From the NCBI RefSeq assembly GCF_006345805.1, contig NC_043022.1:24800001-24864000 (forward strand): DNA of 64,000 nt, in the 5' to 3' direction. A model generated the notes under the pieces. That model had not been told where the DNA came from. It saw nothing but the letters and a program-made list of their open reading frames with translations, and made no database searches. A program made the translations under genes and the position numbers. Source of the stretch: Octopus sinensis (Eukaryota). Positions 1 to 64,000 of the stretch are shown here, one piece after another (the first letter of the stretch is position 1; each line of letters begins with the position of its first letter).

Positions 1-372
1 ACCAGCACGGGGGCCAGGCAAGGCTAGCAATGGCCACGATTGGATGGTGCTTTTTACATGCCACTGGCACAAGAGCCAGACGAGGCTGGCAACGGCCACG
101 ATCGGATGGTGCTTTTTACGTGCCACCAGCACGGGGGCCAGGCAAGGCTGGCAACGGCCACGATTGGATGGTACTTTTTACGTGCCACTGGCATGGGGGC
201 CAGGTGAGGCTGGCAACAGCCACGATCGGATGGTGCTTTTTACGTGTCACCGGCACAGAGGCCCGTCGGAGTGGCGCTGGCAACGGCCACATTCAGATGG
301 TTCGCTTACGTGCCACCAGCACTGGTATCACAGCTACAATATCCATTGATGTTGATCGATTTCAATTTCAAT
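1..372 (-). mobile_element. SINE-like repeat family F3 with internal ~63-bp tandem subunits
   Basis: About five copies of GGCAACGGCCACGATCGGATGGTGCTTTTTACGTGCCACC; the same family recurs at ~9620-9870, 14860-15210, 24250-24695, 31350-31785 and 39205-39665, with a (GAT)n tail in complete copies. Confidence 0.8.
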
Positions 373-775
373 TATATATATATATAAACTAGAGTCACAC
401 AAAGCAGTGTTGAGTAAAATATGTGCATGTACAATGATATTTCATATGTTCATGTATACTTAGACATAAGAAGGCATAGTCACTTACAAGGCTCTGATTG
501 GTCCAGGGCTATAGAAGAAGAAACTTGACCAAGGTGCCACGCAGTGGAACTGAACCTGAAACAAAGTGTTTGGGAATCAAACTCCTCAACAACACATGTA
601 TGTATGTAGCATAACTGCTGCTGATGAATCTAAAGCTTTACATTGTGTATTGTTATTCTGTCTACTTCAAGTGAAGTGATATGTTTGCCATAATTCTTCA
701 TATATAAATTATATACATATACACATATCTATATATACATATATATATTTATATATATATATATAATATATACAC

Positions 776-808
<33 letters not shown>

Positions 809-1668
809 TATACATATATATACATATATATATATACATATATATATATACAATATATATATATACCTATTATTACATATATATATATACATATATATAT
901 AATATATATACTATATATACATACATAATATATATACATATATATATACATATATGTATTTACATATATAACATATATATAGTTATATTTATGTATAATA
1001 TTATATATATATATTATAATATATATATTAGTTATATGTATGTATGTATTATATATATATATATCATCATCATCATCATCATCATTTAGCGTCCGCTTTC
1101 CCTGCTAGCATGGGTTATATATATATATATATGTATGCATAAATATACACATCCATACATTTGTAATGTATATATTTATATATTCACGCGTACATACATA
1201 TATACACAGACATGAGTGCGCGTGAATGTATATGTGAAATTTTAAAAGATCATATTTCATAAAAATCTCAATTGGCTGTCGTTGGTTTATTGTAGCTTGT
1301 TGAAGTTACAAGTGTGTGATTTGTAACAAGATTATATCCCGTATAAAATATGTAAATATTTACCGTTGCAGACATCATAAGCTCAGCGGTGATATGTAAC
1401 TCTCACTTGTGATGAGAAGCAACAGAAATGGCAAATACACTGCAATAAAAAAAAATTTGGTTCAGCTTGAGAACCTGATATTGGTAGCATTAAATTTGTG
1501 TGTGTGTGTGAGTGTGTGTGTGTGTGTATGCGTGCTGTGTGTGTGTGTGTGAGTGAGTGTGTATGTGCGTGTGTATATATTTTATAGATGAGAGAGATGT
1601 TCTCCGTATAGAATACACTGTATATATATATATATATATATATGCATATATATAAATATATATATATA

Positions 1669-1702
<34 letters not shown>

Positions 1703-2104
1703 TATATATATATGCATATATATATATATATGCATGCATATATATATTTATATGCATATATATATATGCATATATATATATATCCTACGCATCTTCTCCC
1801 TTCACTGATACCCCCTCAATCCATTCCTCACCCCCACACATCACACCCCCAACATACCCCACCCCTACTACCCCCACATCCTCACTCAAAACCCACACCC
1901 CACCCTCACATCCCCCACCCCAACACTGCCACACCACCACCCCACACCACTCTGCACATGCCAGCACTGACCACTTCCCAGCACCCACATCATCATCCAC
2001 ACACCTACACATTACAGACGCACTCACTTACACATGCACACATCCACACGCCAAAGTCACCAGCCCCTATCCCTCTGTACATCTCATACTATAGACTACA
2101 TTTC

Positions 2105-2404
2105 AGAAATGTAGTCTATAGTATAAGATGTACTGAGGGACGATGCAGTAACAAGACAACGACGAACGTAGGGGAAACGACACGGAGCATAGGAGAGTGG
2201 GTAAATGAACATTGGAGAGAACTTAAAGAAGCAAAGAGCTCATCGATTTTGTATCAGCACGCCGAGCAGGAACATGGGGGATCAATCAACAACATATAGG
2301 TTAAAATCTTATCCACATATTGAACAGACGCAACAATTAGACAAATTACAGAAGCTACACACATAATAGAAGATAAATCTAGCCTGAATAGGAAACTGGA
2401 ATGG
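2105..2404 (+). pseudogene. Penelope-like element GIY-YIG endonuclease remnant
   Basis: [58 protein letters not shown] matches the PLE GIY-YIG pattern; in-frame stops present. Confidence 0.85.
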
Positions 2405-2787
2405 AACACTAGCACACACCCCCAACACACCACAACATATGACAGAATAAGATCCCCATAAACTGATAACAATATAAACAAAACAAAACACATAATGAAA
2501 TACACAGATAAACAAATGGAATTAAATAATTATATACATTAACAAAATTTTTAAAAAAATTAATTTAATTAAATACAAAAACAAAAAAAATATGTAGGTA
2601 TAAACACATGAACAAAATAAACAAAATTAAATTACACAAACGTGTATAAACAGGAGATACAAATATTACAGGCACTCTTCCCCCTACACACACACTAACT
2701 AAACATAGACATGCGCAAATAAAGACTCATACAAAATGGCTGATCGTTAGTAAGGAGAGACACACAAATAAGAAAGAAGAAAGCAAA

Positions 2788-2832
2788 GGACCACTGATGA
2801 GGTCACAGGAGTGTGATGAAAGAACTCTGGCC
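2788..2832 (+). ncRNA. Minimal type I hammerhead ribozyme motif in the Penelope 3' region (slightly degenerate)
   Basis: GGACCA-CTGATGA-G-GTCACA(GGAG)TGTGAT-GAAA-GAAC-TC-TGGCC: stem I, core, stem II closed by a G-U pair, minimal stem III, cleavage triplet CUC. Confidence 0.7.
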
Positions 2833-3153
2833 GAAATAAGATTAAGATTAATGTAAAAAATAAAGAACACTGAAGCAAATTAACACCAAATATAGAGGGC
2901 GTGTGTTCTTATTGGCTAAACTGGCAAAATGACCATTCCTAAATACAACAATATCTGTTTGAACACAAGATTTCACATCAAGAATCTTGCAAAACGACCA
3001 CCTGGAAGGTCTCCACGACGGTGGAGTTATGATTTCAGGAGAACGATTGGGATCACGTGGATGAGAGGAGGGGACAACGTGCTGTGACCAGCGGTGTCAC
3101 ATGGACGCCCGACGGACTGGTCGGTCAAGGTGATCAAGGTGATATATATATAT

Positions 3154-3211
<58 letters not shown>

Positions 3212-3313
3212 CATAGACTAGATTTGCACAAAGCAGTGTTGAATAAAATATGTACATGTACAATCACATTTGACACATTCTTTTATACTGTGATATTGGT
3301 AGACCTTTTGCAG

Positions 3314-3350
3314 TGGAAATAGAGTTTAGTGAAAAGTCTTGTCAGAGACA
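3314..3350 (+). CDS. Candidate 37-nt internal exon (x-EIEFSEKSCQR-x) of an unidentified gene
   Basis: CCTTTTGCAG| acceptor and |GTAAGT donor; open in phase 1 to phase 2. Confidence 0.4.
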
Positions 3351-3785
3351 GTAAGTGTAAAAACATACTGGGCTATGAATGATGTCATTAGTACTGATGA
3401 AAGTATGTATTTCTGCATCTTTATGCTTCATCAAGTATGACCGCTGAATTAGTCTTCCAAATCCCAGAAAGAACAGGGATTGTTATATATAAGTCCATCA
3501 TGTATAGGTGCAGATGAGGGCAGCTGCATCGAACTCTCTCATGCACCAAATGGCAATTGCTAAAAAGCATTCGTGAAGTAAAATCATGCAGCAACACCGA
3601 ATGGCGGTGCCCCAGCATGGCCACAGCTCGTGAGCTGAAACTTAATAAAATAAAATAAAATTAAATTAAAAAAAATATATTATATTAGCTGATGTGTGAA
3701 GATATTGGTCAACCTGAAATCAATTAACTAGAGTCCCTTGCAGCAGCGTTGGATAAAATACATGCTTGTACATTCATATTTAATA

Positions 3786-4055
3786 CTAGCAGTATCGCCC
3801 GACGTTGCGGTTTGCTTAGACCCTTTAGAATTGGAATTTTTGAAAAGTAAAAATTTGGCAGTATGTAGCTTGTTCTTCCTTTTAAGTGAAATACACCGAA
3901 AAATGGCAACACAGCAGTCAAAACATCGTAAAAAATAGGGATTTTCATAGAAAAAAGGCACCTTTTTGATGTAAATAATTTTTGGTGTTAACATGGTCCG
4001 ATTTGAACTTTTTCTTCTACAGAAGGAAGAGTTAGCCTTCTTCTATCATACTCTC
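3786..4055 (-). mobile_element. Non-autonomous Helitron, 3' part
   Basis: Minus strand ends with a degenerate CG-rich hairpin followed by GATACTG-CTAG|T, the same terminus as at 15830-15862. Confidence 0.6.
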
Positions 4056-4061
4056 ATATAC

Positions 4062-4397
4062 ATATATGTATATCACGTGATCACGTGTCCGACCAGACCA
4101 TCAGATGTTGTTACACATCGCTGGTCACAATGCGTTCGCATTGTTTTTTAGCCTTCAAATGACGCCACCCCGCTGGCTAAGCAAGCAGGCCAACAGAAGA
4201 AAGAGTGGGAGAAAGAGTGGTGAAAGAGTACAGCAGGGATCACCTCCCCTGCCAGAGCCTCGTGGAGCTTTTAGGTGTCTTCGCTCAATAAACACTCACA
4301 ATGCCCGGTCTGGGAATCAAAAGCGCGATCCGGAATCAAAACCGCGATCTGCGACCGCGAGTCCTCTGCCCTAACCACTAGGCCATTGAGCCTCCAC
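4062..4397 (-). mobile_element. tRNA(Arg)-like-headed SINE, tail type a
   Basis: Head GGAGGCTCAATGGCCTAGTGGTTAGGGCAG.. with A/B-box-like motifs; tail GGTCGGACACGTGATCACGTGATA. Confidence 0.8.
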
Positions 4398-4398
4398 A

Positions 4399-4449
<51 letters not shown>

Positions 4450-4780
4450 TCGTGACGTATTTTGCCATTCAATATGGCTAACCCCTAAGGGTGGATGCTA
4501 CTGTAGTTTTTAGCCCCAGGAGGACACCTCCTCCAGCTGGCCATAGACACACTATCTGTGTCCTGATTGTCACACGCTGACGAGAGGTCAATACCTCGAA
4601 ACTCGAGTCCGTGTGTATCATAAGTTGAAGACGGGAAGGATGACTTCCCTTTGCAAATACTGACAGGAACAGATAGTTGTCTATGGCCAGCTGGAGGAGT
4701 GTGTCCTCCTGGGGCTAAAAACTACAGTAGCATCCACCCTTAGGGGTTAGCCATATTGAAATGGCAAAAATACGTCACGA
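4450..4780. mobile_element. Foldback element with ~110-bp inverted arms enclosing a hammerhead ribozyme
   Basis: 4450-4558 is the near-perfect reverse complement of 4671-4780; a diverged partial copy lies at ~35365-35500. Confidence 0.85.
4571..4615 (+). ncRNA. Canonical type I hammerhead ribozyme
   Basis: CACACG-CTGACGA-GAGGT(CAAT)ACCTC-GAAA-CTCGAG-TC-CGTGTG: all core nucleotides present, 6-bp stem I, 5-bp stem II, palindromic stem III ACTCGAGT, GUC triplet, predicted cleavage after 4609. Confidence 0.93.
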
Positions 4781-4819
4781 TGTGTTATGCTACTGTATAT
4801 ACTCACTTTGATATTTATC

Positions 4820-4851
<32 letters not shown>

Positions 4852-4965
4852 CATAATATATATATATACATATATATATATACACATTATATATATATAA
4901 TATATATATATATACACATATATATATAATACATATATATATATATACATATAATATATATATAC

Positions 4966-4998
<33 letters not shown>

Positions 4999-5018
4999 CA
5001 TATATTATATATATACAT

Positions 5019-5068
<50 letters not shown>

Positions 5069-5129
5069 TTATATATATATATATATATATATTACATACA
5101 TACATATATATATGATGATATATATATAT

Positions 5130-5532
5130 ATATTATACGAAAAAAACCTCCAGGCTACATCCCGAAAATTCATATCTTTGCCGAATTTCTACAATGTTTA
5201 CGGCGATTCATTTTTACGTCTTGATTTTTTATTTTTCATGCAATTTACGCACGCTTGTACGCATGGTGAACACAGTTCATGTCAAACAGCTGACTGAGTA
5301 AAGCTCACTATTCAGTGCATGGGATAAGGCCTAAACAAACACATTATCGATTTTTGCACTTGCGAGATGAATTTCGGAACAGAAATAGCGCAGTTCAATT
5401 TTCATTCATCTAAACTTTAAGTGACCCATTTTTGGTGGTTCTACGATTTGTTGGCTAGGAGGAGATGTGCCGGGAAGTTAAACACACAGACACACACAGA
5501 CACACAAGTTGAGTTTTATATATATATATAGA
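5130..5532 (-). mobile_element. Probable Helitron 5' portion
   Basis: Minus strand begins A|TCTATATATATATAAAACTCAACTTGTGTGTCTGTG, typical of non-autonomous Helitron 5' ends. Confidence 0.45.
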
Positions 5533-6519
5533 TGTTTCTGTACACTTGCACATGGGAAGCCCTTTTGCTGCTGAAGCGGTCTTAGGCGAAGTGTTCTTAC
5601 TTTTGTTACTTTTGTTGGTGGTGTTGGTATTAATGTTAATTTTGTTGTTGTTGATGGTGTTGTTGTTCACATTCATGTTGGTGGAGATTTCTGTCTGCGG
5701 TAGTAGTGACAGTATTGTTGGTGCTGGTGGTAGCAGTGATGCTATTTGTGGTATTGTTGGTGTTGGTAGAGGCGGTTGTAGAGACGTTACTGGTGCTGAT
5801 GGAGGTAGTGGTAGAGATGTTATACTGATGTTGTTGATGTTGTTGATGCTGTTGTTTATGTTAGTTTTATTACTGTTGGTAGAAGCGGTTATGATGATGC
5901 TGTTTGGCAATGCGTCTTTCTATTTTCATGTCGTTAGAAAGATGGCACAAATTCTCAGCAACTTCAACACTGAAAGACGCCGCTCAAAGAATTCTGAAGA
6001 GGCAAAAATGAAAAACAAACGCAAGTAAAATAAAAACATGAGCGAAAAAAAAATATTTAAAAGAATATGAAGATATGATATAAATAAACACATAAAAAAA
6101 GATTAAAATGAAAATATAGGAGAAAAAAATTCTGTAAAAATTATAAAAAGGAATAAAATTGATGAAAATTTGTATTGTTTGAAGATTGGAAGTTATTGAA
6201 GATTGTGTTGAGAGGGAAAAAAAACATAAACCAAAAGATACAAATATTTCGACCGCAAACATGTATAACGATGATTGAATAGAACTTGCGTGTATGTGTG
6301 TAAGTGTGCATGTTTGTGAGTATGCATGTGTTTGAGTGTATACATGTACGTGTGTATATATATATATATATATATATCATGATGGTGTACATACATATAT
6401 ATATATATATAACATCTTCATGATATATGCACACGTTTATATACACACACATTACCCACATTTATATATATATGTACACACATGCACACACATATGCGTT
6501 TATGTTATATATATATATA

Positions 6520-6574
<55 letters not shown>

Positions 6575-6576
6575 GT

Positions 6577-6615
<39 letters not shown>

Positions 6616-6634
6616 GTATATATATATATATATC

Positions 6635-6665
<31 letters not shown>

Positions 6666-6726
6666 ATATATATATATATATATCTATATATATATATATA
6701 TATATATACTTATACATGTACATATG

Positions 6727-6783
<57 letters not shown>

Positions 6784-7462
6784 GTATGTATATATATACA
6801 TTCTTATATATGTACATATGTATATATATATATGTATGTATGTATGTATGTATATGTAAATATACATGCACACACTCACAGAGGCACACACATGAATACT
6901 AAACTGGAGAGAGGGAGAGGGAGAGAGAGAGTGAGGTGAAGACAGAGGGGAAGAAAGCATGGAGGCTGTGGAAAGAGAGAGAGAGAAATATTACAGTTGT
7001 AGTGGCAGAGGCAGGAGAGAGAGAGCGAGAGAGAGAGAGAGAGAGAGAGAGACGGGGGGGGGGGAAAGAGCTGGGCAGAGTGATAGAGAATGTGAAAAGA
7101 AGCAAAAAGAAAAACAAAAAAAACAAAAAAAAAACCCACACACAAAGAAAAGGAGGGAAAAATGAAATATAAATAATGATAAAATGATTAAAAAGAATAA
7201 AAAAAATAAACAGCATGAAAAAATAACAGATTGTTTAACTACAGTGACAGAGGAAGAGGGGGGAGTGACCATACAAAGATGAACAATGCTTATGTTGATG
7301 TGTGTGTGTGTGTATTTATATTATATATTCCTTATGCTGATGTGTGTGTGTGTGTATGTGTTATATGTTCCTTATGTTAATGTGTGTATGTGTTTATATT
7401 ATATGGCCTCTATGTTGACGTGTGTCTATTTATACAATACACTCTTATGTTGATGTATGCTC

Positions 7463-8290
7463 TTTTACTCTCTTTTACTTGTTTCAGTCATTTGACTGCG
7501 GCCATGCTGGAGCACCGCCTTTAGTCGAGCGAATCAACCGCGGGTCTTATTCTTTGTAAGCCCAGTACGTATTCTATCGGTTCTCTTTTTTTCCGAACCG
7601 CTAAGTTACGGGGATGTAAACATACCAACATCGGTTGTCAAGCGATGTTGGAGGGACAAACACAGACACATAAACACATATATATATACATATATACGAC
7701 GGGCTTCTTTCAGTTGCCAAGACTTATTCTTTGTAAGCCTAGTACTTATTCTATCGGTCTCTTTTGCCGAACTGCTATGTTACGGGGACGTAAACACACC
7801 GGCATCTGTCATCAAGCAATGCTAGGGGGTCAAACACAGACACACAATCATACACACACACATATATAAATATACATATATATGACGGGCTTCTTAGAGT
7901 TTCCGTCTGCCAAATCCACTCACAAGGCTTTGGTTGGCCTGAGGCTATAGCAGAAGATAAGGCAGCGAGCTGGTAGAAACGTTAGCAGGCCGGGCGAAAT
8001 GCATAGCCGTATTCCGTCTGTCGTTACATTCCGAGTTCAAATTCCGCCAAGGTTGACTTTGTCTTTCATCCTTTCGGTGTCGATAAATTAAGTACCAGCT
8101 AGGCACTGGGGTCGATGTAATCGACTTAATCCCTTTGTCTGTCCTTGTTTGTCCCCTCTGTGTTTAGCCCCTTGTGGGTAGTAAAGAAATATATAGTAGA
8201 AGATACTTGCCCAAGGTGCCACACAGTGGGACAGAACCTGGAATCATGTGGTTGGTAAGCAAGCTACTTACCACACAGCCACTCCTGTGC
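7463..8290 (-). mobile_element. Stack of F1 SINE copies with a nested F2 SINE
   Basis: TACTCTTTTACTTGTTTCAGTCATTTGACTGCGGCCATGCTGGAGCACC tail and GGCTATAGTAGAAGACACTTGCCCAAGGTGCCAC head; dozens of copies in the window. Confidence 0.85.
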
Positions 8291-8669
8291 CTGTATGTTT
8301 ATATTATATACACCTTACATTAATGTGTGTATGTGTATGTATATATAATGTGCTCCTTATGTTAAAGTACATGTGTTTATATTATGTTCCCTTTATGTTG
8401 TGTGTTTATATTACATAGAGCTTATGTTGATGCTTGTATATACTCTTTTACTTGTTTCAGTCATTTGACTGCGGCTATGCTGGAGCACTGCCTTTAGTCG
8501 AGCAAATTGACACCAGCCTAGTACTTGTTCTATTGGTCTCTTTTGCTGAACCGCTAAGTTAAAATTCAGTATCACTGCTTGATAGCATGAAACTGTTGTC
8601 TATCTTAAAAGTTGAGATAAAAAAAATTCAAAGAAAAAAAATCTCCCAAATTTTGCAGAGCTCAGATAT

Positions 8670-9303
8670 CATGTCAAACAATGTTGGATATTATGTTGTG
8701 TCTGGGGAGAGTCATATTCTCTTAATGCCCTATTATCTAACACACACTCACTGGCTTGATTTCCTCTCATTTATCATTTATATTTTTTCTTCCAAATTTT
8801 TTGTTGCTTTCGCAACCTTGTCAATGGATGCTGACTCCATTGACAAGGTTGCAAAGCAATGAAAATTTTGGAAGAAAAAATATAAATAATAAATGAGTGG
8901 AAATCAAACCAGTGAATGTGTTATATTATAAGGCATTAAGACAATATGATTCTGCGGAGGCACATGGCCTAGTGGTTAGAGCAGCGAACTCGGGATCGCG
9001 GGTTCGAATCTCAGCCCAGACGATGTGTGTGTTTATGAGCGAAACACCTAATCTCCACGCGGCTCCGGCAGAAGATAATGGCGAAACTTCTGCTGGCTCT
9101 TTCACCACAACTTTCTCTCACTCTTTCCTCCTGCATCTTGCAGCTCACCTGCGATAGACCGGCGTCCCGTCCAGGTGGGGAACCTATACGCCAAGAAACC
9201 GGGAAACCGGCCCTTATGAGCCAGACATGGCTCGAGAAGGAACAAACAACAAAAATTATGATTCTTCCCAGATACAACATAATATCTGATATTGTTTGAC
9301 ATG
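8670..9303. mobile_element. Foldback (MITE-like) element with ~160-bp arms, right arm interrupted by a SINE
   Basis: 8670-8828 pairs with 8836-8953 plus 9257-9303 around a 7-nt loop. Confidence 0.75.
8954..9256 (+). mobile_element. tRNA(Arg)-like-headed SINE, tail type c, with 9-bp TSD
   Basis: TSD TATGATTCT at 8945-8953 and 9257-9265. Confidence 0.85.
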
Positions 9304-10859
9304 GAAATTGAACCAGTGAGTGTGTTACAAGGCATTAAAACAATATGATTCTCCCCTGACACACAAATTCACATAAAGAATCTTGTAAACCAAATACAAA
9401 AGCTAAGTGCAATAAGCTCCAGCCAAGTTAGCAAGACACTGTAAGACTCTGTGTTCTGCTCTCTAAAAATTAAGATAGCTACTCAACTGCTCCACTTCAT
9501 TAAAGCATGCATTTCCTCCAAGCTATACAAGAAATCTGTAAATTCAGCTGTGAAGTGGCTAGAACTCAGAGTACACACCAACACACGATGTTACAAAACA
9601 TCAAAAAGAAACTATATAAATATGTTGCCAGCTTCGTCTGGTTCCCGTGCCGGTGGCACGTAAAAAGCACCATCCGATCGTAGCCATTTGCCAGCCTCGT
9701 CTGGCACATAAAAAGCACCCACTACACTAACGGAGTGGTTGGCGTTAGGAAGGGCATCCAGCTGTAGAAACACTGCCAGATCAGACTGGAGCCTGGTGCA
9801 GCCTTCTGGCTTCCCAGACTCCTGTTGAACCGTCCAACCTATGCCAGCATGGAAAGCGGATGTTAAACGATATCAGCCGGTACCAGAAATGAAAGAGGGT
9901 CTACTGCATGAACTGAAAAGCACCACCACACTACACAAAAGAGACAGATTCATGACACTCACCCAACAAGACTACCACTGAGTAAACTATGCCTGTAACA
10001 AACACTTCAACAATAAACTCAAGAAGATGAAACAGCAACAATAACAATCTCAGCATGGTAAGAATCAACAAAGATACCCAAAGAACATTGACAGGATCGT
10101 CATGTCAGAATGTGAACTACCAGAAGACTTTGACACCAGGGCACCGGGAAACACCACCAACAACATCAACAACGGCAACAAGTGGAGGTGCAATGGCCCA
10201 GTGATTAGGTCAGCGGACTTACAGTCGTAAGAACGTGGTTTTGATTTCCAGACCGGGCATTGTGAGTCTTTATTGAGCAAAAACACCTAAGCTCCACTAG
10301 GCTCCGGCGGCTGGTGGTGGTGAACCCCGCTGTACTCTTTCACCACACCTTCTCTCACTCTTTATTCCTACTTCTGTCACAAAGCAGAGGAACCATGGTG
10401 TAACCCACTATGGTGTGGTAAACTTTCAGACCCTAGTCTAGATTGCAAATCCTCTATACTCCAGGATATACCCATTAAAAGCCACCGTTTATGGAATGAG
10501 GATAACAATGAAGCTTTCGCGCCTGTGTAACCGACAGTCTATCGTGTGTGGTGGATGGATCTTCAAGTTGCCACACGCATTCTTAGTAGCTTAGAGTAGG
10601 CTCGAATTAGAGATTATTTTTTGTGGCTAATGGTGTGAGTCCTGATTGGAAGAAGAAGAAGAAGAAGAAGAAGAGAAGAAGAAGAAGAAGAAGAAGAAGA
10701 AGAAGAAGAAGAAGAAGAAGAAGAAGAAGAAGAAGAAGAAGAAGAAGAAGAAGAAGAAGAAGAAGAAGACAGCAGCAGCAGCAGCAACAACTACTATAAC
10801 AGTAGTAATACTTGTAGCATCCTAGACTCTCTCTTCTATGACCCCAACAACAAATTGTA

Positions 10860-11100
10860 TGACGTGATGAGGATCTACCCGACAGACCTACCATTCAACA
10901 AGAGGGTCTGTATCCCACCATGGACTGATAGTGAGACAGAGGCAAAGATGTCTTTTACCTAGAAATAAACTCTGACACATCTTAGCTCAGTGTAACAAAA
11001 CCATTAAAAAATATGAGGGGGAGACCCACTAACTCAGTTCACTTGTCATCAATGGCCTACAAAAATTGAAACAGCAAATGAGGAACAGGGAATTAGTGTG
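10860..11100 (+). pseudogene. Penelope-like ORF fragment (region preceding the RT)
   Basis: RIYPTDLPFNKRVCIP..ETEAK and NGLQKLKQQMRNRELVC resemble PLE pre-RT motifs; frameshifts and stops. Confidence 0.45.
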
Positions 11101-11122
11101 TGCATGTGTGTGTGTGTGTGTG

Positions 11123-11175
<53 letters not shown>

Positions 11176-11804
11176 TCTCTTTTTAATTTTGTGTTAATTT
11201 TAACCAACCATCTGCTCGGTAGCAAAGTTGTGAAGGAAAGCAGCTTGTTTTGTTCATCCTCCTTTAAATTTTAAAAAGGGTCTAGCACATTTCTATTGTC
11301 CCAGATATCCCAATCATTTGTCACACTCGAATTAAGAGTTGCATTCTCTCCCCCACAAACCCAAGTTTAGCCAGCTTGTTTAGGAGTTTCACCATCGTTA
11401 GTTGTACCACAGTCCTATAGAAGAAACAGGATGAGGTAGCTTGTCTACATCTTAGACATGAATGTTTTGGCTGACTATTGGGTGGTAATTTTCAGCTGTG
11501 GTGGTTTGGCTATTTGGGGGATGAGAAGAGTGATGACTCTTGACAGCCATGAAGGAACATTTAACATGCACTTGATACTCCTCTCAATGTGTCATATTAA
11601 ATCTCTCTGATAAAAGTTGAAATTTTTAAACCTATATCCTGTAATAAGATTTCCTGTTTCTGATTCGTTCAGGAGTGTTTCTCATACTTTGTTGATTTTG
11701 TAAAGTTTTTTGTTCAATATTCTTGTTGTATCTCTGTTCTAAATCATCATCTATCCATTCAACTTGTACAGACTCTTCTGGTCTCAAAGTTGGGAGGTGA
11801 ATAT

Positions 11805-12515
11805 AGTCTGCCACAAAGGCTTTTGACTCTCTTAAGAAGCATCTATGGAGCTGCCATGATTTTGCCTGCAACACAAAGATAAAGGTGTATGGGTCACAGA
11901 GCTTCCTCACCTCCTCTATGTCACAGAATGCATGGCCCTCTATCATAGACACATCGAGGCAAGGCCCTGATGCAAGTCCAACTCTGTCATCTGCACTCCA
12001 TCTTGCATATCAGATGGTAGAGTCAGTCTGCCACAAAGGCTTTTGACTCTTTTAAGAAGCATCTATGGATCTGCCATGATTTTGCCTGCAACAAAAAGAT
12101 AAAGGTGTAGGGATCACAGAGCTTCCTCACCTCCTCTATGTCACAGAATGCATGGCCCTCTATCATAGACACATCGAGGCAAGGCACTGATGCGAGTCCA
12201 ACTTTGTCATCTGCACTCCATCTTGCATATCAGATGGTAGGGTCACGTCCCTGACTCAGAGGTCATGCACCACATTGGCATGGTTGGTGTAGAGGCTATC
12301 GTTACCTCATCACACCTACACTGAGCAGGATGTATTTGCAGGATAAAGGGCAGCTGGCTCTCAAAGGCAGTTGTTTTTCTTCTGAACTGTGATAGGACAG
12401 GAAGAGCCACGGTAGCCAAAGGCTGCAATACAAGGATGTGCTGATGAGACATATGAAGAGCTCTAGCATCTTTCCATACACCTGGGAGGAGAAGGCCCAG
12501 GGTTATGATAAATGA
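11805..12515 (+). pseudogene. RTE-clade LINE ORF2 C-terminal remnant with an internal 220-bp tandem duplication
   Basis: SATKAFDSLKKHLWSCHDFACNTKIKVY..HSILHIRW..RKSHGSQRLQYKDVLMRHMKSSSIFPYTWEEKAQ; 11805-12020 is repeated at 12025-12241. Confidence 0.8.
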
Positions 12516-12960
12516 CTCCAATACTGAAACTTGTAATTCCGGCCATTGAGGCAGAGCAACAGAGACGACGACGACGACAACGACAACAACAACAACAACA
12601 ACAATAATAATGGTTTCAAATTTTGGTACAAGGCTAGTGATTTCAGTGAAGGTGGCAGTTGATTACATTGACCCCAGTGTTCAACTGGTACTCATTTCCT
12701 CAACCCTGAAAGGATGAAATGCAAAGTCGACCTCAGTGGAATTTGAACTCAGAGTGTAAAGATGGACGAAATTCTGCTAAGCCTTTTGCCTGGTATGCAA
12801 CAGCTCTGCCAGCTCACCACCTTAACAACAATAATAATAGTTCAGTGACTTCCATGGTAAGTTAAGATTCAAGTACCAACGCTTATAATTTGCGGAAAGA
12901 GACCCTGTGAGACCTCTGACAACAGGTTGCTGTCTGCTCTCACAGAATCAACCAGAATCA

Positions 12961-13003
<43 letters not shown>

Positions 13004-13061
13004 ATAATAATAATGATAATAATAATATAATAATAATATAATAATAATAATAATAATAATA

Positions 13062-13227
13062 GTCAAGGCGACTACAGTACCAATGATTGGAGGATCTCTA
13101 GGAATAATAAAAAAAAGGTACTGAAACCTATTTGGAAATGATTCCAGGCTTACCATCCCTATGGAAAGTGCAAAAAATTGTATTAACTGGAACGGCTCAT
13201 GTACTAAGAAGAGCATTATTGTTGTGA
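13062..13227 (+). pseudogene. R4/Dong-type (REL-endonuclease) non-LTR retrotransposon C-terminus
   Basis: TVPMIGGSLGIIKK/GTETYLEMIPGLPSLWKVQKIVLTGTAHVLRRAL* with one frameshift. Confidence 0.75.
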
Positions 13228-13342
13228 AAACAACATCCATTCATGAATTTATTTATTTATTCATTTTTTTAAAAATTCATATTTAAGCTGTAAATTTGCA
13301 TGTGTAATCTGGAAATGCATACAATGAGCTTCTCTGCCCTAG

Positions 13343-13445
13343 GTGTACGGAAAACACTTGGCGAGAAACGGAAGAAAATTTGAAGAAAGAAGGAAATAAT
13401 AATAATAATAATGACACACAATTAGATGAGCTTGATGTGACCTAG
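13343..13445 (+). CDS. Candidate terminal coding exon (CTENTWRETEENLKKEGNNNNNNDTQLDELDVT*)
   Basis: CTTCTCTGCCCTAG| acceptor, open phase-2 frame to TAG, AATAAA at 13446-13451; phase-compatible with 3314-3350. Confidence 0.45.
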
Positions 13446-14823
13446 AATAAAACAGATTGATTTTGTTTATTGAACTGAACAGTATTTTGATAAAATATCT
13501 GTCTTCTTCAAGTTCAAGATAACAAATGGGAAAATGGAAAATGAACTCAGTCAAATCATTTTGTATAAGTCTGATGGAATTCTGTCATTTTGTTCATCCC
13601 ACCAGGGTGTTAGACTTGTAACTCACAAAGCTATTTATTTTCATGTGTTTTGAGGACAGAGAGTGCAGTGGAGTCGGAATATTTTCTGAAAATGTGTACT
13701 TTTGTGTGTTCCTTAATTTTACTGTTGTTTCATGTAAAATGCTTGGTAATTTTTCTCGAACTAGTGTTATTGGGCCTGACATCAAACCCATGCCCGCAAA
13801 AAGCTTTTGTTTAATTTTTCTGCTGCACATAAGTTGTGTTTGGTGTATTCAGCTCTGTACACCAAATGGAAACCGCTACAAGTTCCACCCGTATAAATAC
13901 TCTTTTTACTTGTTTCAGTCATTTGACTGTGGCCATGCTGGAGCACTGCTTTTAGTGGAGCAGATCGACCCCAGGACTTAATCTTTGTAAGCCTAGTACT
14001 TACTCTATCGGTCTCTTTTCTATTTCTTTACTACCCACAAGGGGCCAAACACAGAGAGGACAAACAAATGGACCAAGTCGATTATATCGATCCCAGTGCG
14101 TTATTTAATTGACCCTGAAAGGATGAAAGGCAAAGTCGACCTCGGCGGAATTTGAACTCAGAATGTAGCGGCAAACGAAATGCTGCTAAGCATTTTGCCC
14201 AGCGTGCTAACGTTTCTGCCAGCTCTATCGGTCTCTTTTGCCGAACCACTAAGTTACGGGGACATAAGTACACCAGCATCGGTTGTCAAGCGATGTTGAG
14301 GGGACAAACAGACACACAAACAAATATATACACACACACATACATACATATATATATATACATACATATATACAACGGGCTTCTTTCAGTTTCCGTCTAC
14401 TAAATTCACTCACAAGGCTTTGGTCAGCCCGAGGCTATAGTAGAAGACACTTGCCCAAGGTGCCATGCAGTGGGACTGAACCCGGAACCATGTGGTTGGA
14501 AAGCAAGCTACATACCACACAGCCACCCCTAACATCCCGTTAGAATTTATAATAGATTTGATCTGAAACATGCTGTTGCACAAAGAACAGGACCTAAAGC
14601 TCTTGCAACTGTTTTTAGGGTACAGCTTTCAATAACCCCAATGGAGTTTTGATTATAATTAGAGGTATTGGTTAGTAGTTGTCTTATATTTTAGTTATGT
14701 TTAAAGGTTAAGTGCATGAGGAAACAGTTCTTTGAAACAGGGATATCTTTGTGAAATATATTGACAATTGTCATTCACTACTTTTGAAATACCTGTGAAA
14801 TTTTGGCGCCAATTAATCATTAA

Positions 14824-15404
14824 CCCTTTAGTATTTGCATTATTCTATCAAAAGTATCATCATCGTTTAACGTCCGTTTTCCATGCTAGCATGGGTTGGA
14901 CGGTTCAACTGGGGTCTGGGAAGCCAGAAGGCTGCGCCAGGCCCAGTCTGATCTGGCAGTGTTTCTACAGCTAGACGCCCTTCCTAAAACCAACCACTCC
15001 GTGAATGTAGTGGGTGCTTTTTATGTGCCACCTGCACAGGTGCCAGACGAGGCTGGCAATGGCCACAATCAGACGGTGCTTTTTATGTGCCACCGGCATG
15101 GAGACCAGTCGGGGTGGCGCTGGCAACGGCCACATTCGGATGGTTCTCTTACGTGCCACCGGCACTGGTATCACAGCTACAATTTCCATTTATGTTGATC
15201 GATTTCAATTTTGATAAAGCTTATTTATTCACATTGTTCTAAATTAATCCTGCATTATCTTGTAGCTTTGGGATTTTGATGAAGTAACTATTCATTTTTG
15301 GAATTATATAGTAGGGCTGGTGTGAGAGGCCAGATCTGGCCATTTTGAATATAAAACAGGGGAGAATATTTTGGCTGGATATGGCTGGTTTAAATGCTAA
15401 AGGA
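14824..15404. mobile_element. piggyBac-type MITE containing an F3 SINE
   Basis: TTAA|CCCTTTAG ... ATGCTAAAGGA|TTAA. Confidence 0.65.
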
Positions 15405-15413
15405 TTAAAGAAA

Positions 15414-15861
15414 TCTCTCTCTATATAAACGGCAGTTTGTCTGTGCGTGTTTCTGTGTGTCTGTTTGGTTGTACCCTCACTCTGACCACGGCTTTCAACC
15501 GATTCTGATGAAACTTGACACACACATAGCCCAATGTCATAATTCAAAACTAACGCAGCGAAAATTTTGAAAAGTTCCCCCAGTTCTGAAAAAGATCGAT
15601 AAATTCGACATGGGGTCGACAATCAGAAACACAAATCGCAGATGGTGTAGGGGACGCAACTTGGCCTTTTTAACTATCAAAAAAAATTTACCATCATTTT
15701 TTTCCCATTTTTTTGCTATTTTTTGGCTATCATCATCATCATTTAACGTCCGCTTTCCATGCTAGCATGGGTTGGACGGGATATAACTCTCTATAACTCT
15801 CTAAAAGTGCTTTATAGTTATTTCCCTTACAAACCCGAGCAACGCCGGGCGATACTGCTAG
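15414..15861 (+). mobile_element. Non-autonomous Helitron, apparently full length
   Basis: A|TC 5' start, 3' hairpin CCCGAGCAACGCCGGG followed by CTAG|T; short F3 fragment inserted near 15730-15780. Confidence 0.8.
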
Positions 15862-16128
15862 TTCAGTCATAAATTTTACTTTGACTGCTATAATTTGGTA
15901 TGAAAGTTTGACATTCATCGTTAATTTTAATTGTGCCATTTTTGATTTTCTTCAATTGTGATTCACTATAAATTGCATTCAAAGAAGGCAGACATACTGT
16001 CGAAGTATTTTCAGTTTGGTAAACAAAGTCAATTTGCATTTTATTGCTTTCCTAATAGTGCATTTACCTTCATGGACAGTTACATCAATCTTCGTAATTT
16101 AATAATAATGATAATAATAATAATAATA

Positions 16129-16165
<37 letters not shown>

Positions 16166-16319
16166 TGTGCTAGTGCATGCATATACAGCTGCATGTGTGC
16201 GCACATACACGCGAGTACTGTCCAAATCTCTGACCACCCACATACAGTTAGCTGGCATTCAATTGGTGTATCAGGTTTAGGGCATTTGATTGGGTTTTGG
16301 ATAAAAAATCAACAATAAA

Positions 16320-16495
16320 GTCACTTATATTGATTTTTTAATGGCTTTGCGGGGTGACTGGGGAAATGTAAAGATGTGCATGACCACCCTTGGATGGTTT
16401 TGAATGACCATAGAAAGTGCAAGCTCTCTAACTGAAAAATTGTGGATTTGTATAAAGGACACACACACAGACATTTTGCCGTTTATATATATAGA

Positions 16496-16497
<2 letters not shown>
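16320..16497 (-). mobile_element. Helitron 5' fragment related to 15414-15861
   Basis: Minus strand TCTATATATATAAACGGCAAAATGTCTGTG matches the start of the 15414 element. Confidence 0.55.
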
Positions 16498-16543
<46 letters not shown>

Positions 16544-16547
16544 TGTA

Positions 16548-17110
16548 ATAAATGCCCTGATGCAGTACCAGGCAGTGGCTCTCATGGCTTCTGATCTTAA
16601 CTGATCGGAAGTGTTATCATGTACATTGTTTTGTCTTGGTATAAAAGATGGGCTACAGCAAATATTCTGCTCAATACCACAGATTTGCTTGTCAGTTGTT
16701 TGACCATAACAGGTTGAGTATGTCCCTTGGTGGCTGATGATATGGGCATCTCTGATCACGAGAAGAAGTAGTGGGGGAGCATCATAACCATGTGTTGAGA
16801 GGGATTCTTTGGGGTTTGAATAATTCACCTCTGGAAACATGTGTGTTTCGTTCAACATCCTTAACCAACCCTTATTCAGGGACCTTTTGAGCGGGATGGA
16901 CTACTCGACCAGAAGAAAATTATAACTGGGCCCCACCGGCAAGGTCATGTGCTGTTTATCTTGATATAAGATCACTATATCGCGCACATATGGTTGTGAT
17001 GCATGCGCCTAGTGTACCCTTATCAGACGTGTAGTCATGATGGGTATACTGGGCTTTGTATACTTTACTCCAGTGTCACTTTGATGGCATGCGCTCTCAC
17101 ACTCAATAAT
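16548..17110 (+). mobile_element. Interspersed repeat family F4 with (AAT)n tail
   Basis: Closely similar second copy at ~37750-38225. Confidence 0.75.
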
Positions 17111-17784
17111 AATAATAATTGTAATAATAATAATAATAACAATGATAATAATAATTATAATAATAATAATAATCATCATCGTTTAACATCCGCTTTCCAT
17201 GCTAGCATGGGTTGGACGATTTGACTGAGGACTGGTGAACCAGATGGCTGCACCAGGCTCCAATCTGATCTGGCAGAGTTTCTACAGCTGGTTGCCCTTC
17301 CTAATGCCAACCACTCGGAGTGTGTAGTGGGAGCTTTTACGTGCCATCAGGCAGTAACAATAATAATAATAATAATAACAATGGTTTCAAATTTTGCCAC
17401 AAGGGCAACCACTTTGGGGGACAGGACAAATCAATTAAATCGACTCCCAGTGTTTCACTAGTACTTAATTTACCGACCCTGGAAAGGTGAAAGACAAAGT
17501 TGACCTTGGCAGAATTTGAACTTAGAGCATGAAGATGGACATAATGCTGGTAAGTATTTTGCCCAGCATGCTAACAATTCTGCCAGCTCGCAGCCTTGAT
17601 AATACTAATAGTAATGATAACGATGATAATAATAATGGTTTCAAATTTTGGCACAAGGCCAGCAAGTTCCGGGGAGGAGGTAAGTCAATTATATCAACCC
17701 CAGTATTCAACTGGTACTTATTTTATTGACCCCACCACCACCAGAAGGATGAAAGACAAAAGCTGATCGCAGTGAAATTTTAAC

Positions 17785-17846
<62 letters not shown>

Positions 17847-17904
17847 GTTTTTGTTGTTGTTGTTGTTATTATTATTGTTGTTATTATCGTTATTGTTATT
17901 GTTA

Positions 17905-17939
<35 letters not shown>

Positions 17940-17957
17940 GTTTTTATTATTGTTATT

Positions 17958-17990
<33 letters not shown>

Positions 17991-18020
17991 ATTATTATTG
18001 TTATTATTATTATTGTTATT

Positions 18021-18053
<33 letters not shown>

Positions 18054-18090
18054 ATTATTATTGTTGTTATTATCGTTATTGTTATTGTTA

Positions 18091-18125
<35 letters not shown>

Positions 18126-18143
18126 GTTTTTATTATTGTTATT

Positions 18144-18176
<33 letters not shown>

Positions 18177-18255
18177 ATTATTATTGTTATTATTATTATT
18201 ATTATAATTGCTGTTGTTGTTGTTGTTGTTGTTGTTATTATTATTATTATTAAAT
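17785..18255. repeat. (ATT)n/(GTT)n compound microsatellite with higher-order duplication
   Basis: Read directly; source of the poly-N and poly-L ORFs. Confidence 0.95.
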
Positions 18256-18736
18256 TGAGAATTATTAAAAAAATACATTCAGGAAGTATAAAATTTTTTT
18301 AGCAAAAAGCAACAATAACTGCAATAAAAATCTCAATAAATAAAATGGAAAAAATCAATTGTTACACATTTTCCGATATGTATTTCTAATTTGTGCTACA
18401 GAAATGATAAATCTGCAATGTATGGTGTGAAATCGTTACTTAACAATGTAGTCATTAATTAAAAGCAAAATCAATAATTAGTGTTATCATTGCAATGTAA
18501 TTATCAATTGAATGTTTAGCGACAATGAATGAAAATTCGTAGGACAGGGTGTGTTGGGATGTGGAGTGTGGCGGTGGTGGTGGTGGCGGTGGTGGTGGTG
18601 GCGGTGGTGGTGGTGGCGGTGGTGGTGGTGGTGGTGGTGGGTTGGGTAGGAGGAAGGAAAGTGAGATGAGGATGTTGGGGTAGTATCAGAAACAGTTGTT
18701 GAATGAATTACAGAGCGAGCAATAAATATTAATACC

Positions 18737-18775
<39 letters not shown>

Positions 18776-19008
18776 TTTTTTTTTATTACCCACAAGGGGC
18801 TAAAACATAGACGGGACAAACAAGGACAGACACACAGATTAAGACGATTACATCAACCCCAGTGCGAAACTGGTACTTTATTTATCGACCCTGAAAGGAT
18901 GAAAGACAAAGTCGACCTAGGTGGAATTTGAACTCAGAACGCAGCGGCAGACGAAATACCAGAAAGTATTTCGCCCGGTGTGCTAACGTTTCTGCCAGCT
19001 TGCCGCCT

Positions 19009-19039
<31 letters not shown>

Positions 19040-19659
19040 TAATAATAATAATGGTTTCAAATTTTGGGACACAGCCAGCAACTTCGGAGGACCCCAGTGT
19101 TCTACTGGTACTTATTTTATTGACCCCAAAAGGATGGAAGGCAAAGTTGACCTTAACAGAATTTGAACTCTGAACATTAAGACAGATGAAATGGCGCTAA
19201 GCATTTCACCTGGCATGCTAATGATTCTGCCATTTTGCCACATTAATAATAATGATGATGATGAGGATGATTTAGGCTCAAGGTCAGAGCAATACTAATA
19301 ACACTCGTTTGAAATTTTGGCACAAGGGCTGCAATTTTGAAGGAAGGGAGCAACTCGATTTCATCGATTCCAGTGCTTGATTAGGACCTATTTTATTGAT
19401 TCCAAAAAGATGAATTTGAATTCATTATCATCATCATCGTTTAATGTCCGCTTTCCATGCTAGCATGGGTTGGACGATTTGACTGAGGACTGCCGAACCA
19501 GATAACTGGAGCAGGCTCCAATCTGATCTGGCAGAGTTTCTACAGCTGGATGCCCTTCCTAATGCCAACCACTCCGAGAGTGTAGTGGGTGCTTTTACAT
19601 GTCACCGGCAAGAGGGCCAGTCAGGCAGTACTGGCAACAGCCACGCTCAAATTATGCTT

Positions 19660-20205
19660 TTTACCATGTAATCGACTTAATCCGTTTGTCTGTCCTTGTT
19701 TGTCCCCTCTGTGTTTAGCCCCTTGTGGGTAGTAAAGAAATAGGTATTTTATCTGCTGCTGTGTTCTGAGTTCAAATTTCGCTGAGGTCAACTTTGCTTT
19801 TCATCCTTTCAAGGTTGATTAAATAAGTACCAGTTACGCACCAGGGTCGATATAATTGACTTAATTTGTTTGTCCCCTCTGTGTGTAGCCCCTTGTGGGC
19901 AGTAAAGAAATAAGATGTAGTTCCACACTCCTCAAAACCATGTAATCGACTTAATCCGTTTGTCTGTCCTTGTTTGTCCCTTCTGTATTTAGCCCCTTGT
20001 GGGTAGTAAAGAAATAGGTATTTCATCTGCCGCTATGTTCTGAGTTCAAATTTCGCCGAGGTCAACTTTGCCTTTCATCCTTTCGGTTTCGGGGTCGATA
20101 AATTAAGTACCAGGTATGCACTGGGGTTAATGTAATCAATTTAATCCCTTTGTCTGTCCTTGTTTGTCCACTCTATGTTTTGCCCCTTGTGGGCAATAAA
20201 GAGAT
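19660..20205 (+). mobile_element. Head-to-tail multimer of F2 SINE bodies
   Basis: Repeated junction AAAGAAATAG|GTATTT..TCTG; similar multimers on the minus strand at 26500-26910, 52380-52805 and 55585-55990. Confidence 0.85.
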
Positions 20206-21288
20206 ATAAGATTAACAAACTCAGTTACATGTTGAAGATTTAAAGGAATTAGTGATATATATTGGGTTTTCCTATACAACACTCAAACATATATATAGAT
20301 GTAGGTATGTATATATGTGTGTGTGTGTTTGTGTGTGTATGTGTGTCTTTATATGTATTGATGTTTTCTACATGTACTTACAATTATTTACATATACATA
20401 CACACCCAAGATCAAACACTTTCTATCTGCCGAGGAGATTAAAAGTGTAGAGCAAAGTACCTTGCTCAAGAGATAAAGTAAATATGTTCACATAAACGTG
20501 TGTTCGTATAACTGAGTGCATATATTTAAATCTATACACATGCACTAACATTTGAGTGACATTTTACCCCCGCCACTTTCACTCAACAGTAGCAACAACA
20601 ACTTGAAAACACTTGAAAGAAACTACGACAACAACAAGTACTACCATAGCAACAACAAATGCAGTAACCACACCTTCACAACATCCTTAACAATTCCACA
20701 ACCAGGATCACCACCGCCGCCACCACCACCACCACCACAACTACCGCCGCCACTGCCATCGCCACCACCACCACCGCCACCACCACCATCACCACCACCA
20801 CAACCACTGCCACCACCGACACCATCACCACCACAACCACCGCCACCACCACACCACCACAATAACAGCATCTGTTATAGCAATTGTAAAGCCCAGTATT
20901 TCTTAAACCAGAGGAATTGAACCTGCAATCTAATGATCTTAATCTGATCATTATTAACCATTGGGCCATGCTCCTTCACCAAATAGCAAGGCCACACAAA
21001 CGCATGTGCGTATGCATGCACACACGCATGCATACACGCATACATGCATAGATAGATAGATAGATTGAAAGCAAGCTACTTACCACAGAGCCACACACAC
21101 ATACACACACACACATAACTACATATGTACCATATATATTCCATATATCTCTGTGTGTGATAACGTATATGTATTATGTGTATGTCTGTTTAGCTAGTTG
21201 TATGTAATCTATATAGACATATATACACACACTGATATAAATATTTATTCACGTATGAAAGTGAATATACAGTATGTATATATATAAT

Positions 21289-21343
<55 letters not shown>

Positions 21344-21426
21344 TATATATATTTGTGTGTGTGTGTGAGTGTATGTACATAGGTATATGTATCTCTCTCT
21401 CTCTCTCTCTCTCCATATATATATAT

Positions 21427-21457
<31 letters not shown>

Positions 21458-21478
21458 CATATATATATATACATATAA

Positions 21479-21533
<55 letters not shown>

Positions 21534-21590
21534 CATATAAATATATATACATACATATAAATATATATATACATATAAATATATACATAC

Positions 21591-21644
<54 letters not shown>

Positions 21645-21922
21645 TATATATTATATATATACACATATATACATACATACATACATAATATATACTCACA
21701 CACACACATGCTTGTCAATGTTTTAGAGCGATATAAAGAGTTTTTCAAGTGAACATTAATTGTAAAATTAGTTTCATTGTATACAAGGAGTGACTGAGTC
21801 TAATAGATGTCACGTAATATCGTATCGAAGAATTTCAGATCAAGACATCAAATTTTTATTATCAAACAAACAAGGAAATGTACAAAATGTTTTAAATCAT
21901 CGTCTATGTATGCTAATTTACA

Positions 21923-23264
21923 GCTATTTAGAGCTTTTATATCCAGAAAATGTGTCTCAAGAACAACCACCTACACTTTATCCTGTTTGACACAGTATTT
22001 CCTAATATTATTGATGAAAAGAACATGAAGATGTAAGTGGAGAATGGTGAAAGGTATCTTTGAAAGAGAGTAAAATTTTAGAACAGTAGAAATATTGGCA
22101 TTATATTGTTATAGTGGAGGCGCAATGGCCCAGTGGTTAGGACAGCGGACTCGTGGTTGTAGGATCGCGGTTTCGATTCCCAGACCGGGCATTGTGAGTG
22201 TTTATTGAGCGAAAACACCTAAAACTTCACAAGGCTCCTGCAAGGGGTGGTGGTGAACCCTGCTGTACTCTTTCACCACAACTTTCTCTCACTCTTTCTT
22301 CCTGTTTCTGTTGTACCTGTATTTCAAAGGGCCAGCCTTGTCACGCTCTGTGTCACGCTGAATCTCCTCGAGAACTACGTTAAGGGTACACGTGTCTGCG
22401 GAGTGCTCAGCCACTTGCACGTTAATTCCACGAGCAAGCTGTTCCGTTGATCGTATCAGCTGGGACCCTCATCGTCGTAACCGACGGAGTGCTCTTATAT
22501 ATTGTTATAATTCAGGATGGACATTTTTTTAAATATATTCTTGTCAAATAAACACATGCACTACATATATTTATATGTTTTTTTTTTGTTTTTTTTTTTA
22601 CTTGTTTCAGTCATTTTGACTGCGGCCATGCTGGAGCACCGCCTTTAATCGAGCTACTCAACCCCGGGACTTATTCTTTGTAAGCCCAGTACTTATTCTA
22701 CCGGTCTGTTTTGCCGAACCGCTAAGTGACGGGGACATAAACACACCAGCATCGGTTGTCAAGCGATGCTAGGGGGACAAACACAGACACACAAACATAT
22801 ACACACACATACACATACATATATATATATATATACATACATACGATGGGTTTCTTTCAGTTTCCGTCTACCAAATCCACTCACAAGGATTTGGTCGGCC
22901 CTAGGCTATAGTAGAAGACACTTGCCCAAGGTGCCACGCAAAAGGACTGAACCCGGAACCATGTGGTTGGTAAACAAGGTACTTACCACACAGCCACTCC
23001 TGCGCCTATTATATATATTTATTCTTCACTTGTTTATTATTGTTCTTATTATATGTCCATTGTCTGGAAGACTTTTGTCACACACCTGTGACCTCTTGAG
23101 CATCTCTACATCCCAAGTGCCCCCCTCCTATTCTGTTTAGTCCATTGTCTTTCTACGATGTGTATCCTTATCTGCACATGCATTTGTGTCTGTATCTGTG
23201 TTTGTGTGTGTGTGTGTGAGTATGTGTGTGTGTTTTTATCTGTGTGTGTGAGCGAGTTAGCGAG

Positions 23265-23354
<90 letters not shown>

Positions 23355-24240
23355 TGCATGTACATGTGTCTGTATTTTGTATGTGTGTTTTGTGTGTATA
23401 TGAGTTTGCTTACTAAACTATTATATAGCATTATATTTCTGAAGAAAATCTCTGGAGATAAACTTTTGTTTGCCATTTATCCTGAGAGTAATGATAAACT
23501 TACTATTATTGCTTTTTGCTCTATTTGTATCAGAAACTTTGTTTACTGTGGTAAACAATATAACTGCCTAAAAAGATTGTCCCTGACTAAGTATGAAAGC
23601 TCTTAATTCTTTATTACAGAGGAAAAGTTTTTTTAAATATCATGTTATGGACTGAATGGCAAGCATTTGAAAGATGTTGAAAAGAAATGAAAATAAAACA
23701 AACACACTAAATTTTATATCAATGAAGAAGAAAAAAACCATAAAATTTTTAATAAAATGAAGTTTGTTATGACTTTTTAAAAAAATTTAATCTGGTTAAA
23801 TTAGAGCTTTTGGAAAATTGTGGAAAATTATTTAGTAATATCCAAACAAATGATTGGGTAATCACGGTGGAAGAATTTGTGTAATACTTTTCATAGGTAA
23901 AGAATTATTTTGTTGGTAGTATCTAAGTTTAAATGGGTTTGCTGTTAGTCTGATGTAATCAAGCTTTTGTGGTTAATGTTAGATTTAACTGTAGCTGAAT
24001 AGATAAGTGATTTTGCAAGACAGCATTACCTGCTCATAAATTTGATAATTGGCAGTTACATATCATAACAGTGGACACTAAGGAGGTTTGTTAGTGTGGA
24101 GTAGCTCTATTTAAGTGCGTTTGGGTTGAAGATTTTGCAATAATGATGTACAACAGTGAAATAATTTCTTACAAGACAAAGTAATGTTTTCCAATCAAGG
24201 TATACTGACACTTAATGAAGAAAGTGTGTTAAACCATAAG
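21923..24240 (+). pseudogene. Decayed LRR-protein-like gene, unit A
   Basis: Exon 21923-22032 ends ATG AAG AT|GTAAGT and joins in frame to a TAG| acceptor at 23428 (MKIIIFLKK..NDKLTII..LKRLSLTKY..FNKMKFV..IVENYL); many stops; paralogous to unit B. Confidence 0.45.
22114..22497 (+). mobile_element. tRNA(Arg)-like-headed SINE, tail type b, with 12-bp TSD
   Basis: TSD TATATTGTTATA at 22102-22113 and 22498-22509; second copy at ~55000-55380. Confidence 0.9.
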
Positions 24241-25448
24241 ACCTTTCTCTTGCACATCGTTCCACCTAGCGTGATCGTTGCCAGAGCAACAAACTGGCTT
24301 CCATGCTGGTGGCATGCAAAAAGCACCATTCGAGCGTGATTGTTACCTGCGTCGCCTCACTGGCACTTGTGCTGGTGGCACGTGAAAAAATATTCAAGCA
24401 AGGTCGTTGCCAGTGCCGCTGGACTGGCTCCTGTGCAGGTGGCACATAAAAAGCACCATTTGAGCATGGCCATTGTCAGTACTGCCTGAATGGCCCTCGT
24501 GCCGGTGGCATGTAAAAGCACCCACTACACTCTTGGGGTGGTTGGCATTAGGAAGGGCATCCAGCTGTAGAAACTCTGCCAGATCAGACTGGAGCCTGCT
24601 GCAGCCATCTGATTCACCAGACCTCAGTCAAATCGTCTAACCCATGCTAGCATGGAAAGCGGACGTTAAACCATGATGATGATGATGATGATGATGTATA
24701 TTTGTAAAATTCAGTTGTTTCTTTGAAACCACTGGAAGCTGGGCCAGTATTATATACATTTGTTATTCTATTAAACAAGGTTTCATTGTAAGAGGTAGCT
24801 GAGGTTATCTTACTTGTTTAGGCAAAGTATATTTCTAAATGCTGGGTAAAGATGTAAAGTAAAGATGTGTATAAATAAAAATGATGGTTGAATACTTGGG
24901 TGGGATTCATTGTAATTAAGATTAAATATTACATATAAAATACTGAATACCTTTATATTATGGCTTATAAGATTTTGCATCAATTCATTAAATATCTTGA
25001 TAATGTTTTTCCTGAATTTTCTTACTTGCTGGTTGTTGATATTTTTAGCAGTTGATAAGTTGTTATGTGTTTAAATGCCACTATTAGTCAACTGGTATTA
25101 ATTTTGGATCAAGTTTGAAATACATATAGAGCTTACAAAAAATGAAATTTCTATGGTGTCTCCAACGTCCTTGCTTATATAGAAAAGTTCTGTACCATGA
25201 TTTTTTAAATCTCTATACTATTATTGTAAAAAAGCATAGATATAGTGTGTGATATCAGTTCCCAATTTTGGCACAAGGCCAGCGATTTTAGGGGAGAGGA
25301 TAAGTCAAATACATCAATCCTAGTGTTCAACTGGTACTTATTTTATCAACCCCAGAAGGATGAAAAGAGAGTCGACCTTAGCAGACTTTGAACTCAGAAC
25401 ACAGACAGATAAAATGCTGTTAACAATTCTGCTAGCTCACTGCCTTAA

Positions 25449-25626
25449 CACTTTTGTTACCAACCCGGCTGAAACCAGCTCTGGTTCTGTAGAAAAAATG
25501 TCTTGTTTTCATAAGTTTTGGAATTAAAATCTTCCACCAAACCTTAGTCACAATTTATGTTCCTAAAACTAGCTGGTAATTGAAAGAAACACAGAGCATC
25601 TCAAAATAAATACAGTAACAAAAGGG
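25449..25626. mobile_element. piggyBac-type MITE (internally deleted copy)
   Basis: TTAA flanks, TIR C(A)CTTTTGTTAC / GTAACAAAAGGG; longer copy at 60862-61080. Confidence 0.8.
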
Positions 25627-27558
25627 TTAATATAGTGTGCAATATTATTTATATAACATTCATCTATAATATTGAGTTGGTGAATATATAATCTTATCTG
25701 TCGTGGATGATTTCAAATCAATTTATTATTCCTGTGCAGCCATTCCAAAATGTTATTCTGAAACTTTCATGAAATTTCCTATTAATTTTATTTAGGTTCT
25801 TTTGCCGATTCTTCCTAGTTTTGATCTAGTTGCATTCATGCGTCTGCTTATGAGGATGTTGAGACATGTGGCCTTATAATATAAGACTGTTTCAACCTTA
25901 AAAACAGATTTTTACACTACAGTCGTACATGATGTTTATTATTTAAGCAATTATGAGAAAAACTATTGAATGGAGGACTAACGCATTCTTATTTTATACT
26001 TGAATAGCATTAGAAGATGGCAGAACCTTAGCATCTACAATACTAGCAGTTTTATAGAATTCAATGGTAAAATCCACTTAGCATTCCTATCTTTTAGTTT
26101 GTCATGTATAAATAAAATAGATTTAGAATTTAAAGCTGAAAGCTTCAGAATTCTTTGGCTGTGTGCTTCCATCAACAATAACATGAAAGATATCCTTGTT
26201 AATTTTACTAAAATACAAGTTCTAAAAGATGTAGTTATATCAAAGGTTGACGTTAATAATACCTCAATCTACCTGTCCTTTAAGAAATACATCACGAAGC
26301 AAGAATATTCTCCAAGAATCTAAATCAATGAAGTTAAAGAATTGCAGTTGAAAATTCATTTTTATGTCAGATTAAGTGAAGAAATATAAAATCAGGTTGT
26401 GCCATTTAAACTTTTCACTAATTCAATAACATTTAAGCTGCATCTGGTGGTCGCCCCCCTGTTTGAAAGTTCCAGGGTTTTGAGGAGTGTGGAACCACAT
26501 CTTATTTCTTTACTGCCCACAAGGGGCTACACACAGAGGGGACAAACAAGAACAGACAAACGAATTAAGTCAATTATATCGACCCTGGTGCGTAACTGGT
26601 ACTTATTTAATCAACCCTGAAAGGATGAAAAGCAAAGTTGACCTCAGCGAAATTTGAACTCAGAACACAGCAGCAGATAAAATACCTATTTCTTTACTAC
26701 CCACAAGGGGCTAAACACAGAGGGGACAAACAAGGACAGACAAACGGATTAAGTCGACCCCAGTGTGTAACTGGTACTTAATTTATCGACCCCGAAAGGA
26801 TGAAAGGCAAAGTCAACCTCGGTGAAATTCGAACTCAGAACGTAATGGCAGACGAAATACGGCTATGCATTTCACCCAGCGTGCTAACGTTTCTGCCAGC
26901 TCGCCGCCTCTTAGCCACTATTGTTCCCCGGTCTCAGGCATGGATTAAATAACATGTAGCTACCTGAGCCAGGGTATGTTAAAATCATGGGAAACAGCAT
27001 GGTGGATGTGAACTATTTTGGCTAATGAATTTATTAAGTCAATGGTGAATATCATTAGATGCTAAGGTGATGAACAGACAACAAACTGTCAGTGGCCAGG
27101 ACCAACCAGTTGAGTTAGCAAACCAGTAGCGTCTATAATCATTGCATGCCCAGTTAAGATATTTTTGTGACATCGTCATGGTTACATTGGTTTGGGCGAG
27201 TCACCTGACCAGATGATGGATGAAAGCCTTTTAGACAGAGAAAATGTGTCTCAAGGATAGCCACCTCCTCTAATCCCACAGGCTGTGAAATTACCAAATA
27301 TTCTTCATGAAAAGAATATGATGATAAGTGTAGGAGTGGTTACTCTTTACTCTTTTACTTGTTTCAGTTATTTGACTGCGGCCATGCTGGAGCACTGCCG
27401 TTTAGTCAAGTAAATCGACCCCCAGGACTTATTCATTGTAAGCCTAGTACTTATTCTATCAGTCTCTTTTGCTGAACCGCTAAGTTACGGGGACATAAAC
27501 ACACCACTGTCGGTTGTCAAGCAATGGTGGGGGGACAAACACAGACACACAAACATAT

Positions 27559-27594
<36 letters not shown>

Positions 27595-27603
<9 letters not shown>

Positions 27604-27902
27604 TATTAGAGACAAAACCACTATTTTGCAAAACAAACAAGGAAAGACTTAATCAATACATAAAATTTTAATAAATAGTCAAAAAAACCGCCACTACAAT
27701 TGTTACTTGTCTTGATCGACAATCTTCAGGTGGACTTCATAATTTGAAACTGACTTATGGAAGTCCACCTGAAGATTGTCGATCAAGACAAGTAACAATT
27801 GTAGTGGCGGTTTTTTTGACTATTTATTAAAATTTTATGTATTGATTAAGTCTTTCCTTGTTGTTTTGCAAAATAGTGGTTTTGTCTCTAATAATATTTT
27901 AT
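27595..27902. mobile_element. Near-perfect ~300-bp palindrome (Penelope-type inverted terminal repeat)
   Basis: Arms of ~145 bp with 2 indels around a ~12-nt loop; each arm carries a hammerhead-like motif. Confidence 0.9.
27765..27807 (+). ncRNA. Hammerhead-like motif with A13U core mismatch (mirror copy on minus strand at 27691-27733)
   Basis: CCAC-CTGAAGA-TTGTC(GATCAA)GACAA-GTAA-CAATTG-TA-GTGG. Confidence 0.65.
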
Positions 27903-27998
27903 AATATTTTACTATAAAATTGGATTTAATCCTAAATCTGATTTTTTCCCTGTAAATTTGGATTATATAATATTTATTATTAATATATATATATATAA

Positions 27999-28029
<31 letters not shown>

Positions 28030-29535
28030 CCTATATACGACGGGCTTCTTCCAGTTTCCGTCTACAAATCCACTCACAAAGCTTTGGTCAGCCTGAGGCT
28101 ATAGTAGAAGACACTTGCCCAAGGTGCCACGCAGTGGGAATGAACCCAGAACCATGTGGTTGGTAAGCAAGCTACTTACTACACAGCCACTCCTTGTTGT
28201 GCAATAAAAAGTTTGCTTCACAATCCCATGGGCCTTGGTTCAGATCCACTGAGTGGCAACTTGGGTGAGTGTCTTTTACTATAGCCTCAAGATAACTGAA
28301 GCCATATGAATGGATTTGGTAGACAGAGACTGAAAGAAGCTTGTTGTATATGTACGTGCGTTTGCGTCTGTGTTTGTCTACCATCACTATTTGACAACTG
28401 GCATAAGTGTGTTTATGTCCCTATAACTTAGTGGTTTGGCAAAAGAGACTAATAGAATAAGTACCAGGTTTAAAAAAAGGAAAGTACTGGGTTGACTTAT
28501 TTGGCTAAAAGATTCTTCAAGGCGGTGCCCCAGCATGGCCACAGTCTAATGACAGAAGCAAGTAAAAGATTGAAGATAAAAGATATCAATAGCGAATGCA
28601 ACTAAACGAAATTTCAAAATCAGAGAAATACTAGAATTATATTTCTGAAGAAAAATGCTAGCAATAAAATTAATTCCCCAATTATCTTGAAATTAACGAT
28701 AAACTTACTATAATTGCCTCATTCTTCAGTTTTAATAGAAAAGCTATTTTCTTTGGTAAAGCAATATCAATATTAAAAAATTGTCCCTGACTATGTATGG
28801 AAGCACTAAATACTTTATTATATGAGAAATGTTTTAAAAAACATGTTATTTATAAGGCTGTTTATAATTTCTGTCTGAAAATTGTACAAAAATATTTTTA
28901 AAAACTGAATACTATACAAAGAAAGAACAAAAAGATTATTTTAATAAAATAAGTTTTGTTATGAAATGTTTTTTCTTTGATAAAATAAAAAAAATTTGGT
29001 AAATTTCAGAAAATTATTTGATAAAATTCAAGAAAGTCATCTGGTAGACTGGTATATAACCAACTGGAAAAGTTTTCTTCATCTTAGATTAAATTTCCCT
29101 GTCAAACAAATATAGAAAGATTTGCAACTAAATTCACTTAAATGAATATTTCAGTTTCTAGGCTTTTAACAGTTTGTCTATATTAAGTATGATACACAGA
29201 CTGCTATTTTGAACTAATACTGCTTGTTGAGTTAATAAAGAATATATGTGTGCATGTGTATTTGTGTACACATATGTGCACATGTGTACAAGTATATATG
29301 GATAAACACACATACAATATATCATTGCATGTGTGTGTGTGTGTGTGTGCGTGCGTGTGTGCGTGCGTGTGTGTGAGTGGTTGCTAAGTGAAACCTCAAG
29401 ACTGTACTCAGGAAAAGTAAGCAGTGAAGGATACGTGTGAGTAAGGCATCTTAGAACTATGGCTGCTGCTGCTGCTACTACTACTACTACTGCTGCTACT
29501 ACTACTACTACTACCACCACCACCACCACCACAAC

Positions 29536-29569
<34 letters not shown>

Positions 29570-29639
29570 ACAACCACCACCACCACCACCATCACCACCA
29601 CCACTACCACTACTAATACTACTACTGCTGCTGCTGCTG

Positions 29640-29742
<103 letters not shown>

Positions 29743-30735
29743 TAATTTTATTTTGCAGCACATACAGAATTTCTGGAATGAAAATCTCCATGGAACTCAG
29801 TTATACTGGAAAACAGCCTGCAAACTGACGTCAATAGGGAAGGATATATTGGAACTGTCTTAAAGAATCTTAAAAAAAAAAAAAACCATGTGCCAATTTC
29901 AATTTTCCTTCTTTTCAACCTGATTTGAAATGAACTATGAACCAACTTTGTTTCTTTAGAAATATTTGTTTCAAAGATTTCTACCTATCTCTATCAATTA
30001 TTGCTTTTTTTTTTTGCTAACAAATAAAATGTAATTACTATACGTCTAATTAGTTCGTACTGAGGAGACATAGTCATGTTGAAACAGTCTGTCTACGAAT
30101 AGTAGAGGAATAAACAGTGTCGTTGAAGAGTAATTAAATTAAATAAATATTAAGGAAGAAAAAAAGCGATATGCTGTATTTTATATAATTAACAAGAGAA
30201 TAAGATTTCCAGCTAGAGTTCTCTTTCTCTCTCTCTCCTGCAAAGTAACTGAACAATCATTAAGGAACTAGTGATATGTGTATGTATATGTATGTATGTA
30301 TGTATGTATGTATATATGTATGTATGTATGTATGCATATCTATATACATATATGTGGATATATACATGTATATATATGTATGTATATGTATGTATATACA
30401 TATATGTGGATTTATATATATATATATATGGATGTATATATATGTATGTCTATGTATGTATATGTATGTATGCATATGTGTGTATAAATATATATATATA
30501 TATGTATATATATATAAATATGCATACATATACATATGTATATATTTATATATACATATACACACACATAAATATTTGCACATGTACATGTATGTGTGTA
30601 TATATATGCAAATATACATGCATAAATATACATACATACATATATATATGTGTGTGTGTGTATGTACACACACACACATAATATATGTACATGTATTTCT
30701 GTTTTCATGAGAATATCATATATCTAATATAGGTA

Positions 30736-31230
30736 TATGTATGCATGTATGTATGTATGTATGTATGTATGTATGTATGCATGCATGCATGCATGCATGT
30801 ATGCATGCATGCATGTATGTATGTATGTATGTATGTATGTATGTATGCATGCATGCATGCATGCATGTATGTATGTATGTATGTATGCATGCATGTATGC
30901 ATGCATGTATGTATGTATGTATGTATGTATGCATGCATGCATGCATGCATGTATGTATGTATGTATGCATGCATGTATGTATGTATGTATGTATGTATGT
31001 ATGCATGCATGCTTGTATGTATGTATGCATGTATGTATGTATGTATGTATGTATGTATGTATGCATGTATGTATGTATGTATGTATGTATGTATGTATGC
31101 ATGTATGTATGTATGTATGTATGTATGTATGTATGTATGTATGCATGTATGTATGTATGTATGAATGTATGTATGTATGTATGTATGTATGTATGTATAT
31201 ATGTATGTATGTATGTATGCATGTATGTAA
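30736..31230. repeat. (GTAT)n/(GCAT)n tetranucleotide microsatellite
   Basis: Read directly. Confidence 0.95.
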
Positions 31231-32236
31231 GTATGTATGTATATATATATTCATATATATTCAGTCTCCTTGTGGAAATATATCCTAAGAAAAAGTCATG
31301 AAATTTTCTGGTAGCTGTGTGGTAGCGAGTTGGCTTCCCAGCCACATGGATCCAGGCTCATTGCGTGATCGTTGTCAGAGCAACAAGATGGCCTCTGTGC
31401 TGATGGCATGTAAAAAGCACCATTTGAGCGTGATCGTTATCTGCATCACCTTACTGGCATTTGTGCTGGTGGCACGTGAGAAAAAAACATTTGAGCGAGG
31501 TCGTTGCCAGTGCCGCTGGATTGGATCCTGTGCAGGTGGAACATAAAAAATACCATTTGAGCGTGGTCATTGCCAGTACCGCCAGACTGGCCCCCATGCC
31601 GGTGGCACGTAAAAGCACCCACTACACTCTTGGAGTGGTTGGCGTTAGGAAGGGCATCAAGCTGTAGAAACCCTGCCAGATCAGATTGGAGCCTGGTGCA
31701 GCCATCTGGTTCGCCAGTCCTCAGTCAAATCGTCCAACCCATGCTAGCATGGAAAGCGTACGTTAAACAATGATGATGATGATGAAAAGTAATAAGTATT
31801 AGTGTCAAGCAATTTGATGAAGATTCTTGAAGGCAGTGCTCTAGCATGGCCATAATCTAATGACAGAAACAAGTAAACAATAAAAATCATACACACATAC
31901 ATACATACATACATGTATGCATACATACATACATACAAACATACACACATACAAACATACACACATACATACATGCATACATACATACAAACATACATAA
32001 ATACATACATGCATACATACACACAGACATACATACATACACACACACATACATACATACATACAAACATACACACACATATACATACATACGTACAAAC
32101 ATACACACACATACATACATACATACATGCATACATACATATATGCAATTGTATGTATGTACTTATGTATAAGAAGTTGCATGACCACTCAGCTCTGGAT
32201 GCACATTTACTTATAACAGAAACGAGTGTAAGCCAA

Positions 32237-32336
32237 NNNNNNNNNNNNNNNNNNNNNNNNNNNNNNNNNNNNNNNNNNNNNNNNNNNNNNNNNNNNNNNN
32301 NNNNNNNNNNNNNNNNNNNNNNNNNNNNNNNNNNNN
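32237..32336. other. Assembly gap (100 N)
   Basis: Run of N; true size unknown. Confidence 0.99.
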
Positions 32337-32430
32337 CAGTAATAAACAAGTAAATAAAAAAAATATAGCGCGTGTGTTTATTTGGCAAAAAAAAGAACAT
32401 CCGGAATGCAACAATATATATTATATATAT

Positions 32431-32485
<55 letters not shown>

Positions 32486-32487
<2 letters not shown>

Positions 32488-32880
32488 ATCTTTTCGGTTT
32501 GAACGGGCAGCTTTTTCTAACGCTGTCATATGAAATTGTCACCCAAAATTATGACCCTAGCATCAGTCTATTGCATTTCAATCTGTTTTAGGGTTAGGGT
32601 TAGGCTAGCTTTTTTTTTCAGAAATGTAAATAAACCCAAATCTGTTTCTAAACGAGGGACATATCCATACGACACAGAATGTTTTCACCTTCAATAGACG
32701 TCATTGATTGGTTGAAATTGAAGAAAAAAAAAACAAATATCTTAAAAACTATAGAATTTTCTCAATAAAGCCAAGAGAAAAAGATGTTTTATAAACACAT
32801 TCTACGAGTATACGAAGTTTAAAATTTTTTAGTTACCTAGAAATTATGTTAAAAAACTGCCGTTCAAACCGAAAAGATCC
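32486..32880. mobile_element. TIR MITE in TA context carrying internal TTAGGG repeats
   Basis: GGATCTTTTCGGTTTGAACGG(G)CAG ... CTGCCGTTCAAACCGAAAAGATCC; second copy at 58034-58450. Confidence 0.85.
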
Positions 32881-32942
<62 letters not shown>

Positions 32943-33790
32943 ATATATACTCTTTAACTTTTTACTGTTTCAGTCATTTGACTGCGGCCATGTTGGAGCA
33001 CCGCCTTTAATCGAGCAACTCGATCCTGGGACTTATTCTTTTGTAAGCCCAGTACTTATTCTATCGGTCTCTTTTGCCGAACCGCTAAGTAACGGGCTAC
33101 ATAAACACACCAGCATTGGTTGTCAAGCAATGCTAGGGGGACAAACACAGACACACACACAAGGCTTTGGTCGGCCCGAGGCTATAGTAGAAGACACTTG
33201 CCCAAGGTGCCACGCAGTGGGACTGAACCCGGAACCATGTGGTTGGTAATATACATGAAGCGCTTGTTTCAGCTTCTGGCTACCAAATCCGTTCACAAGG
33301 CTTAGGTTGGAGTGAGGCTATAGTAGAAGACACTTGTTTAAGGCACGACGCAATGAGACTAAACCCCCCCCCCCACGGAACCATGTGTTGTATGTACGCG
33401 TATTTGCACTATGTGTCTACAGATACGCAAACCAGATTGCTTCTAAAATTCTTCATACACTACTCTTATCTAAAATTCACATTAGTTATTCTGAAGTCCT
33501 TCAACATCTTTACCCTCCCTCCTTATTGGCCCCAACACACATTGTTCTCTTCCCATCTCGTTCTCTAAAAACGTTCCATCAACGCTAGTTTTTCGCTTAA
33601 CCTTTCTCACCTATCTTCACAATCACTGTTCTCCCTTCTCTTTTTCTTTTTGTTTTGTCTGCCTGTCTATCTGTCTACATGTCTGTCTGTCTGTCTCTGT
33701 CTCTGTCTCTCTCGCTCTCTCTCTTTATTGCACCTATGGTCCTTAATCGGTCTCCGTTTTTCTGATTTCAACAACAATATTTAAATCTTG

Positions 33791-34011
33791 GGTAAAATTA
33801 CAGATTAACACCCACACGATTTTCACTAATAAAAAAAAAAAACTCGGATTTTTTGCGTGGAATCAAGTACCCTGACCTCCTAATATGCTGGAAATCCCAT
33901 ATTTTGGTTCGGAATTGGTCCGGAGTGCCCCCCCCCCCCGGAATTTTCAAACAAAAAAGAACGTTTTTTTTTTGTGTGAAAATCGTGCGGGTGTTAATCT
34001 GTAATTTTACC
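33791..34011. mobile_element. Mutator-like MITE
   Basis: 36-bp TIR GGTAAAATTACAGATTAACACC..; 9-bp flanks TAAATCTTG / AAAATCTTG (8 of 9 identical). Confidence 0.7.
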
Positions 34012-34882
34012 AAAATCTTGTAACCTATAACCGCTGCATCCCTCTTCAGTTGAGGACCACTTATTGTAAAATGTTGATGTATATATGGCTAGAAGCTGGT
34101 TTACTACAACTTTAGGGGTCGAATAAACCATTAAGTGAAAAACCTGAGGTCCCAGTCAAAGCAGCACAACATACATACATACACACAAACATGCATGCAT
34201 ACATACTCTTTTACTTGTTTCAGTCATTTGACTGCGGCCATGCTGGAGCACCGCTTTAATCGAGCAATCGACCCCGGGACTTATTCTTGTTAAGCCAGTA
34301 CTTATTCTATCGGTCTCTTTTGCCGAACCGCTAAGTGACGGGGACGTAAACACACCAGCATCGGTTGTCAAGCAATGCTAGGGGGACAAACACAGACACA
34401 CAAACATACACGCACACACATATATATATATATATACACATATATATGACGGGCTTCTTTCAGTTTCCGTCTACCAAATCCACTCACAAGGCATTGGTCG
34501 GCCCGGGGCTATAGCAGAAGACACTTGCCCAAGGTGCCACGCAGTGGGACTGAACCCGGAACCATGTGGTTGGTTAGCAAGCTACTTACCACACAGCCAC
34601 TCCTGCGCCTGTATACTTGTGAACGGATTTGGTAGACTGAAGCTGAAACAAGCGCTTCATGTATACACACATACATACACACATACATACATACATACAT
34701 ACATAACAGATACATACATACTTAACATACACATACATACATACATACATACATACATACATGGTTCTGGGTTCAGTCCCACTGCGTGGCATCTTGGAAA
34801 GTGTCTTCTGCTATAGCCCCGGGAGACCAATGCTTGTGAGTGGATTGGTAGACGGAAACTGAAAGAAGCCCGTGTATATATG

Positions 34883-34936
<54 letters not shown>

Positions 34937-35171
34937 GTGTGTGTTTGTGTTTGTGTTTGTGTGTCTGTGCTGTCTCCCAGCATTGCTTGACAACCGATGC
35001 TGGTGTGTTTACGTCCCCGTCACTTAGCGGTTCGGCAAAAGAGACCGATAGAATAAGTACTGGGCTACAAAGAATAAATCCGGGGTCGATTTGATCGACT
35101 AAAGGCGGTGCTCCAGCATGGCCGCAGTCAAATGACTGAAACAAGTAAAAGAGTAAAAGAGTAAAAGAGTA

Positions 35172-35252
<81 letters not shown>

Positions 35253-35821
35253 CTCTTTTACTCTTTTACTTTTTTCAGTCATTGACTGCGGCCATGCTGT
35301 AGCACCGCCTTTAGTCGAGCACATCGACCCCCAGGACTTATTCTACATATATATGTATGTATTACTGACGAGGGAAGGATGACCTACCTTTGCAAATACC
35401 ATTAGGGCACAGAAAGTGTGTCTATAGCCAGTTGGAGAAGATGTTCTCCTGGGGCTACAAGCTACAGTAACATCCACCCTTAGTGGTTGGCCATATTTAA
35501 AACTAACATTATTTCTGCTATAAGGCAAATAGCCTTTCTACTTATTTTATCAATTCCGAAAGAATGAAAGGCGAAGTCAAGCTGTAGGGAATTTGAACTC
35601 GGAACGTAAAGCTGAAAAAAAAAATGCCGGTAATAGACGCAGGAGTGGCTGTGTGGTAAGTAGCTTGCTTATTAACCACATGGTTCTGGGTTCAGTCCCA
35701 CTGCATGGCACCTTGGGCAAGTGTCTTCTACTATAGCCTCAGGCCAACAAAGCCTTGTGAGTGGATTTGGTAGACAGAAACTGAAGAAGCCATTATATAT
35801 ATATATATATATATATAATAT

Positions 35822-35867
<46 letters not shown>

Positions 35868-35882
35868 TATATATATACATAA

Positions 35883-36065
35883 AGGGATTGTTTACGAAAA
35901 GAAAAACAAAAGATGAAGACAGGTGGTGTACAAAACAAACAGATGTATTAGTATAACGCTTAGGAATAGAAAAAGTCTTTTGCGTTTCGAGCCTATGCTC
36001 TTCTACAGAAAGGTACACAGAAAAAAACAAGGAGAGAAACAAGGAGATAGAAAAAATGTGTGTAG
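35883..36065 (-). mobile_element. Short Penelope-type non-autonomous element with variant hammerhead (35976-36013)
   Basis: Minus strand CTTT-CTGTAGA-A-GAGC(ATAG)GCTC-GAAA-CG-CA-AAAG; homologous to 50281-50440. Confidence 0.65.
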
Positions 36066-36068
36066 TGG

Positions 36069-36113
<45 letters not shown>

Positions 36114-36986
36114 GTGTGTTTGTGTGTCTGTGTATGTCCCCTCAACACCGCTTCACAACCGATGCTGGTGTGTTTACGTCCCCGTAACTTAGCGGTTCGG
36201 CAAAAGCGACCGATAGAATACGTACTAGGCTTCCAAAGAATAAGCCCTGGGGTCGATTTGCCCGACTATAAAGGCGGTGCTCCAGCATGGCTGCAGTCAA
36301 ATGACTGAAACAAGTAAAAGAGTTTAGAGAATAAGTATTTCGTTGAGCGTGCTAACGCTTCTGCTAGCCGGGGACCCCCTTTCTGAAAACCAATATCATA
36401 ACACATTTATAACCAATAACAACAGTGTCTTTAGACAGGTCTAATTATGACAGCTTAATCCCAAAACTACTTCTATTGACATTAGAGTGCCTACGAAGGT
36501 GAAGTTCCAAATTCTCTGTTCATTAATGAAGATCGCAGATGTCAACATACACTCACACATATGTGACCGTGACGAAAGTTTTAATTTAACTCTTCCATTA
36601 AGTGTTAAAATAATATCCGAGCAAGACACCTCGTAACATAATATTGTTTTACTTATGAAGGCCAATCACATCAAATTCCTTCCTACACTTCCTGTAACGT
36701 TCTTTCGCTGATAAGTCTCTCTTTCTCTCTCTCTCTTTCTCTTTTACTTGTTTCAGTCATTTGACTGCGGCCATGCTGGAGCACCGCCTTTCGTCGAGCA
36801 AATCGACCCCAGGACTTATTCTTTGTAAGCCTAGTACTTATTCTATCAGTTTTTATTGCCAAACCGCTATGTTACGGGGACGTAAGCACACCAGCATCGG
36901 CTGTCAAGCGATGTTGGGTGAGGGACAGTTGTCCTTGTTATTAATAGACTATTTTAATGGGTGGGTTGTTAACAGTGTAGGGAATA

Positions 36987-37068
36987 TGGTGTCCCTACTT
37001 CGCGGAAATTCAGTTATCGCGGCCGATCTCGGAACCAATCTACCGCGATAAACGAGGGATCACTGTGT
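36987..37068 (-). mobile_element. pogo/Tigger-like MITE fragment
   Basis: Minus strand CAGTGATCCCTCGTTTATCGCGG..CCGCGATAAC..CCGCGAAGTAGGG. Confidence 0.5.
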
Positions 37069-38232
37069 TTGTCTGCCGTTTCTATCGTTCTTGTCGCGGC
37101 TCCTTTTTGATCTATTTTAATTATGAAAGCCGGTGACATAAATATTCAAAACTGCCGAAATTCTTCTTTCATATCTTCTAGCAATGAAGAACAGAGTAAA
37201 TAAAATATTATCTTCAATAATAGGAACTAGAGGTATATCATAATTATACCTAATAAGCACTATTGTTTATCTCGGCGATGATTATGAACCGAAAACAGAT
37301 ACTACATTACAACTAACTACTAATATGATCTATATTAAATTATTCCACTTATCAAGTCTGAGACAGTAAATTTCCTATTACTTATGGAGACGACAGTGTA
37401 CACATATACATATGGCGGTGTCGTAGAAGTAGTTTCTCTCTCTCTCTCTCTTGCCTACATACACACGCGTGCACACATGCGCACACATACAAACGCAATG
37501 CAATCGTTCTTTCTCAACTCAATTCCTGTCAGAAATTTCTTGTCAATTGTGCTAACAACCATTTTTCAGTGTTTCAAGATGTTTTTTTTTCAAATCACAC
37601 AAACAACAACAACAACAACCCAAATTCCTCTTGTCTCTTGTTTTTGGATGATTTGAGATATTATAATGGAAAAGATTTGATTATACAAATGAAATAATAA
37701 TAATAATAATAATAATAATATAATAATAATAATATAATAATAATAATAGTTGGTATAAAAGATGGGCTGCAGCAAATATTCTGCTCAATACCACAGATTT
37801 GCTTCTCAGTTGTTTGACCTTAAGCAGTTGAGCATGTCCCTTAGTGGCTGACGATATGTGCATCTCTGATCACGTGCAGAAGAAGCAGGGGAGCATCATA
37901 GCCATGTGTTGAAAGGAATTCTTGGAGGTTTGGATAATTCACTTTTGGAAACATGGGCGTTTCGTTCAACATCCTTAAACAACCCTTATTCAGGGACCTT
38001 TTGAGCTGGATGGGCTACTCGACATGAAGAAAATTCTAACTGGGCCCCACCTGCAAGGTCATGCGCTGTTTATCTTGATTTGAGATCACCATGTCGCGCA
38101 CATATGGTCGTGATGCATGTGCCTGGTGTACCCTTATCAGATGGGTAGTCATGATGGGTATACTGGGCTTCGTATATTTTACTCCAGTGTCACTTTGATG
38201 GCATGCTCTGCTCGCTCACTCAATAATAGTAA

Positions 38233-38263
<31 letters not shown>

Positions 38264-38397
38264 AATCCTTTCTATTATAGGCTCAAGGCCTGAATTTTGT
38301 GGGGAGTGGACTAGTCTATTACATTGACCCCACTGGTATTTAATTTATCGACCCGAAAGTTTGAAAGGCAGAGCCGACCTCGGCGGAATTTGGACTC

Positions 38398-38451
<54 letters not shown>

Positions 38452-39828
38452 TATGATGATGATGATGATGATAATGGTGATAATGATGATGACACTTAAA
38501 GTGTTACACAACGCTTATATTTAAAAATAATAAGTGAGAAATACAAAATAGAAAGACTTAATTAAGCTGTCGCATTACGTCTAACAATTTCGTGTTTTAT
38601 GGAGACAGGAAAATAATATTTATTCTATGAAGTTCAATGACTTAGAATTGTACTTCTATATCGGAAAACTAATGTGTTATCATTATAAAGGAAGAAAAAC
38701 TAAAACACTCGAATTCATGAGTAGACAATTTCTTGACGGTATTATTGTTGGTGGCAGAATCGTTAAGGCATCAGAAAAAATGTCATGCGATAATTTTCAG
38801 GTTTTTTATGCTCTGAGTTCAAACCTCTGCGAGGTCAGATATGCCTTTAATCTTTTCATGGTCCGTTAGCAAAGTATTTAAGAATGGCTTTTAAGGGTCG
38901 ATGAATGTTAACGTGCAGGCCTCCACGGACAGAGGAATGGTGAAATACTGGATTATCCTATCTAGATAGGAATATCCTATCTAGATTAAGGAAAAATCAG
39001 TGTCGTTGGTTACAAGTTTGCAACGGAGGTAGGGAGGCGTGAATGCACCCACCACATCCCTATGAACGTGAGTGTTTGAGTGTATGGGATATTATGGTCC
39101 TGGTTCATATATTTTATGGAATTTTAGATCCCAAATATTATAGTCCGTTGACTGTTAGGGTTCTGGTCGTTATACTCTATAAAATATTAGGGTCCAGACA
39201 TTTATCATCATCATCATCATCTTCGTTTAGCATCCGCTTTCCATGCTGGCATGGGTTGGACGGTGCAACTGGGGTCTAGGAAGCCAGAAGGCTGCACCAG
39301 GCCCAGTTTGATCTGGCAATGTTTCTACAGCTGGATGCCCTTCCTAACGCCAACCACTCCATGAGTGTAGTAACCACTCCATGAGTGTAGTGGGTGCTTT
39401 TTACGTGCCAGACGAGTCTGGCAAACGGCCACGGTCGGATGGTGCTTTTTACGTGCCACCGGCACAGAAGCCAGGCGAGGCTGGCAAACGGCCACGATCG
39501 GATGGTGCTTTTTACGTGCTACCAGCACGGAGACCAGGCGAGGCTGGCAACGGCTACGATCGGATGGTGCTTTTTACGTGCCACCGGCACGGAAGCCAGT
39601 CGGGGCGACGCTGGCAACGGCCACGTTCGGATGGTTCTCTTATGTGCCACCGGCACTGGTGTCCCGGCATTTATATAATACTTGTCCATACATTATATGG
39701 TATGTTAGGTTTCTGACCCTCATGTTCTATGAAATACTAGAGCCCTGTAAAATACGAATGTTCTGGCCTTTATATCGAGCATCGTCCTATCTTTCATATA
39801 GAGTATTGTCTTATCCTTCATATTGAAC

Positions 39829-40545
39829 ATTGCCCTACCAACATCAATCTACGCAGGAAGAACTTGGTAAATAACCTCCAAGATCACTCAGTGGTTGAAT
39901 GCATTCTCCAGTCGATGTCTTCGCAGAATACTTAAGAATATTTACAAAGACAGAATCACAAACTCTGAAGTCCTGAGAAGTTAAGTTAATTTTTTGGCCA
40001 AAAAAAAAAAGGCAAGGCCATGTAGGGGGACATGGAGTTATGTATAGGGTGGTGTTCATGCAAAGAGTTCAGGCCATTTGTGGTCAAGGGAGACTTTTAA
40101 CCGAGTGGTCGTCGGCATCTTCACTATCTCGTCCGGCAGCTTATTCCACGGATCCGCAAACCGGACGGAGAAGGCCCCTCTCCTTCGATTGAGATGAAAT
40201 CGTCGCAGATAGAGCTTTTCGGAGTGACCCCGCAGCCGACGCTCTGGAGCAGGAGTGAAGAACAGCTCTTTCGAGAGGTTACACTTTCCACTTATGATGT
40301 TGTGGAACCAATCTGTGCAGCCTGCAGGCAACTGTGGCGGAAAGAAGAGTGAGATTTGCAGGCCATGTCTTCCGACTGCCAGTAGAACGAATGCCCAATG
40401 GGTATCACCAGAGGGACGAGAAAAAGAAGGCAGACTCACGAAGAAAATCTGAAGCAATTAAGCATCTCCTGGGAAGATGCAGGCGACCAAGCTCAACGAT
40501 TGGAGACATCTTGCTGCCCAATGTACAGGTCAACTGTTTGAGGGG
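39829..40545 (+). pseudogene. RTE-clade LINE C-terminal remnant split by a CR1 insertion
   Basis: IALPTSIYAGRTW*..LNAFSSRCLRRILK..DRITNSEVLR (39829-39983) resumes as SLQATVAERRVRFAGHVFRLP../WVSPEGREKEGR (from ~40296). Confidence 0.8.
39984..40295 (-). mobile_element. CR1-type LINE 3' end
   Basis: HNIISGKCNLSKELFF..RRLRGHSEKLYLRRFHLNRRRGAFSVRFADPWNKLP is a CR1 ORF2 C-terminus pattern. Confidence 0.85.
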
Positions 40546-40859
40546 GATTAAGACTAAGGATGAGACCCTTCATATTTTATGGGTTACCTGCTATCCTGAC
40601 TGTTATTTTCTATGAAAGAAGATTGGTTTCAAATTTTGGCACAAAGCCAGCAAGTTCGGAGGAGAGGATTAGTCAATTACATCGACCTTCAGTGCTCGAC
40701 CGGTACTTATTTTATTGACACTGAAAGGTAAACGCTGAATTTGAAACCAATATATAAAGACAGACGAAATGCCGCTAAGCATTTTGTTCGGCGCGCTAAC
40801 GATTCCACCTGCGCACTGCCTTATTATTATTTTTCTTGAAAATATTAAAATGTTGTTTC

Positions 40860-43400
40860 TCAAATCCTATGGAAAGTCAGGATTCTGGTCCTCATTTTCT
40901 ACAAAAGATCAGGATCCGGCCTTTATTTTGTATGGAATGTTTGACCCTTACATCCCGTCTAATGTTAGGGTCCAGGTCTTTATATTCTATGAAATATTCG
41001 CATCCTTGTCCTGGTATTGTAAGGAATGTCAGGATCCAGGTATCTATATGCTATGGAATGTTCCAGGCGTTTTCGCCCTTTCCTCTTGGCCGATAGACTC
41101 CCCTGTTTTAAAATTCTATAGAATTTGGGGGTATTAACCCGTAAATTACATGGAATAATAGTGTCCCTGACTTTGTATTCTGTGGAATTCAAAAGTCCTT
41201 TCACTTATATAGTGTGGAAAGTTAGGGCTTTAGCCATTATATTTTATGGAACGGTAGACTCCTGGCCCTTTTATTGTAGGAGGTATCACGATTGTGGCCA
41301 TCATTATCTATGAAATGTTATGCCCCAAACCCTTATATAGTATAAAATGTTAAGACACTGCACTTTATATTCTACAGAATGGTCGGGTTTTGTTCACCAT
41401 ATTCTGAAGAATGTCAGAGGCCTGGAGTTTGTATTCTAGAGAATATAAGAGTCTCGACCCTTATAGTGTAAGGTTTATTAGGATAGTGACCCTTATGTCC
41501 AATAAAATGTTAGTGGTCCGTCACTTGTATTGCATGGAATGTTAAGACCTTCACTTTTATATTCTATAGGATATTAGGTTCTTGGTCCTTATTATTCTTT
41601 GAAATGTTTAGTATCGCCTCCCTTATGGTCTATAGAACACTAGGGTTCATACGATTATATATTTTGAAACATTAAGCTCCTAACCCTTATATTAAATTGA
41701 TGGAAGAGTCCTGAGCTTTGTGGTGGTCCTTTATTTTATACAAAGTTAGGGCCCTGGCCTTAATAGTTTATGGTATGTTAGAAATCTGATCCTTAGATTC
41801 TATGCAATATTAGAGTCCTGGCCTTCGTATTTTATGGAATGTTATGGACCTGACCCTTATATGCTGTGGAATATTAAGGTTCTAACACTCATATTCCATG
41901 ACAAATTAGATTCTGCCACTTGCAATTTATGAAATGATTTGGCGCTGGCCTTTATAACGTATAGCATGTTTTGGATTTTGTTTATATATTGAAAGGCAAG
42001 TTTTAGGTCTCCCCTTTGTATTGTATGCAATGTTTGGGTCTGGTCCTTATACCATGGAATTTATGGAAGCATTATGATTTGGTCTTTATATTCTGTGAAA
42101 TAAGTGTTCTGGTCCTTATATTCTATGGAATGTTAGGGACTTTTCTTATATAATCTATGGAACGTTAGTTAGTGACCCTTATATTTTATAGACTTTGAGG
42201 GCCCTTATTTTTATATTTTATAGAATGTTATTATTCTGGCATTTATATGCTATGTAATGGTAGCATCCGTTTCTTTACACTTTATGGAATGTTTGCGACG
42301 AAATTTTAGGGGCTCAGCCTTCATATTCTGTGGTATGTTAGTGTCCTAACAATTATATTCTGTACAATGTTACATTATTTTTTATAGCATGTTTGGGTCC
42401 TGTTCTTTATATCCCATGGAATTTTAGTGTTCTGGCTTTTATATTCTATAGAACTTTGGGGTCCTAACTTTTATATTCTATACCATGTTGGTGTTCTGGT
42501 AATAATATTGTAAGTTATGTTAGGATAATGACCCTTATATCCTATGGGATGTTAAGGCCCTGGCTTTTATATTTTATCAAAGGCTAGGGTCTATAACTTT
42601 ATATTCTACGAAATGTTACAGCTTCGCTCTTCGAATTCTACGTCCTGATCATTATATTCAATGGAATGTTAGGGTCCTTGCTTCTATTTCTTTTATATTT
42701 TATTGTCCCGGTTTTTATGTTGTATCTAATGTATGGATCCTGGCCCTTATATTGTTTAGTATGCTCTGGGTTTGGATTTTACATTGTATGGGATGTTAGG
42801 ATCCTAGCCTTATGGAGAATGGCATGCTCCCGGCTCTTATATTTTGCAAAATTCAGGGCGCTTAGTAACCAGGTCTTTATAGTAACCTGGTTCTTATATT
42901 CCGTGTAGCCCTTATAGTTCATGCAATTTTAAGATTTTGTTCACCCATATCCTATAAGTGTCCAAACCCTTATATTCTATGGAATGTTAGAGTTGTGGCC
43001 CTTATATAGTATGGAATGGTAGGTTTATCATCCATATATTCTTTATAGTGTTAAGGTGTTGATGATCATATTCTTTGGAATTTTAGGGTCCAGGTTTTCC
43101 TAGTCTGCAGAATGTTATGGTCTTAATCCCGTATATAACATAAAATGCTAAAATACCGGGTTTCTATGGACTATTAGCGTTCTGACCGCTAAATTCTTTG
43201 TTAGAGTCCTGGCATATATAGTCTATGAAATATTAGGATCACAATGTTAAGTCAATGGAATATCCGTGCCTTCGCCTGTATAAATAGTGGAACATTTTAC
43301 TTTTGCTCTGTGCAGGATTTTGCATGTTAGGGCCCTGTAGGGCCAGTGAGGTTTTGGGGTCCTGTCCTGAATAGACAATAGATCATTCGTTTCCTGATCT
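40860..43400. repeat. Degenerate ~30-34-bp minisatellite
   Basis: Consensus about GGCCCTTATATTCTATGGAATGTTAGGGTCCT; outliers at 39060-39200 and 39670-39800. Confidence 0.85.
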
Positions 43401-43469
43401 CTATAATATATAGAACAATAAAATCTTGTCTTGTAATGATTATCGAATGTTTAGGCCATACGAAGTATC

Positions 43470-43740
43470 AAAAAGAATCGAAAGGCCTTCCTGAGTCATA
43501 GGCTCATAAGGCCTGTTTCCCGGATTCCGTTCCGTATAAATAACCCCACCCCCTAGACAGGACATTGGTCCATCGAAGAATTCCTCACTTTTGCCAGCTA
43601 AGTTGACTGGGGCAATGTGAAACGAAGTGTTTTACCAAAGAGCACAACGCATCGCCCAGTCAAGGAATCGAAACCACAATCTTACAATCATGAGTGCGAC
43701 AACTAAGCCACCCTAATCACTAAGTCACACGCCTCCAGTA
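43470..43740 (-). mobile_element. tRNA-derived SINE with a conserved central domain
   Basis: GTGCGTTGTG-TCTT-G--AAAACACTTC..CAGTC-ACT-AGCTGGCAAAA core; copies at ~62505-62750 and 63195-63290. Confidence 0.7.
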
Positions 43741-44546
43741 TAGTATGCACTATAGTATGTATAGTAAGCAGTATAGTATAGAATATTAGGGAACTGGCCT
43801 GTATAGAACGTTAAACACCCTGACCCGTCTTCTATAGTCAATGTATCTTCAGAGTCTTTTGAACAGCAAACTCCTGGGTTTAACGGTTACTTGAAATCTG
43901 TCATTCGTGTTCTTCTTTACATTAAGAGGAGACGTCCATTTAGGGTGATTAGATATAAGTGTCCAGTCATCCTAAATGAATGCTTCTTGAGTCAATTTAA
44001 TTACTGGCCTTTAATTAAGGGCATTAATTAATGTTATATCAGAAAGTATCTCAGAAGAGCATTCTACGTACTAAACACTCAAAAAGCATGCCTTTATTTC
44101 AATAAAATTTTTGGTTTTGTTAAATGATGTTAAGGCAAAAAAAAAAAAAAACTTCTTGAGAAACCAAATAGTCTTTCCTTCCTTCATGCCAAGTTTGAAG
44201 AAAATATCTCTTTTGCATCTTACTTTTTTGGTCTCTTAAATATACTGCATTTTGTGGCGTTATTTCGAGCCAGCCGCCTTTTTTTTTTTTTGCGCAAACT
44301 GCACGTACATTTTTCACGCGTACGCGTAGTATCGATCACAACAGCTATGGCACTTGCGCGTACAAATGTATGTTCCCACGGCTTTATCGATCGCATTCTC
44401 ACCTGGAATTGATTTTTGCAATTTTTTCAAGACTTATACACGCTCTGATACCGTCGCACTCATAGAAGACACACACAGACAGAACGGATTTCATATAACT
44501 TGCATAGCAAGTGACCTGATCTGAAATTGTGTGCTTAAACAAAAAT

Positions 44547-44787
44547 AATTGCAGCATGGAAGGTGTTTATAAACTATTTAAAAACACGCAAAAACCGATA
44601 GATTCACTTCAAAATTTAAATTTAATTTGCCCAAATATTTTCGTGCTGCTCGGAATTTTGCCAGTGAACAGGTCGCGATCTCAAAGCGACGAAAATATTT
44701 TGGCAAATTAAATTTAAATGTTGAAGTGAATCTAACGGTTTTTTATATGTTTTTAAATGGCTTACAAACACCTTCCACGCTGCAATT
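44547..44787. mobile_element. Foldback element with ~100-bp arms
   Basis: 44547-44644 pairs with 44688-44787. Confidence 0.85.
44657..44707 (+). ncRNA. Type I hammerhead motif with swapped G3:C8 core pair
   Basis: TTTGCCA-GTGAACA-G-GTCGC(GATCTCAAA)GCGAC-GAAA-ATAT-TT-TGGCAAA. Confidence 0.72.
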
Positions 44788-44790
44788 GTG

Positions 44791-44843
<53 letters not shown>

Positions 44844-45469
44844 AAGGGTAAAATTAATTAATTAATTAATTAATAATTAATAACAAAGTAGTTCGGTATA
44901 TTAAAAAACCATTATCGGTAAACTTAAAATTTTTTTTATAATTATGTGTATAATTATAATTAGGGTTCATCAAAAAATTTGCTTCACCACATACCGAAAT
45001 TTAGAAATAGTTAAAACTAGCTATTTCTCTACCATAAGAAAATCTCCCAGTTTGGGAGATTTTTGGACAATACATAGTCTATATTGCCCAAAAATTTCGC
45101 GACAGTGTAGTTTTGAGAAGACTTAGTTTTTCAGGACACCTGCTGACAACTGGTCCTTAAATATAACTGGTTGTGTTTCAGCCTTATCTGTCCTCCTCAG
45201 CGAAGAACAGTCTGTTCAGTTGGCTAAGCTAAGTAACTGATATTGATAATGTATATCTACATTCTGGTTTAGAAGGAAATATCTGAGAAGAATGTGCTGA
45301 ATATTAAATGTACATACTGTCGAGTCTCACATGTATAAAATTGCTAGAATTTCGATTAATGAGATTATCTTTACAATTAATATACAAAAACTCCCCAAGG
45401 GATTTTGTATTATCTAATTTCAGTCAATTAGCTTTTTTTGAAAATGTAGACAATGCAGAGACGAAAGAA

Positions 45470-46510
45470 GACTGTTAATTTATGTCATATTTCACAATAA
45501 TTAAGACCAGTGTTGACGGTTATATTTAATTGTAATTAAGACCGATAATTAAGATTATATTTGATTATAATTAAGACCAATAATTACGATTATAATCAAT
45601 TATGAGTAAGATCAATAATAAAATAAGGTTCTGCTTAATTATAATTAGACCATTAATTAAGCTTATGCTTGATATAATTAAGAAAATTAATTAAGTTTGT
45701 GCTTAATTATAATTAAGACAAAATTATACTGATACTTAATTGTAATTAAGATCAAGAATGGAACTCATACTTAATTAAAATTAAGACCAGTAATGATAAG
45801 CTTTGATTTAACTATAATTAAGGTTAGTCTTAGACTGCGAATTAACGTAGTAGTAAGGGTCGAGTCGTAGGGAGATAGGCCTTGAAAAGTCTACTCCTCC
45901 GCTCTACGATCCGAGTTCAAATCTTGACGAGATCAGTTTTGCCTTTCATCTTGATGGAATTTTGAGAGACAATAACGTTGGTGATCTTAAGCCCTGAGTT
46001 CTTGTCCATCACTGTTTAATGCCATCATCTGGTCATTGGGTGCTTCCAGCAGAGTTTACTATGCGAGCATTTACATTGCGAGTTTACATTGCGAGCATTC
46101 AGGTCAAATCTCCGGTTTCTGGCTAACATCTTTCCTACATCCATCTCTGAATTTTGATAAAAAAACCAAAAAAAACCAAAAAAAAAAACCCACACACACA
46201 AAAAAATCAAGCCCATAGCCCTTATATTCCTGACTAAACAAAAACAAATAATTACAACTACTAATTAAACATACACTTAATTACGACCTCTAATTAAACT
46301 TAAATGTAATTAAGACCACTAATTAAGCTTATATGTAACTGATAATTACGACGTACAATTAAGCGTATACTTAATTATAATTACGACCTGTAATTAAACT
46401 TATACTTAACTGTAATTAAGACCACAACTAAACTTCATAATTATTACTAAAGCTCTCTTTCAGTTTATAGTTAATTATAATTAACACAGGTAATTAAGTT
46501 AATAATTTAC
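45470..46510. repeat. Degenerate AT-rich TAATTAAG-based minisatellite (interrupted)
   Basis: Recurrent TAATTAAGACC..TAATTA units at 45470-45850 and 46250-46510. Confidence 0.7.
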
Positions 46511-46757
46511 TAAAATTAGGCGCAGGTGCAGCCGTGTGTTCACTTCTCAGTTAGTTGGTAGCTGTTTCGATCCCACTGCACGGCACATTCGCATGTCTCA
46601 TTTACAGAAGTCTTGGTTGACAGTTGATAAATGTCTTGTTAAAATGGAAACTGCAAATCCTATCGAGTGTATATATATATATGTGTGTGTGTGTGTATAT
46701 ATATATATGTATATATATGTATATATATAACTTATTCTCAATGAAGAAATACATTTT

Positions 46758-47047
46758 AATTTAGAGATAGCAGACCCCTACATCTCACCAAATAAAAAGA
46801 ATTTTTATTTTAGATTTAAATACCTACTGTTTTATTACTTGGCAACACGTGTTTCATGAGGTACATCCTCGGGTTCCTAAACCACTGTGTTTCCCTGGAA
46901 CCCTGCTCAAAATGCCACCCCAATCATCAGGCCCTTATATAAGGATGTACCTCATGAAACAGGTGTTGTCAAGTAATAAAACAGTAGGTATTTAAAATAA
47001 AAATTCTTTTTATTTGGTGAGATGTAGGGGCCTACAATCTCTAAATT
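46758..47047. mobile_element. Foldback element with ~105-bp arms
   Basis: 46758-46869 pairs with 46942-47047. Confidence 0.85.
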
Positions 47048-47083
<36 letters not shown>

Positions 47084-47295
47084 CTTTTAATTGTTTCAGT
47101 CATTTGACTGCAGCCATGCTGGAGCACCGCCCGAAAGGGTCTTAGTCTAAGAAATCGACCATAGGACTTATTCTTTGTAAGCCAAGTCACTTTTGCAAAC
47201 CGTTAAGTTACAGGGACGTAAACACACCAACATCGGTTGTCAAGTGATGGCGGTGGTGGTAGGGGGGGGGGCAAACACAGACACGTAAATATATA

Positions 47296-47835
47296 CAGGG
47301 GATGGACAAAATAATGGAAACACCGAGAATCATATAGCATCATAATTTTGAAATAGCTATAAAACCGTCAAAAACCTGTTTTTTAAATGTTCTTTTGATT
47401 TATTATCAATGTTGCTTAATATGTTTTGCTGAAATTACTGTTTCTTTTCAGATTTCATCAGAAAACGGTATTTAAAATTCATTAAAATGAGAGATCTATC
47501 GGACTTTCAAAGAGGTCAAATTGTTGGTACTCGTATGGCAGGCGCTAGCGTAACGAAAATAGCCGAAATGTTTGGTGTATCAAGAAGTACAGTCTTGAAA
47601 GTAATTACAGCCTTTGAGAAAGAAGGTAAAAACTTCTTCATCGAAAGAAAAACTCCGGAAGAAAACCAAAACTTTCAGATAGGGACCGTTGAAATCTTAG
47701 GCGAATTGTTAGAAAGGATTACAAAAGTACGCCTCCCAAAATTACTGCAGAGCTTAATGACTACCTTGAGAACCCAGTTTCTACAAGAACTGTTCGCTGG
47801 GAGCTGCACAAAGCCGGATTTCACGGCTCGTGCGA
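47296..47835 (+). mobile_element. Tc1/mariner transposon 5' half with frameshifted transposase N-terminus
   Basis: TA|CAGGGGATGGACAAAATAATGGAAACACC TIR; MRDLSDFQRGQIVG..VSRSTV..SGRKPKLSDRD..ITAELN..VSTRTVRWELHKAGFHG; no DDE domain or right TIR. Confidence 0.9.
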
Positions 47836-47924
47836 CCATGTAGAGTTCCCCATTGCAGTGCCGAAGGTTGACTGTACCATTCTAAGGTACCTGTTTTCGG
47901 GTATCGTAAAGGGGAGAAGAAGGA

Positions 47925-47958
47925 TGAGCAGAAGAAGAAGAAGAAGAAGAAGAAGTAA

Positions 47959-47997
<39 letters not shown>

Positions 47998-48280
47998 AAG
48001 AAGAAGAAGAAGAAGAAGAGAAGAAGAAGAAGAACAGAGGAGAAGAAGAAGAGAAGAAGAAGAAGAAGGCAGAGGAGAAGAATAAGGAGACGAAGAAGAA
48101 GAAGAAGAAGAAGAAGAAGAGAAGAAGAAGCAAGAAGAAGAAGCAAGGAAGAAGATGAAGAAGAAGCAGAGGAAGAATAGCAGAGGAAGAATGAAGCCAG
48201 GAAGAAGAATCAAGATGAATAAGATGAAGAAGAAGAAGAAGAAGAAGAAGAAGAAGAAGAAGAAGAAGAAGAAGAAAGTA
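47925..48280. repeat. (GAA)n/(TAG)n microsatellite
   Basis: Read directly. Confidence 0.95.
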
Positions 48281-49263
48281 TTATTATTAGAAGAAGGAAA
48301 GAAGACGCCTTTCCTATTATCATCGACATATTTGCCTCACCGCAACAACAACAACAACAGCAAACAGAACAACAACAACAACAACCAATATCATTGTTAC
48401 TGTTCTACCAAGAACACAACCACCAACACCATAACTAGCGCCACCACCACACCATCACCACCACCACCATCATACCCCGACCAACCCTACTACCACCGCC
48501 GCCACCGCCAGCACTAGCACCACCTATATACCACCACCACTACAACCATGACCACCACTACCATCACCAGGAACTTTACCATCGCCACAGTTAGTCCATC
48601 ATCACCACAATTAGTACCGCCATTACACCCCCACCGCGCAACTGCCACTCCATTACTACATCCCCAACACCACTACACCACCATCATTACCACCTGTATC
48701 ACCCTCACAACCACCACCCATCACCACAACCGTCACTACTACACTACCACAACCACCACAAACAACCAACATCAATATTACCTCCAACACCACCACTACC
48801 ACTACAGTCACTACCATCACCGGTATTCCCACTACTACCGGCACCACCACCGCCACCACCACCACCACCACCACCACCACCACCACTGCTGCCACCACCT
48901 ACAACAACAACAACAACAACGTAAACAACAACATCATCATCATCATCTTCAGTTTTCATCAAACAATTAACATTGGAGATACTATAAAATATACCCGATA
49001 TCCGTTCACTAACAAACAAAAAAAAAACAAACAAACAAAAAGAAAACAAAATAGGCACCCCTCCCATTTCACCCCTCCCCACCCCACCATAGAAAACCAA
49101 TTTAGTATTGTTAGTTTTTAGTGTATCATGCCAAAAGCCCTCCAGATTGTGTGACGTGCCAAAGATATCCAATATTGCATTATAGACGTCCAGTTCATAA
49201 AAGCCAATTTTCCGTTAAACATATTTATTGAAATAACTTTGCACAAGGATTATAATAATAACA

Positions 49264-49900
49264 CGCTAGAGCAGCCAGCAAAAACATAGTGTTAAGATTT
49301 GCCAAGCGATTATGAAAACAAGACCAATGATTTCCCGCCCGGTCAGCGCTCCACCTCGTCCTAAAACCCACAGCACCCCCACGCTGCGTTTGAGCATCCG
49401 GTGAGAGTAGCTGCAGGTAGGTTTTTTTCCCTTGATCTGCAAGAAACAGCAGTCAAATGATGCTGACAACGTTAGAGCAGCCAGCAAAAAACATTTGCAA
49501 TGATTTGCCATGGGATTATAGAAACAAAACTGACGATCTCCCGCCCGGTCAGCGCTCCACCTCGTCCTAAAACCCACAGCACCCCCACGCTGCGTTTGAG
49601 CATCCGGTGAGAGTAGCTGCAGGTAGGTTTTTTTCCCTTGATCTGCAAGAAACAGCAGTCAAATCATGCTGACAACGTTAGAGCAGCCAGCAAAAAACAT
49701 TTGCAATGATTTGCCATGGGATTATAGAAACAAAACTGACGATCTCCCGCCCGGTCAGCGCACCACCTCGTCCTAAAACCCATGGCACCCCCACGCTGCG
49801 TTTGAGCATCCGGTGAGAGTAGCTGCAGGTAGGTTTTTTTCCCTTGATCAGCAAGAAACAGCAGTCAAATCATGCTGACAACGCTAAAGTAGCCAGCAAA
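49264..49900. repeat. Three tandem copies of a 206-bp GC-rich unit
   Basis: The same unit position falls at 49268, 49474, 49680 and 49886; copies 2 and 3 are nearly identical. Confidence 0.95.
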
Positions 49901-50031
49901 AAATACATTTGTCATTCGAATTTATTTCAATTGAATTTAAACTTAATTGTAATTCGAATTTAAATATAGCCATGAAACGTACGTAGTGTTTTTACTTATA
50001 TTATATTTATCATTCTTTCTATAATTTTTGG

Positions 50032-50084
<53 letters not shown>

Positions 50085-50248
50085 TATATATTGTATCAAT
50101 TATATTTATATTATTTGTTATTTATGTATTGGTTTATGTCTATCACTGTTTGAGTGGCCTAATAGTGGTTTTATACTGTAAAATTTGATTTAATACTAAA
50201 TCGATTTTTCCCCTGTAAGTTTGGAGCCATACTCCCTAATATTATATA

Positions 50249-50279
<31 letters not shown>

Positions 50280-50376
50280 ACGGGAAGCTTTATGAAAATA
50301 AACAAAAGACGAAGGCAGGTGGAATATAAACAAACAATTGTATTAGTATGGCTCTCAGGAATATAAATAAAACAAG

Positions 50377-50414
50377 TCTTTTACGTTTCGAGCCTACGCT
50401 CTTCAACAGAAAGA
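50377..50414 (-). ncRNA. Variant hammerhead motif (U at core position 6)
   Basis: TCTTT-CTGTTGA-A-GAGC(GTAG)GCTC-GAAA-CG-TA-AAAGA, with a perfect 5-bp stem I. Confidence 0.65.
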
Positions 50415-50479
50415 TACACAGAAAAGAAACACAGAAAGAAAGAATATATATATATGTATATATATCTGTGTGTGTATAT

Positions 50480-50558
<79 letters not shown>

Positions 50559-50591
50559 ACATATATATATATATATGTATATAAAGTTAAT

Positions 50592-50790
50592 CCAGACATG
50601 AAAACACAAAGAGAAAACACAACAACGCGAGGACGTGGAACAAATATAGTATTATTGGACGCTCAGGAAGGAAGGGAAGAAGGAGGGTTAAACGTTTCGA
50701 GCGGAGCTCTTCGTCAGAAACATAGGAAGAGGAAAGATCCACAGAAGGGAAGACGGAGGGAAAAAAATCGCCAACGGTACACACGCGGTC
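50592..50790 (-). mobile_element. Short Penelope-type element with hammerhead at 50687-50721
   Basis: Minus strand GTTT-CTGACGA-A-GAGC(TCC)GCTC-GAAA-CG-TT-TAAC; homologous to 62770-62975. Confidence 0.75.
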
Positions 50791-51174
50791 ACAATACGGA
50801 AATCTCTCTCAGGTTGCATTTCACTGTCTGAACGAATTTACACGTCAGACTATGTAGTCCTCGAAACGTCTCTGAATGAAAAGATGGGATGATCGCCATT
50901 GGAAGTCATATATGCATAGATAGACCCACTCAACCAGGGCTCAGCTGGGGCTTAAACAACAACTACAATAATTAACAACAACAGCATAAACAACAATAAA
51001 TATGAAAGAAATTACTGTTGAAGCTTAACTAATTCCGATGTTCATCCTGTCCGGATTGTCATATCAATCTGCTACATTCCACTGGGTTTTTTTATGAAGC
51101 TGTATGATAAGCTGTTAGATAAACTTGACCACGCATCTTAATCATGCGTTGGCCATTACGTATCGCCGCATGTA

Positions 51175-51291
51175 TATCTGTCTATCTATCTGTCTGTCTG
51201 TTTGTCTCTGTCTCTCTCTCTCTCTCTATGTATCTGTCTGCCTGTCTGTCTCTCTATTTATTCGTCTGTCAGTCTGCCTGTATTCTGTCTG

Positions 51292-51324
<33 letters not shown>

Positions 51325-51471
51325 ATATCTATCTATCTATCTATCTATATATCTATCTATTTGTCTGTCTGTCTATCTGTCTGTCTATCTGTCTATCTAT
51401 TTGTCTGTCTATCTATCTATCTATCTATTTGTCTGTCTGTCTATCTGTCTGTCTATCTGTCTATCTATTTG

Positions 51472-51524
<53 letters not shown>

Positions 51525-51668
51525 TTGTCAGTCTATCTATCTGTCTGTCTGTCTGTCTGTCTGTCTCCATTTATTTGTCTGTCAGTCTGCTTGTATTCTG
51601 TCTGTCTGTCTCTCTATCTATCCATCCATCTTTCTGTCTGTTTGTGTCTATCTGCCCTCCTCTCTCTC

Positions 51669-51735
<67 letters not shown>

Positions 51736-51746
51736 GCCTGTCTGCC

Positions 51747-51783
<37 letters not shown>

Positions 51784-51786
51784 GCC

Positions 51787-51849
<63 letters not shown>

Positions 51850-51850
51850 T
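51175..51850. repeat. (TCTA)n/(TCTG)n microsatellite
   Basis: Read directly. Confidence 0.95.
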
Positions 51851-52695
51851 TATCATCCGTCTTAAAGTTCTGAGTTCAAATTCCGCCAAGGTCGACTTTG
51901 CTTTTTATCCTTCGGTGGTTAGTAATATAAGTACCAGTTGAGCAGTGGGGGTCGATGTAATCGACTTACCCACCCCGCTGAACCCATTTTGCGGCAAGAA
52001 ATGCAGATGGGGACAGCAGTCTCAAACTCCCTTATTCACCAAATGCCACATATCAGAGACGGTCTCAAGTAGTGAAAGTGTGGGAAAGTTAATGGCGGTA
52101 CTGCAGTATGGCAACACCTCCCGAGCTGAAACCAGTAAAGAATACACAACACACACACACGTATATAGATATGCATGCATGTATATGTATATAAATATTT
52201 GTGTGTGTATATGTGTATCCGTGTATATGTGTATGAACACACACATCGCCTTATATTTATACTTATACTTATACTTATACTTATACGCTGCCACCACCGT
52301 CCCAATCACCTCCACCACCACCACCACCACCACCACCATACCACCACCAACCCTACCACCACCACCGCTGCCACCAATACCTATTTCTTTACTACCCACA
52401 AGGGGCGGCTAAACACAGAGGGGACAAACAAGGTCAGACAAACGGATTAAGTCGATTACATTGACCCCAGTGCGTAACTGGTACTTAATTTATCGACCCC
52501 GAAAGGATGAAAGTCAAAGTCGACCTCGGCAGAATTTGAACTCAGAATGTGACGGCAGTCAAAATACCTATTTCTTTACTGCCCACAAGGGGCTAAACAT
52601 AGAGGGGACAAGCAAGGTCAGACAGACGGATTAAGTCGATTACATCGACCCCAGTGGGTATGCGTAACTGGTACTTAATTTATCGAACCCGAAAG

Positions 52696-53066
52696 GATGA
52701 AAGGGAAAGTCGACCTCGGCGGAATTTGAACTCAGAACTTAACGGCAGACGAAATACCGCTAAAGCATTTTGCCCGGCGTGCTAACGTTTCTGCCAGCTC
52801 GCCGCCAATACCACCACCACCACCACCATCACCACTAACAATAACAACAGCATCACTGTTTCCATTGCCATCATCACAGCCACCTTCACAACCCCACCAT
52901 CACCATCACCCCGCTCCATCCCAGCTCCGACCCTGACCCCACCCCTCACCACCCACCTGACGCTGCCGTCATTGGATAGGAAGGATCAGGCCATCGGCTG
53001 AGTCTGTTCCGAAGATTGTTCTGCCACCCTCCTTTGGCTGAAGAAAAGCAGGCAACCTTTGTTGAT
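52696..53066. repeat. Inverted duplicate of 63525-63888
   Basis: The SINE 5' half, a (CCA)-rich linker and ~105 nt of complex sequence are all shared in reverse complement. Confidence 0.95.
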
Positions 53067-53399
53067 TTCTTTGCAGCCACTTGAGACATGAATATGCAAA
53101 TATCGAACCCTACACAGTCCAGCATTCGATTGTATTGAGCACGCTGAGCATATCTGTGTTTCTGTGCCACAAAATTCACGCCGTATACCATAAATTAATT
53201 CTCAATACTCCAGGACATGAAAGTTTTATTCAAACAATTCTTTATTTTACACTATGGATCGTTATTGTATCTTTGAAACATTTACCATCTGTCTGAATTA
53301 CAAAGATGCTTGTTAAATAATCAATACGAACAGCAAAATATCTGTGAAAATAAATATTTCATCGCTAATAAATCTGTTTTTCTTGTAAATAGATCTCTG

Positions 53400-53705
53400 A
53401 GTCCCTAACGAAATCAATAACATAAAAGAATGCTGCAAGTTCTGTTATTGCTGCGAAGATCAACAAAACTATTAAACGAAATCTGAACAAGAAGGATTGC
53501 TCTGAATATGGTATGGATTGAATATCAGAATGTCTTGCAGTGTTGTACACACGTAAATTCCGGAAACATTACACTTTTGTATCACTGTTTTGTGGATCTT
53601 TGTGAGGCCTTCGATATTGTGATCAGGGATGCGTTCTAGATTGTCTTGGAAAAGTATGGATGCTCAGACAAATTTGTTAAAATGATAAAGTTACTGCACA
53701 AAGAG
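53400..53705 (+). pseudogene. RTE-clade reverse transcriptase fragment
   Basis: LYHCFVDLCEAFDIVIRDAF*IVLEKYGCSDKFVKMIKLLH matches the RTE FVDLxKAFD..KYGCPxKF motif. Confidence 0.8.
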
Positions 53706-53721
53706 TGCAGTAACTTTAACA

Positions 53722-54160
53722 AGGCACAGGAGTGACTGTGTGGTAAGTAGCTTGTTTACCAACCACAAGGTTCCGGGTTCAGTCCCACTGCGTGGCACCT
53801 CGGGCAAGTGACTTCTGCTATAGCCTCGGGCCGACCAAAGCCTTGTGAGTGGATTTGGTAGACGGAAACTGAAAGAAGCCCGTCGTATATATGTATATAT
53901 ATATATATGTGTGTGTATGTGTGTGTGTGTGTGTGTGTGTGCGTGTGCGTGTATGTTTGTGTGTCTGTGTTTGTCCCCCTAGCATTGCTTGACAACCGAT
54001 GCTGGTGTGTTTATGTCCCCGTCACTTAGCGGTTCAGCAAAAGGACCGATAGAATAAGTACTGGGCTTACAAAGAATAAGTCCCGGGGTCGAGTTGCTCG
54101 ATTAAAGGCGGTGCTCCAGCATGGCCGCAGTCAAATGACTGAAACAAGTGAAAGAGTAAA
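53722..54160 (+). mobile_element. Full-length F1 SINE (representative copy)
   Basis: GGCACAGGAGTGACTGTGTGGTAAGTAGC head, internal TA/TG microsatellite, tail GAAACAAGTGAAAGAGTAAA. Confidence 0.9.
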
Positions 54161-54215
54161 GATATTAAGGATGCAATTTGGCGCAAGTGAGGCAGAACGG
54201 ATTCCAGCCGACACG

Positions 54216-54395
54216 CTCACCTGCCATATTTGTAATAAGATATATAAATCCCACGCTGATCTACAAAGGCATTTAATTATCCATAAATCAGAATAGACAC
54301 AATACGCTGTGTCTCTAGAGGAAAGACATATTTGTACCGTTTGTAATGCAAATTTCAAACAGCTATCGGGACTCAAAAGCCAGTTACGTTCTCCT
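54216..54395 (+). pseudogene. Two C2H2 zinc-finger motifs separated by a stop
   Basis: LTCHICNKIYKSHADLQRHLIIH and HICTVCNANFKQLSGLKSQLRS; TAG at 54294-54296. Confidence 0.75.
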
Positions 54396-56457
54396 GCACG
54401 GAGAAGCCACATCTAACAAGAAGTAGTCAAGCTTTGAATAGAAGCAGACGATCTCAATGTGCATAATATATACTCTTTTACTTGTTTCAGTAATTTGACT
54501 GCGGCCATGCTGGAGCACCGCCTTTAGTCGAGCAAATCGACCCCGGGACTTATTCTTTGTAAGCCCAGTAGTACTTATCCTATCGGTCTGTTTTGCCGAA
54601 CCGCTAAGTAACGGGGGCGTAAACACACCAGCAACGGTTGTCAAGCAATGCTAGGGGGACAAACACAGACACACAAACATATACACACACACTTATATAT
54701 ATATATACATATATACGACAGGCTTCTTTCAGTTTCCGTCTACCAAATCCACTCACAAGGCATTGGTCGGCCCGGGGCTATAGCAGAAGACACTTGCCCA
54801 AGATGCCACGCAGTGGGACTGAACCCGGAACCATGTGGTTGGTTAGCAAGCTACTTACCACACAGCCACTCAAATAGTGATTATATTGCCAAACTAAAAA
54901 TGGATCTTCGTCATGTTTCGACGTTGAGTATTCAACAGTTCGATCAGCTGAGCTACCCGATCATTGAATTCGCGTATCAGTGGCTGATTAATCCACAAAT
55001 GGAGGCGCAATGGCCCAGTGGTTAGGGCAGCGGACTCGCGGTCGTAGGATCGCGATTTCGATTCCAAGACCGGGCGTTGTGAGTGTTTATTGAGCGAAAA
55101 CACCTAAAGCTCCACGAGGCTCCGGCAGGGATGATGGTGATCCCTGCTGTACTCTTTCACCACAACTTTCTCTCACTCTTACTTCCTGTTTCTGTTGTAC
55201 CTGTATTTCAAAGGGCCGGCCTTGTCACTCTCTGTGTCACGCTGAATATCCCCGAGAACTGCGTTAAGGGTACACGTGTCTGTGGAGTGCTCAGCCACTT
55301 ACACGTTAATTTCACGAGCAGGCTGTTCCGTTGATCGGATCAACCGGAACCCTCGTCGTCGTAACCGACGGAGTGCTTCCAAAATTCCACAAATACATGC
55401 AGACACAATGTGACAAAATCAGATTTTAAAATCTCAGATCGAAACATCCGACGGGCTTCCATTCAGTTTCCGTCTACCCTATTTCACTTGTAAGGTTAAG
55501 GAAAATGATACACGTCCAAGACGTCAGGCAACAGCGTTATTGCAAAGCGAAAATTTTAACCATTTGGCTATTTATTCAGTTACGTTTCTTATTTCTTTAC
55601 TGCCCACAAGGGGCTACGCGCAGAGGGGACAAACAAGGACAGACAAATGGATTAAGTCGATTACATCGACCCCAGTGCGTAACTGGTACTTATTTAATCG
55701 ACCCCGAAAGGATGAAAGGCAAAGTCGACCTCGGCGGAATTTGAACTCAGAACGTAACGGCAGACGAAATACCTATTTCTTTACTACCCACAAGGGGCTA
55801 AACACAGAGAGGACAAACAAGGACAGACAAACATATTAAGTCGATTATATCGACCCCAGTGCGTAACTGGTACTTTTTTAATCGACCCCGAAAGGATGAA
55901 AGGCAAAGTCGACCTCGGCGGAATTTGAACTCACAACGTAACGGCAGATGAAATACCGCTTAGCATTTCGCCCGGTGTGCTTACTATTCTGCCAGCTCGC
56001 CGCCTTTGGCTATTCAGTTACGTTTCTGGGGCACGTTTTCATTATACTGGCTGTTAGGTCTGTTGCACATGTCAGTGTGTTAAAAGGAATTGAAATGACT
56101 ATTAGCATTGTAAGCCATGTAATGCAGATCCTCCCCTTGATGTATGATAGATAACAGCCGATTCCGACGATTTATGCCGCTCACACTTTTGTAGAACTTT
56201 ATCTAACTAAATTGTATGAATTTAGTGAGGAAAAAGAAAACAAAGCGGAAACAAAAGCGAATGCAATCTGCACCCCCAAACACCCAGAAAAGTAAAAAAT
56301 CAAACAAAACAAATAAAAAATAACTACCAACAATAAAACATACTAAATGATGCAAAGAAAAAAGATATATATATATATATATGCACATGTGTATGTACAC
56401 ACACACACACAGAGGCACATGTATATGTATATATATATATATACATATAAACACGTG

Positions 56458-56500
<43 letters not shown>

Positions 56501-56846
56501 GCATACACACGCACACACACGTATACGCACATACACATACATCTATCCAACTAAATAATGAACATGGTTTAAAAGCGATGGATGAGTTGGTTGAATTAGA
56601 CGACTATCTGATAATCCTTCGATATCAATTACAATAGTGAAAGTGAAAGTAGAGCTTTGTTGATGTTTTGATAAGATAACATATTTACATAATACGATGT
56701 TACTCCCTCCCTCTCAAACGCTATTTTTGTTTTGCGTCTCGTTTTCACTCTCACGCTATTATATTTCATTCCATTTCGCTCACTTTGTTCCTCAACTTTT
56801 TCTCTTTGTCTCTTACTCTCTTGATCTCTTATGTTCTTCCTTACTG

Positions 56847-56882
<36 letters not shown>

Positions 56883-58033
56883 CTCTCTGTCTATTCTATT
56901 TTCTGTCTGTCTGTTCTATTTTCATTTCTTTCTGCCTCTCCTTTTCTTTCTCTCTTATTCTCACGATTTCTTTCTTTTTTCTCTCTTTCCTTTTTCTTTC
57001 TTTCCGTCTTTCTTTCTTTCTCTTTTTTTTCCTTCCATACTCTTCCATTCTCTCTCTGTTCTACTTCTTTGTCTCATTCTTCACAACTCTTCTCTTTCCC
57101 TCCTTTCTCTCTTCTTGAGTATCACTTAAATTTTCTTAACCCCAAGTCACCACCACCATCACCATCAACACCACAACCACCACCACAATTATAATCACCG
57201 CCACCACCACTCTCACCACCCCAATCTTCATCTAAACCTTATTCTACCTCTCTCTTTATAATGCTGTACGTTGGCAGAATCGCAAAGCTTCAGACAAAAT
57301 ACATAACTTCATTTTTTCCATCTTTATGGTCTCAGTTCAAATTCCACCTAGGTTGACTTTGCTGTTCATCCTTTCAGAGTTGGTAAAATAAGTACCAGTT
57401 GCACACCGGGATCGATATAGTTGACTAACCCATCCCCACAAAATTTTGAGCCTTTGTCGTTTCTATGCTTTCTTCTATGTATTTAATCTATGATCTCATG
57501 ACTCCTTTATGAGGTCCTTTCCATAGACCTTTATGTCATCCACTGTACTCTCACTTTATGACCTTCCTTATGATCCTTCTTAATGATTGCTTGTGTGTCT
57601 ATTTATGTATTTTGTCCCACTTTATTACCTGCATATTATGACCTTTATTTTTTATGATTTCCCTTATGACTCACACATGCCTTGGCTTCTTTTATGACCC
57701 TCATTTATGATCGTCTTTATGACCTTAAATTTTTATCTCCTTTATGCCTTTTATTTATGTCCCCTTTTATGATTTATCTATGACTCATTAATGATCATCA
57801 ATTAAGGCTCTCCTTCAAGACCCTTCCTTTTGATCTACTTTTGACTTTCCTTATGTCCTCACTCTATGATCTTCTTTCTAACCCTCCAATATGACACCCA
57901 CCACTTATATTATCCTTTAAAGCCAGACATGGGTAACATGCATAGAAAAAAAACCCCTCGGTTTAAGAAAATTCCTATCCTCATATGGGGGTGGATCAGG
58001 AATACAAGAATGTTCATACATAGATCAACATAG

Positions 58034-58450
58034 GGATCTTTTCGGTTTGAACGGCAGTTTTTTTCTAGCGGTGTCATATGAAATTGTCACCCATAATTAT
58101 GACCCTAGTATCGATCTATTGCATTTCAATCTGTTTTAGGGTTAGGGTTAGGGGGGGGGGTATCTTTTTTTTCTTCAGAAATGTAAATAAACCCAATCTG
58201 TTTTTTAAACGAGGGACATATTCATAAGTCACAGAATGTTTTTTTTACCTCAATAGACGTCATTGATTGGTTGAAATTGCAGAAATTGAAGAAAAAAAAC
58301 AACAAATATCTTATGAACTATAGAATTTTCTCAATAAAGCCAAGAGAAAAAGATGTTTTATAAACACATTCTACCAGTATACAAAGTTTAAAAGTGTTTA
58401 GTTACGTGGAAATTATTTTTAAAAAACTGCCGTTCAAACCGAAAAGATCC
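58034..58450. mobile_element. Second copy of the GGATC-TIR MITE
   Basis: Same TIRs and internal TTAGGG repeats as 32486-32880. Confidence 0.85.
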
Positions 58451-60861
58451 CAATATAGTTCTATAGTTAAGAGATGAGTTTGTTGTGTTAACAACAAACA
58501 AGATGAGGACAAATATGTCGAATGTAAATAATATAAATAATGTAAATAATGTACATAGATCAATGTTTAAACATTTCACTCTTCAAAGTTTAAAAACCTT
58601 ATTTTTGATTGATATCATCATCATCATCGTCAGCATCCTCATCAACAACTATTATTGCATCATCATCGAAGGAGCTGTGATGAGGTTACACGATCCGTAA
58701 TTGCAAAAAATTATCAGTCAAATATGTTTGGAATAGCGTTTTAGAAGTGGAGAGGGTTATCCAATTGATGTAATCCTAAATAACTTTAAGATAATGGGGA
58801 CGGTCACGACTGGAATGTCTTATCATAGCTCTGCTGAACCCTCAGTTGAACATGAACTGAATTACAGGCAATAACAACAAGAGCAAGAAAAAGAACGAAA
58901 GCACCACCACCACCACCACCACCACCACCACCACCACCACCACCACTACCACCTTTTGACTGTGGCCATGCTGGAGCACCACCTTTAAAATGAGCAAATC
59001 GACACCAGGATTTATTCTTTGTAAGCTTAGTACTTATTCTATCGGTCTCTTTTGCTGAACCGCTAAGTTACGGGGACGTAAACACACCAGCATCGGTTGT
59101 CAAGCGATGTTGAGGGGGGGGGGGAAGCGCAGACGCACAACCGTAAAGATATATGACAGGCTTCTTTCAGTTTCCATCTACCAGATCCACTCACAAGGCT
59201 TTGGTCGGCCCGACACTATAGTAGAAGACACTTGCCCAAGGTGCCATGCAGTGGGACTGAACCCGGAACCATGTGGTTGATATATATATATATATATGGT
59301 GTGTGTGTGTGTTTGTGTTTGTGTGTATCCTCTTCTAATGGGACAAACACACGAACCAGTGTTGGTTAGTTTATGTCCCCCGTAACTTAGTGTTTCGGGA
59401 AAAAGAGGCTATGAAATAAAAACCGGGCTTAAAATAAATACTGGGGCGAATTTATTTAACTAAAACTCTTCGTAGCGGGGTGCCCCAGTATGGCCGCAGT
59501 TTAGTAACTGAAACAAATAAAAGAATGCAGATAAAAGACATCAAGGAAAGAAAAGCAAAAAAAATTAAAAAATGGAAAATCATGAAAAACAAAAATAAAA
59601 ACAAAACTGAAACACACTAAAACTAAAAACAACAACAACAACACAAAAACAGAAAAAAAAAACACTCGAAAAAAAAAAAACAAAAAAAAACACTCGAAAA
59701 AACAAAAAAAAACACTCGAAAAAACAAAAAAAAACAACGAAAATTAAAACAACTTCTTTCAAGAAAGAAAATTAAAAATGTCTGCCATTAATTGAGACAT
59801 ACGAGAAGGAATAAACCGAATTTGGTAACATCTATTCTATGGCATATCGTGTCAAAGATATCTTTATCACCTGCTTACTGATTCTTTATTAAATTCATCT
59901 AAACCAAACCAATATTATTTGCTGTCTATATTGTAGTATATTATGTTATGTTGGTGTTATATGCTTAGTGTTGCTGTTGTTATGTATTTGATTATATTGT
60001 GTTGCTGCATTGTAAGTGCATTGTAATGAAATATGCTTTTTTTATTGTGGTATAATATATGATTATGTTATGTAGTATTTATTGTGTTCTATAGCGTTCA
60101 CAGTGTATTTTGTTGTGCTAGACTATATTGTAATTATATTGTATTGTTATGTGATCTATACTACTTTGTTATATTATGTTGTATTTTATATGTGTATGTG
60201 TGTGTGTGTGTATTACTCTTTATTCTTACTCTTTTACTTGTTTCAGTCATTTGACTGCAGTCATGCTGGAGCACTGCCTTTAGTCGATCGACCAAATCAA
60301 CCCCAGGACTTCTTCTTTGTAAGCCTAGTACTTATTCTATCGATCTCTTTTGCCAAAGCGCTAAGTTACGGGGACGCAAACAAACCAGCATCGGTTGTCA
60401 AGCGATGTTGGGGCGACAAACACAGACACACAAACACACACACACACATACACGCATATACATATATATACATATATACGACGGGCTTCTTTCAGTTTCC
60501 GTCTACCAAATCCACTCACAAAGCTTTGGTCAGCCTGAGGCTCAAGTAGAAGACACTTGCTCAGGGTGCCACGTAGGGAGACTGAACCCAGAACTATGTG
60601 TTTGGGAAGCAAGCTTCTAACCATGCAGCCACGCCTGGGCCTATATATATATATATATGTGTGTGTGTGTATTCTGTAAATAACAATAACTATAAGCTTA
60701 AAGTGTATAAGCGTTCATTGTGTATAGGCTAAAGAAAAGAGTCTAATATTGGCACGTATAAGCCCTTGACGGAAAAATAACTGGGTATTAGTAGGCTTAT
60801 AAGCTTTAAGCAAACAATTATTATTATTTACAGATTTTTTATTCTTCAGTGTTTCATTTAA

Positions 60862-61080
60862 CCTTTTGTTACTAACCCGGCCAAAACCGGCTCTGGTTCT
60901 GTGGTGCAATGTCCTGCTTTCATAAGTTTTGAATTAAAATCTTCCACCAAACCTTAGTCACAATTTATATTTCTAACACTAGCTTAATGATAACTAAGTT
61001 ATTTTACTAAATTCTTTGTTATATTTAAAATAATTGAAAGAAACACAGAGCATCTCAAAATAAATACAGTAACAAAAGGG
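60862..61080. mobile_element. piggyBac-type MITE
   Basis: TTAA|CCTTTTGTTAC ... GTAACAAAAGGG|TTAA. Confidence 0.85.
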
Positions 61081-61535
61081 TTAACGCAGTATACACACGC
61101 GCACACACACACATTTAGGATAGCTCTATTTACTATTCCTCTACACCTGGGCATATCCATCAGTACACACACATTAGAATTACTCTCATTCCAATAATGG
61201 GAGAAGCCCCTGATTTTCATCGCCCCCGCGTATATACTTTCTCTTTGGTAATGCTTCCCTTATGTAAATGTTTTTCTCAGATAAATTGCATTTAATCTCT
61301 TTTACTCTCTTTTACTTGTTTCAGTCATTTGACTGTGGTCATGCTGGAGCACCGCCTTTAATCGAGCAAATCGACCTCCAGGACTTATTCTTTGTAAGTC
61401 TAGTACTTATTCTATCGGTGTTTCTTTTGCCGAACCGCTAAGTGACGGGGACGTAAACACACCAGCATCAATTGTCAAGCGATGTTGCGGGGGTGACAAA
61501 CGCAGACACACAAACACATGCACACACATACACAG

Positions 61536-61580
<45 letters not shown>

Positions 61581-61591
61581 GAGATAGATAG

Positions 61592-61643
<52 letters not shown>

Positions 61644-62849
61644 CATACATATGCGACAGGCTTCTTTCAGTTTCCGTCTACCAAATTCACTCACTAGGCT
61701 ATGGTCGGCCTGAGGCTATAGTAGAAGACACTTGCCCAAGGTGCCACACAGTGGGACTGAACCCGGAACCATGTGGTTGGTAAGCAAGCTTCTTACCACA
61801 CAGCCACTCCTGTGTTACTCAGGTACTCAGCTGTGAGTCCACTTCATCTTATAACGGAAACAGCTGTAAGCTAATGAAGTTCACATAAACGTTTATTGTT
61901 TTGTCTTAACGTTTTCTAATGTGTATATATGCATATATGTATGTATGTATGCATGAATGTATGCATGTATGTATGCATATATCTGTCTGTCTATCCATCT
62001 ATAAATACAGATATGTATATATGTATATAAATATAAATGTAAATGTATGTGTATGTGTATATGTGTATATACATACATACTTACATACAGATGCAGCCGT
62101 ACATGCACACACACATATACACACACACACACACACACTACTATACACACACACTCCTAACAAGTATACGTCTTAAGTTGATGCTAAATTAAAGTGGCAT
62201 AAAAATGATTACAGTTTTTTTTTTTCATTTTAAAAATTGATGCTTATTTTTGAGTTACCATTTATTTAACCATGCTCAAGGAACATTTTGAAGCACAGAT
62301 TTTCTTGTATTGATTTATGCTAATGGTTTTACTTCCACAGTTTATTCTTGTTTATTTTAGCTGTCAAATTAAGAACTGAGAAAGAAAAAGGGGAAAAAAA
62401 GTAATTTTGAACAATCTTATGGAACACAAAGAAACGGAAACAATTCGGAGTATCAACGAAACATTGAAATCAGGGACCTGTCAAATAGGGTAAAATATAA
62501 TACTTCTTCCTAAGTCATATAGACTGATAAGGGCCGGTTTCCCAGATTCTCTGGTGTGTAAATTCCCCAGTGGGACGGGACGCCGGTCTGTTGCAGGATT
62601 ACTCATTTTTGCCAGCTGAGTGGACTGGAGCAATGTGAAATGAAGTGTTTTGCTCAAGAACACAACGCATCACCCGGTCCAGGAATCGAAACCACAACCA
62701 TACGATCATGAGTTCAACACCCTAACCACTAAGCCATGGCCTCCACGCACACACATATATAAATATATTTATATAAATGTGACCACGTGTGTACTGTTGG
62801 CGACTTTTTTTCCTCCCTCTTCCCTTCTTTGGATCTTTCCTTTTCCTAT

Positions 62850-62884
62850 GTTTCTGACGAAGAGCTCCGCTCGAAACGTTAAAT
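62850..62884 (+). ncRNA. Minimal hammerhead motif in a Penelope-type short element (62770-62975)
   Basis: GTTT-CTGACGA-A-GAGC(TCC)GCTC-GAAA-CG-TT-AAAT; palindromic ACGT stem III. Confidence 0.75.
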
Positions 62885-62990
62885 CCTCCTTCTTTCCTGA
62901 GCGTCCAATAACACTGTACTTGTTCCACGTCCTCGCGTTGTTGTTTTCTCTTTGTGTTTTCATGTTTGGATTAACTATATATATATATAT

Positions 62991-63030
<40 letters not shown>

Positions 63031-63137
63031 TACACTTTTTATAATATTTTTGATAAGGTTCGTTTTTTCAAGAACCGAAACATGTAAAATTCATAAGAAA
63101 ATTAAAATTTACCTAATATAGTGGCGTTTTCAAACTT

Positions 63138-63168
<31 letters not shown>

Positions 63169-63524
63169 TCTTCTATTCTTTTATTTGTAGCAGTCATTTG
63201 CATCACCCGGTCACCCGGTCCAGGGATCGAAACCACAATCTTACAATCAAGAGTCCAACACCGTAGCCACTAAATCACGTGCCTCCACTCTCAACTAGCA
63301 TACAGCTAAATCAGTTCACCTCAGTTTCACTTCCTACTGAGCTTCTGAGCTCATTGGGAAGCAAGCTGGTATCACTGGTTTCTGGTGGCTGTGGTTTTCT
63401 CTGCATCCAGCCATATGATATTAGCCTCTCTCATGCCGGTTATGAATGTCCTGCGCTATGTAGTTTATGGTTTAGCTCTTCCGTCTTTTCCCCTTCAGTG
63501 GTGTTGTTCTGATATCCGATATAT

Positions 63525-63888
63525 ATCAGCAAAGGTTGCCTGCTTATCTTCGGCCAAAGGAGGGTGGCGGAATGATCTTCGGAACAGACTCACCCGATGG
63601 CCTGATCCATCCTATCCGATGACAGCAGCGACATGTAGGTGGTGGCAGGTAGGGTCAGGGTTGGAGCTGGGATGGAGCGGGGTGATGGTGATGGTGGGGT
63701 TGTGAAGGTGGCTGTGATGATGGCAATGGAAACAGTGATGCTGTTGTTATTGTTAGTGGTGATGGTGGTGGTGGTATTGGCGGCGAGGTGGCAGAAACGT
63801 TAGCACGCCAGGCAAAATGCTTAGCGGTATTTCGTCTGCCGTTACGTTCTGAGTTCAAATTCCGCCAAGGTCGACTTTGCCTTTCATC
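63525..63888. repeat. Inverted duplicate of 52696-53066
   Basis: Reverse-complement match to 52696-53066. Confidence 0.95.
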
Positions 63889-64000
63889 ATGATAGAATGG
63901 CGTTGTTCTGATAGCCTGCTAGTTTTAAATCTTCGAGGAGTAATATTTATCTTCACTTAAACGTGGATGTTCTATTGGAACAAGCTATACTGAAGTACTT

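What the first reader, a model, noticed from the sequence alone, without database searches (positions are those of the whole stretch)
4450..4780. Fully canonical hammerhead ribozyme in the loop of a 330-bp rod-like foldback
Seen: every core nucleotide, a GUC site and perfect stems. Loop II (CAAT, 4589-4592) is complementary to ATTG (4566-4569) just 5' of stem I, a possible pseudoknot tertiary contact. The ~110-bp inverted arms would fold the transcript into a long rod. Established: hammerheads occur in PLEs and retrozymes, and loop II-stem I contacts raise activity. Inference: a small self-cleaving mobile RNA family, whose long duplex would also be an ADAR substrate in a heavily RNA-editing lineage.
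Basis: partly seen in the sequence, partly recalled or inferred. Interest (0 to 1): 0.8.

Follow-up and report, generated by a model that had tools for sequence, protein, structure and literature searches.

The report
Hammerhead ribozyme inside an octopus retroelement foldback
A genuine-looking self-cutting RNA motif (a type I hammerhead ribozyme) sits at the tip of a 330-bp DNA palindrome in an octopus genome, and the palindrome is most likely a by-product of how a ribozyme-carrying retroelement inserted, so this is an ordinary new member of a known kind.

Summary
Window 4571-4615 (+) is a complete type I hammerhead. It has every core nucleotide, helix I of 6 bp, helix II of 5 bp, helix III of 2 bp with a palindromic UCGA loop, and a GUC site that cuts after 4609. 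Rfam scores it 32.2 bits, just under the gathering score of 34. It lies in the 98-nt centre of a foldback with arms 4451-4565 and 4664-4779.

The arms form 113 Watson-Crick pairs. There are no G-U pairs and no substitutions, only five 1-nt indels. That indicates a young inverted duplication made at the DNA or cDNA level, not a rod kept by selection on RNA.

The host is an octopus. The element sits in a (TA)n microsatellite. The other copies found are 5'-shortened.

This head-to-head layout, with microsatellite target and extra "tail", is described for Penelope-like elements (PLEs). I also found it in a fetched GIY-YIG/hammerhead element (L025).

Best reading: a 5'-truncated PLE-type or retrozyme-type insertion paired with an inverted shorter copy. 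With one ribozyme and no tandem unit, circles are not expected. The proposed pseudoknot and ADAR editing remain untested. It is a new member of a known kind, of modest interest.

The parts
4398..4450 (.). (TA)n microsatellite directly abutting the left arm. This is the left part of the presumed target.
   Evidence: Sequence read. It is not part of the upstream SINE, because other copies of that SINE end at the same point without a microsatellite.
4451..4565 (-). Left arm. It is an inverted copy of the last 116 nt of the unit. I read it as a shorter, 5'-truncated copy whose 3' end points left.
   Evidence: The alignment to the reverse complement of 4664-4779 shows 0 substitutions and five 1-nt indels, all in homopolymer or dinucleotide runs. 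All 113 pairs are Watson-Crick.
4566..4663 (+). Unique 98-nt centre. It is the extra 5' part of the longer (+) copy and holds the hammerhead and a second small hairpin (GGGAAGGAUGACUUCCC, 4633-4649).
   Evidence: Symmetry ends at 4565/4566 and at 4663/4664. Copy 2 runs uninterrupted across the 4663/4664 boundary, so the centre and the right arm form one ancestral unit.
4571..4615 (+). Type I hammerhead ribozyme motif. Predicted self-cleavage is 3' of C4609.
   Evidence: Rfam RF00163 full-length match, 32.2 bits, E = 2.4e-6. Descriptor hit. Dimer cofold gives an 8-bp helix III.
4664..4779 (+). Right arm. It is the 3' part of the longer (+) copy. The inferred element 3' end is ...GGCAAAAATACGTCACG.
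   Evidence: It is homologous to copy 2 (about 83%) and to an O. sinensis fragment.
4780..4819 (+). 40-nt non-repetitive stretch between the right arm and the point where (TA)n resumes. It is a candidate one-sided 'tail' of the kind described for PLE insertions.
   Evidence: Sequence read. It has no other copy in the window. PLE tails of 30-40 bp at one end are described in PMC8557442. Calling this stretch a tail is inference.
4820..5140 (.). (TA)n-rich microsatellite. This is the right part of the presumed target.
35366..35501 (+). Second copy of the family. It covers only the right part of the centre plus most of the right arm, at about 83% identity. It has no hammerhead, no inverted partner and lacks the last ~23 nt. 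A short TA/TG-rich stretch precedes it.
   Evidence: blastn and pairwise alignment. Flanking repeats were mapped.

Best explanation
This is a young insertion of a hammerhead-bearing, non-coding retroelement tail into a (TA)n microsatellite of an octopus genome. The tail is of the PLE (Penelope-like element) pLTR or non-LTR 'retrozyme' kind.

Two copies of the element's 3' end lie head to head. A longer (+) copy, 4566-4779 (214 nt), reaches far enough 5' to include the ribozyme. An inverted shorter copy, 4451-4565, is truncated before the ribozyme. The 330-bp 'rod' is therefore a consequence of target-primed reverse transcription, with two-ended priming or a template switch. It is not a structure shaped by selection on the RNA.

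If the + strand is transcribed, the hammerhead at the hairpin tip should cut between C4609 and C4610. Because helix III is only 2 bp with a palindromic loop, cutting is probably best when two molecules pair through the 8-nt palindrome ACUCGAGU. The two halves would stay held together by the 115-bp duplex, and no circle can form from one site.

Shown here: the motif, the exact inverted duplication, the microsatellite context, the existence of shortened copies, and the octopus host.

Inferred: the retrotransposition mechanism, the PLE partner, cleavage itself, and any fate of the dsRNA (ADAR or Dicer).
For: 1. Ribozyme. All core positions and three helices are present, and Rfam gives E = 2.4e-6. 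A descriptor hit occurs by chance about once per 300 windows. The helix sizes match the published 'canonical metazoan type I' architecture: helix I 6 bp, helix II 4 bp, helix III 1-2 bp capped by a 2-4 nt palindromic loop (PMC4209133).

2. Arms. They form 113 Watson-Crick pairs with 0 G-U and 0 substitutions, only slippage-type indels. The unit alone is not rod-like (z = -2.2).

3. Orientation. The ribozyme is in sense relative to the shared 3' region. The four arms or copies extend to different 5' points: 214, 115 and about 136 nt in the window, and about 70 nt in O. sinensis L024.

4. Published PLE insertion features (PMC8557442). These are strong 5' truncation, an inverted 5'-truncated copy abutting the 5' end, a (TA)n target preference, a 30-40 bp tail at one end, and a hammerhead near the 3' end. 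The locus fits each one.

5. Precedent in fetched data. L025 carries a GIY-YIG ORF with a minimal hammerhead. It is arranged as a head-to-head pair (9059-9979 and 10552-11472, 99.3% identical, 572-nt unique centre). It sits inside an (AATC)n microsatellite, with about 60 extra nt at one end.

6. Other PLE-type material in the window. There is a minimal-hammerhead repeat in (TA)n (62778-63030 and 50521-50793) and a GIY-YIG remnant whose nearest relatives are octopus proteins.

7. Background. PLEs are reported as recently active in Octopus vulgaris (PMC13282606). Animal retrozymes are reported to derive from PLE pLTRs and to occur as dispersed monomers (bioRxiv 10.64898/2026.07.22.740005).
Against: - No RT/GIY-YIG ORF carrying this 3' sequence was found, so the autonomous partner is unknown.
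- Only one copy carries the ribozyme, so conservation and covariation could not be tested.
- Copy 2 lacks the terminal 23 nt, so a shared 3' end is not demonstrated.
- PLE hammerheads are usually the minimal type, whereas this one is canonical. Canonical motifs are typical of tandem retrozymes, and no tandem is present here.
- The Rfam score is below the gathering threshold.
- A second hammerhead-free foldback next to (TA)n (27598-27900) shows that palindromic elements of another origin, such as MITEs, may exist in this genome.
- The 'tail' and the absence of a target-site duplication are weak evidence in AT-rich flanks.
Confidence: 0.58

Rival explanations
1. It is a cut-and-paste foldback DNA transposon (MITE) with 115-bp terminal inverted repeats. 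The hammerhead is merely carried in its internal loop.
For: The inverted arms are long and near-identical. Another near-perfect foldback of about 300 bp with no ribozyme lies next to a (TA)n tract at 27598-27900, with TA on both sides. MITEs and Tc1/mariner elements are annotated in octopus (PMC13282606). A Tc1-like ORF lies at 47487-47843.
Against: There is no convincing target-site duplication, only AT/AT in an AT-rich flank. Neither of the other two copies has both arms or the terminal 23 nt. A text search found no report of hammerheads carried by MITEs, whereas animal hammerheads are consistently tied to PLEs and retrozymes. A protein-coding element (L025) shows the same head-to-head geometry, so that geometry does not require a MITE.
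Confidence: 0.2
2. A single 214-nt retro-insertion came first. A host replication or repair error later duplicated its distal 116 nt in inverted orientation, for example fold-back priming or a template switch at the cruciform-prone (TA)n tract.
For: The duplication is exact apart from slippage-type indels. The (TA)n tracts on both sides are themselves long inverted repeats.
Against: The inverted copy ends exactly at the element's outer terminus and lands exactly at the (TA)n boundary. That is what two-ended priming predicts and would be a coincidence for a random repair event. The same layout occurs in L025.
Confidence: 0.1
3. One reading: a functional, selected self-cleaving rod-like RNA. It would be a retrozyme or viroid-like mobile RNA, or a hairpin-RNA gene, whose long duplex is used by ADAR or Dicer.
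For: The ribozyme is intact. The RNA fold is extremely stable. Retrozyme circRNAs are described as highly self-paired (PMC7229834). A generic long-hairpin miRNA model (mir-584) scores 40.6 bits.
Against: There is one ribozyme, no tandem unit, and no ribozyme on the other strand. The duplex has none of the G-U pairs or mismatches expected of RNA-level evolution. The unit alone is not rod-like. The other copies keep neither the ribozyme nor the foldback. The mir-584 score is half the gathering score and reflects only hairpin shape.
Confidence: 0.07
4. The hammerhead is a chance or decayed look-alike with no catalytic ability.
For: The Rfam score is below gathering. Helix III is weak and the catalytic monomer fold is not the MFE.
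Against: All invariant positions are present and all three helices are perfect. E = 2.4e-6. The descriptor gives about 0.003 chance hits per window. The weak palindromic helix III is the norm for metazoan type I motifs (PMC4209133).
Confidence: 0.05

Closest known systems
Canonical metazoan type I hammerhead ribozymes (Rfam RF00163; Schistosoma Sm-alpha, newt satellite 2, invertebrate retrozyme hammerheads)
   Same: The core is identical and the topology is type I. Helix I is 6 bp followed by an internal loop. Helix II is 4-5 bp with an A-rich loop (UCAAUA here, against the Rfam consensus CAAAUA). [quoted passage not shown] Twenty-two unrelated metagenomic type I motifs share the same ...CGAAACUCGAGUC helix III.
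   Different: The score is 1.8 bits under the Rfam gathering threshold. The helix II sequence differs from the seed. The conserved loop-loop contacts could not be checked.
Penelope-like element (PLE) insertions: pLTRs with hammerheads, inverted 5'-truncated copies, microsatellite targets (Craig et al. 2021, PMC8557442; Cervera & de la Pena 2014, PMC4209133)
   Same: The copies lie head to head with their 3' ends outward. The 5' truncation points vary. The target is (TA)n, there is a one-sided ~40-nt extra stretch, and the hammerhead lies about 170 nt from the 3' end. L025 shows the same geometry.
   Different: No RT-EN ORF is attached and the element is only 214 + 115 nt. The ribozyme is canonical rather than the minimal type usual in metazoan PLEs.
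Animal non-LTR retrozymes (Cervera & de la Pena 2020, PMC7229834; Li et al. 2026 preprint)
   Same: They carry a canonical type I hammerhead. The unit size (214 nt) lies within the reported 170-400 nt range and GC is 47% (<50%). Dispersed monomers derived from PLE termini are described.
   Different: There is no head-to-tail repeat, so no second cleavage site and no circle from this locus. The self-pairing comes from an inverted DNA duplication, not from the unit itself.
MITEs / foldback DNA transposons
   Same: The arms are long terminal inverted repeats and the element is small and non-coding.
   Different: There is no clear target-site duplication. The other copies lack one arm and the terminus. 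The centre carries a sense-oriented ribozyme, which is typical of retroelements.

Membership tests
Hammerhead ribozyme, type I (RF00163) | Invariant core: C3 U4 G5 A6 N7 G8 A9, G12 A13 A14, the A15.1-U16.1 pair, and H17 at the cleavage site | tested here: met
   CUGACGA 4577-4583, GAA 4598-4600, A4601-U4608, C4609
Hammerhead ribozyme, type I (RF00163) | Three helices around the core, with helix I open (type I topology) | tested here: met
   Helix I 6 bp, helix II 5 bp, helix III 2 bp plus a UCGA loop. The match covers the full model, positions 1-45.
Hammerhead ribozyme, type I (RF00163) | Score at or above Rfam's curated gathering threshold (34 bits) | tested here: not met
   32.2 bits, so the default scan reports nothing. 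The E-value of 2.4e-6 is nevertheless significant.
Hammerhead ribozyme, type I (RF00163) | Tertiary contact between loop 2 and the helix I internal loop | tested here: inconclusive
   An internal loop follows the 6-bp helix I, and loop 2 is A-rich. The ATTG/CAAT complementarity exists but is about 5% likely by chance, and there is no second copy to test covariation.
Hammerhead ribozyme, type I (RF00163) | Site-specific self-cleavage | not testable with these tools
   This needs an in vitro transcription and cleavage assay. Folding predicts a dimer-favoured active form.
Animal non-LTR retrozyme | Head-to-tail tandem repeats of 170-400 bp, each with a type I hammerhead | tested here: not met
   There is no direct repeat of the unit and only one hammerhead of this family in 64 kb.
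Animal non-LTR retrozyme | Low GC (<50%) and a unit RNA that is highly self-paired | tested here: inconclusive
   GC is 47%. The unit alone has z = -2.2. The strong pairing comes only from the inverted duplicate.
Animal non-LTR retrozyme | Expression as linear and circular RNAs | not testable with these tools
   No transcriptome data are available.
Penelope-like element insertion | ORF with RT and GIY-YIG endonuclease belonging to the same element | tested here: not met
   There is no ORF in or next to 4451-4779. The GIY-YIG remnant at 2105-2455 shares no sequence with it. Searches with translated arm frames found nothing.
Penelope-like element insertion | Strong 5' truncation, with an inverted 5'-truncated copy abutting the 5' end | tested here: met
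   The pair is 214 nt and 115 nt, head to head. The other copies are about 136 and about 70 nt. The feature is described in PMC8557442.
Penelope-like element insertion | Insertion bias for microsatellites such as (TA)n, and a one-sided 30-40 bp tail | tested here: met
   (TA)n lies on both sides, with 40 nt of unique sequence at one end only. Reading this as a 'tail' is inference.
Penelope-like element insertion | Hammerhead in the terminal repeat near the 3' end, usually a minimal variant | tested here: inconclusive
   The hammerhead is 170 nt from the 3' end and in sense orientation. It is canonical, not minimal.
MITE / foldback DNA transposon | Terminal inverted repeats | tested here: met
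   The arms are 115-116 nt.
MITE / foldback DNA transposon | Target-site duplication of fixed length flanking the repeats | tested here: inconclusive
   Only AT/AT is shared. 8-bp, 3-bp and TA duplications do not fit. The flanks are AT-rich.
MITE / foldback DNA transposon | Multiple copies sharing both termini | tested here: not met
   Copy 2 and the L024 fragment each have one arm only, and copy 2 lacks the last 23 nt. The sample is only three copies.

The most novel reading that the evidence does not exclude
A family of 'hairpin retrozymes'. In this reading, PLE-type head-to-head insertions routinely place a live hammerhead at the apex of a long perfect hairpin transcript. Self-cleavage would open the loop and release a blunt ~115-bp dsRNA. 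That dsRNA would feed siRNA production or act as an ADAR substrate or sponge in a heavily RNA-editing lineage. This would be a new route from a ribozyme to dsRNA biology.
Probability: 0.05. Interest if true: 0.7.

Novelty: new member of a known kind. Interest (0 to 1): 0.3.

Why it matters
It adds a cephalopod example of a canonical type I hammerhead tied to a PLE- or retrozyme-like element. Until now, cephalopod hammerheads appear only as Rfam counts, such as 235 Hammerhead_1 hits in the giant squid (PMC6962438).

It also carries a practical warning. A 'rod-like' fold around a ribozyme can be an insertion artefact, namely head-to-head retro-copies, rather than a viroid-like structure.

If transcribed, such loci would make perfect dsRNA in an animal with extensive A-to-I editing. 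That gives a cheap, testable link between retroelement insertions, ribozymes and dsRNA sensing. This is a modest advance, not a new principle.

Tried and rejected
- **More copies through the protein collections.** Exact look-ups of two ORFs in the element and a homology search with a 78-aa translated frame found nothing.
- **DNA pattern scans.** A motif shared by both window copies gave 0 hits in metagenome contigs. The ribozyme pattern gave 0 hits in viral contigs.
- **Looser hammerhead pattern.** It returned 22 metagenomic loci, L001-L022. They are unrelated elements, and none lies in a foldback.
- **Extra octopus DNA.** Three loci were fetched through relatives of the GIY-YIG remnant. Two are octopus (43 kb) and yielded only one ~70-nt fragment. 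The third, L025, is not octopus, since it has no octopus SINE.
- **Does copy 2 start at the ribozyme cleavage site?** This would have implied cleavage in vivo. I rejected it because the 27 nt upstream of GGGAAGG align no better than shuffled or TA/TG-rich controls (p about 0.23).
- **Are the three hammerhead-bearing units in the window related?** I found no similarity beyond the core.
- **Is the mir-584 hit meaningful?** No. It scores half the gathering threshold and reflects generic hairpin shape.
- **Pfam on the GIY-YIG remnant itself.** No hit. The word-index search also failed. Only the exhaustive HMMER search found relatives.
- **tRNA scan.** ARAGORN found no tRNA genes. The tRNA-like SINE heads are too decayed.

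Full report
**The observation.**
- Helix I: CACACG (4571-4576) pairs with CGUGUG (4610-4615).
- Core: CUGACGA (4577-4583).
- Helix II: GAGGU/ACCUC, closed by the loop CAAU (4589-4592).
- G12 A13 A14 lie at 4598-4600.
- Helix III: A4601-U4608 and C4602-G4607, capped by UCGA.
- C17 is 4609, so cleavage would fall between 4609 and 4610.

Rfam's default scan of the window reports nothing. A permissive scan of 4430-4800 gives a full-length Hammerhead_1 match at 32.2 bits against a gathering score of 34, with E = 2.4e-6. A structural descriptor of my own found two sites in the real window and one in 300 simulated windows. The motif is therefore not a chance match, although it narrowly fails Rfam's curated cut-off.

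The helix sizes match what Cervera and de la Pena call the canonical metazoan type I hammerhead. That architecture has helix I of 6 bp, helix II of 4 bp, and helix III of 1-2 bp capped by a 2-4 nt palindromic loop (PMC4209133).

Such a weak helix III is known to favour action as a dimer. Consistent with this, the catalytic monomer fold is -8.7 kcal/mol, an alternative monomer fold is -14.5, and two molecules together reach -33.9. The two-molecule form has an 8-bp intermolecular helix III made from the palindrome ACUCGAGU.

**The foldback.** The arms are 4451-4565 and 4664-4779, around a 98-nt unique centre (4566-4663) that holds the ribozyme and a small hairpin. The 333-nt stretch 4450-4782 folds at -247.9 kcal/mol with z = -27.

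The important detail is how the arms differ. There are no substitutions, only five single-base indels in homopolymer or dinucleotide runs. All 113 arm pairs are Watson-Crick, with no G-U pair. That is the signature of a recent inverted duplication made at the DNA or cDNA level. It is not what an RNA rod maintained by selection looks like.

The unit without its inverted partner (4566-4779) folds only slightly better than shuffled sequence (z = -2.2).

**Surroundings and host.** The left arm abuts a (TA)n tract (4398-4450). On the right, 40 nt of unique sequence (4780-4819) come before (TA)n resumes and continues to about 5140. The upstream SINE ends at 4397, and its other copies are not followed by a microsatellite. 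The (TA)n is therefore local target sequence rather than a SINE tail.

The window is AT-rich, repeat-dense and without obvious genes. One of its SINEs matches loci from Octopus bimaculoides and O. sinensis at 87-89%. A GIY-YIG remnant in the window has an O. bimaculoides protein among its two best hits. The host is therefore an octopus.

**Other copies.** A second copy lies at 35366-35501 with about 83% identity. It covers the right part of the centre and most of the right arm. It runs uninterrupted across the 4663/4664 boundary, but it has no ribozyme, no inverted partner and not the last 23 nt. A fragment of about 70 nt of the arm is present in the O. sinensis locus L024, also next to an AT-rich simple repeat.

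The four arms or copies thus share the 3'-proximal region and reach different 5' points (214, 115, about 136 and about 70 nt). The ribozyme is in sense orientation relative to that shared 3' region.

**What it most likely is.** Craig et al. (PMC8557442) list these features for Penelope-like elements (PLEs):
- heavy 5' truncation;
- an inverted 5'-truncated copy placed directly at the 5' end, giving inverted repeats;
- a bias for microsatellites such as (TA)n;
- a 30-40-bp tail at one end;
- hammerheads near the 3' end.

The locus fits each of these features.

I also found a concrete precedent while fetching relatives of the window's GIY-YIG remnant. In L025 (ENA ERZ25066847), a GIY-YIG ORF ends in a minimal hammerhead. 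The element forms a head-to-head pair (9059-9979 and 10552-11472, 99.3% identical) around a 572-nt unique centre. It sits inside an (AATC)n microsatellite, with about 60 extra nt at one end only. That is the octopus architecture at larger scale. In L025 both arms are long enough to include the ribozyme. In the octopus element only the longer copy reaches it, which puts the ribozyme in the 'loop'.

PLEs are reported as recently active in O. vulgaris (PMC13282606). [quoted passage not shown]

I therefore read the locus as a young PLE-type or retrozyme-type insertion, made by target-primed reverse transcription with two-ended priming or a template switch.

**What this means for function.** With one ribozyme, no tandem unit and no ribozyme on the other strand, a transcript of this locus could be nicked at 4609/4610 but could not release a monomer or form a circle. 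The halves would remain paired through the arms.

The proposed Watson-Crick contact between loop II (CAAU) and ATTG (4566-4569) is present in the sequence. It is about 5% likely by chance (my estimate) and cannot be tested without more ribozyme-bearing copies. ATTG is also the first four bases after the left-arm junction. Reviews describe Watson-Crick loop contacts as typical of type II motifs (PMC6155905). Canonical metazoan type I motifs are described as using conserved loop nucleotides (PMC4209133).

ADAR editing of the duplex is a reasonable expectation for long dsRNA in a coleoid, but it was not tested here.

**Rivals.** A MITE is the main alternative. The arms are long, and a second, ribozyme-free foldback lies next to (TA)n at 27598-27900 with TA on both sides.

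Against the MITE reading:
- there is no convincing target-site duplication;
- no other copy has both arms or the terminus;
- a text search found no report of hammerheads in MITEs.

Lesser alternatives are a later host-level inverted duplication, a selected hairpin or ribozyme RNA, and a chance motif. They are scored in the rival list.

**Limits.** No octopus genome could be searched by DNA. Only about 107 kb of octopus sequence was available (the window plus L023 and L024). The autonomous partner, the family consensus, covariation and expression all remain open. The PLE identity of the GIY-YIG relatives rests on the endonuclease domain, the minimal hammerhead and the insertion geometry. No RT domain was seen in these 5'-truncated copies.

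**Verdict.** The hammerhead is real and well formed, in an octopus retroelement fragment. The rod is best explained as an insertion by-product. This is a new member of a known kind, and interest is about 0.3.

Noticed in passing
window 62778-63030 (+) and 50521-50793 (-): Two copies (87%) of a ~250-270-bp repeat, each bounded by TA-rich microsatellite. They carry CUGACGA-A-GAGC-UCC-GCUC-GAAA-CG-UU. This fits the published PLE 'minimal hammerhead': an extra nucleotide after A9, a G10.1-C11.1 pair, a palindromic 15.2-16.2, no helix III, and helix I of 4 bp. Rfam gives no hit. Helix I is broken in the second copy.
   Followed up: partly
window 30053-30099 (+): A second complete hammerhead-like motif: helix I 7 bp, CUGAGGA, helix II 5 bp with a G10.1-U11.1 pair, helix III 3 bp, GUC. 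It lies 174 nt upstream of a long (TATG)n tract, has no foldback and has no other copy in the window. Rfam support is weak (RAGATH-1 hammerhead 16.7 bits, E = 2.9).
   Followed up: partly
window 2070-2455 (+): Remnant of a GIY-YIG endonuclease ORF (NVVYSIRC...[16 protein letters not shown]...) with two in-frame stops. It was found only by the exhaustive HMMER search, and an uncharacterised Octopus bimaculoides protein is among its two best hits. Its 5' end carries a 35-nt inverted duplication of itself (2070-2104 against 2106-2140, 93%). No RT was seen. It is probably a 5'-truncated PLE-like copy.
   Followed up: partly
L025 9059-11472 (ENA ERZ25066847, not octopus): Head-to-head pair of a GIY-YIG ORF element (arms 921 bp, 99.3% identical, 572-nt centre). 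Identical minimal hammerheads lie on opposite strands near both outer ends. The pair is inserted in an (AATC)n microsatellite, with about 60 extra nt at one end.
   Followed up: partly
window 27598-27900: A ~300-bp near-perfect foldback (arms about 140 nt, ~20-nt loop, 93% identical with gaps) directly next to a (TA)n tract, with TA on both sides. It has no ribozyme and occurs once in the window. It is a possible MITE. A generic miRNA hairpin model (mir-3910) hits it.
   Followed up: partly
L001-L022 (JGI metagenome contigs, mostly Ga0126336): Twenty-two type I hammerheads share the helix III ...CGAAACUCGAGUC. Most belong to one dispersed repeat family (GGAGCAA-CUGAUGAG-GUUCACUGAAGAACC-GAAACUCGAGUC-UUGCUU). 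L001 has two copies 662 nt apart in tandem. They are presumably invertebrate host DNA in a metagenome.
   Followed up: partly
window, many sites (e.g. 35637-35900, 4200-4397, 35255-35344): The window is saturated with several SINE-like families, each present 5-20 times. One matches O. bimaculoides and O. sinensis loci at 87-89%. ARAGORN finds no intact tRNA.
   Followed up: partly
window 47487-47843 (+); 40056-40457 (-): N-terminal helix-turn-helix part of a Tc1/mariner-like transposase ORF, and a C-terminal fragment that resembles a LINE ORF2 tail. Both were identified by eye only.
   Followed up: no
window 32237-32336: A run of 100 N (an assembly gap) inside a microsatellite-rich stretch. 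Very long compound microsatellites lie at about 30270-31345, 6290-6900 and 51100-51900.
   Followed up: no
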